A stretch of 64,000 bases of DNA. Origin: Octopus sinensis (lineage: Eukaryota). The stretch's first letter is position 1. Each line of letters opens with the position of its first letter. A model generated the notes under the pieces. The model made no database searches and was not told the origin of the DNA. It saw only the letters and a program-made list of their open reading frames with translations. A program made the translations under genes and the position numbers. Shown in pieces: positions 1 through 64,000 of the stretch. The stretch covers positions 25,791,360-25,855,359 of the forward strand of contig NC_043019.1 of the NCBI RefSeq assembly GCF_006345805.1. The letters run 5' to 3'.

Positions 1-365
1 GTGCTGACGTCAGAATGAAGGTTGGATTGAAAAGCGTAGTTTTGAACAGAAGCAAAATTGAACATATGGATGGAGTGTGTTACCATCGGGGAGGTTAGAA
101 GAGGCAGGTTATAAGTACTTGGTGATAATTGACAGAGTAATAGAGGAGGAAATGGTGGGAAGTTTTAAAATAGAATGAATACATACGCAGACTGAGACTT
201 GTCTCCAAGTCGACATTGAAAAGACGGAGTAAGATTGAAGCTATTAACTTCAACATGGGTGGTCATCACTCCTAAGTTATGGAGCAGGAGTAATTGCGTG
301 GACAATAGAGGAGCTGAACAGCTTATCCCAGACCGGAACACTAGAAACTTATTAAGTATCTATAA
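1..365 (+). mobile_element. Degraded R4/Dong-like (RLE-type) non-LTR retrotransposon, RT C-terminal/thumb fragment
   Basis: Frameshifted translation gives GYKYL...[24 protein letters not shown]...[17 protein letters not shown], matching the YKYLG / EYxRRxRxILKSxLN / YGAGxxxWTxEEL pattern of R4-clade RTs. Confidence 0.75.
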
Positions 366-372
366 ACCGACA

Positions 373-915
<543 letters not shown>

Positions 916-919
916 ACAT

Positions 920-979
<60 letters not shown>

Positions 980-1290
980 GTATGTATGTATATAATCAGT
1001 ATTCAATTAATAGATGAAAACAAAAGAAAATGGAGGCTTGAAAGTTAATAATTATTTATTAATTGAATGATACTTCATACTTCCTACAGATGTTTCATTC
1101 GTGCTCATGAAATGAAATACAATTTTATGCTTTAAATTTGCATTTATAAGATACGAACACAATATCATCAGGGTAAAAGATATACGATAAAAATTACATG
1201 TTGACCTCTTATGGGGTTATTTAGGTGTAGAACCAGTGGTTTCTTGCAATCATCCAATAAAGAGTTTAATATATCCTCTAATTGGATGGA

Positions 1291-1592
1291 AGCACTCCGT
1301 CGGTTACGACGATGAGGGTTCCGGTTGATCCGACCAACGGAACAGCCTGCTCGTGAAATTAACGTGTAAGTGGCTGAGCACTCCACAGACACGTGTACCC
1401 TTAACGTAGTTCTCGGGGATATTCAGCGTGACACAGAGAGTGACAAGGCCGGCCCTTTGAAATACAGGTACAACAGAAACAGGAAGTAAGAGTGAGAGAA
1501 AGTTGTGGTGAAAGAGTACAGCAGGGTTCACCACCAACCCCTGCCGGAGCCTCGTGGAGCTTTAGGTGTTTTCGCTCAATAAACACTCGCAA
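1291..1592 (-). mobile_element. SINE family C copy lacking the tRNA head
   Basis: Near-identical reverse complement of the body of the full copy at 49405-49791. Confidence 0.9.
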
Positions 1593-1604
1593 TCCTCTAA
1601 TTAA

Positions 1605-1665
<61 letters not shown>

Positions 1666-2002
1666 CATTCTTAAAGTGCCCGAAGGACATGCAGTAATAC
1701 CAGTAAACACTTGCCCAGTTTCTGCTCAGTGGTCTCTAAACATGAACCACGTGTTTGTGAACCGAACTCGTTACCCATAGAGCCACCTTTCCAATATATT
1801 TTAACGCATTAGATCGAATATTACCCCAAGCTTAATATATCTATTTACCAATTTCATAGTTTATTTGAGGCCAGTTTCATATTGTAGTGTCTCTTTTAAT
1901 TTTGTCCTTATATGTTTTTTCCTTCGTCTGTTCAATTGCTTCCATTATCTAATGGATATTTACTAAGGCAAGTTACATTAGTTCTCTAATTGAAACTGTT
2001 TT

Positions 2003-2082
2003 CTTCTTCTTCTTCTTCTTCTTCTTCTTCTTCTTCTTCTTCTTCTTCTTCTTCTTCTTCTTCTTCTTCTTCTTCTTCTTCA
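2003..2082. repeat. (TTC)n microsatellite
   Basis: Direct reading. Confidence 0.95.
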
Positions 2083-2641
2083 TTGAAACTATGCTAAATC
2101 CAATCTATAAATTTCCACATTTAAGGTAATAGGTTGTCATTAACATTACTGCTTGCATTCAATCTACTTTCATTTGCTCCAAATTTAACTGTAATAATAT
2201 CTAAGTAAAAACTATAATATTGAAGTCTATTGAATTACTTTCTTCTCTGTTGTCTTTGAGTACTCAGACATTTTAATTCTTTCTCTCTTAGTCAGAGGTC
2301 TCTAATATGTTTTATTGTACAGTTTAGCAAGTAGTTGGTCGTGTCGGCTGCTTTATTTCTCATTTGTCTAACGTTGAGTTCATACCACCCGCAGGCGTGT
2401 CGTCGTTTTGTTAATAACCGGTTCCTTGTTAGCATTTCCTTTTTTTCCTTTGGTTTTATTCTAAATTTATCCAGCGCTTTGATATACCAAATTATCTAAT
2501 ATAAACATACACACACACTCACGTGTGTAAAATCTATCTATTAATCAATTTAATATATCGAGCTGTTTGATATATCAATCAATCTAATATGTTCATGGTG
2601 GGTGTCCCCGTCCGTTTGCATCTATGTATGATGTGTGTGTT

Positions 2642-2684
<43 letters not shown>

Positions 2685-2726
2685 TATATATTATATATAT
2701 ATATATATATTATATATATATATATA

Positions 2727-2931
2727 TCTTTACTAAACCCAAGGGAACAAACAAGGACAGACAAGGTGATTAAGTCAATTACATCGACTCCAGTGCGTAA
2801 CTGTGGCTTATTTAATCGACCCCGAAAGGATGAAAGGCAAAATCGACCTCGGCGGAATTTGAACTCGGAACATAACGACAGACGAAATACGGCTACGTAT
2901 TTCGCCCGGCGTGCTAACGTTTCTGCCAGCT
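2727..2931 (-). mobile_element. tRNA-derived SINE, family B
   Basis: Minus strand GCTGGCAGAAACGTTAGCACGCCGGGCGAAAT...GAGTTCAAATTCCGCCGAGGTCGA...GCCTTTCATCCTTTCGGGGTCGAT; many copies in the window. Confidence 0.9.
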
Positions 2932-2940
2932 ACATATATA

Positions 2941-3092
<152 letters not shown>

Positions 3093-3810
3093 TATATACA
3101 TATATATACACGTTCCGAGTTCAAATTCCGCCGAGGTCGACTTTGCCTTTCATCCGTTCGGGGACAAAATTCTTAGCGTCATTTCGTTTATCTTTATGTT
3201 CTGAGGAGGAGGATAAGAGGAGGAGAAGGAAGAGGTCGAGGAGGTCGAGGAGGAGGAGGAATGAATTTCGTTCCCTCCAAGCAATCCTTCTTGACAGGTG
3301 AGGTTGCTACGACTGAAGTTCAGCTTCAACATATCCAGTGCAGGTCATTGTTTATGGGAACACGTAGACAGGAATAGCTGCCGATAACCTTGACAAAAGA
3401 GAGGACATCCGTTGCATGTAAGAAGGAACGAGGTTGGGCCTTAAACATGGCCGTGTCAGAGCGGTTTGCTTTTATGTAAATGATTTTAGATTTTGTTCTA
3501 CGTTGTTTGTTGCATAACACGTCCCTTTATTACGAACGAAATCAACACTTTAGTTTGCATTTTTGTTACAAAACAGATACATCAATACTTCGATCTATTC
3601 CTCAAAGCTTCCAGCTGCTTTATTAATGTAGATTGTATTTTAAGACAATACAACATTAGTCGGTATCGATTAGAGTGATAAGCAGGTTTATCGAACTGAA
3701 ATACACAGACCATAACACTACAAAGGAGACAGACAAAATTAAACACAGATGTCAGGATTTATTCTGTTGTTGGTTGTTGTTGTTGCTATTGTTGTTGTTG
3801 TTGTTGTTGC

Positions 3811-3881
<71 letters not shown>

Positions 3882-4749
3882 CCAACATCATCATCATTAT
3901 TATATAATTTTATTAATGTCCAGTTAACAATTTGGTGTTGGTCGAATGCTCTGTCTTCGAATCTAGTTTTAACGATTCATCGTTAACTGGTCAAGAATTA
4001 AAATCTACAAAATGTCTCTCGGTCAGTGAGTTTGTTTGTTTTTTCTCTTTCTTTTCTTTTTCTTTCGTTTTGTTTGAGCTGTCGATTCCTATCCGGCAAA
4101 ATCCGCGGCACACTTTGTTCATTAAAGTATGACACAGGAGATGGGGCTCAACAGATTAAATGCTAAATGGTGTTTAGTTACGTCCCTTCATTTTCTGTGT
4201 CTGAATCACCGTCGAGTTCAGCTTTGCTTTTATCGCTCCGGGAAAGACAAAGGTAAATAACAGATAAGTACTTTAGCCGAGCGATCGACCAGAACCTTCT
4301 CTACAATGTTTAACCCTTGTGCCTGTATTATCAATTATTGTCATTATAATATTCATTATTTCAGATATACAGCAAGGAATTCCTGTTTTGAAACAAGAAG
4401 GTACAGGCATAGAAGTGCCCAAAGGTAAACAAGTTTGTTCAAGGTTACACAAGAAAAAGGGCAAGACTTTCTGGTGCCAACAGCTTTATCCCAATTGGAC
4501 CCCTTCCCCCGAGTACCACCTCTGTAGGAGCACAATCAACCATCTTTGCATACAGACAAGTTCGAAGCATAACACTGCAGACAGAAGACAGCCAGAAATG
4601 CTGCTGGAGACAAATGGACGGGTTTAGCGGAGAATGTGATATGAAATTCTGATTAGTGAGAAACGTTCAAGACTGCTTTGAAAGAGAAAAATTAATTAAG
4701 AACATGTTAGATAAAGGAAAGATAAAGATAAAAGATTGAGATCAAATAC

Positions 4750-5490
4750 AAACTTTGAAATAATTAGTAATCAATGAACTAAACAATGTACGACACACAC
4801 AAATTGAAGAGAAATTCAGGAAGTAATATTGGAAAGACATTATAGTAATACTTAAAGTAGAGCTAAAAGTGACATCGATTACATAGCTGTACATATAATT
4901 AACTGCCAAGACTGGGCAGGAAAGCAAGAGAAACAATGCCTATAATTAGGACATAGTAACCAAAGTCTTGCACAGAAAGATTATATGTACCACAAATACA
5001 GAGTTGGGAATGAATGCGACTAGAAGTTTAATATAAAATATCAGTGTAGGACCATAAAACTAATTAGTAAAATACAACGAAAAATTAACAAATATCCAAA
5101 AGCTTGCACAAAAGACTGTTTTTTGTCTTCAAAGAAGCTAAGGAATACATGAGAGAGGCTGAAGTTGCAGAATTCTTTGAGAAGAAAGACTGAAGAAACT
5201 ACACCAGACATTTAAACTAAAAGTGGTGGTGCCTACAGAATGCCATACTGTAAGCGATGGCATAAAAAAAGGAAACCTACATGACCAATACCCAATGTAA
5301 GTAAATAGCCAATACTTGATATAAATGAAAAGATAATGAAAAATTGAGGCATCTATTGAGAAATGTAGCCCTCAATTGTGAAATAGGGGAAACTGAAAAG
5401 AATTTTTATTGGAACGATTGATCAAAGTTTTCACACTAGAAACTACGCAACGTATGTTAAGAAGGAACAATATTAAGTAACGGCACAGTA
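4750..5490 (+). mobile_element. Highly degraded R4/Dong-like LINE fragment
   Basis: Residual motifs QIEEKFRK*YWKDIIVILKVELK, GNLHDQYP and FIGTIDQSFHTRNYATYVK resemble R4-clade thumb and pre-zinc-knuckle segments; many stops and frameshifts. Confidence 0.55.
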
Positions 5491-7819
5491 TGAAGAGATT
5501 AGGAACAGACTTCTAACCACGCTGTCTCTGTAGTTCTAATGTTAGCCAAGAGACAAAACAGTAAAAGGCTTGATGGAGCTGCGTAATGCATTAAATCATT
5601 ATTGATGTTGTCTAATATTAGTAATGAATTATGGATATTCAAACAATTCGCAAATTAACAGAGACAAATGGAAACGAAGTCAAGTCAACATCATGACGTA
5701 AAAACAATAAAACAAAAATGTAAACATTGTCCGGGTAAAGGTTTAAAATGGAATGCATAATTTGAATTTGATTTTAAAAAAGTACGAAAATAAGGATAGA
5801 AAATTTCACATCAACGCAAGGAAATCAATTGTTATCCGATAAAAAAAAGGCAGATAATCTAAAGGAAAAATGAGACTTTATAACCTATGTACTACATAAA
5901 TGAACAATAGAATTCGTTTTTATCCTACATGTATATATTACAGTTATTTTGTACCACCAAATCTAGACTACAACTGCATGCACGCATAATACATCTGGAG
6001 AGAAAGTAACGTTGATGTAAAAGTAAATTTAGATACATTCTCAAATGAAAGAAATGTCAGGTATAGATATAAAAATGGAACATTCGGAAGAAAGAATGCA
6101 CAGCGAAAGTACGAACACTGAGTTTAAAACAAACAATACAAAATAATGAGAATATAAATCTTGACGCCATAATTGCTGAAAACGTAACCAAGAAAGTTCG
6201 AACTAATATATAAGAAAAACAAATCAGCAAAATTAATTGCTGGTAGGAACACAGTATTTCGTTTTGGTCTCATGATATACTATCAAGTATATTAAAGGTT
6301 TATGAGTGAATACTGTGACCTAATTTTGTGTTGGCAGTGAATTGTTTTCATTTTTAACTTTTATCTTCACAGATTTTCCATAGAAAATCTGAAGAGATGA
6401 ATTCAAAAGTGGAAACAATAAAAGAGAAAAAAAATCAAACTGCAGCATAGTTAGAGGATGCTGATTGACAAAAGTGAAACCACAAATAACGAAAATATGA
6501 AGGGAAATAAAAGAAAAAGTTGGGGTTACGAATAGAACAACTTAGAGAAGAAAATTTCCAATGCATTAATCTAAATATATAACGATCTTAGGCAGACGAC
6601 ACTTTAGCTTCGCCGTTGTTATGCGTATTATTTCAGCCAATCAGCAAAGTAGTCGAAATCCAGTTGTATGTGAGGTATGCTTTTGGTTATTTAAAAGAAC
6701 ATGCGATTTTCCGGGACAATGTAGACTTTAATAATAACATTCTTTGAGTAAAAGTTACATACTCCAAACAAATTAATAAACAGCTTTCTTATTCTTAATG
6801 ACAGTCATGGCTAAGCTGTCATATTTTGCTCTTCCTCTTGACTTCTTTGTCTCTCTTTTCGCTCTCCTTCTCTCTCCCTCTCCTTCCATCTCTCCTTCTC
6901 TCTCCTTCTCTCTTCTGTCTTTGACCCCTCTCTCTTTTTCTCTCTCTCTCTCGTTCCCCTGTTTAGCGAGGAGTTAGTCTTAATGCTCACTGAATACTTT
7001 CTACCATTTTAAAGACTTACGCCATCCATTTTTCTCTTTACTACTGGCTATTATCTGATCGCACTCATTTGCCTCTAAAGCACTAACTATTTCCATTGAC
7101 AGGAATACACTTTCTATACACATTATCCGATTGATTTCGTAAATCCCATTTTCTATAACACTTTTTTGTGTGACACGAAATAGCTAAATGACTTGTGTGT
7201 GCATTCTTACAAACCTATTTATTTAAACTCTGTATTGATTAACTTTATTAATTGATATTTATTATATTCTATGTTTAACTTCTTTCCTATCTCAAACCTG
7301 TCCTCGCAAGCCACGAATTGTGTAATTTTTATCGCATTATTTTACAGAGAACAAACAAAAACGGTCTGTTTTCTGTTACGACGTAGGAAATAAACGAAAA
7401 GAAAAAAATCAAATATTTTTTTTATGTTCTAGAAGCAATTTTTTAAATCTCAGCAGATGGAAATATCTAAAGAATTAAGATGGATTGAGTTTTCCATGTA
7501 CTAACAAAATTTTCAGAGATAAAATCTAAATGATGAAACAGAATCAACGACATAAAACGAAAAACGAACCTTACCGTCATAAACTTCGATTTGAACACCA
7601 ACATTACCAACATAGCAAAAAGAACCTCAGAACAAACGGAATATCCCAACCAAACTACTACAACAGGGCCATCGAAATCCATGTAAATAACTTGGCAAGC
7701 AGAGAGACAATAGGGTGATACATAGAAAAGAAAGGATCTGTCACAAGTCTGGAAAATAAGGGACAAATACTATAAAAACCAAAACGTAGTTCCCTCCCTT
7801 TAAATCAAAGAAGTTCTAA

Positions 7820-10620
7820 AAATAAAAGATATTGGTTAAATCTGCCGTTATGAACAGATGCAAGGATTCTTTTGGCAAAACAGAATTTTCGACGTTCATT
7901 CAAAACAATTTTACCGAGAAGCAGATAAAAAAAAGCTACAATTCATTGAAACTAAAATGAAGGACAAGAACTGGAATGGGTGGATACGGTAAATAAAGCA
8001 CCCATGCGCAAAGAAAGAAGTGCAATACCTGAACAATAGCAGTTTGTGGGTGAATAACAGCAAGAGAAATAGCCAGGTACTTTAAAAAGGAAATTAACGA
8101 CTAGAAACAAAGAATTGGTCTAAACATTTGGCAGCACCACGTGTTTATGAATGTGTTTAAATAACTTTTTGAAAGATGAATACGCAACATCAGATTGGTT
8201 CCGAGAGGAATGAACGTGTTAACGAGAATCTATCTCTGCTAGAAACAGCAGTTATATCTTGTTTAAATGAAACCTAACCTACTTAAAAATGGGTTACATT
8301 GTGTAATTTAATCTAGAGTAAAATATTCAGATTAACATAGATGAGATGGTCACGTTTGGAATGGTATTTATCATTGGTCTACTCGATCAGAACGTACTTT
8401 TAGTAAACAACAACAACAGCAGTTGGCACGTCAAATAAATCATCAATAAATGGAAGACAATTAATTCTGTATAGAAACAGAACCTGGAACAATAAAACAG
8501 AACTCTTTTCCTATTTGAAGGAGCCTATTCCATGAAACTCCATGTTTCCTCTGTTTCCTTGTCAAACGTTAACATTTATAACCAACATGTTGAACTAGAC
8601 TGAACTCAGATGCAATTGCTGTAGAATGGCAACAAATAATATGTGCTACTCATGGATTACATCAATTGCATACTGAAGATCACAAACAAGTAGAAACCCT
8701 GTAAAATACAGTTTACAGATTGATTCAATGAAAACAAAATTTGCTTTAGAAAAATATGCAAAAGGAAGATTGGCTCTGAAGAAATATTTAAGACACGACT
8801 GTGTTAGTTAACGAAACAGATGTAGGACAATTAGACCAAAGTCAGATTGAAATTTATTTTGGGATTTATGAACTCGGCAGAGCGCAACGCACATAAATTA
8901 AAGAACAACTTAAAAGAAATAATATAGATGGATGAAGTAAACTATTAAAAAAAGAGTTAAATCCTAAAACTAAGTTAAGATATATCAATACTGTAGCTTC
9001 TACAGTAATAAGATAGAGTTTGAAATACATTTCTACTGCAGCTACATGAATTAGATTGTTCAAAATAACACAAGCAAGAAGCAAGATACAATAACTGCAT
9101 CATTTAAAAGAACGATTATATATTGAACGAATACGTGGGGAAAGAGCTTTATGCAATTGGGAAATTATTATAAAATATCAACTCAACGACTACAAAAATG
9201 TATTGTAAAGAATACAAGGAAAGTATATGACATAAGTAGAACACGTGAATGAATCATAAAACTAGGTTTGAGGTAAGATAGCGTTTTGATAAGGATGGAG
9301 AATGAACGTCAGAAAGCATTTAAAAAGCAGCAAACATTAAAAGTAAACAGAAAATAGGATGGCTAAATATTTACACTAAGACGTTGACAAGAAAAGTTCC
9401 TCCTCCTTCATGGCCAATATTGGAGAAGATTAAGCAAAGCGGAAATGGATAAATAAGATTACTGCACTAACAGAAAAGTGAAGGACTTAATATTGAAAGC
9501 ATAAGGTTTTCGATTGTGGCACCGGACCAAAATTCTTAACAGAAATTGTCTAAAACATAAAAGTAACAAGAGAAAACGGAAGTTTAGAAAATATGGAGAT
9601 TGTGATAAAGCAATTTCTTTGTTTTGACTGTCCAGTAGAGAGCAAATGTAAGTACGAGCATGGCATAATTGGAAGATTGATAGAGAGGAAATTATGGTAG
9701 GATTATGGAAAGCCAAAGAGGAAAAAACTACAGATGTTAGAAATATATAAAGCAGAAAGAAGACAGTGAACAACAAAATGGCAATACTCTAGGGCGAGTC
9801 GATTGATACAGGCAGGATAAAGGAAAATCGATCAGATATTATTGCTAAAAGCTACAAGGAAAAGAAATGTCCTAAAACCGATGTATCAATTCAAACGAGC
9901 GGCCATATTTCTCGGAAAGAAGGTGAGAAACTATCCATAAATAAAGAACTGGAAATAGAGAAAGCGAGACTGCGTGAAACAAGCCACAAAATAATAGGTG
10001 CACTGGGAAGGATTCAAAGAGAAGTAGACAGAAATATAAGAGAAATTCTGACATGTAGCCACAACTGACATCAATACTCAAGGCTCTGAACACATAAGGT
10101 ATGAGGGGAGGAATTTCAATAGAACATTAATAGCAAAAAATACTAGACATTCACAGTAGTGTATGCTCACACACACACACACACACACATACATACACAA
10201 ACCTACATATATGTACACATACACACACATATACACACATAGACGTGCACGGGCGCAGCTGCAATGGATTGTGCAATGAAAGCATTCGATAAAAGACCGC
10301 TAAAACCATAACAGAACGATCCAAATATAGAGATACGGAAATGGAGATACCGAGAATGTAAGGAGTGGAAACAGAAAGAATCCCCACGAAGATGTATGCT
10401 TTAACAATGGTTAAAAAAAGACATTCAAGCAAATACATAACCGAAGTGTTTACGCATTTATATAACATAAAGAAAATAAGACTTTTCCGCCCTGAACAGA
10501 TTTTATGTAAAATATTTCAATGCAATTGGGTGCAGAATCGGAAAAGGAACGCCACACACCGCCAATACACACAGAGCTGTGCTCAGTCGTGAATGAAAGA
10601 ATATATTGAAATAATGACTA
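7820..10620 (+). mobile_element. Long, degraded R4/Dong-like LINE (pre-RT, RT, RLE, 3' UTR) interrupted by later insertions
   Basis: CRYEQMQGFFWQNRIFDVHSKQFYRE (~7850); FALEKYAK and KLLKKELNPKTKLRYINTVA (8740-9000); RLE remnant ENRSDIIAKSYKEKKCPKTDVSI...IIGALG (9820-10010); 3' UTR ACACAGAGCTGTGCTCAGTCGTGAATGAAAG (~10570) resembles the UTR at ~58365 and runs into (TAA)n. Confidence 0.75.
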
Positions 10621-10627
10621 CTGGAAT

Positions 10628-11421
<794 letters not shown>

Positions 11422-13665
11422 ACGGCGTTGAATTATAATTTGTTCTAAAGAATTGCCATTTTAAACAAACGATTAATAAAATTTCACATGAAAACAGAAA
11501 AAAAAACTACAAAAGAACATGAGCTGATAATAGGAAATATTCCCGTCTCGCATCAGACATATTACGACTTCATGATAGAAGAGTTCAAATAACTTATAAT
11601 CAGATTACAATAGCAACAACAGCAACAATAACAAAAAAAACAGCGGCAGCGGCAGCAGCAGTAGCAGCAATAACGACTGCAACAAGAACAACAATAAAAT
11701 TTTTACTGACTTTTGAAAATTGAAATTTCTATTGAACAAGAGATTTTAATAAGTTGTCTTCATAACAATGAAGAAACAGGAGAACGAAAAAAAAAATCAA
11801 TTGACTGATTCTTAACAACAGCAACAACAACAACAAGTTCCATCGTTTTTCTTGGGTTCCAGCCGTGACTGTGCCGTCTTTTCCGGCATAATTCATTCGG
11901 GACTAGATTAGACAGCGTGACCATCCATTTTAGCGCAACAAACTCCAGTCTTAATATTCTCTATCACTTATGTGTCCAAGACACCTGAAGATTCTATTGG
12001 GCTACGATACAGCGAGGAAGTCTCTACGCAATGTCTTGATCAGCTAGAAATAACAGGCAAATTTCCCTCCAATGCTTTCCCAAGCTTCCTCTAATTGTCT
12101 CAGGTGTCAATGAGGCCGCCAATAGACATAGGAACCTTCTTTTCCTCTCACCGTTCATCCAAGAATGTGACAGCTGGAGGGCTGAAGAGAAGGGCGCCCC
12201 GGTGCTGGTATTCATTTTCAACTGAGCAGACAGGAGCAACGTAAAAAGAAGTGTCTTGCTCAAGGACACGGCGTGCTGCTCCGTCTGAGGATCGAAACCT
12301 CGAATGCGCCATCGCAGACCGAACATCCTACCCACTGGACCACACGCTTTCGCTGTAGACAAAGAACGGCCGAATAGTAAGGTTTGATTCACAATCATGA
12401 AATCCCCGCTTCCTTCGTACTACGATCTTCAAAAAGAAAGAAAATGGAGCGACACACAGACAAAGGAAGTCTTGGACATAGTAACTTGAGTGGTGGTCAC
12501 GGCTAGAACACATTTCATCAAAGCTCTTGCTCTATTAGAGATGACTTTGAACCAAACAATACCAACAGCTGCAACTGCTACTACTACTGCTACTGCCGCT
12601 GCTACTACTGTCACTACTACTATTACAACTACTGCTACTACTTCTACTACTACTGTTAACACAATACCATCATAAACGTTACACACAACTCTACAACGCT
12701 TCAGAACATTAGTACAAACGTATCCTAATAAAACCATGCATTCTACTCAGACCGGTAATACTCTGTGTCTGAATAAGAACCACAACAACATTACTATAAA
12801 ACCATCCTAAAAGTAGCATTCCGATAAGATAAGACGAGGAAAACCAATGCTAAACTGAAGCTGAACAATGACCGCGACAAAGAATCCAGAACAACCTTTA
12901 TAAACTAATAATAACAAATCTATCTTGCCTATTCTGTCCAGACAAAAACAGAAGCAGCCTCAATCCTTACATTATTCCCACACATCACGCTTAGATGTGC
13001 TTCAACAGAACATTACTACAACATAAGAGGATTAGCAATCTCTAGTTCAGCCGAGGACGTTTTATTCTACTGGTGTATATACAACCGCGACTCCTACTGG
13101 TGTATATACAACCACAACTTAGTCATACACATAAGCCAGCAAAAGAATGTGTTTGTGGTCGTTACTGCTTTTAAAATGTCTACGAGTTATAATGTGGAAT
13201 TTGGTAATAGTGCTAATTAAATGTATTTGAAAATATATTCGTGTTTGCTGCATTTGGAGGAAAAGTGTGATGTCTATAGAATTAGTTAAAGGAATTTCTG
13301 TTTTCTAGTTTAAAAGTTTGAATTGATAATATATCTAATTTACATAAATTTCCATATGGAATAGATATGTGTAAGTAATTGACAATAGAATAATTTAGAA
13401 GAAAACAATGGGAAATTAAAGAGGATAGGTAGAAGGCGTTGTGTGGAGGGTGAACGACCTTGCAGAAACGGTAAGGGTATTTTCCAGTGAATAAGCAGCT
13501 ACTATCAGTATGTGGACATGTATTAAAGAAATTCTGTCTGGTGTTTAGTTAGCACAGAAGTTTAATTTACATACATACACGCAAACATACATTTACATAC
13601 ACACGCACATATATGTGTATGTATATGTGTTTTTGTGTATGTATGTATGTATGTTTCTGCCAGAC

Positions 13666-14082
13666 GGCGAGCTGGCAGAAACGTTAACGCGCCGGGCGAA
13701 ATGCTTAGCGGTATTTCGTCTGCCGTTATGTTGTGAGTTCAAATTCCGCCGAGGTCGACTTTGCCTTTCATCCTTTCGGGGTCGATAAATTAAGTACCAG
13801 TTACGCACTGGGGTCGATGTAATCGACTTAATACCTATGTCTGTCCTTGTTTGTCCCCTCTGTGTTTAGCCCCTTGTGGGTAATAAAGAAATAGGTATTT
13901 CGTCTGCCGTTACGTTGTGAGTTCAAATTCCGCAGAGGTCGACTTTGCCTTTCATCCTTTCGGGGTCGATAAATTAAGTACCAGTTACGCACTGGGGTCG
14001 ATGTAATTGACTTAATACCTATGTCTGTCCTTGTTTGTCCCCTCTGCGTTTAGCCCCCTGTGGGTAATAAAGAAATAGGTAT
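13666..14082 (+). mobile_element. SINE family B with a 184-bp head-less tandem second unit
   Basis: Unit GGTATTTCGTCTGCCG...AGAAATAGGTAT starts at 13710 and again at 13894. Confidence 0.9.
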
Positions 14083-14632
14083 GTATGTATGTATAATTGT
14101 GTAAGATTTCTAACGCATAAAGATCTCGTGTGCACAGCTTAATTTAACTTTGCGTATGAGTGGAACTGGAATAAATCGTTTGTGCTTCGTGTACGAAATA
14201 TGTGAGGGGGGGGGGGCGCTCACGCTCGCATGATTGTATATATGTGTGTGTGTGTGTGCGCACGTGTGCTTTTTAAATCTAGATAAACGCACAACATGAA
14301 AGCCTCAAAGTCACTGACACAATTAAAACACACCATAATTAAATGATGATTACAGAAGATGGTAATTGCCAATGAAATATCGACTTTCTTTCAGCCGAAA
14401 AATCACTAGAGACGACAAGCTAATTTTATGAAACTTTACTGAATAATCTAAAAGCGTACTTAAGTAGAAACGCGAGTGTGCGCGCGAGTCTGTGTGTGTG
14501 TGTGTGTGTGTGTTGATGTGCGTGTGTATGTGTAACAAACTTTTCGTCAAGCATACATATACGTATACACATATACATACGCACATATATATATGTGTGT
14601 GTGTATGTATATATGTATATATATATATATAT

Positions 14633-14864
14633 ATTTCTTTACTACCCACAAGGGGCTAAACACAGAGGGGACAAACAAGGACAGACAAAGGGATTAAGTC
14701 GATTACATCGACTCCAGTGCGTAACTGGTACTTAATTTATCGACCCCGAAAGGATGAAAGGCAAACTGGACCTCGGCGGAATTTGAACTCAGAACGTAAC
14801 GACAGACGAAGTACGGCTACGCATTTCGCCAGGCGTGCTAACGTTTCTGCCAGCTCGCCGCCTT
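14633..14864 (-). mobile_element. SINE family B, full length
   Basis: Reverse complement of the 13666 copy, inserted in a TA/CA microsatellite. Confidence 0.9.
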
Positions 14865-14921
14865 ATATGTATATATATATATATATACACACACATACAC
14901 ACACACAAACACACACATACA

Positions 14922-14995
<74 letters not shown>

Positions 14996-15009
14996 TATAT
15001 AGTGGATTG

Positions 15010-15200
15010 TTGGCGAATTTTTCCTCCTTCTTCCTTATTCTCCTTGGATTCTCCTGTTTTACCTGTATCCGGTGAAGAGCCATGCTTGAAACGTAAAACT
15101 ACAACTCTCTTCTTTCTCTGAGTGTCTTATTAATACATTGTTTGTGCTACGACCTCACGTTTGTTTCCTTTTTCATTTTCTCTGTGTTTTTTTAATTCAA
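15010..15200 (+). mobile_element. Short Penelope-like terminal-repeat unit with a decayed minimal hammerhead
   Basis: CCGGTGA-A-GAGC-CAT-GCTT-GAAACGTA at 15069-15095 (two core transitions relative to CUGAUGA); homologous to the opposite-strand unit at 15212-15390. Confidence 0.55.
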
Positions 15201-15211
15201 TATATATATAT

Positions 15212-15387
15212 AGTTAATCCAAACATGAAAACACAACAACCCGAGGACGTGGAACAAGTGTAGTGTTATTGGACGCTCAGGAAAGGAAAGAAAGAAGGAG
15301 GATTTAACGTTTCGAGCGGAGCTCTTCGTCAGAAAGATAGAAAAAGGAAAGGTCTAAGGAAGGAAGACGGAGAAAGAAAATCGCCAC

Positions 15388-15390
<3 letters not shown>
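15212..15390 (-). mobile_element. Short Penelope-like terminal-repeat unit carrying a minimal hammerhead
   Basis: Pyrimidine-rich unit with the hammerhead core; shares blocks (GGCGA.TTTT, CTGAG.GTC, AATA.CAC) with 15010-15200. Confidence 0.6.
15303..15335 (-). ncRNA. Minimal type I hammerhead ribozyme motif (Penelope-type)
   Basis: Minus strand UUU-CUGACGA-A-GAGC(UCC)GCUC-GAA-ACGU-U^AAA: intact core, 4-bp stem II, palindromic AACGUU helix III, 3-bp stem I. Confidence 0.7.
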
Positions 15391-15457
<67 letters not shown>

Positions 15458-15524
15458 CATGTATACATACATATGTATGTATGTATACATGTATGTATGT
15501 ATGTATACATAGTGGTTATAGTGG

Positions 15525-15790
15525 TACTCTGCCTGTTACGACGACGAGGGTTCCAGTTGATTCGATCAATAGAACAGCCTTCTCCTAAAACTAATGTTCA
15601 CATGACTGAGCGCTCCACAGACACGCGTACCTTTAACGTAGTCTTCAGGAAAATTCAGCGTGGCACAGAATGTGGCAAGGCGGGCCCATTGAATTACAGG
15701 TACAACTTAATTTTACCAGCTGAGTGAACTCCAGCAACGTGAAACAAAGTGTCTTGCTCAAGGACACAAGGGTCTGCCGGGAATCGAACT
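15525..15790 (-). mobile_element. SINE, family C-related body with CORE-like head remnant
   Basis: Shares CTCCACAGACACGCGTACC.TTAACGTAGT and AAGTGTCTTGCTCAAGGACAC with other copies. Confidence 0.75.
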
Positions 15791-16004
15791 CATGTCCCTA
15801 CTTTCATTGCCTTATAGTTGTTTCTGCTATAAGATGTCGCACATTAACATAGCTCTCAGTGCAATGCATTTTACAGTATACATAATAGTAAGCTGATGAA
15901 AGTGATTACGTAATTCTGCTCTTTTGGCCGTCATTAAATGACTTTATGCCCTGTACACCCTTGACGCTTTACTCTAAAGCATAATTATAGAAAACTATAG
16001 AAAA

Positions 16005-16200
16005 GGTTGCAACACGCAACGAAAATTTTAGGACAATAAAAAATAAGAAATAAGTGGAAATTTTACCGGTGAGTGTGTTAAATTATAGGGCACACAAAGA
16101 AAATGACTCTCCCCAGACACAACAGAATATGCTTCAACACACGAACTCATATAAAGAATCTTACAAACCAAATCCAAAAACGAAATATAATTATTGAAGT
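16005..16200 (+). repeat. Dispersed unclassified repeat (family E); inverted copy at 44255-44455
   Basis: AATGACTCTCCC.AGACACAACAGAATATGCTTCAACAC...CAAACCAAATCCAAAAACGAAAT occurs here and as the reverse complement at 44255-44455. Confidence 0.8.
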
Positions 16201-17087
16201 CATCTGGCAAGACGGAACAATCATCGTGTATATATGTAGGCAGAATATGATCAAATGGTTAGGAAATTCGCTTCGCAAGGTCTCGAGTTCGACCTCATTA
16301 CGCAGCATATTGAGCAAGTGTCATTCCCAATAGCCTCGAGTCGGCTCAAGTCCTGTGAGTGAAATATAATATACGGAAACTATATAGAACCCTATCTGCT
16401 GGATTATACCTTTTTATCAAAGGACCAACTTTACATCACACTCAATGATGTTGGTATCACCTGAGAATTACAATAACGGCACCTGTGTCTGCGGAATACC
16501 AAAACACTCTAATTCAATGAACCTGGCAGCTCTGTTGACCAAACAGCGAAATATCACAACTAGCCATTTTTAACTGAGATACCTGTATTTCTGTATATAC
16601 CTATATGTAAGTGTAAACACGATTTCCTCTAATCGCGGACACCATTTAAGGTTGCCGGCACAATTAATTCACTGTATTCATCCATTCTACTATTTCATTA
16701 TTCTTTCATTCTTGTTCTGTTATCGTCCAGCAAGGTGGTATTGTGGCAGTAGGCTATAGTATGTATATTGAACATCGACTGAACAGCAGTGTGAAGAATG
16801 TGTTAATAGCGAACTTGACTTCTGTATGTCAACACTACGAAAGAAGCTTCAACAGTGCATCGGGGATCGCTCGGCATACACAGGTAGATGGCTGATCATA
16901 TAAACAGCGGTGCCTGAACGTAAATATACCTATACGCATGAAAATATACAACACACACATATAAGCATGTATGTGTGTATATGGCTATATATATATATAA
17001 CTAATATATACACATATATATGTATGTATATATGTATACAATTATATATATATATACATGCACATAGACATCCTCACGTATATTTAC

Positions 17088-17123
<36 letters not shown>

Positions 17124-17764
17124 GCAAACAGACACACACATATTCATATGTCTGTATTCACACGTGTATATCTGTGAGTGTATGCGTGCATGTATATGCT
17201 TGTTTGTTATTTATAAATACATGCAAACTTCTATCTATGTATAAATGCTAACATCCATGAACACTAGTATGTATATAAGCATGCATGTATATATGTGTGT
17301 GTATGCGTGAGAGAAAGAGTGTGTGTGCTCACACACACTCACATACACTCTCTCTCTCACTCCCTCCTTTTCTCTCTCTCTCTCTCTCTTTCTCGCACGC
17401 GCACACCTATTTTCAAATAACATTTCTAGGTCGATCTATAATTCGCCGAACTATACATATATAAATATTTAAAATGTTTATTTTGCCAGAGTCAACACAC
17501 TGCGGCTATACAAAACATTTCAAATAGAACACGACAGCTATAGACATGCATTCATATATGTACATATGTATGTATGCGTGTAGATATTTATATATATGTG
17601 TTTGTGTGTGTGTGTGTTTACGTGTATGTATATATATATATATATATATAATACACTCAGAAATATATATATATATATATATATATACATACATACATAT
17701 ACATATATATTTTTTAGATGCATATACACATATTTATATATATACATATATATGCATATATATA

Positions 17765-17811
<47 letters not shown>

Positions 17812-19485
17812 TAAATGTATATATATTTATATGCATATATATATATACATACATATATCCATGAACACACACATACACACACACACACACATATATATAC
17901 ATATATATATTTATGTGTGTTTGTGTGTGTGTGTGTATAGATGCTTTTTGTGGTGATTCCTGCTTCCCGCCGTCTGTGTTTTTATTTGAGAACTGGATGA
18001 ACATCAAAAGCTGTCCTCCATTCTTCGTTTGAATATTTTGTTTACATTTTACCGTTTTTCTTTACGCTTGCTATTTTTTATTGTTTTTTATTTTTTTTTT
18101 TTTAGAAAGGGTTCTTTGCAATAACGTTCGACGGTTTTACAAAGCGGAAATCTACGACCATTCAATAAATACCTGCGGTGATAGGTTATTAAAAAAGTCT
18201 TACATTACCATTTCTAATGATTAAACAAAAGGATAAATACACAGTCAGAAACGATTAAATAAAACTGCAGCCGACATTAGTTCAACAAACCCTACACTCC
18301 ACATCGTTTCAACATATCAATGGTCTCTAGCAACGGTTAAACAAAAGATGAACCCACAGCAGTCAGTAGCAAAATAGTATACGGCATTTAAATGTTTCTA
18401 GGGAATGAAGGTTTCGAAGAAATCTACGGTTTGAAATGTGGAACGTATTTTTAAAACCTATATAACCTCGGTCACTGTGACACAGTAAAACGTTTTGTGA
18501 TTTCCTGAAGTCACAAACAGACAATCAGTCATTCATTTTCTTTTTATATTCCTATCATTTACATCATTGCACGAGATGACGACAGACGGCAGTTGTACCG
18601 CACAAGTCATGCAAGGCCCACGGTAGAGAGCTGCTTGGTACATACACGAGGATGTTCTGCTGCTGCTGCTGACGGTGATGATGTTATTGTTGTGGCTACT
18701 GCTGGTACTGCTGCTACTTCTGCTGCTGTTACTGCTGCTGCTGCTGCTGCCGTGGCTGCACATACATGCATCATTGAGTGACTCTAAATGATGGACAATC
18801 GATTGATCGTCAATGATTCATTCACCTATTTGCTACAACCAATCGCTCATCGCCACGCCGTTTCCTGTCATCCTCTCTTCTGCCATTATGGCCACGGCCA
18901 TTGGCCACTGACCACTGGTCACTCATCACCGCTCGTTGTACTTCTGAACTCGAACTCGTGATCTATATAACCATGTCGCTTGCGTCTATCCAAGCCAAAC
19001 GACGATTCTCTCTTCTACTCGTCACCCTTACGGTTTCTGATATCCCTCCCAGTAGAAGCTCCGGACATTTCCCCTGTTCCATCAACTCCAACACAGAGTA
19101 GGTGGAAGCAAAGCTGTGCAGTAAGAAGTTTGCTTCCCAACCACTTTGTTCCGGGTTCAATCTCATTGTGAGGCCACATGGGCAACGGTATTCTATTGAT
19201 CTGGTAATCGGTAACTGAAAGAAGCCCGTTGTATTTGTATGTGTAAATATATATATATTATATATAAATATATATTATATATATAAAAATTCAGGGTGAA
19301 TACTTGATAACTGCAAGCACCTTGTATATGCCAGTTTAGTGGTTGTAGATGATAGGGTATATTAATCAAAAGAAAAACAGATGCAAAGATTTACATACAT
19401 ATTACATCAATTATGCATTGATTATAATCCTGTCTAATAAAGCCAAACATATGTACCGCTAAATCCTTTGCATCTGTTTTTCTTT

Positions 19486-19530
<45 letters not shown>

Positions 19531-19626
19531 ATGTATGTGTGTGTGCGTGTATTATTATATATGTGTTTGTGTGTGTGTTTTTTATGTATATATATATCTA
19601 TATGTGTGTGTGTGTGTGTGTGTATG

Positions 19627-19661
<35 letters not shown>

Positions 19662-19824
19662 ATATATATATATATGTATCTATATATACATATTCTATAT
19701 AAATTCCCTACTGGGAAGGACCAACTTTAAGAGAATCTTACATTGCTTATAAACTTTGCATTTGGATGGACTCATATTAAACTCTGTTGGACTTTTGGAT
19801 TTTACTCAAAGGATATTGTATGAA

Positions 19825-20200
19825 GAATGGCTGTGTGGTAAGAAGTTTGCCACCCAACCACATGGTTGCAGGTTCAGTCCCACTGCGTGGCACTTTGGGC
19901 AAGTGTCTTCTACAATAGCCATGGGTCCAGCAAAGCGTTGTGAGTGGAATTGGTAGTACACGGAAACTGAAAGAAACCCATCGTACACGTGTGTGTCTGT
20001 CTGTCTGTCTGTGCCACAACCGGTGCTGGTATGATTACGTCCACGTAACTTAGAGGTTCGGCAAAGAAGACTGATAGAAAAAGTGCCAGACTTACAAAAA
20101 CATAGTAAGCACTGGGATCGATTCCTTCAACTCAAAATTCGTCAAGGCAGTGCCCCAGCATGGCCGCTGTGAAATGAATGAAACGAGTAAAATATAAAAG
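19825..20200 (+). mobile_element. tRNA/CORE-type SINE, family A
   Basis: TGGCTGTGTGGTAAG A box, GGTTCAGTCCC B box, TTGGGCAAGTGTCTT CORE-like block, 3' GCCCCAGCATGGCCGC tail. Confidence 0.85.
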
Positions 20201-20203
20201 CTA

Positions 20204-20303
20204 NNNNNNNNNNNNNNNNNNNNNNNNNNNNNNNNNNNNNNNNNNNNNNNNNNNNNNNNNNNNNNNNNNNNNNNNNNNNNNNNNNNNNNNNNNNNNNNNN
20301 NNN
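20204..20303. other. Assembly gap (100 N)
   Basis: Run of n; contiguity across it is not guaranteed. Confidence 1.
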
Positions 20304-20535
20304 GCCCGAAGGTCAAGGTGTTTCTTGAAAGCATCCACCCTGACTCCATGTAACTGTCTCAGATATTTTGGTAAAGTATTAAATCGCTGTGGGGCCTTCG
20401 AATCCCACACTATTGCAGCAGTTGGTCCTCACACTAGAAAGAAAGGCTGGGACCTTTGGAACAGTGAAGTGACGTCCAGTTCGGGGGCTGGTATGGGCAA
20501 AGATTGGTGCCAACTCCTCTAGGCTCTTGAGTACG
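20304..20535 (-). mobile_element. CR1/L2-group LINE 3' fragment
   Basis: Minus translation ...PQRFNTLPKYLRQLHGVRVDAFKKHLDL, typical of the CR1/L2-like C-terminus; truncated by the gap. Confidence 0.7.
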
Positions 20536-20672
20536 TATATCACTGTATATCTTCCCCGTCCTCAGTCCATATTTGTGTGAGTGTGTGTCTATATGTGGCA
20601 CGCGCACGCATATCTATGTATACATACATACATACACAAATACATACATACATACATACATACATACATACA

Positions 20673-20704
<32 letters not shown>

Positions 20705-20705
<1 letters not shown>

Positions 20706-20938
20706 GTTTCTTTACTACCCACAAGGGGCTAAACACAGAGAGGGCAAACAAGGACAGACAAACGAATTACGTCGATTACATCGACACCAGTGCGTAACTG
20801 GTACTTAATTTATCGACCCCGAAAGGATGAAAGGCAAAGTCGACCTCGGCGGAATTTGAACTCAGAACGTAACGGCAGACGAAATACAGCTACGCATTTC
20901 ACCCGGCGTGCTAACGGTTCTGCCAGCTCGCCGCCTTA
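20705..20938 (-). mobile_element. SINE family B, full length
   Basis: Near-identical to 14633-14864. Confidence 0.9.
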
Positions 20939-21177
20939 TACGTACATACATATAGCTGGCCGAAAGTTCGAAGTCACAATCAGTACTATCCTTGTTCAAT
21001 AATGATAAACGGGAAATTTTTTTTATTAAAACTGAACATAAAAACAAACATGTGTGTACATGTGTGTGTGTGTGTGTGTGTGTGTGCATGTGTGCATGCG
21101 TGTGTGTGTGTGTGTGTGTGTGTGTAGGAGACGAAAGTTATATAAAACTTGTATGTATATGTATCTGTATGTGCGTG

Positions 21178-21547
21178 AGAAGCTTGAGAGGCGGTTGGAT
21201 GGAACCTACACTCGCCTCCTTATGAGAGCTCAAAATCTCTCGTGGAAGCGCCATCCAACCAAAATGCAAATATATGGGAAACTACACCTGTGTCATCTCT
21301 TGTGAAAGGTAGGAGAGTCCAGTTTGCTGGACATTGTTGTAGAGCTGAAAAAGAAGTCATTTCTACTCTTCTCCTCTGGAAGCCATCTACTCGCAATACC
21401 AGAGGCGCACACTCTCCTACCATGATTAATCTCCAGGGATACAGACATCCAGCAACAGGACCTCCGTAATGCCATGATGGCCGTGAAGTCTGGCGTAGCA
21501 TGGTAAATTCCATTGTCTCGACCACGGTCGAACAATGATGATGATGA
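21178..21547 (+). mobile_element. 5'-truncated RTE-clade LINE with (GAT)n tail and 12-bp TSD
   Basis: KLERRLDGTYTRLLMRAQNLSWKRHPTK...VKGRRVQFAGHCCRAEKEVISTLLLWKP; TSD TGTATGTGCGTG at 21166-21177 and 21548-21559. Confidence 0.9.
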
Positions 21548-22620
21548 TGTATGTGCGTGTGGTGGGGGAGAGAATATTTCGGAAAAATATATAATTCTTG
21601 CCCGTTGTTGCTGTCATTTTTGCTCTTGTCAAACCCGTTGTCTCTTATTTTTCCCTCACATTTTCTCTCGAAAAATTAGTTATTTTCGTTGTTTTTGCTT
21701 TCTTTTTTCTTTTTTGTCATTTATTTCTCGTGAGTACGTTAACATTTTTTTTTGTTTGTTTTTCTACATTATTTTTTTAATGTTGTTGCTTTGATTTCTT
21801 CTTTTGGGAGACGGAGATATTATTTTTTGCCTAAAGTTCAAGTTAAATCAAATGACAATATTTTTTTTTTCTTAAATACAACCTTCTTGCCTAATTCCTG
21901 TAAATGGTAGACATTTCAAAATTTTCAATAACAACATTTGCCAGAAAAAATATCCAAATTGATTTTTTTTTTTTTTTTTTCCTGATCAAACGTAAAAAAA
22001 CATTGAACATGCTCAGAGCAAAATTTTACTTAGTCTGAGCAACGACAACACCAGCCGAAAATAATAATCATTTCTTTATTCTGACAGCAATTTCGTGGTA
22101 GGAGATTACAATAATTCCAGGAAGAACGAAAGGTAAAGTCGACTTCGACGGAATTTGAACTCAGAACGTAAAGACGAATGAAATGCTGTGAATCATTTAG
22201 CCCAGCGTGCTAACGATTCTGCCAGTTGGCCATAATAATGACAATAATGATAATAATGATAGTTATTATCAGCTATTTATATTTCCTACAGACAATAATA
22301 ACAATAACAATATCTATATAAATATTCACTTCTGAATATTTTACTCCTTATATATATAATATTTTTTTTTACTCTCTCCATTTTTTTTTACCTCTCATCC
22401 CTTCCGTAGACTCGAAACATCAAAGACTTTCCATTCTTCCCGAGCGTCAAACTAATACACCTGCTTGTTGTTCATACACTTGTCTTCGTCTCTTGGTTTC
22501 TGTTCATTTGAAATATATGTGTGTATGTGTGTATGTGTGTGTGTGTGTATAGTACATACATATGGGTGAGTGTATATATGTGTGTGTGCGTATGTGTGTA
22601 TGAGCGCGTGTGTGTGTATA

Positions 22621-23017
22621 CTCTTTACTCTCTTTTACGTGTTTCAGTCATTTGACTGCGGCCATGCTGGAGCACCGCCTTTAGTCGAGCAAATCGACCC
22701 CGGAACTTATTCTTTGTAAGCCCCGTACTTATTCTATCGGTCTCCTTTGCCGAACCGCTAAGTGACGGGGACTTAAACACACCAGCATCGGTTGTCATGC
22801 AATGCTAGGGGGACAAACACACACACACACACATATATATATATACATATATACGACAGGCTTATTTCAGTTTCCGTCTACCAAATCCACTCACAAGGCA
22901 TTGGTCGGCCCGGGGCTATAGCAGAAGACACTTGCCCAAGATGCCACGCAGTGGGACTAAACCCGGAACCATGTGGTTGGTTAGCAAGCTACTTACCACA
23001 CAGCCACTCCTACGCCT
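22621..23017 (-). mobile_element. SINE family A, full length
   Basis: Reverse complement of the 33833 and 57085 copies, with an internal CA/TA tract. Confidence 0.9.
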
Positions 23018-23169
23018 ATGTGTATATTAACTACATGTATTTTAACATAGTGCGGTAAAGTGCTCCCGTGATGATCTATATATATCAAGTATCCATGCAC
23101 TTGGAACAGCCAGCAATATCGTGGTTCTAAACAATCAGAATGTCGAAACGTACCTCGGGAACTAATGAT

Positions 23170-23375
23170 ATGAACTGATGACATCATGCTCGGAATGGTC
23201 AGTGGCAAGAGAGGAAGAGGCCGACCAAGAACCCGCTGGCTTGACACCATCAGGAGTGATACCGGAATGGACATGGCCAGTCTGAAGGAGGCGGCCCAGG
23301 ATAGAACTGACTGGAGGACACTGATCCAAAGAGTGACCGAGAGTCGACATCGACTGAGCGGTTAGAGAGAGAGAT
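23170..23375 (+). mobile_element. RTE/BovB-like LINE 3' end
   Basis: DDIMLGMVSGKRGRGRPRTRWLDTIRSDTGMDMASLKEAAQDRTDWRTLIQRVTESRHRLSG* followed by a short (AG)n; classic RTE C-terminus. Confidence 0.9.
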
Positions 23376-23428
23376 GTCGATTGCAATTTCTCATACATAT
23401 ATAAGGGTGTGTGTGTGAGAGAGAGAAA

Positions 23429-23493
<65 letters not shown>

Positions 23494-23503
23494 TGTGTGT
23501 GTG

Positions 23504-23534
<31 letters not shown>

Positions 23535-24507
23535 CCTCGAAATCGGATGAATGATGCGACTGATAGGTCAGATTCAGTGAAATTGGGAATCGGAAACCTA
23601 AAGAGGAACATTATAACCAAATAATTGAATTGAAATTTATACAACGAACAGGAAACAGTTAAACGAATTGCTACGCATAATCCACCTGATACACGACTCA
23701 AAATGAGAAATGAGGCAGAACACGTGATCCACGATACATGATGTTCGAGATCTCGTTGCTGCTTGCTTTTTTTTGTTTTGCATTTTTGTTGTTGTTTGTT
23801 TGTGTTTTTTTTTTTCATTTTTTTCTCTTTTTGTGTTATTACGCCGCCCCTCCACTCTTGATCATTCGGAATAATGGAAATACTGTCTTATTTCGCACGG
23901 AGATTTCAATCCTTAATCTTCTAATCCCATAATAGCGAAGGAGCTGAAGAGTATCATAAAAGAGTCCAGTGTTTGAACACGTTGGCACTGTCTACGGTTC
24001 CAACCAGACAGCTGATCATAAAATACAAGCTCTAGGATTGAAATGGGATTAATCCAAATCCTGCCTCTAAATCCAAAAGATTACCAGTCACATTAGCTTT
24101 TGATTCCTAATACCTTCCCCTCATTCTCTCTCTCACTCACAGTTTTTCTCTCAATCTATATCTATATCTCTCACTCTCTCCTTCTTTCCCTCTGCCTTTC
24201 TATCTCTCTATCTTTTTTCTATTTATCTATCTTACTTTTCCTTAATTTTTCTATCAATATCACTTTTTCTTTTCTGTTTGAATAATAATAATAATAATAC
24301 TCTCTCTCTCTCTTTATCTCTCTCTCTCTCTCCTCTCTCTCTCTCTTGCCGTCCATGTCTACGGATTTCCTTTTATCACTTCAAGCCCTCATGCTCTTCT
24401 ACTTGGCTACACAAGCAAACTTGTGAATACAATACGCTTTCACACAGATACTTATTGATAAACATGCAGATGCAGATACACAAACACACACATTACAGTG
24501 TATTATA

Positions 24508-24559
<52 letters not shown>

Positions 24560-24567
<8 letters not shown>

Positions 24568-25137
24568 ATAGAGGGCATTATTACACATAAATGCCACACG
24601 CTAGGAGGGACTTTCAAAGTCATTACTACCAAAATTAAACGATCGTACCGAATACAGCTCTCGAAGCAAGACATTTAAAAAACAGAATTTAGTTCCAGAT
24701 CACTTGTGATTTCGCAATTAACGTATTATCTACGTCTTTTGTTCATCAGTGAAACATATTCAGAACATATCAAAAATAAACAAAACCAACATACCTAGCG
24801 GAACCAAACAGACAACTGTCGCCTCCATCGTAGCACATGGAAATGTTCATTCATCATATATTCATGTAAATGGCGGGCTTTTTCGAACTGCATTTCGGTG
24901 AGAAACGTGCTTCTTCGGAACAAATTAAATAATTAAGGATAAAATCGTAAAAAAAAATCTTAACAAGAAATCATCAGGTAGTTAGCGTGAAAAACCTCAT
25001 AAGAGAAAAAATCTGAAAATTTTTTTCACTTGAAAATATTTGTTTATATTGTATAGAGGGCATTATTACACATAAATGCCACACGCTAGGAGGGACTTTC
25101 AAAGTCATTACTACCAAAATTAAACGAATCGTACCGA

Positions 25138-25142
<5 letters not shown>
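24560..25142 (-). mobile_element. Putative non-LTR retrozyme (485-bp monomer plus ~97-bp terminal redundancy, hammerhead inside)
   Basis: Direct repeats 24560-24656 and 25045-25142 are identical except one inserted A; non-coding interior with a type I hammerhead; (TA)n on both sides. Confidence 0.75.
24685..24761 (-). ncRNA. Type I hammerhead ribozyme (single A10.1-C11.1 mismatch)
   Basis: Minus strand GAAU-AU-GUUUCA-CUGAUGA-ACAA-AA-GACGUA(GAUAA)UACGUU-AA-UUGC-GAA-AUCA(CAAG)UGAU-C^UGGAAC-UAA-AUUC; all three stems pair; predicted cleavage after AUC, between 24698 and 24697. Confidence 0.85.
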
Positions 25143-25179
<37 letters not shown>

Positions 25180-25181
<2 letters not shown>

Positions 25182-25345
25182 TTGGAATTTACAAAAAATA
25201 AAACAAAAGACGAAGACCGGTGTGTAAACAGCCAACATATGTATTAGTGTAAGGCTTGGCAAGTGAGAAAGTTTTTTACGTTTCGAGCCTACGCTCGTCA
25301 ACACAAAGAAATAAGAGAAAATAAACAAAGAGAGAATAAAAAAAA
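25180..25345 (-). mobile_element. Penelope-like terminal-repeat unit with a decayed minimal hammerhead
   Basis: Minus strand TTGAC-GAGC-GTAG-GCTC-GAAACGTAAAA (25302-25274), then ACTTTCTCACTT...ACTAATACA...GTCTTCGTC, shared with the partial copy at ~22405-22500. Confidence 0.6.
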
Positions 25346-25487
25346 CTTGTGGATATATATAGCAATGTATGATGTTGCAAACAGTTGTTTTTATTAATTT
25401 TATATATATACACACACACACACACACATACACACACACACACACACACAGGTGGGGGAAGATTTAAAATTACGCAAAAAAGTTAAG

Positions 25488-25710
25488 TCGGCGAGCTGGT
25501 AGAGTCGTTAGCATGCTGGGCAAAATGCTTCGCAGTATTTCGTCCGTTGCTTTTACCTCCTGAGTTCAAATTCCACCCGGTCGACATCGCCTTTCATCCC
25601 TGTCGCTGTCGATAATATAAGTACCAGTTGAGCGCTGAGGTTGACATCATTGATTTGGCCCCGCCACCGAAATTGCTGGCCTTTAGGGCAAAATTTAAAA
25701 CCAGTACCGA
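25488..25710 (+). mobile_element. SINE family B variant with AAATTGCTGGCC...AAAATTT.AAACCA tail
   Basis: B-type head and central domain with a different 3' tail, also seen at 33105-33497 and 52605-52790. Confidence 0.75.
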
Positions 25711-25915
25711 ACTGAAAAATTTCTGAATATTTTTTTTAGAGGACATATATATGTTGGTCGCACGATCTACGGAGTCACTGTCGACACTCTTCCTGTAAAA
25801 CATAATAAAAATATGTATGTATATACATATAGATGTACATATATATACCTATATATACATATATTATATATATATATAATATTATATAAATAATAATAAT
25901 AATAATAATATAATA

Positions 25916-25946
<31 letters not shown>

Positions 25947-26597
25947 TATTATTATTATTATTATTATTTTATTATTATTTGAGGGAATATTATTCCTAAC
26001 TTACTGGGAAAAATTCAATTTAGAAAACTAAATGAAATTTCCCAATATATATATATATAAAAAATAGAAAAAAAACCTTTATCAATTCAAAATGAACAAT
26101 TAAATTACACCATCTAGAAAATGACATATAATAGAAATATTAAATATAAAATAACAATAATATACCGATGATTAAGTAAATTGCAAAATAATTATAAAAA
26201 CGTATATATTTGGTAGAATAACGACACGTGTTTCATGGCAATATTTAAGAAATGATTATAGTAAAAAAATTAATAGTAGTAGTAGTAAAATCACTTCGAT
26301 ATAAATATAGTCACTCATCATATAGCCATAACTATGTATATATATAACAAATTAATAAATAAAACATATGCATATATACATACATATATGTACGTACCTA
26401 CATCTATATGCATATATGTACGCATATATGGGTACAGGACACAAAAACAACGTCGAACACAATGAGAAACGAACACATAAACACAAAACCAACGAAATGG
26501 ACATTTTTCTTAAACGACGAAAAAACAGAGTACAAGACATACAACACAAGGAACATTCCCCTTCTTCAGCCGCCTCTGTTTCATCTACTCCGCGTTT

Positions 26598-26997
26598 GGA
26601 GTAGCTTGCCTACCAACAACATCGTTCCGGGTTCATTCCCGCTGCATGGCACCTTGGGCAAGTGTGTCTAACTATAACCACGGGTCGACCAAAGCCATGT
26701 GAGTGGATTTGGTAGACAGAAACTGAAAGAAGCCCGTTGTATATATGTGTACATATATATATGTATGTGTGTGTATATATGTGTGTCTGTGTTTGTCCCT
26801 CGCGATCCCCAACATCGCTTGACAAGCGATGCTGGTGTGTTTACGTCCCTGTAACTTAGCGGTTCGGCAAAAGAGACCGATAGAATAATTACTAGGCTTA
26901 CAAAGAATAAGTCCTAGGACCAATTTGCTCGACTAAAGGCGGTGCTCCAGTAAGGCCGCAGTCAAATGACTGAAATAGGTAAAAGAGTAAAAGAGTA
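26598..26997 (+). mobile_element. SINE family A
   Basis: Same body and AAAGAGTAAAAGAGT tail as the other copies. Confidence 0.88.
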
Positions 26998-27893
26998 ATA
27001 TATATATACACACACAGACGTACAAACATACATATATGTACATATATATATACATATATATTTATATATATATATATGTATATCTGTATGTAGTACGTAT
27101 CTTGAATGTATGTATTTATGTATGTATCGATAATGTTTAAGATACTAGCGCGCTTTTAATTCGCTATAGAATATATGCATGTATATGTGTGTGTGTGTCT
27201 GAGTCTGTATGCTTATAAATGTATATTTGATTAAATATATATATAATGTGTGTGTCTGTGTGTGTGTGTGCATGCGTGCGACAAGATATATAGATGATAG
27301 TCATCTACTGCTAACATTTTTGAAATCTTTCTTTATATAAAGAACAACCAAATTTAAGTAGGATCATGACAACACGTAACTCAACACAAATCATCGCTGA
27401 CATAGAGTGATGTGCCTCGACAACATGAAACCATAGGTAACAGATTCATAGTTGTAAATTAGTTGAATGTATATTTGTGAGTGTATATATATATATATAT
27501 ATATATATGTAATAGATAGATAGACATAACGTTTATGTTATTAAAACTGCGTGACATAGAAACAATTAACACTGAGGCGAATCAAAATTGTGCACGCCGT
27601 TAATGGCTTATATTAATGCATAAAGAGGATGCATACAAGTGTGTGTGTGCGTGCATGTGTATGTGTGTATATATGTGTATGTGTGTGCGTGTAACCTTGC
27701 GTACGTTTGTCGAGTATGTCAGACAAAGAGAGAGGGAGAAAGAAAGGGAAGAGAGGGAGAGAGAATTGAAAGAAAGAGAGAGAGAAAGAAGGTTAATAGT
27801 TTATGAGATTACAAAGATTAAAGATAATTTGATAGATGAAAATGTTTCAGAATCGAAATGTCATATTTTTTTAGTGTACAACAGATATGTATG

Positions 27894-27942
<49 letters not shown>

Positions 27943-28257
27943 ATATATATATATATATATATATATATCTATATATATATATATATCTATATATATATAT
28001 CTATATATATATATATATATAGATCTAGATAGATAGATAGATAGATAGATATAGATAGATAGATAGGTAGATAGATAGATAGATAGAGTAGATAGATAGA
28101 TAGATAGATATTAGATAGATATAGATATAGATATAATACATATATATATATATACACATGTATATCTGTGTGTATGTGTGTGAGTGTATATATATATATA
28201 TGCATGTATGTATATGTATATATATATATGTGTGTGTGTGTGCATATGTATACATAT

Positions 28258-28313
<56 letters not shown>

Positions 28314-28463
28314 GGTATGTTGTATGTATGTATGTATGTATAGGTGTGGCTGTCTGGTAAGAAGCGTGCTTCCAGCCACATGGTTCCGGGTTCAGTCCCA
28401 CTGTATGACACCCTGGGCAAACATAAGAAGCCTGTCACATATATATATAATTATATATATGTG

Positions 28464-28502
<39 letters not shown>

Positions 28503-29149
28503 CATACGCACACACATTGGATATATATGAAAAATATGTCGTATATAATATCGCTGAGAAAAGGGGAATTTATTTATGTGTGTAAATAGGCGTAACCGGT
28601 GTTTGAGATGTTCGCTTGACAACCGCACCGTTCTTTGTCCAATTCCACTGAACAGCAGGCACTTATGGTGCCCGAAGCTCTCATCCTGTAGGATAGGATT
28701 GGCAGGAATCATCGAATCGCCAGTTCCATCCTTTCGGTTTGCAGTGATGAGGGAGCAGGAGAATGAGACTAGAGAAGGGTTGGGAACTGACAGGTTCCGT
28801 AAGAAACCAAAGTGGAGCAAAATATTGATCCACCCAAAAAGAAGCGAAGAAGGAGGATGAAATCTCTCTCAAAGAGTCTCCTACGACAACAGAGTTCTTG
28901 AATTTGATGATAATTTAAGGAGACACAAACACGCACCCACCTTAGCTTATTTGGTTTATTAATGAATCTAAAAGATGAACAGCCAAATACTTTGTTTATT
29001 GAGAATGAAATGCGAGACAACTGCCAAATACTTTGCATCTTCCATAGATGATAATAATCCCATCTGGTTGTTTCTATTCCACGTAGTCTATAACAACTTA
29101 GAGGTTATATTTATACGTGTGTGTATGTATGTATAATACATATATATAT

Positions 29150-29219
<70 letters not shown>

Positions 29220-29479
29220 TACACATTCAACCAATTTACAAATGAAATTATTGCCCGTTTTCATTTGTCGATATATGTATATCATTTGAAGGCCCAGTGT
29301 GAGCAATAAAGAATAGCATTCTATGTCGGCGACAGTCTGTGTTGAGTAATTAGTCCTCATGGACCTACGTAATTATGGGTGTATTTTCTAGGAATATATA
29401 TTTTTAAAAGTTTAGAAAGTGACTACCGTTGCGGTTTATTATTTAAGCTTACCTCCGTGATGTTTTGCATTTATAATAA

Positions 29480-29826
29480 AACTAGGCCGGGTCATAGTGT
29501 TAGTGTATGCATATACAGCTGCGTGTGTGCGCACATACATGTGAGTACTGTCCATATCTCCGACCAATCACACACAGCTAGCTGGCATTCAATTAGCGTA
29601 TCAAGTTTCGGGCATTTTGATTGGGTTTGGGATAGAAAATTCACCAAAAATCACTTCTATTGATTTTATAATGGCTTTGCGGGGTGACTGGGGAAATGTA
29701 AAGATGTGCACGACCACCCTTGGACGGTTTTAAATGACCATAGAAAATGCGAGCCTTCTAACTGAAAAATTGTGGATTTGTATAAAGGACACACACGCAG
29801 ACATTTTGCCGTTTATATATAGAGAT
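29480..29826 (+). mobile_element. Possible non-autonomous Helitron/Helentron-like (DINE-1-type) element
   Basis: Begins AACTAGG and ends CAGACATTTTGCCGTTTATATATAGAGAT, termini typical of such elements; non-coding; no second copy in the window. Confidence 0.35.
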
Positions 29827-29859
29827 AAATATATACAAATTATAGAAATAATTTTAAAA

Positions 29860-29942
29860 AATATACAGTTTCTACTTCGTGGATATCCACCTATCACGGG
29901 GTGTTTTGGAATGTAACGCCTGCGATAGTCGAGGGATTACTG
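29860..29942 (-). mobile_element. pogo/Tigger-like MITE end (single TIR)
   Basis: Minus strand TA|CAGTAATCCCTCGACTATCGCAGGCGTTACATTCC resembles pogo/Tigger TIRs and abuts a TA; the partner TIR was not found. Confidence 0.55.
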
Positions 29943-30014
29943 TATACATACATGCATACATACATACATACATACATACATACATACATACATACATACA
30001 TACATACATACATG

Positions 30015-30068
<54 letters not shown>

Positions 30069-30131
30069 TATGTGTGTGTGTGAATGTGTTTGCATCATGT
30101 GATATATGTGTGCGTACACACAGACACAGTC

Positions 30132-30162
<31 letters not shown>

Positions 30163-30249
30163 GGCCATGCTGGGGCACCACTGTAAGCTTGCAACAATTT
30201 TTCCCTACTTGAAACCTCCTCTTATACGTGCCATTTGGTAAGTGAAAGA

Positions 30250-30520
30250 GCTTGATCTTGGTTTCCGGGCGCGAGGTAGGTTTTTCCGGAAATCTAGAGA
30301 GGAAGAGATTTAGTTTTATTTTTAAAGCTACTTACATCCACCCCTTGTATACTTCTCGGGCTTTGCGGAAGGATATTGAACAGATGTGGGCCCTTGAAAC
30401 CCAAGTTTATTTAAGTTTATTTCACGACCCTTATACTTTGATAGTTTCTTGAGCTTCCTTCTGATGTCGTTTTAATCGGGATACCTCGAACTCCCTATCA
30501 GAGAAACATATAGTTTTTCC
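30250..30520 (-). mobile_element. CR1/L2-group LINE 3' fragment
   Basis: Minus translation KLGFQGPHLFNILPQSPRSIQGVDVSSFKNK...LFLSRFPEKP, similar to the 20304 fragment. Confidence 0.65.
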
Positions 30521-30979
30521 TCTATTGTTTTATAATGTTTTGCCTCGATCTCTCCCTGTCAATTTGGACCAGGCATCTCTGAGATGATTCTGGCTTGGTC
30601 GAGCCATCTTCGAGAAACTTTATAACATTTATCAGATTCTACGTCAAAGAGAAGCCATTTTTGGCCCGTAGGCATCATTGCTAATTCGATAATGTCTGTG
30701 AATATACTCGGAGTCTGCAGTGACTTGGCAATCGGAAATGATGGAGTCAGTCATTTCAATGTATCAATTATATAGTTTGTTCTTGAACTTTCAATTTTCA
30801 TTATTTTATTTCTGTAATTGCTTGTGGCAAGGCTCGGATCCTCTGCTGCTAAATATCAAAATCTTCCATTTCTTCTTTGAGCCCCGAGCTGTTCCGCCAT
30901 TGTTGGTTTTCACTCTATCTTAATTACTCTCTATCAAGTCTTGCAACGTTTCGGCCGCGGGAAAAATTTTATCAGTATT

Positions 30980-30999
30980 ATTATTGTTTATTATTATTG

Positions 31000-31052
<53 letters not shown>

Positions 31053-31120
31053 CATTATTGTTATTATTATTATTATTATTATTATTGTTGTTGTTGTTGT
31101 TGTTGCTGTTGTTATTATTA

Positions 31121-31153
<33 letters not shown>

Positions 31154-31200
31154 CATTGTTGTTGTTATTGTTATTATTGTTATTGTTATTATTATTATTG

Positions 31201-31254
<54 letters not shown>

Positions 31255-31391
31255 GTGTTATTATTATTATTGTTATTATTATTGTTGTTGTTGTTATTAT
31301 TATTATTATTATTGTTATTATTATTATTTTTATTATTATTATTATTGTTATTGTTATTATTGTTATTGTTATTATTATTATTATTATTATT

Positions 31392-31427
<36 letters not shown>

Positions 31428-31452
31428 ATTATTATTATTATTATTATTATCA
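30980..31452. repeat. (TTA)n/(TTG)n compound microsatellite
   Basis: Direct reading; source of the poly-L/I/Y ORFs. Confidence 0.95.
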
Positions 31453-31659
31453 TTATATTGGTATATATTAGAATTTCCTTCTGATCTTGTCGTTTGCGTG
31501 TTTCTTCTTAATCTTTTCTATTGTCTTATCCCTATCTAAATCTTTTTATATACGAAAAAAAAAATAACTTTAATGCTTTACATTATTCTTGATATATGTC
31601 TGCATATGTGTTTATACATACATGCACATATACATGCATGCATACATACAGTGTATGTA

Positions 31660-32405
31660 TGACATTATTCAGTTTGATTTCAAGATTTCTTGCCAATAAA
31701 GAACCGGTTTCTAACCTAGATCCAAAGCTCCTTCATTGGAATTTCAACAACATCAACAGTGTTTTTCGTATGTATGTATGTATGTATGTATGTATGTATG
31801 TATGTATGTATGTATGTATGTATGTATGTATGTATGCATGTATGTATGTATGTATGTATGTATGTATGTATGTATGTATGTATGTATGTATGTATGTATG
31901 TACGTACGTACGTATGTACACGTGCAGATTTGCATGTCTCCACATGCTCATATATGTTTAAATGATAAAATTCTGCAAAGTTTTACAGATTTTTACAGTT
32001 CCACTTACAGATTGGATCTGTAGTCTTCGAATCAGCTTTCTTCTTTCTGGTTTTGAGAAACCTAATTTCTCAAGATTGGTGTTTAGGCAGTGTGTTACAT
32101 ATCTCAATAATTACAGGTATAAACCTGAACTTGTAATCTGGATAGAGTAACTGCAAATTTCTCAATAGTTCAGCATAGGCGTTCTCTTTTCCCCTGATCT
32201 TCAGCTTTCTGGTAACATCCGCTGGGCAGCTAATTTCTACAACTGTACACAGTTTCTCTTCTCCATCCCAAATCATTATATCAGGTCTGTTGTGCTTACA
32301 TTTTACTGAGGTCTTCACTGGGACATTACACCAGTATTCTTTTTTATTATGAGTGGTTGAGGCTTCTACCATATTGTGGGTTCTTATTTCCTTGTTCTTA
32401 TACTT
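31660..32405 (-). mobile_element. 5'-truncated RLE-type LINE (endonuclease domain, 3' UTR with internal (TACA)n and a 110-bp terminal unit)
   Basis: HNRPDIMIWDGEEKLCTVVEISCPAD...[28 protein letters not shown] is a PD-(D/E)xK RLE motif; the same architecture occurs at 44810-45503. Confidence 0.85.
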
Positions 32406-33104
32406 ATGTATGTTATGTATGTATGTATATATGTATGTATGCATATGTGTATGTATATATATGTAAATAGAGAGAGAGAAAGAAGTTTTGTTTTCTCATT
32501 TTCCCATTATACTCATCATCTCCTTTCGCTTATTTCTAAGCACTGTCGTTACTGTGTACATTATCTATATATGTATCATGCCCCATCCTCCTTGCGTGCA
32601 CGTTAGGTATATTCCTTAAGTGTAAGGTTCTTGTCTTCCAATCCCTACTGTTAGTTTCCTGTTTGTTCTGTTGTAGTTTCTGATTCTGCCATCTATTATA
32701 TTATGTAATCTACAACTGTGGAGTATGTCATATTTATATCTAGAACCGCAATTCTAAGGCAGCGAACTGCCAAAAATTGTTAGCATGTCGCAGTGCAAAA
32801 TGCAGTAACGGGAAAAGGGACAAGTCAATTACATTAACCTCAGTGTTAAACTGGTATGTATTTTATGGAACCCGAAAGGATGAAGGGCAAAGTCAGCCTC
32901 GGCGGAATTTAAATTCGGAACGCAGAGACGGACGAAATATCTCGAAGCATTTTATCCGGTGTGCAAACGATCCTGCTAGCTCATTGCCTTATATTTGCCG
33001 GCTGAGTGGACTGGAGCAAGTGTCTTGCTCAAGGACACAACCTTTCGATCCTAACCACTGAGCCACACGTGTTCACAGGTCAGTATTTAATATTAACCTC
33101 CCTA

Positions 33105-33497
33105 AAGCCAGAGAACTGGCAGAATCGTTGGTTCGTCAAATAGCGGCATTTCGTCCGCCTTTACGTCTTAAGTTCAAACTCCGCTGCGGTTGATTTTGCC
33201 TTTCGTCATTTTGGTATCGATAAAATAAGTACCAGTTGAACACTGGAGTCGATGTAATCGACTCTCCTACTCCACTGAGCTTGCTGGCCTTGTGTCAAAA
33301 TTTGAAACCATATTGACCTCACTAAGGCGGGAAAAATGCTTACGGGCATTTCGTCCGTCTTTACGCTTTAAGTTCAAATTCCACCGTTCATCCTTTCGGG
33401 GTCGATAAAATAACGTACCAGTTAAGCACAGGGGTCGATGTGATCGACTGGCTCCCAGCCCACAAATTGCTGGCCTTGTGCCAAAATTTAAAACACA
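33105..33497 (+). mobile_element. Two tandem SINE B-variant copies bounded by a thrice-repeated 15-bp site
   Basis: ATATT(A/G)ACCTC(A/C)CTA at 33090, 33310 and 33497. Confidence 0.75.
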
Positions 33498-33832
33498 TAT
33501 TAACCTCACTACTACATAGTTTTTAAACTGAGTAATCTTATATATATTTTTACATACAATCGAATACGTCACGTTTTCTCGTATTAGCCTCACAACTACT
33601 ACGACTAATACTACTACTACTACTAGACTTTTTCTAATTTTCGCCATGTCTTCGGTGTGTTATAGTTTATCAGTTTTATCTCCCCTCTACGTATTGGCAT
33701 GGGAGACTGATTATTGATTATTGATGTCTATGTCTACAGTAACGGTTTTGGTTTTAGTTAATTGACGTCTTGGAGTAGCTTTGGTACATTTGTCTAGTCA
33801 CATACCAAACTTTTATGTATTGAATGAATATA

Positions 33833-33997
33833 TAGGCGCAAGAGTGGCTGTGTGGTAAGTAGCTTGCTTACCAACCACATGGTTCCGGGTTCATTCCCAC
33901 TGCGTGGTACCTTGGACAAGTGTTTTCTTCTATAGCCTCGGGCTGACCAAAGCCTTGTGAGTGGATTTGGTAGACAGAAACTGAAAGAAGCCCGTTG

Positions 33998-34060
<63 letters not shown>

Positions 34061-34289
34061 TGTGTGTGTGTGTGTGCGTGTGTGTGTATGTTTGTGTGTC
34101 TGTGTTTGTCCCCTCATCATCGCTTGACAACCGCTGGTGGTGTGTTTACGTCCCCTTAACTTGGCGGTTCTGCAAAAGAGACCGATAGAATAAGTACTAG
34201 GCTTCCAAAGAATAAGTCCTGCGGTCGATTTGATCGACTAAAGGCGGTACTCCAGCATGGCCGCAGTCAAGTAAAAGAGTAAAAGAGTA
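33833..34289 (+). mobile_element. SINE family A, full length
   Basis: Complete head, CORE-like block, internal (TG)n and tail. Confidence 0.92.
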
Positions 34290-34689
34290 TATGAACACTT
34301 TTAGTAGATTTTCTGATTGGTTAGAGTCTCTTGTAATGAAGTCGCGTCGTCTAGTGTTCGCAGTGGCGACAGTAAGGTTGTGGTTTCGCTTCCCGAACTT
34401 GGTGGTGTGTTGTGTTGTCGAGCACAGCACTTTATTCCACATTGTTCCATGCCACTCACTTGTAGATGAGTCAAAGAAGAAACTGGCACTCCGTCGGTTA
34501 CGACGATGAGCGTTGCAGTTGATCCAATCAATGAAAGAGCCTACTCGTGAAATTGACGTACAAGTGGTTGAGCATTCCGCAGACATGCGTACCCTTAATG
34601 TAGTTCTCAGGGAGATTCAGTGTGACACGGAATGCGGCAAGGTTGTCCCTTTGAAGTCCAGTTGCAAACCACTTTTGGGGTTTGCGTGA

Positions 34690-34798
34690 AGCCTAGTACT
34701 TATTCTATCACACGCTTTTGCCGAACTGCTAAGTTACGGGAGATATAAACATACCAGTATCGGCTGTCAAGCGATGTTGGGGTGGGACAAACACATAA

Positions 34799-34858
<60 letters not shown>

Positions 34859-35000
34859 ATATACGACGGGCTTCTTTCAGTTTCCGTCTACCAAATCCAC
34901 TCACAAGGCTTCGGTCTTCCCGAGGCTATAGAAGACACTTGCCCAAGGTGTCACGCGGTGGGATTGAACCCAGAACCACACAGTCACTCCTGCGCCTATG
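34690..35000 (-). mobile_element. SINE family A, inverted partial copy
   Basis: Reverse complement of the family A body and head. Confidence 0.85.
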
Positions 35001-35195
35001 AGCGCACATGTCGAGTATTTCTACACGCTAACTCTGCTGATATCAAATATTTCCAGTGAATCAATACATTACATATTAACTGAAAATTGATACGCAATGG
35101 TATCTTCTACAATACCGAATTCATTGGTTGTTGACCTCTACAGACACACAATCAATTCCAACAACTTTCCTGCTTCTCTGTAAATAAGCTCTTAC

Positions 35196-35393
35196 TCTCC
35201 TCCTAGAGTAACCAACTGGTTGTACAATATGGCTTTCTGTGTTGTTTGCCAGTAAGTGATACATCGACCTATATTTCGAGAGGAGAAGGTTTCCGTTGGT
35301 TTTATGTCGGAGAATGAGATTTATTTTCCTCCTCAGCAGTCGTTCAGGTATCGACGCTGAATGGTGCCACAGGCTTTGGCAGTTGTTTTCTTT
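35196..35393 (-). CDS. Candidate 198-nt phase-0 exon, unknown product
   Basis: Acceptor TTTCATTCTTTTCGTTACAG|, open frame KENNCQSLWHHSASIPERLLRRK...VGYSRRR, donor AGA|GTAAGA; no recognisable homology. Confidence 0.3.
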
Positions 35394-35487
35394 CTGTAAC
35401 GAAAAGAATGAAACTCTAAACAGGTGCATTTATACACAAACACATAAGAAGTCTTTCTCTCTCCATCTTCATTCACCCCACATATTC

Positions 35488-35642
<155 letters not shown>

Positions 35643-36078
35643 GTTCTTTATTGGCCACACAGGGCTGCACACAGATGGGACAAGTTACAAGGTAGAGCTT
35701 TTCTTTTGGGGGATGAAAAAAACAAAAAACAAAAGAAACAAAAAAAAGGAGTGGCGTAGGTTTTCGATCAAGAGAAGAAAAGAACAAAAAAAATAAAATT
35801 AAAAATTAAAAAATAAAAATATAGATAGATAGATAGATACATACATACATACATACATACATACATACATACATACATACATACACGTACATATATACAT
35901 ACATGTGTGTCTGTCTATGTAGATACATGGGGAGTTTTTTGCTTCATTTTTATAATCGCGAGAAGTTACAAAGTTCTGAAATTGACTTGACTGTAACTTC
36001 AGCCGATTAATAAACAAAAATCTATATATATATTTTCTTTTTTTTTTTTAGTTTTATTTCCCTGTTTGCATCACTAAA

Positions 36079-36109
<31 letters not shown>

Positions 36110-36214
36110 CTGTGTGTCTGTGTGTGTGTGCGTTTGAGTGCGCGTGTGTGCACGTGTGTGTATGCATGTATGTATGTATGTATCTACACGCAGGAAGAGA
36201 GAGAGAGAGACATG

Positions 36215-36245
<31 letters not shown>

Positions 36246-36663
36246 GTGTGTATGTATGTATGTATGTATGTATGTATGTATTATGTATGTATCTATGTAT
36301 GAATGTATGTATGTTTGCATGTATGTATGCATATGTGTGTACGACTGTGTCTGTGTATATGTTTATACATAGATATACTTATATATGAATGTGTCTATAT
36401 GTATGTATGTATGTATGTATACGCAAATAAAACATGTGAGATTTTCGGAAGGAAAACCAAAAAGGAAACAATTTATCAAAAATAATGCACAAAACATTTA
36501 AATTGAGTAATAATTTATGAAGAATTTTCATTAAAAAGTTCTTTATATATTTCACTAATTATTGACAGCTCCGAGCAATAAATCAGGTTCCATTCACACC
36601 GGAACACACGTTCCCACATAACCCATACACACACATGCGCGCGTTTACGTATATATTAATATA

Positions 36664-36696
<33 letters not shown>

Positions 36697-36703
36697 TTAT
36701 ATT

Positions 36704-36737
<34 letters not shown>

Positions 36738-37074
36738 TATATGTATATACATACAAATATGCATCTGTATTTCTCAATATCTTTTATGCATCGATTTTTC
36801 CTCATGTATGCAATATATGAGAACGTACTTATGTTTATGTCCGTGTGTATGTATGTATGCATGTATGTGTTTGTAAATGTGTACATGTATGTTTTTGCTT
36901 GTGTGTATGTATGTTTTATATATATATATATACACACACTATTGGCCTTTTCTCGATACTGTATAACCAGTAATGTAAGTACAAAGGTAGATGGGGAAAT
37001 TGAGTACGACATGTACCATACATAACATACATTCATACACATATGCACACATACATACATATACACACACACAT

Positions 37075-37121
<47 letters not shown>

Positions 37122-37236
37122 CATATATATGTATATACATCTATATGTATGTATGTATGGATGTATGTATGTATGTATGTATGTATGTATGTATGCATGC
37201 ATGTATGTATGTATGTATGTATGTATGTATGTATAT

Positions 37237-37276
37237 GGTGATAGATAAACGACATATTCTGGAGATAGGGAAAATG

Positions 37277-37319
<43 letters not shown>

Positions 37320-37323
37320 CGTG

Positions 37324-37364
<41 letters not shown>

Positions 37365-37480
37365 GTATGTATGCATGCATGTATGTGTATGTATGTATGT
37401 ATGCATGCATGTATGTATGTATGTATGTATGTATGTATATGGTGATAGATAAACGACATATTCTGGAGATAGGGAAAATG

Positions 37481-37529
<49 letters not shown>

Positions 37530-37534
37530 ATATG

Positions 37535-37581
<47 letters not shown>

Positions 37582-37678
37582 GTATGTATGCATGCATGTA
37601 TGTATGTATGTATGTATGTATGTATGTATGTATATGGTGAATAGATAAACTACATATTCTGGAGATAGGGAAAAATGT
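37237..37678. repeat. Three-copy ~200-bp minisatellite (42-bp unique core plus TA/TATG tracts)
   Basis: GGTGATAGATAAACGACATATTCTGGAGATAGGGAAAATG at 37237, 37441 and 37636. Confidence 0.95.
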
Positions 37679-37804
37679 TAATTGGTATTTGATTGAATTA
37701 ATCGATTCTGTGGTTCTTACAAATCATAAATCAAGTTATGGAGATCGAATAATAAATATTGATAAAACTTGGACATGTATCCGTCATTGAAACCAAACCT
37801 GCCG

Positions 37805-38062
37805 CTGTTGCTGTTGTTGTTATTGTCGTTGTCGTTGCTGCTGTCTATTGCTGCTGCTGCCACCTCTGCTACTGCTGCTGCTGCTGCTGTTGATGATGAT
37901 GATGATAATGATGATGATGACTACGTCGATGACGATGATGACGATGACGATGATTACGATGACGATGGTGATGATGGCGATGACGACGACGACAGTAATA
38001 ATGATGATAATGGTGATGACGATGATGATGATGATGATGATGATGATGACGATGATGATGAC

Positions 38063-38104
<42 letters not shown>

Positions 38105-38205
38105 GGCGATGATGAAGACGATGACGACGACTACGACGACGATGATGATGATGATGACGAGGACGATGACGACGACGACGATGATGATGATGATGACTAC
38201 AACCA
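37805..38205. repeat. Compound trinucleotide repeat (CTG/TTG, GCT, GAT/GAC)
   Basis: Direct reading; translates as a Leu/Ala run followed by poly-Asp. Confidence 0.9.
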
Positions 38206-40419
38206 TGATGATCTTCCCTGTTTCGGCCAACTTACGACACAAGGTGTTCCATCCCCAAGAAAGTCAACTTCTTTGTCCTTTTCAATTGTTCTATCGCTCT
38301 ACTACCAGTGACCTCTTCCGCCACTTTCACTTTCTCTCTCTCCCCTTCTATTCCCCCCTCCCCCCTCTCTCTCTCACTCTCATCCAATCTGTTTCTTTCC
38401 TTTTTCCTTTTTTTCTTTCCCCTTCATTACCTCCAGTACGGTTTCTGTAAGGCTGCTTCCATTGGTGACCTACTCACCTCTATCATCCACTGCTGTGCTC
38501 TCCCGCCTTGGAGAATTCAGAAGACAACAATGTTCAATGCTGTCGCCCTCGACATCAGCAACGCCGATATGGAAAGACAAGGAGGGGGAGAAAGAGAAAG
38601 ATATGGAAATATTAAGGAAGGGGGAGGGAGAGAACGATAGGGTAAGGCAAAGGGAAGGAGAGAGGGAGGGAGAAAGAAGTATAGAAAGATTTGAAGAATT
38701 TGAAGAATTTTTACGAAAAAAAAAACAAAAACAAAAAGGAAACAAAAAAGAATGAATTTAATGAATATACTGAAGGAATGAGTTATATTGATGGAATGAA
38801 TATTTTGAAGGAATGAATATGATAAAAAATGGAAGGAATTAATAAGGCAAACGAATCCATGAAAGAAAATCAAAGAATGATTATAATGAAGAGAAGAATA
38901 TAATGAAATAATTAGGATAATGAACGAACGAATACAATGAAAGAATTCATTGAAGGAAAGAAATGAAAGAGAAAACGATGAAAGCGAATTAGCCAAAAAT
39001 ATCGCAAAAATATAGCCCTTGGTATTATGTTTTATATATGAAGGAAAAAATTAGATACCTTGTATTAATTTTTTTTTCCTTAAATGGTTTAGATGCAGGC
39101 TGCTCGATACAAGAATATATTTAGTAAAATATCGAATTTGCGGAATATTTTGTGATCTACATTACCTGTTTAATGAAGGAATCGCTGGAAAACATATGGA
39201 ATGGTTTTAATCAACGAGTGAGAGAGAGAGATTAGAGCTAGAAGACGCAATACCTGGTGTCTTAATATCCTTTATTTGTTGGTGGTCCACCATCTTATTA
39301 AGCAAGGACGATGATAAAAGCTGATAGCTGGCAGCGGTCATAATTGGCTCATTTCGTTTCTTTACCAAGAATACTGAGAGATTCACTGAAAGAAATCACA
39401 CATGTATTTATACACACACACACACGCACACAACTAGACAGATAGTTGAATAACTGTAAACCTACTTTTGGGTCACCCTGTAAACAGTAATGGCTCAACA
39501 TACAAGTTAATTTGTTCCCAGAGATCGTTTGTAAAGTGGAAACTCATAAAACAGAGCAATAATTTCCCGTAGTAGCAATGAAGGGCTATATTTTTGCGAT
39601 ATTTTTGACGCAATACCTGGTGTCTTAATATCCTTTATTTGTTGGTGGTCCAGCATCTTATTAAGCAAGCACACAACTAGACAGATAGAGGGATAGACAG
39701 GCAGAAAGATAGACAGGTTAGTAGGTAAGTATGTTGGTAGGTAGATAGATAAATAGACAGAGAGAGAGGAGAGGGGAGAGAGAGAGAGAGGAGTGGGGAG
39801 AGAGGGGATGAAGAGACATTAAGATAGACGGAAAATAAAAAACAAGAGAGAGAGAGAAACAGAGAGAGGAAAGTAGACGGCATAAAACTACAACGTACTT
39901 TTGTGAAAGTCAAACAGTAGTATTTGATCTCAAAACATTGAAGAATAAGATTAATATTAAAGAAAGAATGGATTTACATTCTCATTTAACTCACAGGGAG
40001 GCATTAAAGTCTTTAAAATGTAATTCGGTTCTTCTGATTTATGTTGTATTGTGTATGAAAAAAATATATATTGTTTAATTAGTGGCGAAAAGTACGAATA
40101 TGTAAATTAAGCTATCCACTACGGTGCTGACCTAATTTCTGTCGGCTTTATATAATAGCTGATATTTGTCTATTGATTGGCGAATGAAACATCATTACCG
40201 AGGTGTGTTCAACAAAACGTGAAACTCTCCAGCCAAGCCTCACCCTCTTTCCAGGCCCCGTAGTATTTAAATTTAATTGTAAATGTATTATTATCTATGG
40301 TATGACCGTGCAAACAAATGCATTTGTCTTTTTAAAGCGGTGCTCGCCTTATTCCACCATTATTGTCCAGTAACCAGCCCAGTGGAGACTGTATATAACT
40401 TTTACCTGGCTTACCTTAA

Positions 40420-41010
40420 GAAACGGGCGTAGCCAGAAAACTTGCTTCCCAACCACATGGTTCCAAGTTCAGTGACAATGCGCGGCACTTTGGGCAGGCG
40501 ACTTCTATTGTAGCATCGGGCCGACCAAATCCTTGAAAGTAGATTTGGTAGACGGGAACTGAAAGAAGCCCGTCACATATGTGTGCGTGTGTATGTGCGT
40601 ATTTTTGTGTCTGTTTGTCTTCACCACCACTTGACAGCCGGTGCTGGTTTGTTTACGTCTCCGCAGCTTAACAGTTCTGCAAGACCTGTAGAATATGAAT
40701 CAGGCTTAAATAAAGTATTTTTTTATTGCCCATAGAGGGGACAAACAAGGACAAACAAAGGGATTAAGTCGATTACATCGACTCCAGTGCGAAACTGGTA
40801 CTTTTATTTATCGACCACGAAAGGATGAAAGGCAAAGTCGACCTCGGCGGAATTTGAACTCAGAACGTAACGACAGACGAAATACCGCTAAGCATTTCGC
40901 CCGGCGCGCTAACGTGTCTGCCAGCTCGCCGCCTTAATAAATAAATAAAGGCTTAAATAAAGAGAAAAATAGATATCAGGGTCGAGTCATTCGGCTAAAA
41001 GTTCTCAAGG
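40420..41010 (+). mobile_element. Older SINE family A copy interrupted by a SINE B insertion
   Basis: The family A body stops at 40715 and its tail (GGGTCGAGTCATTCGGCTAAAA) resumes after 40962. Confidence 0.8.
40716..40948 (-). mobile_element. SINE family B with 14-bp TSD
   Basis: TSD AGGCTTAAATAAAG at 40702-40715 and 40949-40962. Confidence 0.9.
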
Positions 41011-41629
41011 ACGGTCTAAGGACTGCGATCTTAACTTTGTATGCTCTTCCCGGCTGGTGAGTAAACTGAGGTTCGTGGCCCTGTCCAGACGTCCACAGAG
41101 CTACGAGGGCAAATGCGGGCGAGAAGAGATCCGGTGTTTCATCCAACTGTTTGTAACATTGTCAACACCAATGACAATAGTGACATGCTTGTTATTGTTT
41201 GTGTTGTTATTTAACCCCAGGTCAACTACGATGAAGCAGACTTAAGATCACAAGCAATCCAGATTTTAAGATGATTCTGTAGAACTACAATATTTGTCTT
41301 CCCTTTTTTTTAAAGCTTTATGCTGTGGTTTCAAGAAGATTTGACTGCTGTTTCCAACAGATCGATCGACCATGTAGACGTTTCTGTGTTGGTATTCAAC
41401 AGGGTGTTGTCTTATGTCTAGTATTGTAATGGTGTAGTTGATAGGAAAATGTGGTCAGATAAGTGTGAGGAGGGGCGGGGAATGTGAGCATTAGTACAAG
41501 GGTGCGGGGTAAAATGTTTTTAAAAATTCTTTGATCTTAGATAAAACGTTGGCAGAAATAAAATTATAACTTCGAAAATATGACTTTTTATCTGTAGAAA
41601 TAATAGAAATAATAGCCATAATATGAGTG

Positions 41630-41955
41630 TGCGCTGATGTATGTATATGTATGCATATGTATATATATGTGTGAGTTTGTGTGTATGTATACATATATAT
41701 ATATGCATACACATAGATATACATATATATACGTATATATATGTGTGTATATATATACATATATATATATATATATGTATGTTTGTAAGTACCTATCCGT
41801 GTATGTATATATATATGTGTGTGTGTGTCTGTATGAATGTGTGTATGCATATATTTATACGTATGTACACGCGTACGTACGTATGTAGGTAGGTATATGT
41901 GTATGTATGAATACGAGTGTATACATGAATATATGTATATATGTGAGTATATATG

Positions 41956-42025
<70 letters not shown>

Positions 42026-42550
42026 GGAATGTGTGTGTGTATGTGTGTGTGTAGGTATGAATGTGTGTGTATGTGTGCGTGTGAGTATATAAAGTCTGAT
42101 GTCATTAAGTAGAGACATATTCCCTTTGTACTAATGTTTATGTATATTTATGTGCAATCTCACTCTTTCGATATCGTATCACTAACTCTCAACTCTAGTT
42201 CTGCCGGTCTGTCGGTCCGTCTGTCTGCCTGCCACCTTCTCTGTCTCCTCTATCTCTCTTTCTCTCTCTCTCTCGGTCTCTGAAAGTGTGTAACGCTAAA
42301 TCTTTATCTCTTAGTTCTGTACTAGCTATCTTCTCACTATCTCCCACTTAAAACATATATAAATATGTGTACATATATACACACACATATATATATATGT
42401 ACATACATATTTGAATATATACATGTAATATATATATATATATATATACACACACATAAATATATGTAAATGTAAGTGTATGTGTGCTTGAATATATACA
42501 TACAGACGAATCATGCATATATAATATATGTATGTATAGATATATATATA

Positions 42551-42597
<47 letters not shown>

Positions 42598-42642
42598 GAT
42601 ATATATATATATTATATTATATGTATATATATGAATATATAT

Positions 42643-42680
<38 letters not shown>

Positions 42681-42682
42681 TG

Positions 42683-42723
<41 letters not shown>

Positions 42724-42761
42724 TATTAGATATAATATATAATATAAGATATGTATATATG

Positions 42762-42792
<31 letters not shown>

Positions 42793-43050
42793 CTATATAT
42801 ATATTATATATATTATATATGTATATATATATATATATATATATACCGATACACAGTCACATAAATATGCATATATGTCTACGTGTATATATACATACAT
42901 ATTCATGTATGCGTGTGTGTATAATATATATATATATATATATATATTATGTATGATCTGTATATAATCATACATTGCACACATACGCACACACATACGC
43001 ACACACATACACACGCACACATATACACACACGCACACATATACACACAC
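41630..43050. repeat. Large compound TA/TG/CA microsatellite field
   Basis: Direct reading, with a short unique spacer at ~42100-42330. Confidence 0.9.
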
Positions 43051-43183
43051 GCAAGCAGCTGGTGGTGTTGACTGGTTGAGATTCTTATTATTATTCAACA
43101 AAACGATGAAAAAATTTTGGAAGTACTTTCTATATTATTAATTAGATAAACAACGATGCTTAATGTTGCTACTACTACCGCTG

Positions 43184-43232
<49 letters not shown>

Positions 43233-43606
43233 CACTGCTACTATTACCTCTCCTACTACTATAATGGCAACATCAAAACCATCTTTTCGTATTAATAACA
43301 GAGACCTCGATACAAAATAACAACAACATCAGAAGATTGGGAAGGACAGCAGTGAGGGTGTAAATTAAAAAAATGCAAAATAACAATTAAGATAATAAAG
43401 AGAGTGCATATGAAGGTTAATTAGGGTAAATCATCATGTATATATAATTAGCGAGTAATTTAATTTTGTCTGATTTTGTACAAGAATTTAATTGGATATT
43501 GATACCTTCGCGATCTAAGACTTGTGAGTTAAGTAATTATGTTTCGTCTGTAATGGATTTATTCATTGAAGCCTTAAAGTGTTGGTAATTCTAGGATGTT
43601 ATATAC

Positions 43607-43863
43607 CTGTGGCTTTCAACCTTTTTTTTTTACCTATGGACTCCTTTGATCCCTATTTTATTCAAGTGGACCCTCATTGCCATACCATGTTTTAAAACAT
43701 TCTTATATTTTTATAATCAAATCTTTTTTAAGAATTGTATAAAAAAAAGTTGCTAAAATATTTTGGGCATTGTAGAAGAATAACTGATTTATTGCACATT
43801 AACTTTAGCAACGGAATCTTACGTGGACCCCAAGGAACGTATGCACCCCGTTGAGAACCATTG
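43607..43863. mobile_element. hAT (Charlie-like) MITE
   Basis: Ends CTGTGGCTTTCAAC...GTTGAGAACCATTG fit a decayed CAGTGGTTCTCAAC TIR; 8-bp TSD TTATATAC/TTTTATAC (7/8); a related left end lies at ~60068-60165. Confidence 0.75.
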
Positions 43864-44748
43864 TTTTATACGAACCAAAATATTAAAAATCTGGTTATAC
43901 GAACCAAAATTTAAAATGATTGCTTTAAAAGTTTTGCATAAAAATAATGTTTTTTCTTGACTAATCGTAAAGGATTCAAACACATTCATTTCTAATAAAA
44001 ATATTATTTATAAGCGTTAACTAAAGGTATTACATAAAAGTATTCCTTTAAAACATTACTTGAACTACAAATCAATTTTGTGAGGCAAGTTACTTAAGTA
44101 CTTCGCTTGTAAGACGTTTAATTCGTTCAGAATATTCTCACGAGAACCAGATATGAAATCAAAAAACGCGAACTTTAAGCAGCCATTTTTGAACGTGTCG
44201 CTCACAAGGCTTTTTTTTTTAAATGACATAAAGATAAACATTTTCTTCAAGCTTTTATTTCATTTCGTTTTTGGATTTGGTTTGCAAGATTCTTTATGCG
44301 AATTTGTGTGTTGAAGCATATTCTGTTGTGTCTAGGGAGAGTCATTCTCTTTTGGTACCTTATAATTTAACACACTCACAAGTAAGATTTCACTTATTTC
44401 TTATTTATTTTCTAAAATTTTCGTTGCGTCTTGCAACCTTTTCGTTACTAACACTGCGCTCCTTTTTGTTTGTTTGTAATTAATTTTTGTTTGTAATTCC
44501 TTTTTATTTCAAAAAATATTCAAACAATGTCTAATTCAAAAGATAACCAGACCTGTTTTACCGGTTGATGGTCGGAAACGGGTTAACTCAAAATTTTAGA
44601 TTCAGATGAATATGGTACTTAAGTTGAGGTACCAGAATTTAGTACGGTATTAACCTTACAATTTCAAAATAAGGTGATTAAAATCAAAATAAGCAACAAG
44701 GTATTTGAGTTTAATTGTTCTACCTAGTTTCACATTTATGTACTCACT

Positions 44749-44809
<61 letters not shown>

Positions 44810-44810
<1 letters not shown>

Positions 44811-45503
44811 ATTATTCGGTATAATTTCAAGATTTCTTGCCAATAGAAAACGAGCTGGTTTTTGACCTAAGTCAAAGGCTCCTTCATTAGAATTTCAACG
44901 TCAACAACAGGGAATTTTTGTATATATGTATGTATGCATATATGTATGTATATCTGCAGATTTGTATGTTTTGGTTTATGTATGTATAAACCTGAACTTC
45001 ACTGATCTTCAGCTTTATGCAAACATCCGCTTAGCAGCTAATTTCCAAACCTGTACGCAGTTTCTCTTTATGTCAGGTCTTTGTATGTATGTATGTATGT
45101 ATGTATGTATGTATGTATGTATGTATGTATGTATGTATGCATGCATGCATGCATGTATGTATGTATGTATGTATGTATGTATGTATATGTGCAGATTTGT
45201 ATGTTTTGTTTTATGTATGTATTCTCATGCATATAGTTGCATATCTAGACATACTCATATATACTTAAATGATAAACTTCTGGAAAGTTTTACAGACTCT
45301 TACAGTTCCAGTGATGGATTGAATCTGTAGTCTCCGAATTTACTTTCTCCTTTCTGGTTTTGAGAAGCGTAATTTCTCAAGGTTGGTATTTAGGCAATGT
45401 GTTACATATCCCAGTGCCCCAATAATTCTAGGTATGAACCTGAACTTGTAATCTGGATAGAGAAACTGCAAATTTCCCAATAGTTCAGCACAGGTATTCT
45501 CTT
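44810..45503 (-). mobile_element. Second copy of the TACA-associated RLE LINE 3' end plus an internally deleted duplicate
   Basis: [53 protein letters not shown]; 110-bp unit at 44810-44920 matches 31660-31770; spliced-looking mini-copy at 44955-45082. Confidence 0.85.
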
Positions 45504-45578
45504 GTATGTATGTATGTATGTATGTATGTATGTATGTATGTATGTGTGTGTGTATGTATGTATGTATGTATGTATGTA

Positions 45579-45631
<53 letters not shown>

Positions 45632-45888
45632 GTATGTATGTATGTAAGTATGTATGTATGTATGTATGTGTATATGTATGCGTGTGCGTATGTATGTATG
45701 TATGTATGTATGTATGTATATATATGTATGTATGTAAAACGTGTGGAAAGGGTGTTGAAATAAGAAGGATGTTTGTAGAACAAAGTGAAATAGGTGGGGG
45801 TTAAAGGGGAGAAAAGCAAGAACCACGTCTGCAAAATATAACCAAATCAAACCGAACTAATAGAGGGAAATTGGAATGGCAGCTAAGT

Positions 45889-46285
45889 CTATTTATTTAA
45901 ATAACTATGTCTACGGTGTGAAGTCTGATCGCACGAGAAGTAATTATGAATCATTTCAGGTTTACAGACGTAATTTACAGACACGGTTTCATGAAGTTTC
46001 CTGAATCTCACTTTATTGTAACTGATATAGAACATTTCCGCCCTGAATTCTTGTGGTGTTTTATCAGCAGACCAGAAATTGTAGCCATTTAAAGAAGCAC
46101 TATTGATTTTCAGAATTACATTTCCTTTAATAACATCCTTGCAGACTGTTCCACTCAGTTTCGAATTATTGTAAACATAATTGTGAAACATAGTAGCTGT
46201 GATACGAGTCATGAAATATATAGATACAGCATTATGAATTATAAAGCATGTGACAGTGTTAACCAATGAGTCGTGAAATATGAAA
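45889..46285 (-). CDS. Candidate coding exon (131 aa to stop), orphan product with a weak C-type-lectin-like look
   Basis: Strong acceptor TCTCTTTTTTTGTTTTACCCACAG| at 46286; the frame stays open from the acceptor to TAG at 45889-45891 in ordinary AT-rich, non-repetitive sequence (FIFHDSLVNTVTCFII...FWSADK...NYVCKPE...). It is the longest non-repeat ORF seen. Confidence 0.55.
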
Positions 46286-46579
46286 CTGTGGGTAAAACAA
46301 AAAAAGAGATCTTTAAGGTGCCTATGTAAATGAATTAAGTGAACTTATAGGTTTTAAGTAAGACTCTCAAGGATTATTAATGTTCGTTTGTAATGCCTAT
46401 GAATCATACAACCTGCTGCACGCTTATATATCATTAGACTTGTGAAAGATGTATCCTATGAATATTGTATCCTAAAAGTTGTTAAATAATGTATTTAATG
46501 CATGTGGCATTAAAGGCTAATTAGAAATAATTAAGCAGAGGAAATGGTAATAGTGATAATAACAACAACAAAAATGATG

Positions 46580-46616
<37 letters not shown>

Positions 46617-46769
46617 CAACAATAACAATCACAATAATAACAACTACAATAATAATAATAATAATATACATCTAGTGATTGCGTCACAATAAAAACACCG
46701 GTAATTGCGCAACCTGATTATCATTACCTCATATGAGTGACAATGAAATAACAAAATATAAATAACGGT

Positions 46770-47160
46770 GGTAATGAAACTGAAGCCAGTGATGGTGACA
46801 GTGTTACACCCGGAAGGCTCAGAGATTCTGGTCCGGCTCCAGCCTGTCGATATCCAGAAAGGGACCACCACACACGGCGTAGATGTAGCAAGCAAATTAA
46901 TGCTGTGATCATGGAGTGTTACTACCTGAGCAACCCGATAGATGAAAATGGTACTCAAATTAGGCGTTACCGATAACGTATGTATGATCATTGGAGAGAA
47001 AAGGGATTGTTTCAACCCACCGAACAGAGACTGTGATGAATAAGAAAATGTTGGTTCACAGAAGTAGAGCTCGAAGCTATCCAAAGACGGGTCATGGAAA
47101 ATAGCAGCAGAGATAACAATGAAAATACAGTTCTTACTAATAAGAGTAATCTCATAGCAC
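46770..47160 (+). mobile_element. 5' portion of an R4/Dong-like LINE ORF, downstream of a (TAA)n tract
   Basis: RRRCSKQINAVIMECYYLSNP...RYR*RMYDHWREKGLFQPTEQRL...WFTEVELEAIQRR matches the R4-clade N-terminal region. Confidence 0.75.
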
Positions 47161-49404
47161 AGGAAAGGAGCAGTGGTAGTTTATTTGATGAGAGACATAT
47201 AGATGATCTAAAAGAAGGCGATAAAACTAATGGCTTCAGAAACAAATTGAGTTACGTTTTGGTCTCATTCAGACCTTTTCAGTTAAACATAATCTTCTAC
47301 GAATTTGAAGAAATATTGATGGAGGGAAAACTATGTAACTCTACACTTTTGTTTCTTTTTACACTTGTTCGTGTAAGAAAAATGGATTTTTTTAGGAACA
47401 AAAGAGAAATACCTTCCCCATTACAAAGAATAGATATTAAGTTCATGTTAATATCTATAATGTAGAGGGCATTAAAAAGACAACTATATATCTTAAACCA
47501 ACCTTTATCAGAATATTTACAGAACATTCGAAAGCCAAATTTCCTGGGGAAATTACCTTGAAGTTTCCCAAGTGAATTTCTTACTTTTCCAGCAAACATT
47601 TAAAATAAAAATAGTTGTAAAAGATGGCGGCTGAAGGTAAAGTTGATTATATATTTTCCGGTATACAAGTCGAAGTTTTCTGCCTAAAATTTACACCCAT
47701 AAAAGCTAAGTTGACTTCTACAGAAAGAGGAATTTGGAGGATCAAAACTTTCATATGAAATGCAACAGGATTTGGAAAGATAGTAATATCTTTTTGAATA
47801 TTTGAATATTTACACCACATGTTTACACAATATACTATGTTGACTTATATGTCATAAAATATTATATGTATGCATGAGCTAATAAAGGAAACCGCTTCAC
47901 GGTCGCTAGACCAGTTAGAAATAGCAGCTTAAATCTCTTTCAGAATGTACTCTTCCATTTTATATATGTGCTTATCGTATTTTCCAGTATACAAGTCAAA
48001 ATTTTCAGATAAAAATTTACAGCCAAGAGGTTGGTCGACTTATACACCAAGACGAATTTGGAGAACCAAAAGTTCCATGTGAAATGTAGCAGGAATTAGA
48101 AAGATAATGATGATCTTTGAATGTTTATAGAACGTTTACTGTATAGATTACGTCAACGTATATACCAAAAATTCGGTATTTTCTGACAAAAATGTTCTTT
48201 TTTGCCTCTTACAAATATACTAATGCGTGGTATTCAAATTTAAGTAAATATTGCAAATAATAACAGGGTTTTAAAGGTAAAATTAATATAGCGGTGATAT
48301 TTCTTTGCTGTCTTTTTTCTGGGGTGGAGTGTAATTTCAATTGTACTTCGCATATAATTAATTGACCAAGAAACAAAATATGTCTTGTAAAACTATTAAT
48401 AACGAATGCGGAGGGAGCATATATGTGGTCGCTTGACCTGCTAGAAATAGCCAGCAGATTCGATTATGACACCACAGCGGCTTTAAAATACGATGACATG
48501 TTGGACAACGTAGTCTTCGATATATGCAATTGATAAGATGGTCAAGCCATGAGTATTCCTGGTTCTGACATGGTTCTGTAGTTCTGACACGAGCTAAATA
48601 GCAACAACAACAGCAATATCCATTAGTTAAAAAACGACTAGTTGTGTAAGGTTTTCTAACGGGGACATACTACGACGTGAAATAAATATTTCCAAAAAAA
48701 GACTGACTTAGCTTTGTCATTAATTAGCACAGACGTGAGAGAAGTATTTGTTTCGACTCTCTGCAGCTTGGGATCAAATCTAGTCGTGGTCAATTTTACA
48801 TTTTAACCGGCTGAGGTCGAGAAAATAAAGTACCGGTCCAAAGGGAGATGGATTACAGGAATTGTTAATGTGATGACTTGTGGTATTTGCTTCGGCAGCC
48901 TGAGTTTTCCCGTGTAGATAGAACCTCTTACTCGCATTGATATCGCCTTTTGCACCTTGGATGACTTTTGCAGGATTCATCTTGTTACAAGCATTCAAAT
49001 TTATGTCTCTGGCTTGAGGGATAACTTCCTCCTTTCCTTACACCTATCTTGGCCACCCTGACGAAATAAAAGGACGACAGATCTGTCCTTCTCTCCCTGA
49101 CTAAAGGGTGAAATATAAATCGTCTCTGGTTACATGTATATTCATTCTTTATAGGTTCCGGTAAATTCGAACGTAAAAATGCTAATTATTGGCGAGCAAC
49201 TTCTTTCAGACGAATATATATTCACAACACACTCGATTCATTAGCGTAAGGAGACTTTGGAACACCCGGTGCTTTGACATTGTTGTGTCTCCTCAGCCAA
49301 AGCTATATCAGACCAATGAACCTAACAAGAGTTCGTGGCTCTCGTTTATAACTTCAGAAAACAAATTATTTCCAAGTTCTTGCCAATATATGTCAATCGA
49401 TAAT

Positions 49405-49791
49405 GTGGAGGCGCAATGGCCCAGTGGTTAGGGCAGCGGACTCGCGGTCGTAGGATCGCGGTTTCGATTCCTAGACCGGGCGTTGTGAGTGTTTATTGAG
49501 CGAAAACACCTAAAGCTCCACGAGGCTCCGGCAGGGGATGGTGGTGATCCCTGCTGTGCTCTTTCACCACAACTTTCTCTCACTCTTTCTTCCTGTTTCT
49601 GTTGTACCTGTATTTCAAAGGGCGGCCTTGTCACTCTCTGTGTCACGCTGAATATCCCCGAGAACTGCGTTAAGGGTACACGTGTCTGTGGAGTGCTCAG
49701 CCACTTACACGTTAATTTCACGAGCAGGCTGTTCCGTTGATCGGATCAATCGGAACCCTCATCGTCGTAACCGACGGAGTGCTTCCATTCC
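49405..49791 (+). mobile_element. SINE family C, full length with 11-bp TSD
   Basis: A box TGGCCCAGTGG, B box GTTTCGATTCC; TSD CAATCGATAAT at 49394-49404 and 49792-49802. Confidence 0.93.
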
Positions 49792-50091
49792 CAATCGATA
49801 ATAAATCGTCATACACACGCTGAACAGCGAGAACCAAAGCGATGAGTTGCACACTCACTCTTAACACGTTCCAGCAGGTTCGAATGTAAATATGCTAATC
49901 ACTGCTGTATATTGTCACAGGAGAACGACTTCTCTATTCAGACGTATCTGTGCTCATAGCACACTCGAGTCATTAGCGCATGACGAAATGCAACAGTGAC
50001 TAGCAGACTGACATTGAAACCTGCCGAAGCATATTCAGAACGAATATGTGAGTCACCGTTTCGATTCTCGCTGTTAGCCGTGCACATCTAT

Positions 50092-50344
50092 CTTTAATCT
50101 TCTACTCGTCTCAGTCATTAGACTGCAGCCATGCTGGAGTACCGCTTTGCACAATTTTTAGTCGAATGAAAAGAACCCAGTACTAAATTTTCTTTTTTTA
50201 ATTGTAGTATTTATTTCGTCGGGTTCTTTTACCGAACCGCTGAGTTACGAGGACGTAAACACACTAACACCGATTCTAAAGGGGGAAGGGGGACAAGCAC
50301 AAACACAAAGGCACACACACACATATATACATACACACACACAT

Positions 50345-50377
<33 letters not shown>

Positions 50378-50567
50378 CACACACACAGACACACACACAC
50401 ACACACGATGGGTTTATTTCAGTTTCCGTCCACCAAATCCATCCGCAAGGCTTTGGTCGACCCGAGGCTGTGGTAAGAGACACCCAAGGTGCCATGCAGT
50501 GGAACAAAACCTGAAACCACGTGGTTGGGAAGCAAGCTTCTTGCAACATAGCAACACCTGCGCCTAT
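50092..50567 (-). mobile_element. SINE family A, diverged
   Basis: Reverse complement of the family A tail, body and head. Confidence 0.82.
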
Positions 50568-51337
50568 AACGACAGGCTGTTGATTTTCACACTAACCGTA
50601 GAAATAACAGCCAAATCTTGTTGAAATTACATTTTGCTACAAATTTTGAAAGACAACACACTAGATAGAGTAGTTGTAACTAAACTATACCTGCGAATTT
50701 GATTAGCAATCAGTTAATTTGATTAGCAATCAGTTAATCAGTTGTTGATTACAGGAAAGTCACTGAAACCAGACGACAGCCCCAAGAACATCTATGAGAA
50801 AGAGAACGAAGTTACGCTCGAAATAACAGTACACTTTTGAATGATCTTCAGTCGCCTAAGATAAAGGAAGGACAGACTGGATAATAAAGTCCAAGTTACT
50901 TTAAGTTTGAGAAATGAAGATGAATAGTCACAGCTAGAATTCCTTTGATCGTAGGTCTACTCAATCAGATTTAACTTGGAGCTAAAAACAATGGCGACGA
51001 CAATAACAAAAACAGATACAGCAGTAACAGCAACAGCAACAGCAGACGTAGTAACAGTAACAACAACAACAACAACAATAACCACGACAATGAGAGAACA
51101 ACAACAGCAGCAGCAACAATAACAAAGAATTCTCAAAGAACACAACAATTATGCTTAGAGAATGTTTCAGAATTATGTTTTAGCTTTATCGGAAATGGAG
51201 TGGAATTGGTTGATCTTTACAAAAACATGATTGATTTCCAAGATCAAGGCGAAATTCACCATTGCTTTCTAGTTTAACATTCTTTTCATTTCCATATTTT
51301 GGTCTACGTATTTCTGTTTGTTTGCATGTATCCGTGT

Positions 51338-51407
<70 letters not shown>

Positions 51408-51606
51408 CGCGTGCGTGTGTGTGTGCTAATGTTATACACATGTTTCGGTCCGAAAGTTATGATATAGTATACGACTCACTGCCTATCGTTTCATACATAC
51501 ATTTGTTACCCATCTACCTACCCCTCTACACACATACACGCAACACATACATACAAATACACACTCATATACATATGTACACACACAAGCACGTACACAT
51601 ATATAG

Positions 51607-51650
<44 letters not shown>

Positions 51651-52186
51651 TCTCTTTTTCATTTTTTTACGTGTTTCAGTCATTTGATTGCGGCCATGCT
51701 GGGGCACTGCCATTTAGTCAAATAAAATAAGCACCAGACTTAGAAATATGTAGTGGCGTTCATTTGTTCCATTAAACCCTTTAAGCCGGTGCCCCAGCAT
51801 GGTCGCAACCATATTTCAGACATCATGTATCTAAGATTATAACTCTGTAACGTGTTCTTCTTTACCGATATTGTTTTGACAAAAATTTGCACTATTCCAA
51901 GAGTCGTGTAATCAAAGCCAGCCCTACCATGACCATCTCGTATTATTTCTTCAAAAATACTTACCTTGGACTAAAGGTTCCACTATGTCCCCTTTACAAC
52001 AGTAGGATATGGCTTTGGTAACGATTGGCTGCTATTTCTAGCTGGGTGGGACATCATTTATTCATTTATGGACTCGTTTGCGTCTTGGTCAACCTCTATC
52101 CTCCAAGAGACTTGTAATCAAAGTCCCTCCATTCGTGACCATCCTTTCTATTTCCAGACACAGTGTCTAATATATCATTATTCAAT

Positions 52187-52585
52187 GTAGGCGCAAGTGT
52201 GGCCGTATGGTAAAAAGTTTTTACTTCCAAACCACATTGTTCCGGGTTCAGTCCCACTGATCGGCACCTTGGGCATGTGTCTTCTACTCTGGCCGACCAA
52301 AGCCTTATGAGTGGATTTAGTAGACGGAAACTGAAAGAAGCACGTCGTATATGTGTGTGTGTTTTTCTGTCTGTCTTTGTGTCTATGATTGTCTCCCACC
52401 ATCGCTTGACAAGCGGTGTTGGTGTGTTTACATCCCCGTAACCTAGTGGTTCGGCAGAAGAAACCGATGGTATAAGTACCAGGCTTTGAAAAAGTATTGG
52501 ATCGATTCGATTGGCTGAAATTCTTCGAGGCGGTGCCCCAGCATGGCTGCAGTCTAAATGCTGAAACAAGTGTAAGATAAAAGAT
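52187..52585 (+). mobile_element. SINE family A (followed by a B-variant at ~52605-52790)
   Basis: Head GGCGCAAGTGTGGCCGTATGGT, CORE-like block, tail GCCCCAGCATGGCTGCAGTC. Confidence 0.85.
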
Positions 52586-53419
52586 GTGCTACCAGGAAAA
52601 GGGCGGCGAACTGGCAAGCAGCATTTCATCAGTTTTTCATGTTCTGAGCTCAATTTTCGTCGAGGTCCACTTTGCCGTTCATCACGTGGAGACTGATAAA
52701 ATAAGTTGCCAGTCGGTCACGAGTTGCTACAATCGACTTACCCTTTCTTTCCAAATTGCTGGCTTTGTGCCAAAATTCGAAACCAGCACAATACCACCTC
52801 GATTTTGTTGTGTACCCCGGGTTTGCGCTACTCCAGCAGACCTACCCCACAAAGACGTGCCATCCGTGACCAGCCATCTTTTCTTTTTGCAGACATGGTG
52901 TATCTAGGACTACATTATTCAATGTATACTTCCTTCTTTACTGATGTAATTAATTCCACATCTGCTCTAAACTACCCCAGTCCTATGTTCATAGACGCTC
53001 AAGTTTTGACCCTTTTTTGTCATTTATTTCGCCCCTGGGTATAATTCTCGCTCAATTTATCTTTCGACTTATTTTCAAAAGAGTAAAATATAAATGCTAC
53101 TGCTATTTCTAGCAGTCAGAGCTCCCGCCTAGACATTGACCAGTTCATAAGTACAATTCATCAGTAGTTTATCTACACGTAACCACCTCACGTGGATGAG
53201 TCGAGAGACTCACCCCCCCCCACACACACACACATACACACGCGCACGCACACGCATGCGCGCATGCATGCATATACACATACGTTACCAACCAATCGTG
53301 TCGTACAAGATCGATCGATGAATGCGCAAGCAGACATACAACACTGCGATGTTAGCGTAACCTCGTCTCTTCTCAATCACGTCACACATTATTGTCACTC
53401 AGTGGTGTCTACTGTAATG

Positions 53420-54335
<916 letters not shown>

Positions 54336-54559
54336 AGCAACAACAAAAAACAGCAAGGAGGAGGAGGAGGAGATCAAAAGACTATTAACCATTTACTGTT
54401 CCTTGGTGTTTCTCGAGATCTCAATTTATACAGTAAGATTGAGAGATAATTGAAAAGCTTTGTCAATTTTGTTGACATGGTATATCAAAGACATCAGAAT
54501 AGAATTTGGTAATGTCATCTGTAGAAATTCTTGTGACGAAGAAAGGGAAAATATCTTAA

Positions 54560-55600
54560 AAGAGCAGTGAGATACGTGAAATTGATAAAGATTATGAATA
54601 TGAGTATCTGGAAGTTTATGAAACCGGTGGTATTAAGAATAAAACAATGAATATTTCCGAGAGATAAAGAGATTACGAAAATCCACACTCAATGGCATTA
54701 ATACCATCACTGACATAAACTCAAGAGCAGTAGCTGTCATCAGGTAGAGCACTGGCATCATCAAATGGATAAAGGAATTCCTTGAGAACACGGATAGAAA
54801 ACCGATGAAAATGCTAGTAATTAACAGGGCATTATACCCACAGGCAGATGTTGACAGATTGTGTTTCAACAGAAAGAATGGAGAAAAGAGATTGGTTAGT
54901 ATAAAATGTAGAGGGATCAAGGAAGTATGTCACTGGCAACAAGAAAATGTCTTTGATAGCAGAAAGAGGAGAAAATACGTTAGCTGGTGATAGAGAGAAA
55001 AATTTAAATTATCGATGCTGGAATATAACGATACGAAGAGGAAACTTTCATTTCAATGGCTACAGAAGAGAATGTTGCAGAAGGTGACAAAGGGATTGAT
55101 TCTAACTGCGCGGAAACAAGTAATGAGTACCACGAGAACATAAACAGAAAAATACATGAACTGAATGTAAATGTAAAATATGTGAAGCAAAAGAAAGGAC
55201 AGTTGTGCATGTCGTCTCTGAATGCAAAATGCTTGCCCAGAGAGTCCATAAGAACTAGAGACATGAGAAAGTTTCTACAATCATACATTGACAAATCTGT
55301 AAAAAAAAAAAAAAGATGGATTTAAACATATGGGAAAATAGTATGAGCATAAAACGAAACATCCTTAGATGACCATGTAAAGGTATTATGAGATATGAAA
55401 CTTCAATCAGATGGGCACATAGAACAAACAGATATTGCTGTATTCAGTAAAGAAAGAGAGTGTGTTGCTTAATCGATATTGCCTGCCTGTTTGATGCAAG
55501 AATGGGAGACAAGGAATGTGAAAAAAAAATACAAAAATATCAGGGCCTAAAATACAAACTTCAAGGAACTTAGAATTGCCATAAAGTTATCATTATCTCA
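54560..55600 (+). mobile_element. Degraded R4/Dong-like LINE (RT thumb to RLE)
   Basis: KSTLNGINTITDINSRAVAVIR*STGIIKW...RALYPQADVDRLCFNRKNGEKRLVSI and RLE remnant DIAVFSK...LIDIACLFDARMGDKECEK..KYQGLK. Confidence 0.85.
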
Positions 55601-56044
55601 CCTGTAAGCAGAAATATATATTTTATTGTTGTTTGCCTTCTCCTGGATTATCTCCGTAACAAAAAGAAAAATGCTGTTGAGTTTGCAAATCCTCCCACCC
55701 ATATTTTTCTTATAACCGTAACGGGTCAAAAACGTTCCCATCAGTTTATTTCGTACTAAAGGCAGCTGTGGTTTCTCACAGCAGATACAAGAACGGACTG
55801 AAATATTTGGAATCGCATAAGAGCCCTTACTGCTAGTATTGCTGTTCTTGTGGCTGCCACCGTCTTCCAAATCACTTATTTGAGCTTTTGGCACATTTTC
55901 TTCAATTAGTTATTCTCTTTAATATTTATTCCCTTCTTGTACATTTGTGTATTTTGATTTAGTGTTGTACTTTTTGCCATTGTAGTTTGTTTCGTATTTT
56001 TTGTCATTTGGCATAACTACGTGTGGTAAAGGGTCAAGACGCTC

Positions 56045-56285
56045 TTAGGTCATGTATAACCAAAGGATTTCATCTAGAAAGTTCCCCTCCGAGGCACAAA
56101 ACCGGTCATGGTTGTTTAAGAAAGACCAGCAGTCACCCATGCATACCAGCCTCCACATCTCCACATCACCAATGTTATCCAAGAGAAAGACAAAAGTCGA
56201 TTACAGTTGGACACAAGTGACGTTGCAGTTCATTTCTACAACTGAGTGAACTCAAGCAATGCGAAATGAAGTGTTTTGCTCAATA
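56045..56285 (-). mobile_element. SINE family D body
   Basis: CTAGAAAGTT.CCCTCC.AGGCACAA and CCCATGCATACCAGCCTCC are shared with 577-915. Confidence 0.8.
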
Positions 56286-56290
56286 GTAGT

Positions 56291-56515
56291 GGCAGAGGTG
56301 GCGGCAGCGGTGGCAGCGGCGGCAGCGGCGGCAGCGGCGGCAGCGGCGGCAGCGGCGGCAGCGGCGGCAGCGGCGGCAGCGGCGGCAGCGGCGGCAGCGG
56401 CGCAGCGGCGGCAGCGGCGGCAGCGGCGGCAGCGGCGGCAGCGGCGGCAGCGGCGGCAGCGGCGGCAGCGGCGGCAGCGGCGGCAGCGGCGGCAGCGGCG
56501 GCAGCGGCGGCAGCG
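56291..56515. repeat. GC-rich 9-bp tandem repeat (GGCAGCGGC)n
   Basis: About two dozen units with one phase slip near 56400. Confidence 0.95.
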
Positions 56516-57084
56516 ACAACGACGACGACGAGTATAACGAATGTGGCGGCGCTGGTAGCGGAAATGACACTGACGGCGGCGGCAGCGGCGACAACGGCGA
56601 TGACTGCGACGACGACGACGACGACGGTGATGGCAATGACAGTGATGACAACGACAGCGACTCCCTCCACCACCACCACCACCACTATAATACGCATTCA
56701 CACTATACTGTGTATAATTCTTTGATCTGCCCTCTTCATTCCTTTGCGCAGATTTTTCTTTTTACATTTTAATGGCCGTTAACAGTACGAGGATGAATTT
56801 TTAAAGGAGTTCACCTTTGACAGGACACCGCTTCTGATGCACAAATTGTATTTGATAGTTAGCCTCCTCGCATTAAACTCATGTTATGGTATTCCAACAC
56901 AAATCCCCGTTCCAACGAATAAAGTTTTAGCCCCCACCACCACCACTACCACCAGCACCACCAACATCATCCCCTCCACACTTTGATTTATAAACGGACG
57001 CGTTTGGTTCGTTTTTGTTTGTTTCTGCCCCTTCCCCCCCCCCTTTATTTTTTAACTTCATGCTATTGCCAAAATTTATTGTAT

Positions 57085-57490
57085 GTCAAGTAGGAGTGGC
57101 TGTGTGGTAAGTAGCTTGCTTATGAACCACATGATTCCTGGTTCAGACCCACTGCGTGGCACCTTGGGCAAGTGGCTTCTACTATAGCCTCGGGCCGACC
57201 AAAGCCTTGTGAGTGGATTTAGTAGACGGAAACTGAAAGAAGCCCGTCGTATATATGTATATATATATGTGTGTGTTTGTATGTCTGTTTGTCCTCCCAA
57301 CATCGCTTGACAACCGATACTGGTGTGTCTACGTCCCCGTAACTTAGCGGTCCGGCAAAAGAGAACCGATAGAATAAGTACTAGGCTTACAAAGAATAAG
57401 TCCTGGGGTCGATTTGCTCGACTAAAGGCGGTGCTTCAGCATGGCCGCAGTCAAATGACTGAAACAAGTAAAAAGAGAAAAAGAGAAAGA
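57085..57490 (+). mobile_element. SINE family A, full length
   Basis: Complete head to AAGTAAAAAGAG tail. Confidence 0.92.
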
Positions 57491-58104
57491 GAAATTATAT
57501 TAATGTATATAATGGTTCTAAATTTTGGCACAGGAACTGCAGTTTTAGGATTGGTAGTTAAGTCAGTTGCGTTGAGTCTGGTATCCAGCTTGGTACTTAT
57601 TTTATCGACCCCGAAAGAATGCGGCCTCGACGGAATTTGTACTCTCGGCTCAAAAACGGTCGAAATGCCAGCCCGTCGCCTTACGTTGACATATATAAAT
57701 ACCCTTTCTGTTATAGGCACAAGGTCTGGGATTTTGTTGGAGTTGGTCAGTCGATTACATTGACCCCAGTGATCAACTGGTAGTTATTTCATCGACCCCG
57801 AAAGAATGAATGGCGAAATCGTAAAAGATGGACGATATGCCACTAAGTATTTTGTCCGGCGTGCTAACGATTCTGCTAGCTCGCCGCCTTGAATTTACAT
57901 ATATAGTAACGACATGTGGGATATAAAGTAATTATCTAATCTGCTAATTGGAGTCAACTTTTGTGAGGTCAAGAGTCGACCTTATGAGGTCACCTTTGTG
58001 AGGCTTTAGAAAATAACATTTGCCCAGTGTCGCGCAGAGTTCGAACCCGGAACTTCATCACTTGCGAAGTGAACTTCTTAACCAATCAACCATACTACGC
58101 CTGT

Positions 58105-58418
58105 ATTCAGAATCTATAGAAAGACCTGGAAATAGAGGTAACTCAAATGTGGAATCTAAAAACAGAAACAATTCCTATCATAGTAGGCGCATTAGGTATG
58201 ATAAAATATATTCAGACTAATACATAACAAAAACACCAGGACTTACAAATATATATAACATACAGAAAATAGCACTACTAGGTACTGCACACATTCTACG
58301 CAAAACACTTTCAATACAGTAACCATCAGAGCATCACAACAAACCACAGTACATACCCAAGGCACACAGAGCTGCACTCGGTAGTGAAGTGAAAGCACAC
58401 AATAACAATAAAACTACC

Positions 58419-58509
<91 letters not shown>

Positions 58510-58510
58510 G
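58105..58510 (+). mobile_element. 3' end of an R4/Dong-like LINE with 3' UTR and (TAA)n tail
   Basis: KDLEIEVTQMWNLKTETIPIIVGALGMIK...IQKIALLGTAHILRKTLSIQ*, UTR GCACACAGAGCTGCACTCGGTAGTGAAGTGAAAGCAC, then (AAT)n. Confidence 0.9.
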
Positions 58511-58869
58511 AAGCAAATAAAGAAGAGTGCCATTGTTTTCAAATGAACAATATTTCGTCATCTCGTGTGTCTTCCACGGGTTCAAAGGTAAACTTGTCAA
58601 TCTCAGTCACTGCGCGAAAGAAGAAAATGTGGAAAGGGGAACAAAAGCATGAACCAGTTTCTAAGTGAGTGCAGTAAGCTAGCACAAAAAGATTATAAAC
58701 GCAGGTATAACTGTGTCGGTAAAAGAATACATTAGTATGTTAACCAAGTTTGTGGATTTGAAGTGAAGGGAAAATGATATAAACACACGGCAGAGGCTGT
58801 GATGGTGAATAATGATTTTGGAGTTTACTATAAAAACAAGAGAACCGTATATGATTGTAGAGGACAGGA

Positions 58870-59200
58870 AAAAAAAACAATCATCGTAAGACCATAGACT
58901 TTGCAATCTCATACGACGGGGAAGTAAATATCAAGGAAATTGAGAAAATAGAGAAATATTAGGATTAAGCGAGCTAAAGGGATTATGGACGACAAGAGTA
59001 AGAATATGTTCCTGGAGTAACTGGTTTACTTTACATAGCACCCGAATTGCTACCTGAGAGGCTGTTGGGTACTAGAACTGAGATCCACACGGCTGACTTG
59101 CAGAAATGTGTCATCCCTTATTCTGCAAAAAAAACCCTGGGAAAGGTTGTTGATATTTGAGGAAACTTGTTCTAGCCAAAGCTTTAGGATAACATCTCTG
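58870..59200 (+). mobile_element. Degraded RLE domain of another R4-like LINE
   Basis: IDFAISYDGEVNIKEIEKIEKY...ELKGLW...DLQKCVIPYSAKKTLGKVVDI. Confidence 0.75.
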
Positions 59201-59258
59201 CTAATTAAAACAGCATGTAATAGCTTTTGCATAATAATAATAATATTGATGATGATGG

Positions 59259-59322
<64 letters not shown>

Positions 59323-59383
59323 ATCGACGACGACGATGATGATGTGAGTGGTGATTTCTAATATTGGCAGCAGCACCAGTAGC

Positions 59384-59427
<44 letters not shown>

Positions 59428-59491
59428 CAGCAGCAGCAGCAATAACAGCAGCTGTATTACCTTTAGCAGAGCTCTAGAAAATTCTCTCTCT

Positions 59492-59556
<65 letters not shown>

Positions 59557-60176
59557 TTTCCGAAATATAAATTATTATTTATTAATAAAATTCCCTCTCT
59601 CTCCCTCCCTCGTTGTTTTCGATAGCAAAACCACCTGCCTATTGTGCGGATTCTCCTCATAAACTACGAAATGATGGCAATGCAAATTTCACGTTTCCGT
59701 TTCCTAGGTGATAAAGTAATTGAAAATGACTAAATATTCTCTTCAACGGCACAAACGATACCGACATTTTATGTAAACACAAATGTCGGAGAAATTTAAT
59801 ATAAACAAGCTGTATTTATTACAGAATAGAAGAGACACGGAATTTGAGTATTCAGAAATAAAGCCGAATAAAAGTACAATAGGTTCCAGACTTCAATAGC
59901 TATAAAAGGTTCTCAATGTTCGGAGTATGCTTGACTAAATGACTTGTACAGATCAAATAGAATCTACATAATTTTGTATTTAAGTTTTGCTTCTGAAATG
60001 GGAGCACCTTGTGTAGAATGTCTGCTGTGCTTAGCAGGATTACTTTTCAGTGACTATATAGGGAAGGGGTTCTCAACTAAATTTTTCCAGTGAAACCCTT
60101 TGATCCCTACGTCACTTGTACGGACCCTCATAGCCATTCAGTGTTTTAAAATCCTATCATACTTTTCATAATTAAA

Positions 60177-60510
60177 TGGCACCTTGGGCAAGTGTCTTCT
60201 GCTATAGCCTCGGGCCGACCAATGCCTTGTGAGTAGATTTGGTAGACGGAAACTGAAAGAAGCCTGTCGTATATATGTATATATATATATATGTATGTGT
60301 GTGTATGTTTGTGTGTCTGTGTTTGTCCCCCTAGCATTGCTTGACAACCAATGCTGGTGTGTTTATGTCCCCGTCACTTAGCGGTTCGGCAGAAGAGACC
60401 GATAGAATAAGTACTGGGCTTACAAAGAATAAGTCCCGGGGTCGAGTTGCTCGATTAAAGGCGGTGCTCCAGCATGGCCGCAGTCAAATGACTGAAACAA
60501 GTAAAAGAGT
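60177..60510 (+). mobile_element. SINE family A, 5'-truncated
   Basis: Starts at GGCACCTTGGGCAAG and runs to the AAGTAAAAGAGTAT tail. Confidence 0.9.
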
Positions 60511-60534
60511 ATATACGTATATACTTGTGAAAAA

Positions 60535-60830
60535 TAGTGCTCCGTCGGTTACTACGATGAGGAGTTTCTGAGTTGATCCGATCAACGGAATAGCCTGCTG
60601 CTCGTGAAATTAACATGCAAGTGGCTGAGCACTCCACAGACACGTGTAACCTTAACGTAGTCCTCGGGGAGATTCAGTGTGACATAGAATGTGACAAGGC
60701 TTGCTCCTTTTGAAATACAGTTACAACTCACTTTTGCCAGCTGAGTGGACTGGGGCAACGTGAAATAAAGTGTCTTGCTCAAGGACACGACGCGTCGCCG
60801 GGTATCAAATTCATGACCTTATGTGAGTCG
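60535..60830 (-). mobile_element. SINE family C-related copy
   Basis: GCTCCGTCGGTTAC...GAGCACTCCACAGACACGTGT...AAGTGTCTTGCTCAAGGACAC. Confidence 0.82.
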
Positions 60831-61039
60831 AATACCCACGCACCTTCATATATACATACAGATTTACATAGATATATACATAAATTTAAAATAATAAGGG
60901 TGAAAAATTTAATATTAATTATTAATATCAATTTTAAACCAGTGGTCTAGCATATAGAGAAATCTGAAGATTCAGAAAAATTATATTACATACATATAAG
61001 AGGGATTTAGTGGTCATCCCTCTTATATGTATGTAGATA

Positions 61040-61098
61040 TATACATAGATAGACAGACAGGCAGGAAGGCATGCAGGAAGGCATGCTGGAAGTCAAGC

Positions 61099-61194
<96 letters not shown>

Positions 61195-61286
61195 GGATAG
61201 ATAGATAGGCAGAGACAGACAGACAGACAGACAGACATGCAGGCAGATAGATAGACAGACAAACAGACGGATTGATAGATAGATAT

Positions 61287-61328
<42 letters not shown>

Positions 61329-61418
61329 GATAGATAGATAGACAGGCAGAGACAGACACGCAGATAGATAGACAGACAGACAGACGGATAGATAGATAGA
61401 TAGATAGATAGACAGACG

Positions 61419-61495
<77 letters not shown>

Positions 61496-61680
61496 ATAGA
61501 TAGATTGGTAGGTAGGCAGGCAGGTAGGTAGGTAGGTAGGTAGGTAGGTAGGTAGAGAGAGAGAGAGAGAAATGTAGGCAGGTAGGTAGGTAGGTATGTA
61601 TGTAGGTAGGTAGGTAGGTAGGTAGGTAGGTAGGTAGGTAGGTAGGTAGGTAGGTAGGTAGGTAGGTAGGTAGGTAGGTA
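61040..61680. repeat. (GATA)n/(GACA)n/(GGTA)n tetranucleotide arrays
   Basis: Direct reading. Confidence 0.95.
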
Positions 61681-62312
61681 AAGAGAGGGAATTAGATGTT
61701 CGGAAGTCTGAATGTATCTATAGCAAAAGAGAAAAATGCAAGAAAAAAAAGAAAGCCTTGTTCTTTAACCTCTCAGCAATTGTTTGATTGTCCTTCACAA
61801 GAAAATTCTCAATGAGCCACGAATGGCAAGACAAATAACTATCGATCACGTTCTAGGTCGAGTTGCAGAAACTCTACTCCGAAACAATACTAAATGAATT
61901 TCGTATGAACAGCTGAAACAATTCCTGTCATTCACCAATAATAGATCAATGATGTTATCAATAATATTTTGTGTTTACTCAGTTTCCTGAAAAAGTAAAA
62001 ATGAATTAGAAAACAATAGGGGGGAAAAAAATGGTATTTTTCGCTAAAAATTGTAGAATTTGCATCCATCGCGCTATTGAAATTGATGGTGTTATTGAAA
62101 TATTTATTTTTATGGGTTGGTGTGTGCTTGTGTGTGGGTGAGTATATGCTTCAATGATATGTGAGTGTGTATGCGTGCATGTGTGTGCGTTTGTGAGTGT
62201 GTGTATCTATATATCTATCTATCTATATATATATATATATACATGCATACATACCTACATAACACACATATATATATATGCATACATACATACATACAGT
62301 CTATTAAATATA

Positions 62313-62394
<82 letters not shown>

Positions 62395-62466
62395 TATATA
62401 TATATATATATGCACGCATACATACATACATGTATATATATATATATATATATTATACATATAATA

Positions 62467-62500
<34 letters not shown>

Positions 62501-62590
62501 CTTTTTCAGATTCTGATGTGAAATCGTATCGGTTTCAACATATACGTGTGTGTTTGTTGTGTGTTTTGTGTGTGTGGTGTGTGTGTGGGG

Positions 62591-62623
<33 letters not shown>

Positions 62624-63018
62624 TGTGGTGTGTAATAGTACTCAAATGCTTGAATAGTTTGGTGTAGAATTTATGAGAGTGGTCTGTGATTTTAAATATA
62701 ACCAAAACAGCATGAATTCCAGAAGCATTTAAATTTATGTAAATGAAAGAGCACTGAAAAATATATGAAGGTATATATGTCTGTGTTTATGTATATGCAT
62801 ATGCTTGCATGTATGTATTTGTGTGTATGTGTGTGTGTATGTGTGATGTGTAAAAAATCTTTTTTTGAGGGAAAAGAGTGAAACTCGAAGTAGACATAAG
62901 CTACAAAAGAACAGCGTGTAAATATCAGATTATAAACCTTTTCTTTTGCATGCCATTATTTACATTTATTTCTGAGGCGACGAGTGCCTATCGCTGACAA
63001 GAACAAGGAAGACCGAAA

Positions 63019-63100
63019 TTACGTGAACTTACGTGACAGCGATTTATCTCCCTGCTAGCGATATAAGCAGGAGTGCATTTTGCGCCAAAAGACAGCATGA
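63019..63100 (+). promoter_or_regulatory. Possible promoter-like cluster
   Basis: TTACGTGA twice (63019, 63029), GATATAAG (63060) and TTTTGCGCCAAAA (E2F-like TTTTGGCGC on the minus strand, 63078-63090) in a CpG-richer unique island; motif matching only. Confidence 0.3.
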
Positions 63101-63183
63101 GAGTTTTTCTCACGGTGTATGCTGCAGTATAGTGCGCTGTAACAGAACCTTCCAGAGGGAATAAATATTATTCCTTATACCTC

Positions 63184-63231
<48 letters not shown>

Positions 63232-63237
63232 GTATGT

Positions 63238-63285
<48 letters not shown>

Positions 63286-63530
63286 AGACGGTTGAAAAGG
63301 AACACACGAGTTGACATATATATGGAAAAAAGTCAAGTGAGAAAATGCTAAAATAAAACTTCGGCCATGCTAGAGCACCGCTATAAAGGTTCTTATCTAA
63401 TATACGTAAACTTAGCTCTTACTTTGAACTTCAATTATCATAAAAAATAATTTTGTATTGTTTATGATATATCCTTCGCAACGTATTTTTACATTGCCCT
63501 TTAATTACTTGATTTTTCATTCATATCCAG

Positions 63531-63647
63531 TTTATCGCCAGGTCTTTTCTTATAAACGCTGTGCATGACGATGGCATTCAGAATTTGAATGTGTTGATAG
63601 AGATTGACACGTTATTATTGCCGGTCGGGACAGATGAAAGCCCAAAG
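63531..63647 (+). CDS. Candidate 117-nt phase-0 exon, unknown product
   Basis: Acceptor GATTTTTCATTCATATCCAG|, open frame FIARSFLINAVHDDGIQNLNVLIEIDTLLLPVGTDESPK, donor AAG|GTATGT. Confidence 0.35.
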
Positions 63648-63962
63648 GTATGTTTTTGTGTTAATTTGTATCTACAAGAATGTTCTCCTGAAGAGAAGAG
63701 TGGAGCCGTTATGGCTCCTAATTTTGAAATTGCAATAGAGGACTAATCTTCTATTTAAGGTTTGAATTTTACGTCATGTCTCTCGCCGACAGCTTTATTG
63801 TAAAGAGATATAATACGAGTGATTATAATGGCTTTATAGCGGTTTTGACTGGTATTTCTAGACATGTAAGGATTTTTGCAACCCTCCGTTATAATTGCGT
63901 TTTTATACACACATTATACATACTTCTTATACATACAAACATATATATATATATATAATATT

Positions 63963-64000
<38 letters not shown>

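What the first reader, a model, noticed from the sequence alone, without database searches (positions are those of the whole stretch)
24685..24761. Near-canonical type I hammerhead ribozyme in non-coding DNA (minus strand)
Seen: the minus strand reads CUGAUGA (24749-24743), then stem II, then GAAA (24713-24710), helix III AUCA(CAAG)UGAU and an AUC cleavage triplet (cut between 24698 and 24697). Stem II has a CAA/UUG base, an AA/AA internal loop, GACGUA/UACGUU and a GAUAA loop. Stem I pairs GUUUCA with UGGAAC (6 bp, one G-U) and extends past a UA/UAA internal loop into GAAU/AUUC. Established: this is the type I hammerhead topology, in which loop 2 contacts a stem I bulge. The only deviation is A instead of G at 10.1 (24742), giving an A-C mismatch with 11.1. 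Inference: this is a copy of an active ribozyme family carrying one transition that may weaken it.
Basis: partly seen in the sequence, partly recalled or inferred. Interest (0 to 1): 0.9.

Follow-up and report, generated by a model that had tools for sequence, protein, structure and literature searches.

The report
Hammerhead ribozyme in a retroelement repeat
The motif is a real type I hammerhead ribozyme carried by a small non-coding retroelement that is scattered through this 2.7-Gb animal genome; its one odd base (A at position 10.1) is the normal state of most of the family, not damage to this copy.

Summary

It lies in a roughly 485-nt non-coding repeat. The window holds 1.2 units (25141-24561) between two (TA)n tracts. 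Copies have variable 5' ends, partial tandems and head-to-head inverted partners. That is the anatomy of Penelope-like elements (PLEs) and non-LTR retrozymes.

A10.1 is not private to this copy:
- All 48 exact copies of this subfamily have it.
- Across the family, positions 10.1/11.1 read A.C in at least 82 copies, U.U in 42 and canonical G-C in 19.

Between subfamilies the catalytic core never changes. Three base pairs, two in helix I and one in helix II, are swapped by changes on both sides. The other differences fall on N7, H17 and the loops. One helix I swap lies between two A.C-bearing subfamilies, so the fold was kept by selection while A.C was in place.

Rfam finds no hammerhead here, but it also misses the canonical sister copies, so that test says nothing.

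Verdict: a genuine hammerhead lineage with a naturally non-canonical 10.1/11.1 pair. Self-cleavage is untested. It is a new variant of a known kind, of moderate interest.

The parts
25143..25178 (.). (TA)n microsatellite at the 5' side of the insertion (5' in the sense of the minus-strand element)
   Evidence: Read directly. Other copies also abut (TA)n at their 5' ends.
25046..25141 (-). Module a, first copy. This upstream partial unit is about 96 nt, runs from GTATTCGGTACG... to ...CTCTATACAATAT, and makes the copy 1.2 units long.
   Evidence: Direct repeat with 24551-24642 at 97% identity and 485-nt spacing (D8).
24922..25045 (-). Module b (boundaries approximate). It ends at the family's second alternative 3' end (...TTATCCTTAATT...). 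Modules a+b alone form a much more abundant short relative that has no hammerhead.
   Evidence: A 21-nt word of module b occurs at 1831 sites, against about 90 for words of the hammerhead. Alignment A7. Two 163-nt copies in L100, each set in (TA)n.
24656..24921 (-). Module H (boundaries approximate): the roughly 265-nt segment that carries the hammerhead
   Evidence: Alignments A3 and A5. A word from module H occurs at 170 sites.
24685..24761 (-). Type I hammerhead motif, 77 nt, comprising the helix I extension, helix I, the core, helix II and helix III
   Evidence: Alignments A6, A8 and A10.
24743..24749 (-). Core C3-A9 (CUGAUGA). N7 = U at 24745.
   Evidence: Invariant apart from N7, which takes all four bases across subfamilies.
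24742..24742 (-). A10.1, opposite C11.1 (24714): a non-canonical A.C where the consensus has G-C
   Evidence: 48 of 48 copies of this subfamily have A. Family-wide the states are A.C in at least 82 copies, U.U in 42 and G-C in 19.
24714..24741 (-). Helix II with C11.1 (24714). From the core outward it has 3 bp (CAA/UUG), an AA/AA internal loop, 6 bp (GACGUA/UACGUU) and loop 2 (GAUAA).
   Evidence: The 10.4-11.4 pair swaps A-U to U-A in lineage C. In that lineage the distal part is replaced by 3 bp and a GNRA loop.
24710..24713 (-). G12 A13 A14 A15.1 (GAAA)
   Evidence: 11.1 is C in 89 of 91 sites and G12 is kept in 88.
24699..24710 (-). Helix III: 4 bp (AUCA/UGAU, including A15.1-U16.1) closed by loop CAAG
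   Evidence: The loop varies (CAGG in about 75 copies, CAAG in 12, CAUG in 1, and 3 nt in lineage C) while the stem does not.
24697..24698 (-). Predicted cleavage site: C17 (24698), then the cut, then U1.1 (24697)
   Evidence: The position follows from the hammerhead consensus. H17 is C, A or U in relatives and never G. 5' ends of copies are about 2.5-3 times enriched at 0 to +10 nt.
24561..24655 (-). Module a, second copy, ending at the family's first alternative 3' end (...CTCTATACAATAT)
   Evidence: The same 3' end is followed by (AT)n in most copies.
24509..24560 (.). (AT)n microsatellite at the 3' side of the insertion

Best explanation
The window holds one dispersed copy (25141-24561, minus strand) of a roughly 485-nt non-coding, AT-rich retroelement. 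The element carries a genuine type I hammerhead ribozyme on its sense strand.

Shown:
- The family has at least 140 hammerhead-bearing copies in at least five subfamilies (A, B1, B2, C, D).
- Copies lie in (TA)n tracts. They have two alternative fixed 3' ends and variable 5' ends. Some exceed one unit, and many carry a head-to-head inverted partial partner.
- Between subfamilies the hammerhead core is invariant, helices I and II are kept by compensatory changes, and variation is confined to N7, H17, the loops and the 10.1/11.1 pair.

Inferred:
- The element is a non-autonomous passenger of the genome's abundant Penelope-like elements (PLEs), in other words a retrozyme-like element.
- Its transcript, read from tandem or circularised copies, is cut after C17 by the hammerhead.
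- cDNA synthesis is primed where A/U-rich stretches of the RNA meet a nicked (TA)n target.
- The A10.1.C11.1 pair of the window's subfamily is a tolerated, probably slower, natural variant and not a lethal lesion. The reason is that helix I went on being repaired by selection in lineages that carried A.C.

The window copy itself is one intact-looking member of its subfamily, with a single ribozyme. It shows no sign of a host function.

Repeat family:
- The 121-nt piece around the motif has 42 scored matches at 93-100% identity in a 2.72-Gb genome.
- Exhaustive pattern counts: 86 sites for the 5' half, 91 for the 3' half, 42 for lineage C, and at least 15 D copies.

Element anatomy:
- The window copy is 1.2 units between (TA)n tracts.
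- 3' ends are fixed and 5' ends variable, and some copies exceed one unit.
- Head-to-head inverted pairs are common.
- The same traits, including a (TA)n insertion bias, are described for PLEs (PMC8557442).
- Hammerheads in PLE repeats are described in PMC4209133, and non-LTR retrozymes in PMC7229834 and bioRxiv 10.64898/2026.07.22.740005.
- The genome holds thousands of GIY-YIG (PLE endonuclease) candidates, some inside long open frames, and canonical PLE-type hammerheads.

Selection on the fold:
- Three pairs change on both sides (2.1-1.1, 2.2-1.2, 10.4-11.4), and one wobble becomes Watson-Crick.
- Helix I is 100% paired in all lineages.
- Slid-partner controls give 0-1 such pairs.
- 0 of 500 shuffles reach the covariation score.
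- In lineage C the distal helix II is rebuilt as 3 bp plus a GUAA or GCAA tetraloop.
- N7 takes all four bases, and H17 is C, A or U.

A.C is old and widespread:
- It is the state in subfamilies A, B2 and D.
- The 2.2-1.2 swap lies between A and D, both of which carry A.C.

Precedent:
- Natural active hammerheads with a U10.1-U11.1 mismatch are known (PMC3088659).
- An axolotl retrozyme hammerhead has a U.U mismatch at the base of helix II (PMC7229834).

5' ends of copies:
- Break points are 2.5-3 times enriched at 0 to +10 nt from the predicted cut.
- Two copies start exactly at U1.1.
Against: - No cleavage assay or RNA data exist, so activity of any variant, A.C above all, is inferred.
- G10.1-C11.1 is the most conserved hammerhead pair after A15.1-U16.1 (PMC3088659, PMC4209133). 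It forms part of the A9/G10.1 metal site (my knowledge), so A.C may cost a great deal of rate.
- The hammerhead fold is 2-3.5 kcal/mol above the predicted MFE in both the A and B1 forms.
- No Rfam hammerhead match.
- Copies with two hammerheads one unit apart, which would be needed to release a monomer, were not seen among the 86 sites. The retrozyme/circular-RNA step therefore has no direct genomic support.
- The short relative without a hammerhead (modules a+b) is about 20 times more abundant. This means the ribozyme is not needed for copying, or simply reflects 5' truncation.
- No autonomous partner sharing the element's ends was found.
- The covariation rests on few lineages (about 2-3 branches).
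- The enrichment of 5' ends could equally be reverse transcriptase stalling at the folded ribozyme, and the events are not all independent.
Confidence: 0.7

Rival explanations
1. Dead relic. The hammerhead was functional only in the canonical (G10.1-C11.1) form. On this view the A.C copies, the window's included, are inactive passengers that kept being copied because the copying machinery does not need the ribozyme.
For: - G10.1-C11.1 is very strongly conserved in hammerheads (PMC3088659, PMC4209133).
- Short relatives without a hammerhead are about 20 times more numerous.
- PLE clades without hammerheads proliferate well (PMC8557442).
- Subfamilies A and B1 have similar divergence from their own consensus (3.0% and 3.95%), so both spread at about the same time whatever their ribozyme state.
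Against: - A.C is shared by three subfamilies (A, B2, D).
- A compensatory C-G to U-A swap plus a change from U.G to C-G in helix I separates A from D. That is hard to explain without selection on the fold while A.C was present.
- The core is invariant in the consensus of every A.C subfamily.
Confidence: 0.2
2. Editing-gated ribozyme. On this view A10.1, which sits opposite C in a helix, is deaminated to inosine by ADAR. That yields an I-C pair equivalent to G-C, so cleavage would depend on RNA editing.
For: - An A opposite C inside a duplex is a favoured ADAR context (my knowledge).
- Many copies sit in head-to-head inverted pairs that would form long duplex RNA.
- The assembly statistics match, from my memory only, an octopus genome, and coleoid cephalopods edit RNA very heavily (my knowledge, unverified here).
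Against: - No RNA data at all.
- Helix II is short (3+6 bp) for an ADAR substrate.
- The U.U lineage shows that the family tolerates a non-canonical pair without any editing route to G-C.
- The identity of the organism is not established.
Confidence: 0.05
3. Chance resemblance. On this view an AT-rich repeat happens to contain CUGAUGA and GAAA with pairable flanks, and there was never a ribozyme.
For: - No Rfam hammerhead hit.
- The hammerhead fold is not the MFE, and the MFE z-score is only -0.59.
- A 2.7-Gb genome is expected to hold some tens of relaxed chance matches (extrapolated).
Against: - About 0.001 relaxed matches per shuffled window, and 0 strict matches in 2000 shuffles.
- Sister subfamily B1 is fully canonical.
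- There are compensatory changes in two helices, a GNRA-for-GNRA loop change, and free variation only at N7 and H17.
- The motif is on the sense strand of a PLE-like element, where hammerheads are expected (PMC4209133).
- Rfam also misses the canonical copies.
Confidence: 0.03

Closest known systems
Hammerhead ribozymes of Penelope-like elements (PLE pseudo-LTR hammerheads; Cervera and de la Pena 2014, PMC4209133; Craig et al. 2021, PMC8557442)
   Same: - A type I hammerhead on the sense strand of a retroelement.
- Partial tandem copies, with a head-to-head inverted 5'-truncated partner.
- Insertion into microsatellites, here (TA)n as reported for Naiad PLEs.
- The same genome is full of GIY-YIG-bearing PLE copies.
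   Different: - No ORF: the unit is about 485 nt and non-coding.
- The ribozyme is not the minimal, dimer-dependent PLE type with a 1-2 bp helix III, which this genome also has. It has a stable 4-bp helix III and a long, interrupted helix II.
- 10.1/11.1 is mostly A.C or U.U, whereas the PLE paper lists G10.1-C11.1 as highly conserved.
- No autonomous partner with shared ends was found.
Metazoan non-LTR retrozymes (Cervera and de la Pena 2020, PMC7229834; Li, Clavereau and Pollet 2026 preprint, 10.64898/2026.07.22.740005)
   Same: - A small, AT-rich (34% GC), non-coding repeat with a type I hammerhead.
- A unit that behaves as circularly continuous: b runs into H, and H runs into a.
- Proposed dependence on PLE machinery.
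- A mollusc precedent in mussels, if the host is indeed a cephalopod.
   Different: - Retrozymes are defined by tandem arrays in which each unit has a hammerhead, so that monomers are released and circularised.
- Here copies are dispersed, at most about 1.5 units long, and almost always hold one hammerhead. No pair at unit spacing was found among 86 sites.
- The 485-nt unit is at or above the upper end of the reported 150-450 nt.
- The predicted circular fold is only 59% paired, z = -1.9.
Natural hammerheads with a mismatched 10.1/11.1 pair (U10.1-U11.1 variants, Perreault et al. 2011, PMC3088659; axolotl HHR_Amex2 with U.U at the base of helix II, PMC7229834)
   Same: - The core is otherwise canonical and the first pair of helix II is non-canonical.
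- Lineage C of this family has exactly U.U.
   Different: - The window's form is A.C. I found no description of it as the standing state of a natural family. This rests on a limited literature search.
- PMC3088659 states that U.U supports more activity than any other mismatch, so A.C is expected to be worse.
Schistosoma Sm-alpha and other SINE-like or satellite carriers of type I hammerheads (newt satellite 2, cave-cricket pDo500; PMC2837043)
   Same: - A short, dispersed or repeated non-coding DNA that carries a type I hammerhead.
- Compensatory changes among copies, including at 10.1/11.1 in crickets.
   Different: - No tRNA-like head.
- Not a satellite array.
- Helix III is stable, so dimer formation should not be required.

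Membership tests
Hammerhead ribozyme, type I | Conserved core: C3 U4 G5 A6 N7 G8 A9, G12 A13 A14, A15.1-U16.1, and H17 not G | tested here: met
   All are present in the window copy. They are also present in the consensus of every subfamily.
Hammerhead ribozyme, type I | G10.1-C11.1 as the first pair of helix II | tested here: not met
   The window copy and its subfamily have A.C. The pair is present in sister subfamily B1, 19 copies. Lineage C has U.U. Natural exceptions with U.U are accepted members of the class (PMC3088659).
Hammerhead ribozyme, type I | Three helices around the core, with helix I open and helices II and III closed by loops | tested here: met
   By sequence the helices have 6+4 bp, 3+6 bp and 4 bp. 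The fold is not the thermodynamic optimum predicted without tertiary terms.
Hammerhead ribozyme, type I | Helices supported by covariation among relatives | tested here: met
   Within the young subfamily the result is not significant: 91 of 500 shuffles reach the score. Between subfamilies, 3 pairs change on both sides and 1 wobble changes, and 0 of 500 shuffles reach the score. Only a few independent branches are involved, and helix III never varies.
Hammerhead ribozyme, type I | Match to a curated covariance model (Rfam RF00163 and related) | tested here: not met
   No hit at the gathering threshold or at E<=10. The canonical B1 loci also give no hit, so the failure reflects the long helix II and not the A.C pair.
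Hammerhead ribozyme, type I | Tertiary contact between loop 2 (or a helix II internal loop) and the helix I internal loop | not testable with these tools
   Internal loops lie 6 bp up helix I and 4 bp up helix II, which is the canonical geometry (PMC4209133). Whether they make contact is inference only.
Hammerhead ribozyme, type I | Site-specific self-cleavage after H17 | not testable with these tools
   There is only indirect evidence: an enrichment of copy 5' ends at 0 to +10 nt from the predicted cut.
Non-LTR retrozyme | Tandem repeats in which successive units each carry a hammerhead, so that a monomer can be excised | tested here: not met
   Among 86 sites, no two on one strand lie one unit (about 485 nt) apart. 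The same-strand spacings seen are 86 and 315 nt and 1262 nt. Copies are at most about 1.5 units long.
Non-LTR retrozyme | Expression as small circular RNA | not testable with these tools
   No RNA data. The unit is circularly continuous in DNA copies.
Non-autonomous derivative of a Penelope-like element | Partial tandem (pseudo-LTR) structure with inverted 5'-truncated partners | tested here: met
   The window copy reads a-b-H-a. There are many head-to-head pairs.
Non-autonomous derivative of a Penelope-like element | Microsatellite target bias | tested here: met
   (TA)n is found at both ends of the window copy and at most junctions examined.
Non-autonomous derivative of a Penelope-like element | An autonomous RT/GIY-YIG element in the same genome that shares its termini | tested here: inconclusive
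   PLE endonuclease candidates are abundant (4846 at first look). None of the 20 fetched loci holds the element's 3' 20-mer, and the one 3' flank I read is unrelated. That is a very small sample.

The most novel reading that the evidence does not exclude
The A10.1.C11.1 hammerhead is a conditional ribozyme. In a host with very heavy A-to-I editing, deamination of A10.1 opposite C would create an I-C pair equivalent to G-C. That would switch self-cleavage on, so RNA editing would control processing of a retroelement transcript. A milder form of the idea is that a protonated A+.C wobble makes the ribozyme pH-dependent.
Probability: 0.05. Interest if true: 0.85.

Novelty: new variant of a known kind. 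Interest (0 to 1): 0.45.

Why it matters
Hammerheads in animal retroelements are common, so a further family is not news in itself. Three things make this one useful.

1. It is a natural allelic series inside one genome. The same scaffold carries G-C, A.C or U.U at the most conserved helix pair, the rest of the ribozyme is held constant, and the stems were repaired by compensation. That gives a ready-made test of how much the 10.1/11.1 pair really matters in an extended natural hammerhead.

2. It bears on the open question of whether PLE and retrozyme hammerheads are needed for mobility at all. Here ribozyme-bearing copies and ribozyme-less versions of one element coexist at very different copy numbers.

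3. It shows that curated covariance models miss hammerheads with a long, interrupted helix II. Similar families may therefore be under-counted.

Tried and rejected
- **Rfam.** I ran it at the gathering threshold and at E<=10 on 64 kb, 451 nt and 91 nt. There was no hammerhead hit, only weak chance hits to C/D snoRNA and CRISPR-repeat models. I rejected the snoRNA reading because there is no D box. Canonical sister loci are also missed.
- **MFE folding.** It does not recover the hammerhead. This is not decisive, because tertiary and core interactions are not modelled.
- **My own covariance model (R1).** It could not be run on the genome because the tool refuses it.
- **Metagenome scan for the motif.** Nothing found.
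- **tRNA-derived SINE head.** None found.
- **Coding capacity nearby.** No Pfam domain in the window's ten longest frames.
- **Autonomous partner.** I searched by GIY-YIG and found none.
- **Direction of the change between G and A.** Subfamily consensus sequences form a chain B1-B2-A. Ages are similar. A midpoint-rooted tree nests G10.1 among A10.1 copies, but support is weak. The direction stays undecided.
- **Special conservation of the hammerhead relative to its flanks, at consensus level.** I did not see it: 5 differences in 77 nt, against 3 in 123 nt downstream and 12 in 99 nt upstream. What matters is where the changes fall, not how many there are.
- **Rod-like circular fold of the unit.** Only a weak signal, z = -1.9. 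My unit was 4 nt short at the junction.
- **My early reading of a 'fixed single 3' end'.** I had to correct this. There are two alternative 3' ends.
- **Organism.** The assembly size, contig count and a 105.89-Mb scaffold match what I remember of an Octopus sinensis assembly. A literature search did not confirm this, so I treat it as unverified.
Full report

Yes. Read on the minus strand, the window shows at the coordinates given:
- helix I: GUUUCA (24755-24750) with UGGAAC (24697-24692)
- the core CUGAUGA (24749-24743)
- A at 10.1 (24742) opposite C at 11.1 (24714)
- helix II: CAA/UUG, an AA/AA internal loop, GACGUA/UACGUU and loop GAUAA
- GAAA (24713-24710)
- helix III: a 4-bp stem with loop CAAG
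- C17 at 24698
- a 4-bp extension of helix I beyond a 2x3 internal loop.

A descriptor I wrote requires CUGANGA, at least 3 bp of helix II beyond 10.1/11.1, GAAA, at least 3 bp of helix III, UH and at least 5 bp of helix I. It finds exactly this site in the 64 kb when 10.1/11.1 is left free, and nothing when G-C is demanded. Of 2000 dinucleotide-preserving shuffles of the window, two had a relaxed match and none a strict one. So the motif is far beyond chance for one window. A 2.7-Gb genome would still hold some tens of relaxed chance matches.

**2. Tests that came out negative, and what they are worth**

- Rfam gives no hammerhead hit at the gathering threshold, or at E<=10 on 451 or 91 nt.
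- The minimum-energy fold is not the hammerhead. A competitor pairs UCACU (helix I 5' strand plus C3 and U4) with AGUGA (helix III 3' strand). The energies are -12.5 against -10.3 kcal/mol.

Neither result is decisive. Rfam also returns nothing for three loci that hold the fully canonical sister form. The cause is therefore the architecture, a long interrupted helix II set against a 45-position model, and not the A.C pair. Nearest-neighbour energies also ignore the core and the loop-loop contacts.

**3. What the motif sits in**

The window belongs to a 2.72-Gb assembly of 13,516 contigs, so the host is a eukaryote. The 121 nt around the motif recur at 93-100% identity on many chromosomes.

The window copy runs from 25141 to 24561 and lies between two (TA)n tracts. 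It is 1.2 units of a roughly 485-nt sequence, because its first 96 nt repeat its last 95 nt (D8). I call the parts:
- a: about 95 nt
- b: about 120 nt
- H: about 265 nt, holding the hammerhead.

The copy reads a-b-H-a.

In 15 copies aligned with 600-nt flanks, and in 19 more chosen only by the 3' 119 nt, several things hold:
- The 3' end is fixed, most often ...CTCTATAYAATAT followed by (AT)n.
- The 5' end differs from copy to copy and usually abuts a microsatellite.
- Some copies run through the 3' end into b, and others end at a second site about 125 nt further on.

Many copies have a head-to-head inverted partial partner.

Module counts differ sharply:
- b: a 21-nt word occurs at 1831 sites
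- H: a word occurs at 170 sites
- either half of the hammerhead: about 90 sites.

Randomly chosen b sites are short a-b elements without H, each set in (TA)n.

Other facts about the element and the genome:
- The element has no tRNA-like part.
- The window's long frames have no Pfam domain.
- The genome holds thousands of GIY-YIG candidates, some in frames of about 780-880 codons.
- It also holds canonical minimal PLE-type hammerheads.

Partial tandems, inverted 5'-truncated partners and a (TA)n insertion bias are the published hallmarks of Penelope-like elements (PMC8557442). Their repeats carry type I hammerheads (PMC4209133). Animal retrozymes are now argued to be their non-autonomous derivatives (PMC7229834; bioRxiv 10.64898/2026.07.22.740005).

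I did not find the autonomous partner. None of the 20 fetched GIY-YIG loci holds the element's 3' 20-mer.

**4. The A at 10.1**

It is not private to this copy.
- All 48 exact copies of the 23-mer around it have A, and none has G in that context.
- An exhaustive search with N at N7, at 10.1 and in the helix II loop gave 86 sites. 67 have A10.1 and 19 have G10.1.
- The G10.1 copies (subfamily B1) sit in the same unit. Their hammerhead is canonical throughout: CUGAAGA, G...C, GAAA.
- Position 11.1 is C in 89 of 91 sites. There is no A-U lineage.

Two further lineages turned up:
- **C**, 42 sites, all with U10.1.U11.1. Helix I is GUUCUG/CAGAAC. Helix II begins CAU/AUG and ends in 3 bp closed by GUAA or GCAA. 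Loop 3 has 3 nt, and H17 = A.
- **D**, at least 15 copies, with A.C. Helix I is GUUCUA/UAGAAC, loop 2 is UUUAA, and H17 = A.

So the family reads A.C in at least 82 copies, U.U in 42 and G-C in 19.

**5. Is the fold under selection?**

Within the young subfamily there is too little variation to tell. There is one double change, and 91 of 500 shuffles do as well.

Between subfamilies the picture is clear.
- The core never changes.
- Pair 2.1-1.1 is A-U or G-C.
- Pair 2.2-1.2 is C-G or U-A.
- Pair 10.4-11.4 is A-U or U-A.
- Pair 2.3-1.3 is U.G or C-G.
- Helix I is 100% paired in every lineage.
- Sliding the partners by 1-3 columns gives 0-1 double changes.
- No shuffle out of 500 reaches the observed covariation score.

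The remaining differences fall on N7 (all four bases), on H17 (C, A, U, never G), on the loops (including one GNRA-for-GNRA change), on the internal loops and on 10.1/11.1.

The 2.2-1.2 swap separates A from D, and both carry A.C. So helix I was being kept paired while 10.1/11.1 was A.C. This holds wherever the root of the family lies.

That matters because the direction of change cannot be settled:
- The consensus sequences form a chain B1-B2-A.
- Divergence from each subfamily's own consensus is similar: 3.0% for A and 3.95% for B1.
- A tree of the flanks nests G10.1 among A10.1 copies only under a midpoint root and with weak support.

A caveat: the independent branches are few, and helix III never varies.

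**6. Indirect sign of cleavage in vivo**

I took all 94 copies that hold an exact 22-nt word lying 18 nt 3' of the predicted cut and read 70 nt upstream.
- Fifty continue through the ribozyme.
- Among the rest, break points occur at 0.44 per nt between -44 and -4, at 1.4 per nt between -3 and +3, and at 1.3 per nt between +4 and +10.
- Two copies begin exactly at U1.1 after (TA)n.
- In several head-to-head pairs the longer arm stops 2-3 nt short of the cut.

After removing duplicated loci and counting each inverted pair once, the enrichment is about 2.5-fold (roughly p = 0.01). This is what cDNA run-off on a self-cleaved RNA would give. A reverse transcriptase stalling at the foot of the folded ribozyme would look much the same, so I count it as suggestive only.

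**7. Most likely mechanism**

Shown: a hammerhead lineage maintained by selection, on the sense strand of a non-coding element that is copied into (TA)n tracts by a 5'-truncating, tandem- and inversion-forming process.

Inferred:
- The copying machinery is that of the genome's Penelope-like elements.
- The template behaves as a tandem or circular RNA, because b runs into H and H into a in all lineages.
- cDNA starts where one of two A/U-rich stretches of the RNA can pair with a nicked (TA)n target.
- The hammerhead cuts the transcript after C17.
- A.C at 10.1/11.1 lowers activity but does not abolish it.

Precedents:
- Natural hammerheads that begin helix II with U.U are active (PMC3088659).
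- An axolotl retrozyme hammerhead has U.U at the base of helix II (PMC7229834).
- The same source says U.U is the best of the mismatches, so A.C should be slower.

The internal loops lie 6 bp up helix I and 4 bp up helix II. That is the canonical spacing for the tertiary contact (PMC4209133). This is inference.

**8. Points against the retrozyme step**

- Almost every copy has one hammerhead.
- No two of the 86 sites lie one unit apart on one strand.
- The predicted circular fold is only modestly stable.
- The a-b form without a hammerhead far outnumbers the rest.

That last point may be plain 5' truncation from the second 3' end. It may instead mean that the ribozyme is dispensable for copying, as suggested for hammerhead-less PLE clades (PMC8557442).

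**9. Comparison and verdict**

It works like a PLE or retrozyme hammerhead. As a hammerhead it meets every defining sequence feature except G10.1-C11.1, which is met by a sister subfamily. It fails the tandem-array criterion of non-LTR retrozymes. It meets the structural criteria of a PLE derivative, but no partner has been identified.

It is a new variant of a known kind. What is new is a natural G-C / A.C / U.U series at the most conserved helix pair of one otherwise constant ribozyme, together with evidence that the fold was kept while the pair was A.C.

The most novel reading the evidence does not exclude is control by A-to-I editing of A10.1. I give it about 5%.

No full-length consensus of any element was built, and no copy is singled out as active.

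Noticed in passing
G000 genome-wide; examples L094-L098 and L100:888-1050 and 1279-1441: A short element of about 160-250 nt, made of modules a+b of the unit and lacking the hammerhead, is far more abundant than the hammerhead-bearing form. A 21-nt word of b occurs at 1831 sites, against about 90 for the hammerhead. Each copy is set in (TA)n.
   Followed up: partly
G000, e.g. L021:1501-1545, L026 and L027 (431 nt apart on C16): The genome also holds canonical minimal type I hammerheads of the PLE kind (CUGAAGAG-ACCC...GGGU-CGAAAC, helix III of 2 bp). Matches to RF00163 reach 48 bits, and there were 265,664 first-look candidates. This is a different family from the one in the window.
   Followed up: partly
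G000, (L073-L092): There are thousands of GIY-YIG endonuclease candidates (4846 at first look, 147 scored below E 0.001), many identical in score and some inside open frames of about 780-880 codons. This indicates a large and partly young Penelope-like element population.
   Followed up: partly
L009, L012, L014 and L017 flanks (alignment A3, columns about 200-400 and 1240-1400): A second, unrelated repeat lies next to several copies. It begins GGCTGTGTGGTAAG..., contains GGTTCAGTCCCACTGCGTG, and ends in (TA)n or (TATG)n. It looks like a tRNA-related SINE whose tail may supply the (TA)n target.
   Followed up: no
window 22553-22993 and 26600-27064: Two adjoining inverted-repeat pairs (258 nt at 78% and 175 nt at 85%) bracket the region about 3.6-4 kb apart. 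They look like two oppositely oriented copies of some other repeat.
   Followed up: no
window 20204-20303: A run of 100 N, which is an assembly gap.
   Followed up: no
window 24752-24748 with 24704-24700 (minus strand): UCACU (the end of helix I plus C3 and U4) can pair with AGUGA (the end of loop 3 plus the helix III 3' strand). This gives a fold 2-3.5 kcal/mol more stable than the hammerhead in both the A and B1 forms. It may be an inactive alternative conformer.
   Followed up: partly
L051:330-500 (C2:148670329-148670499), duplicated 695 nt away: A head-to-head inverted pair of copies. The long arm stops 2 nt short of the predicted hammerhead cut, and the short arm starts 13 nt further in, with a 7-nt filler between them. 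The whole structure is present twice, 695 nt apart.
   Followed up: partly
L059:404-497: A long, near-perfect hairpin of about 90 nt lies in the flank of a B1 copy. It gives weak chance-level hits to plant microRNA precursor models in Rfam.
   Followed up: no
window 23392-23550: Long compound (GT)n/(GA)n microsatellites. The whole window is rich in (TA)n, (CA)n and (GT)n tracts and shows no recognisable coding sequence.
   Followed up: no
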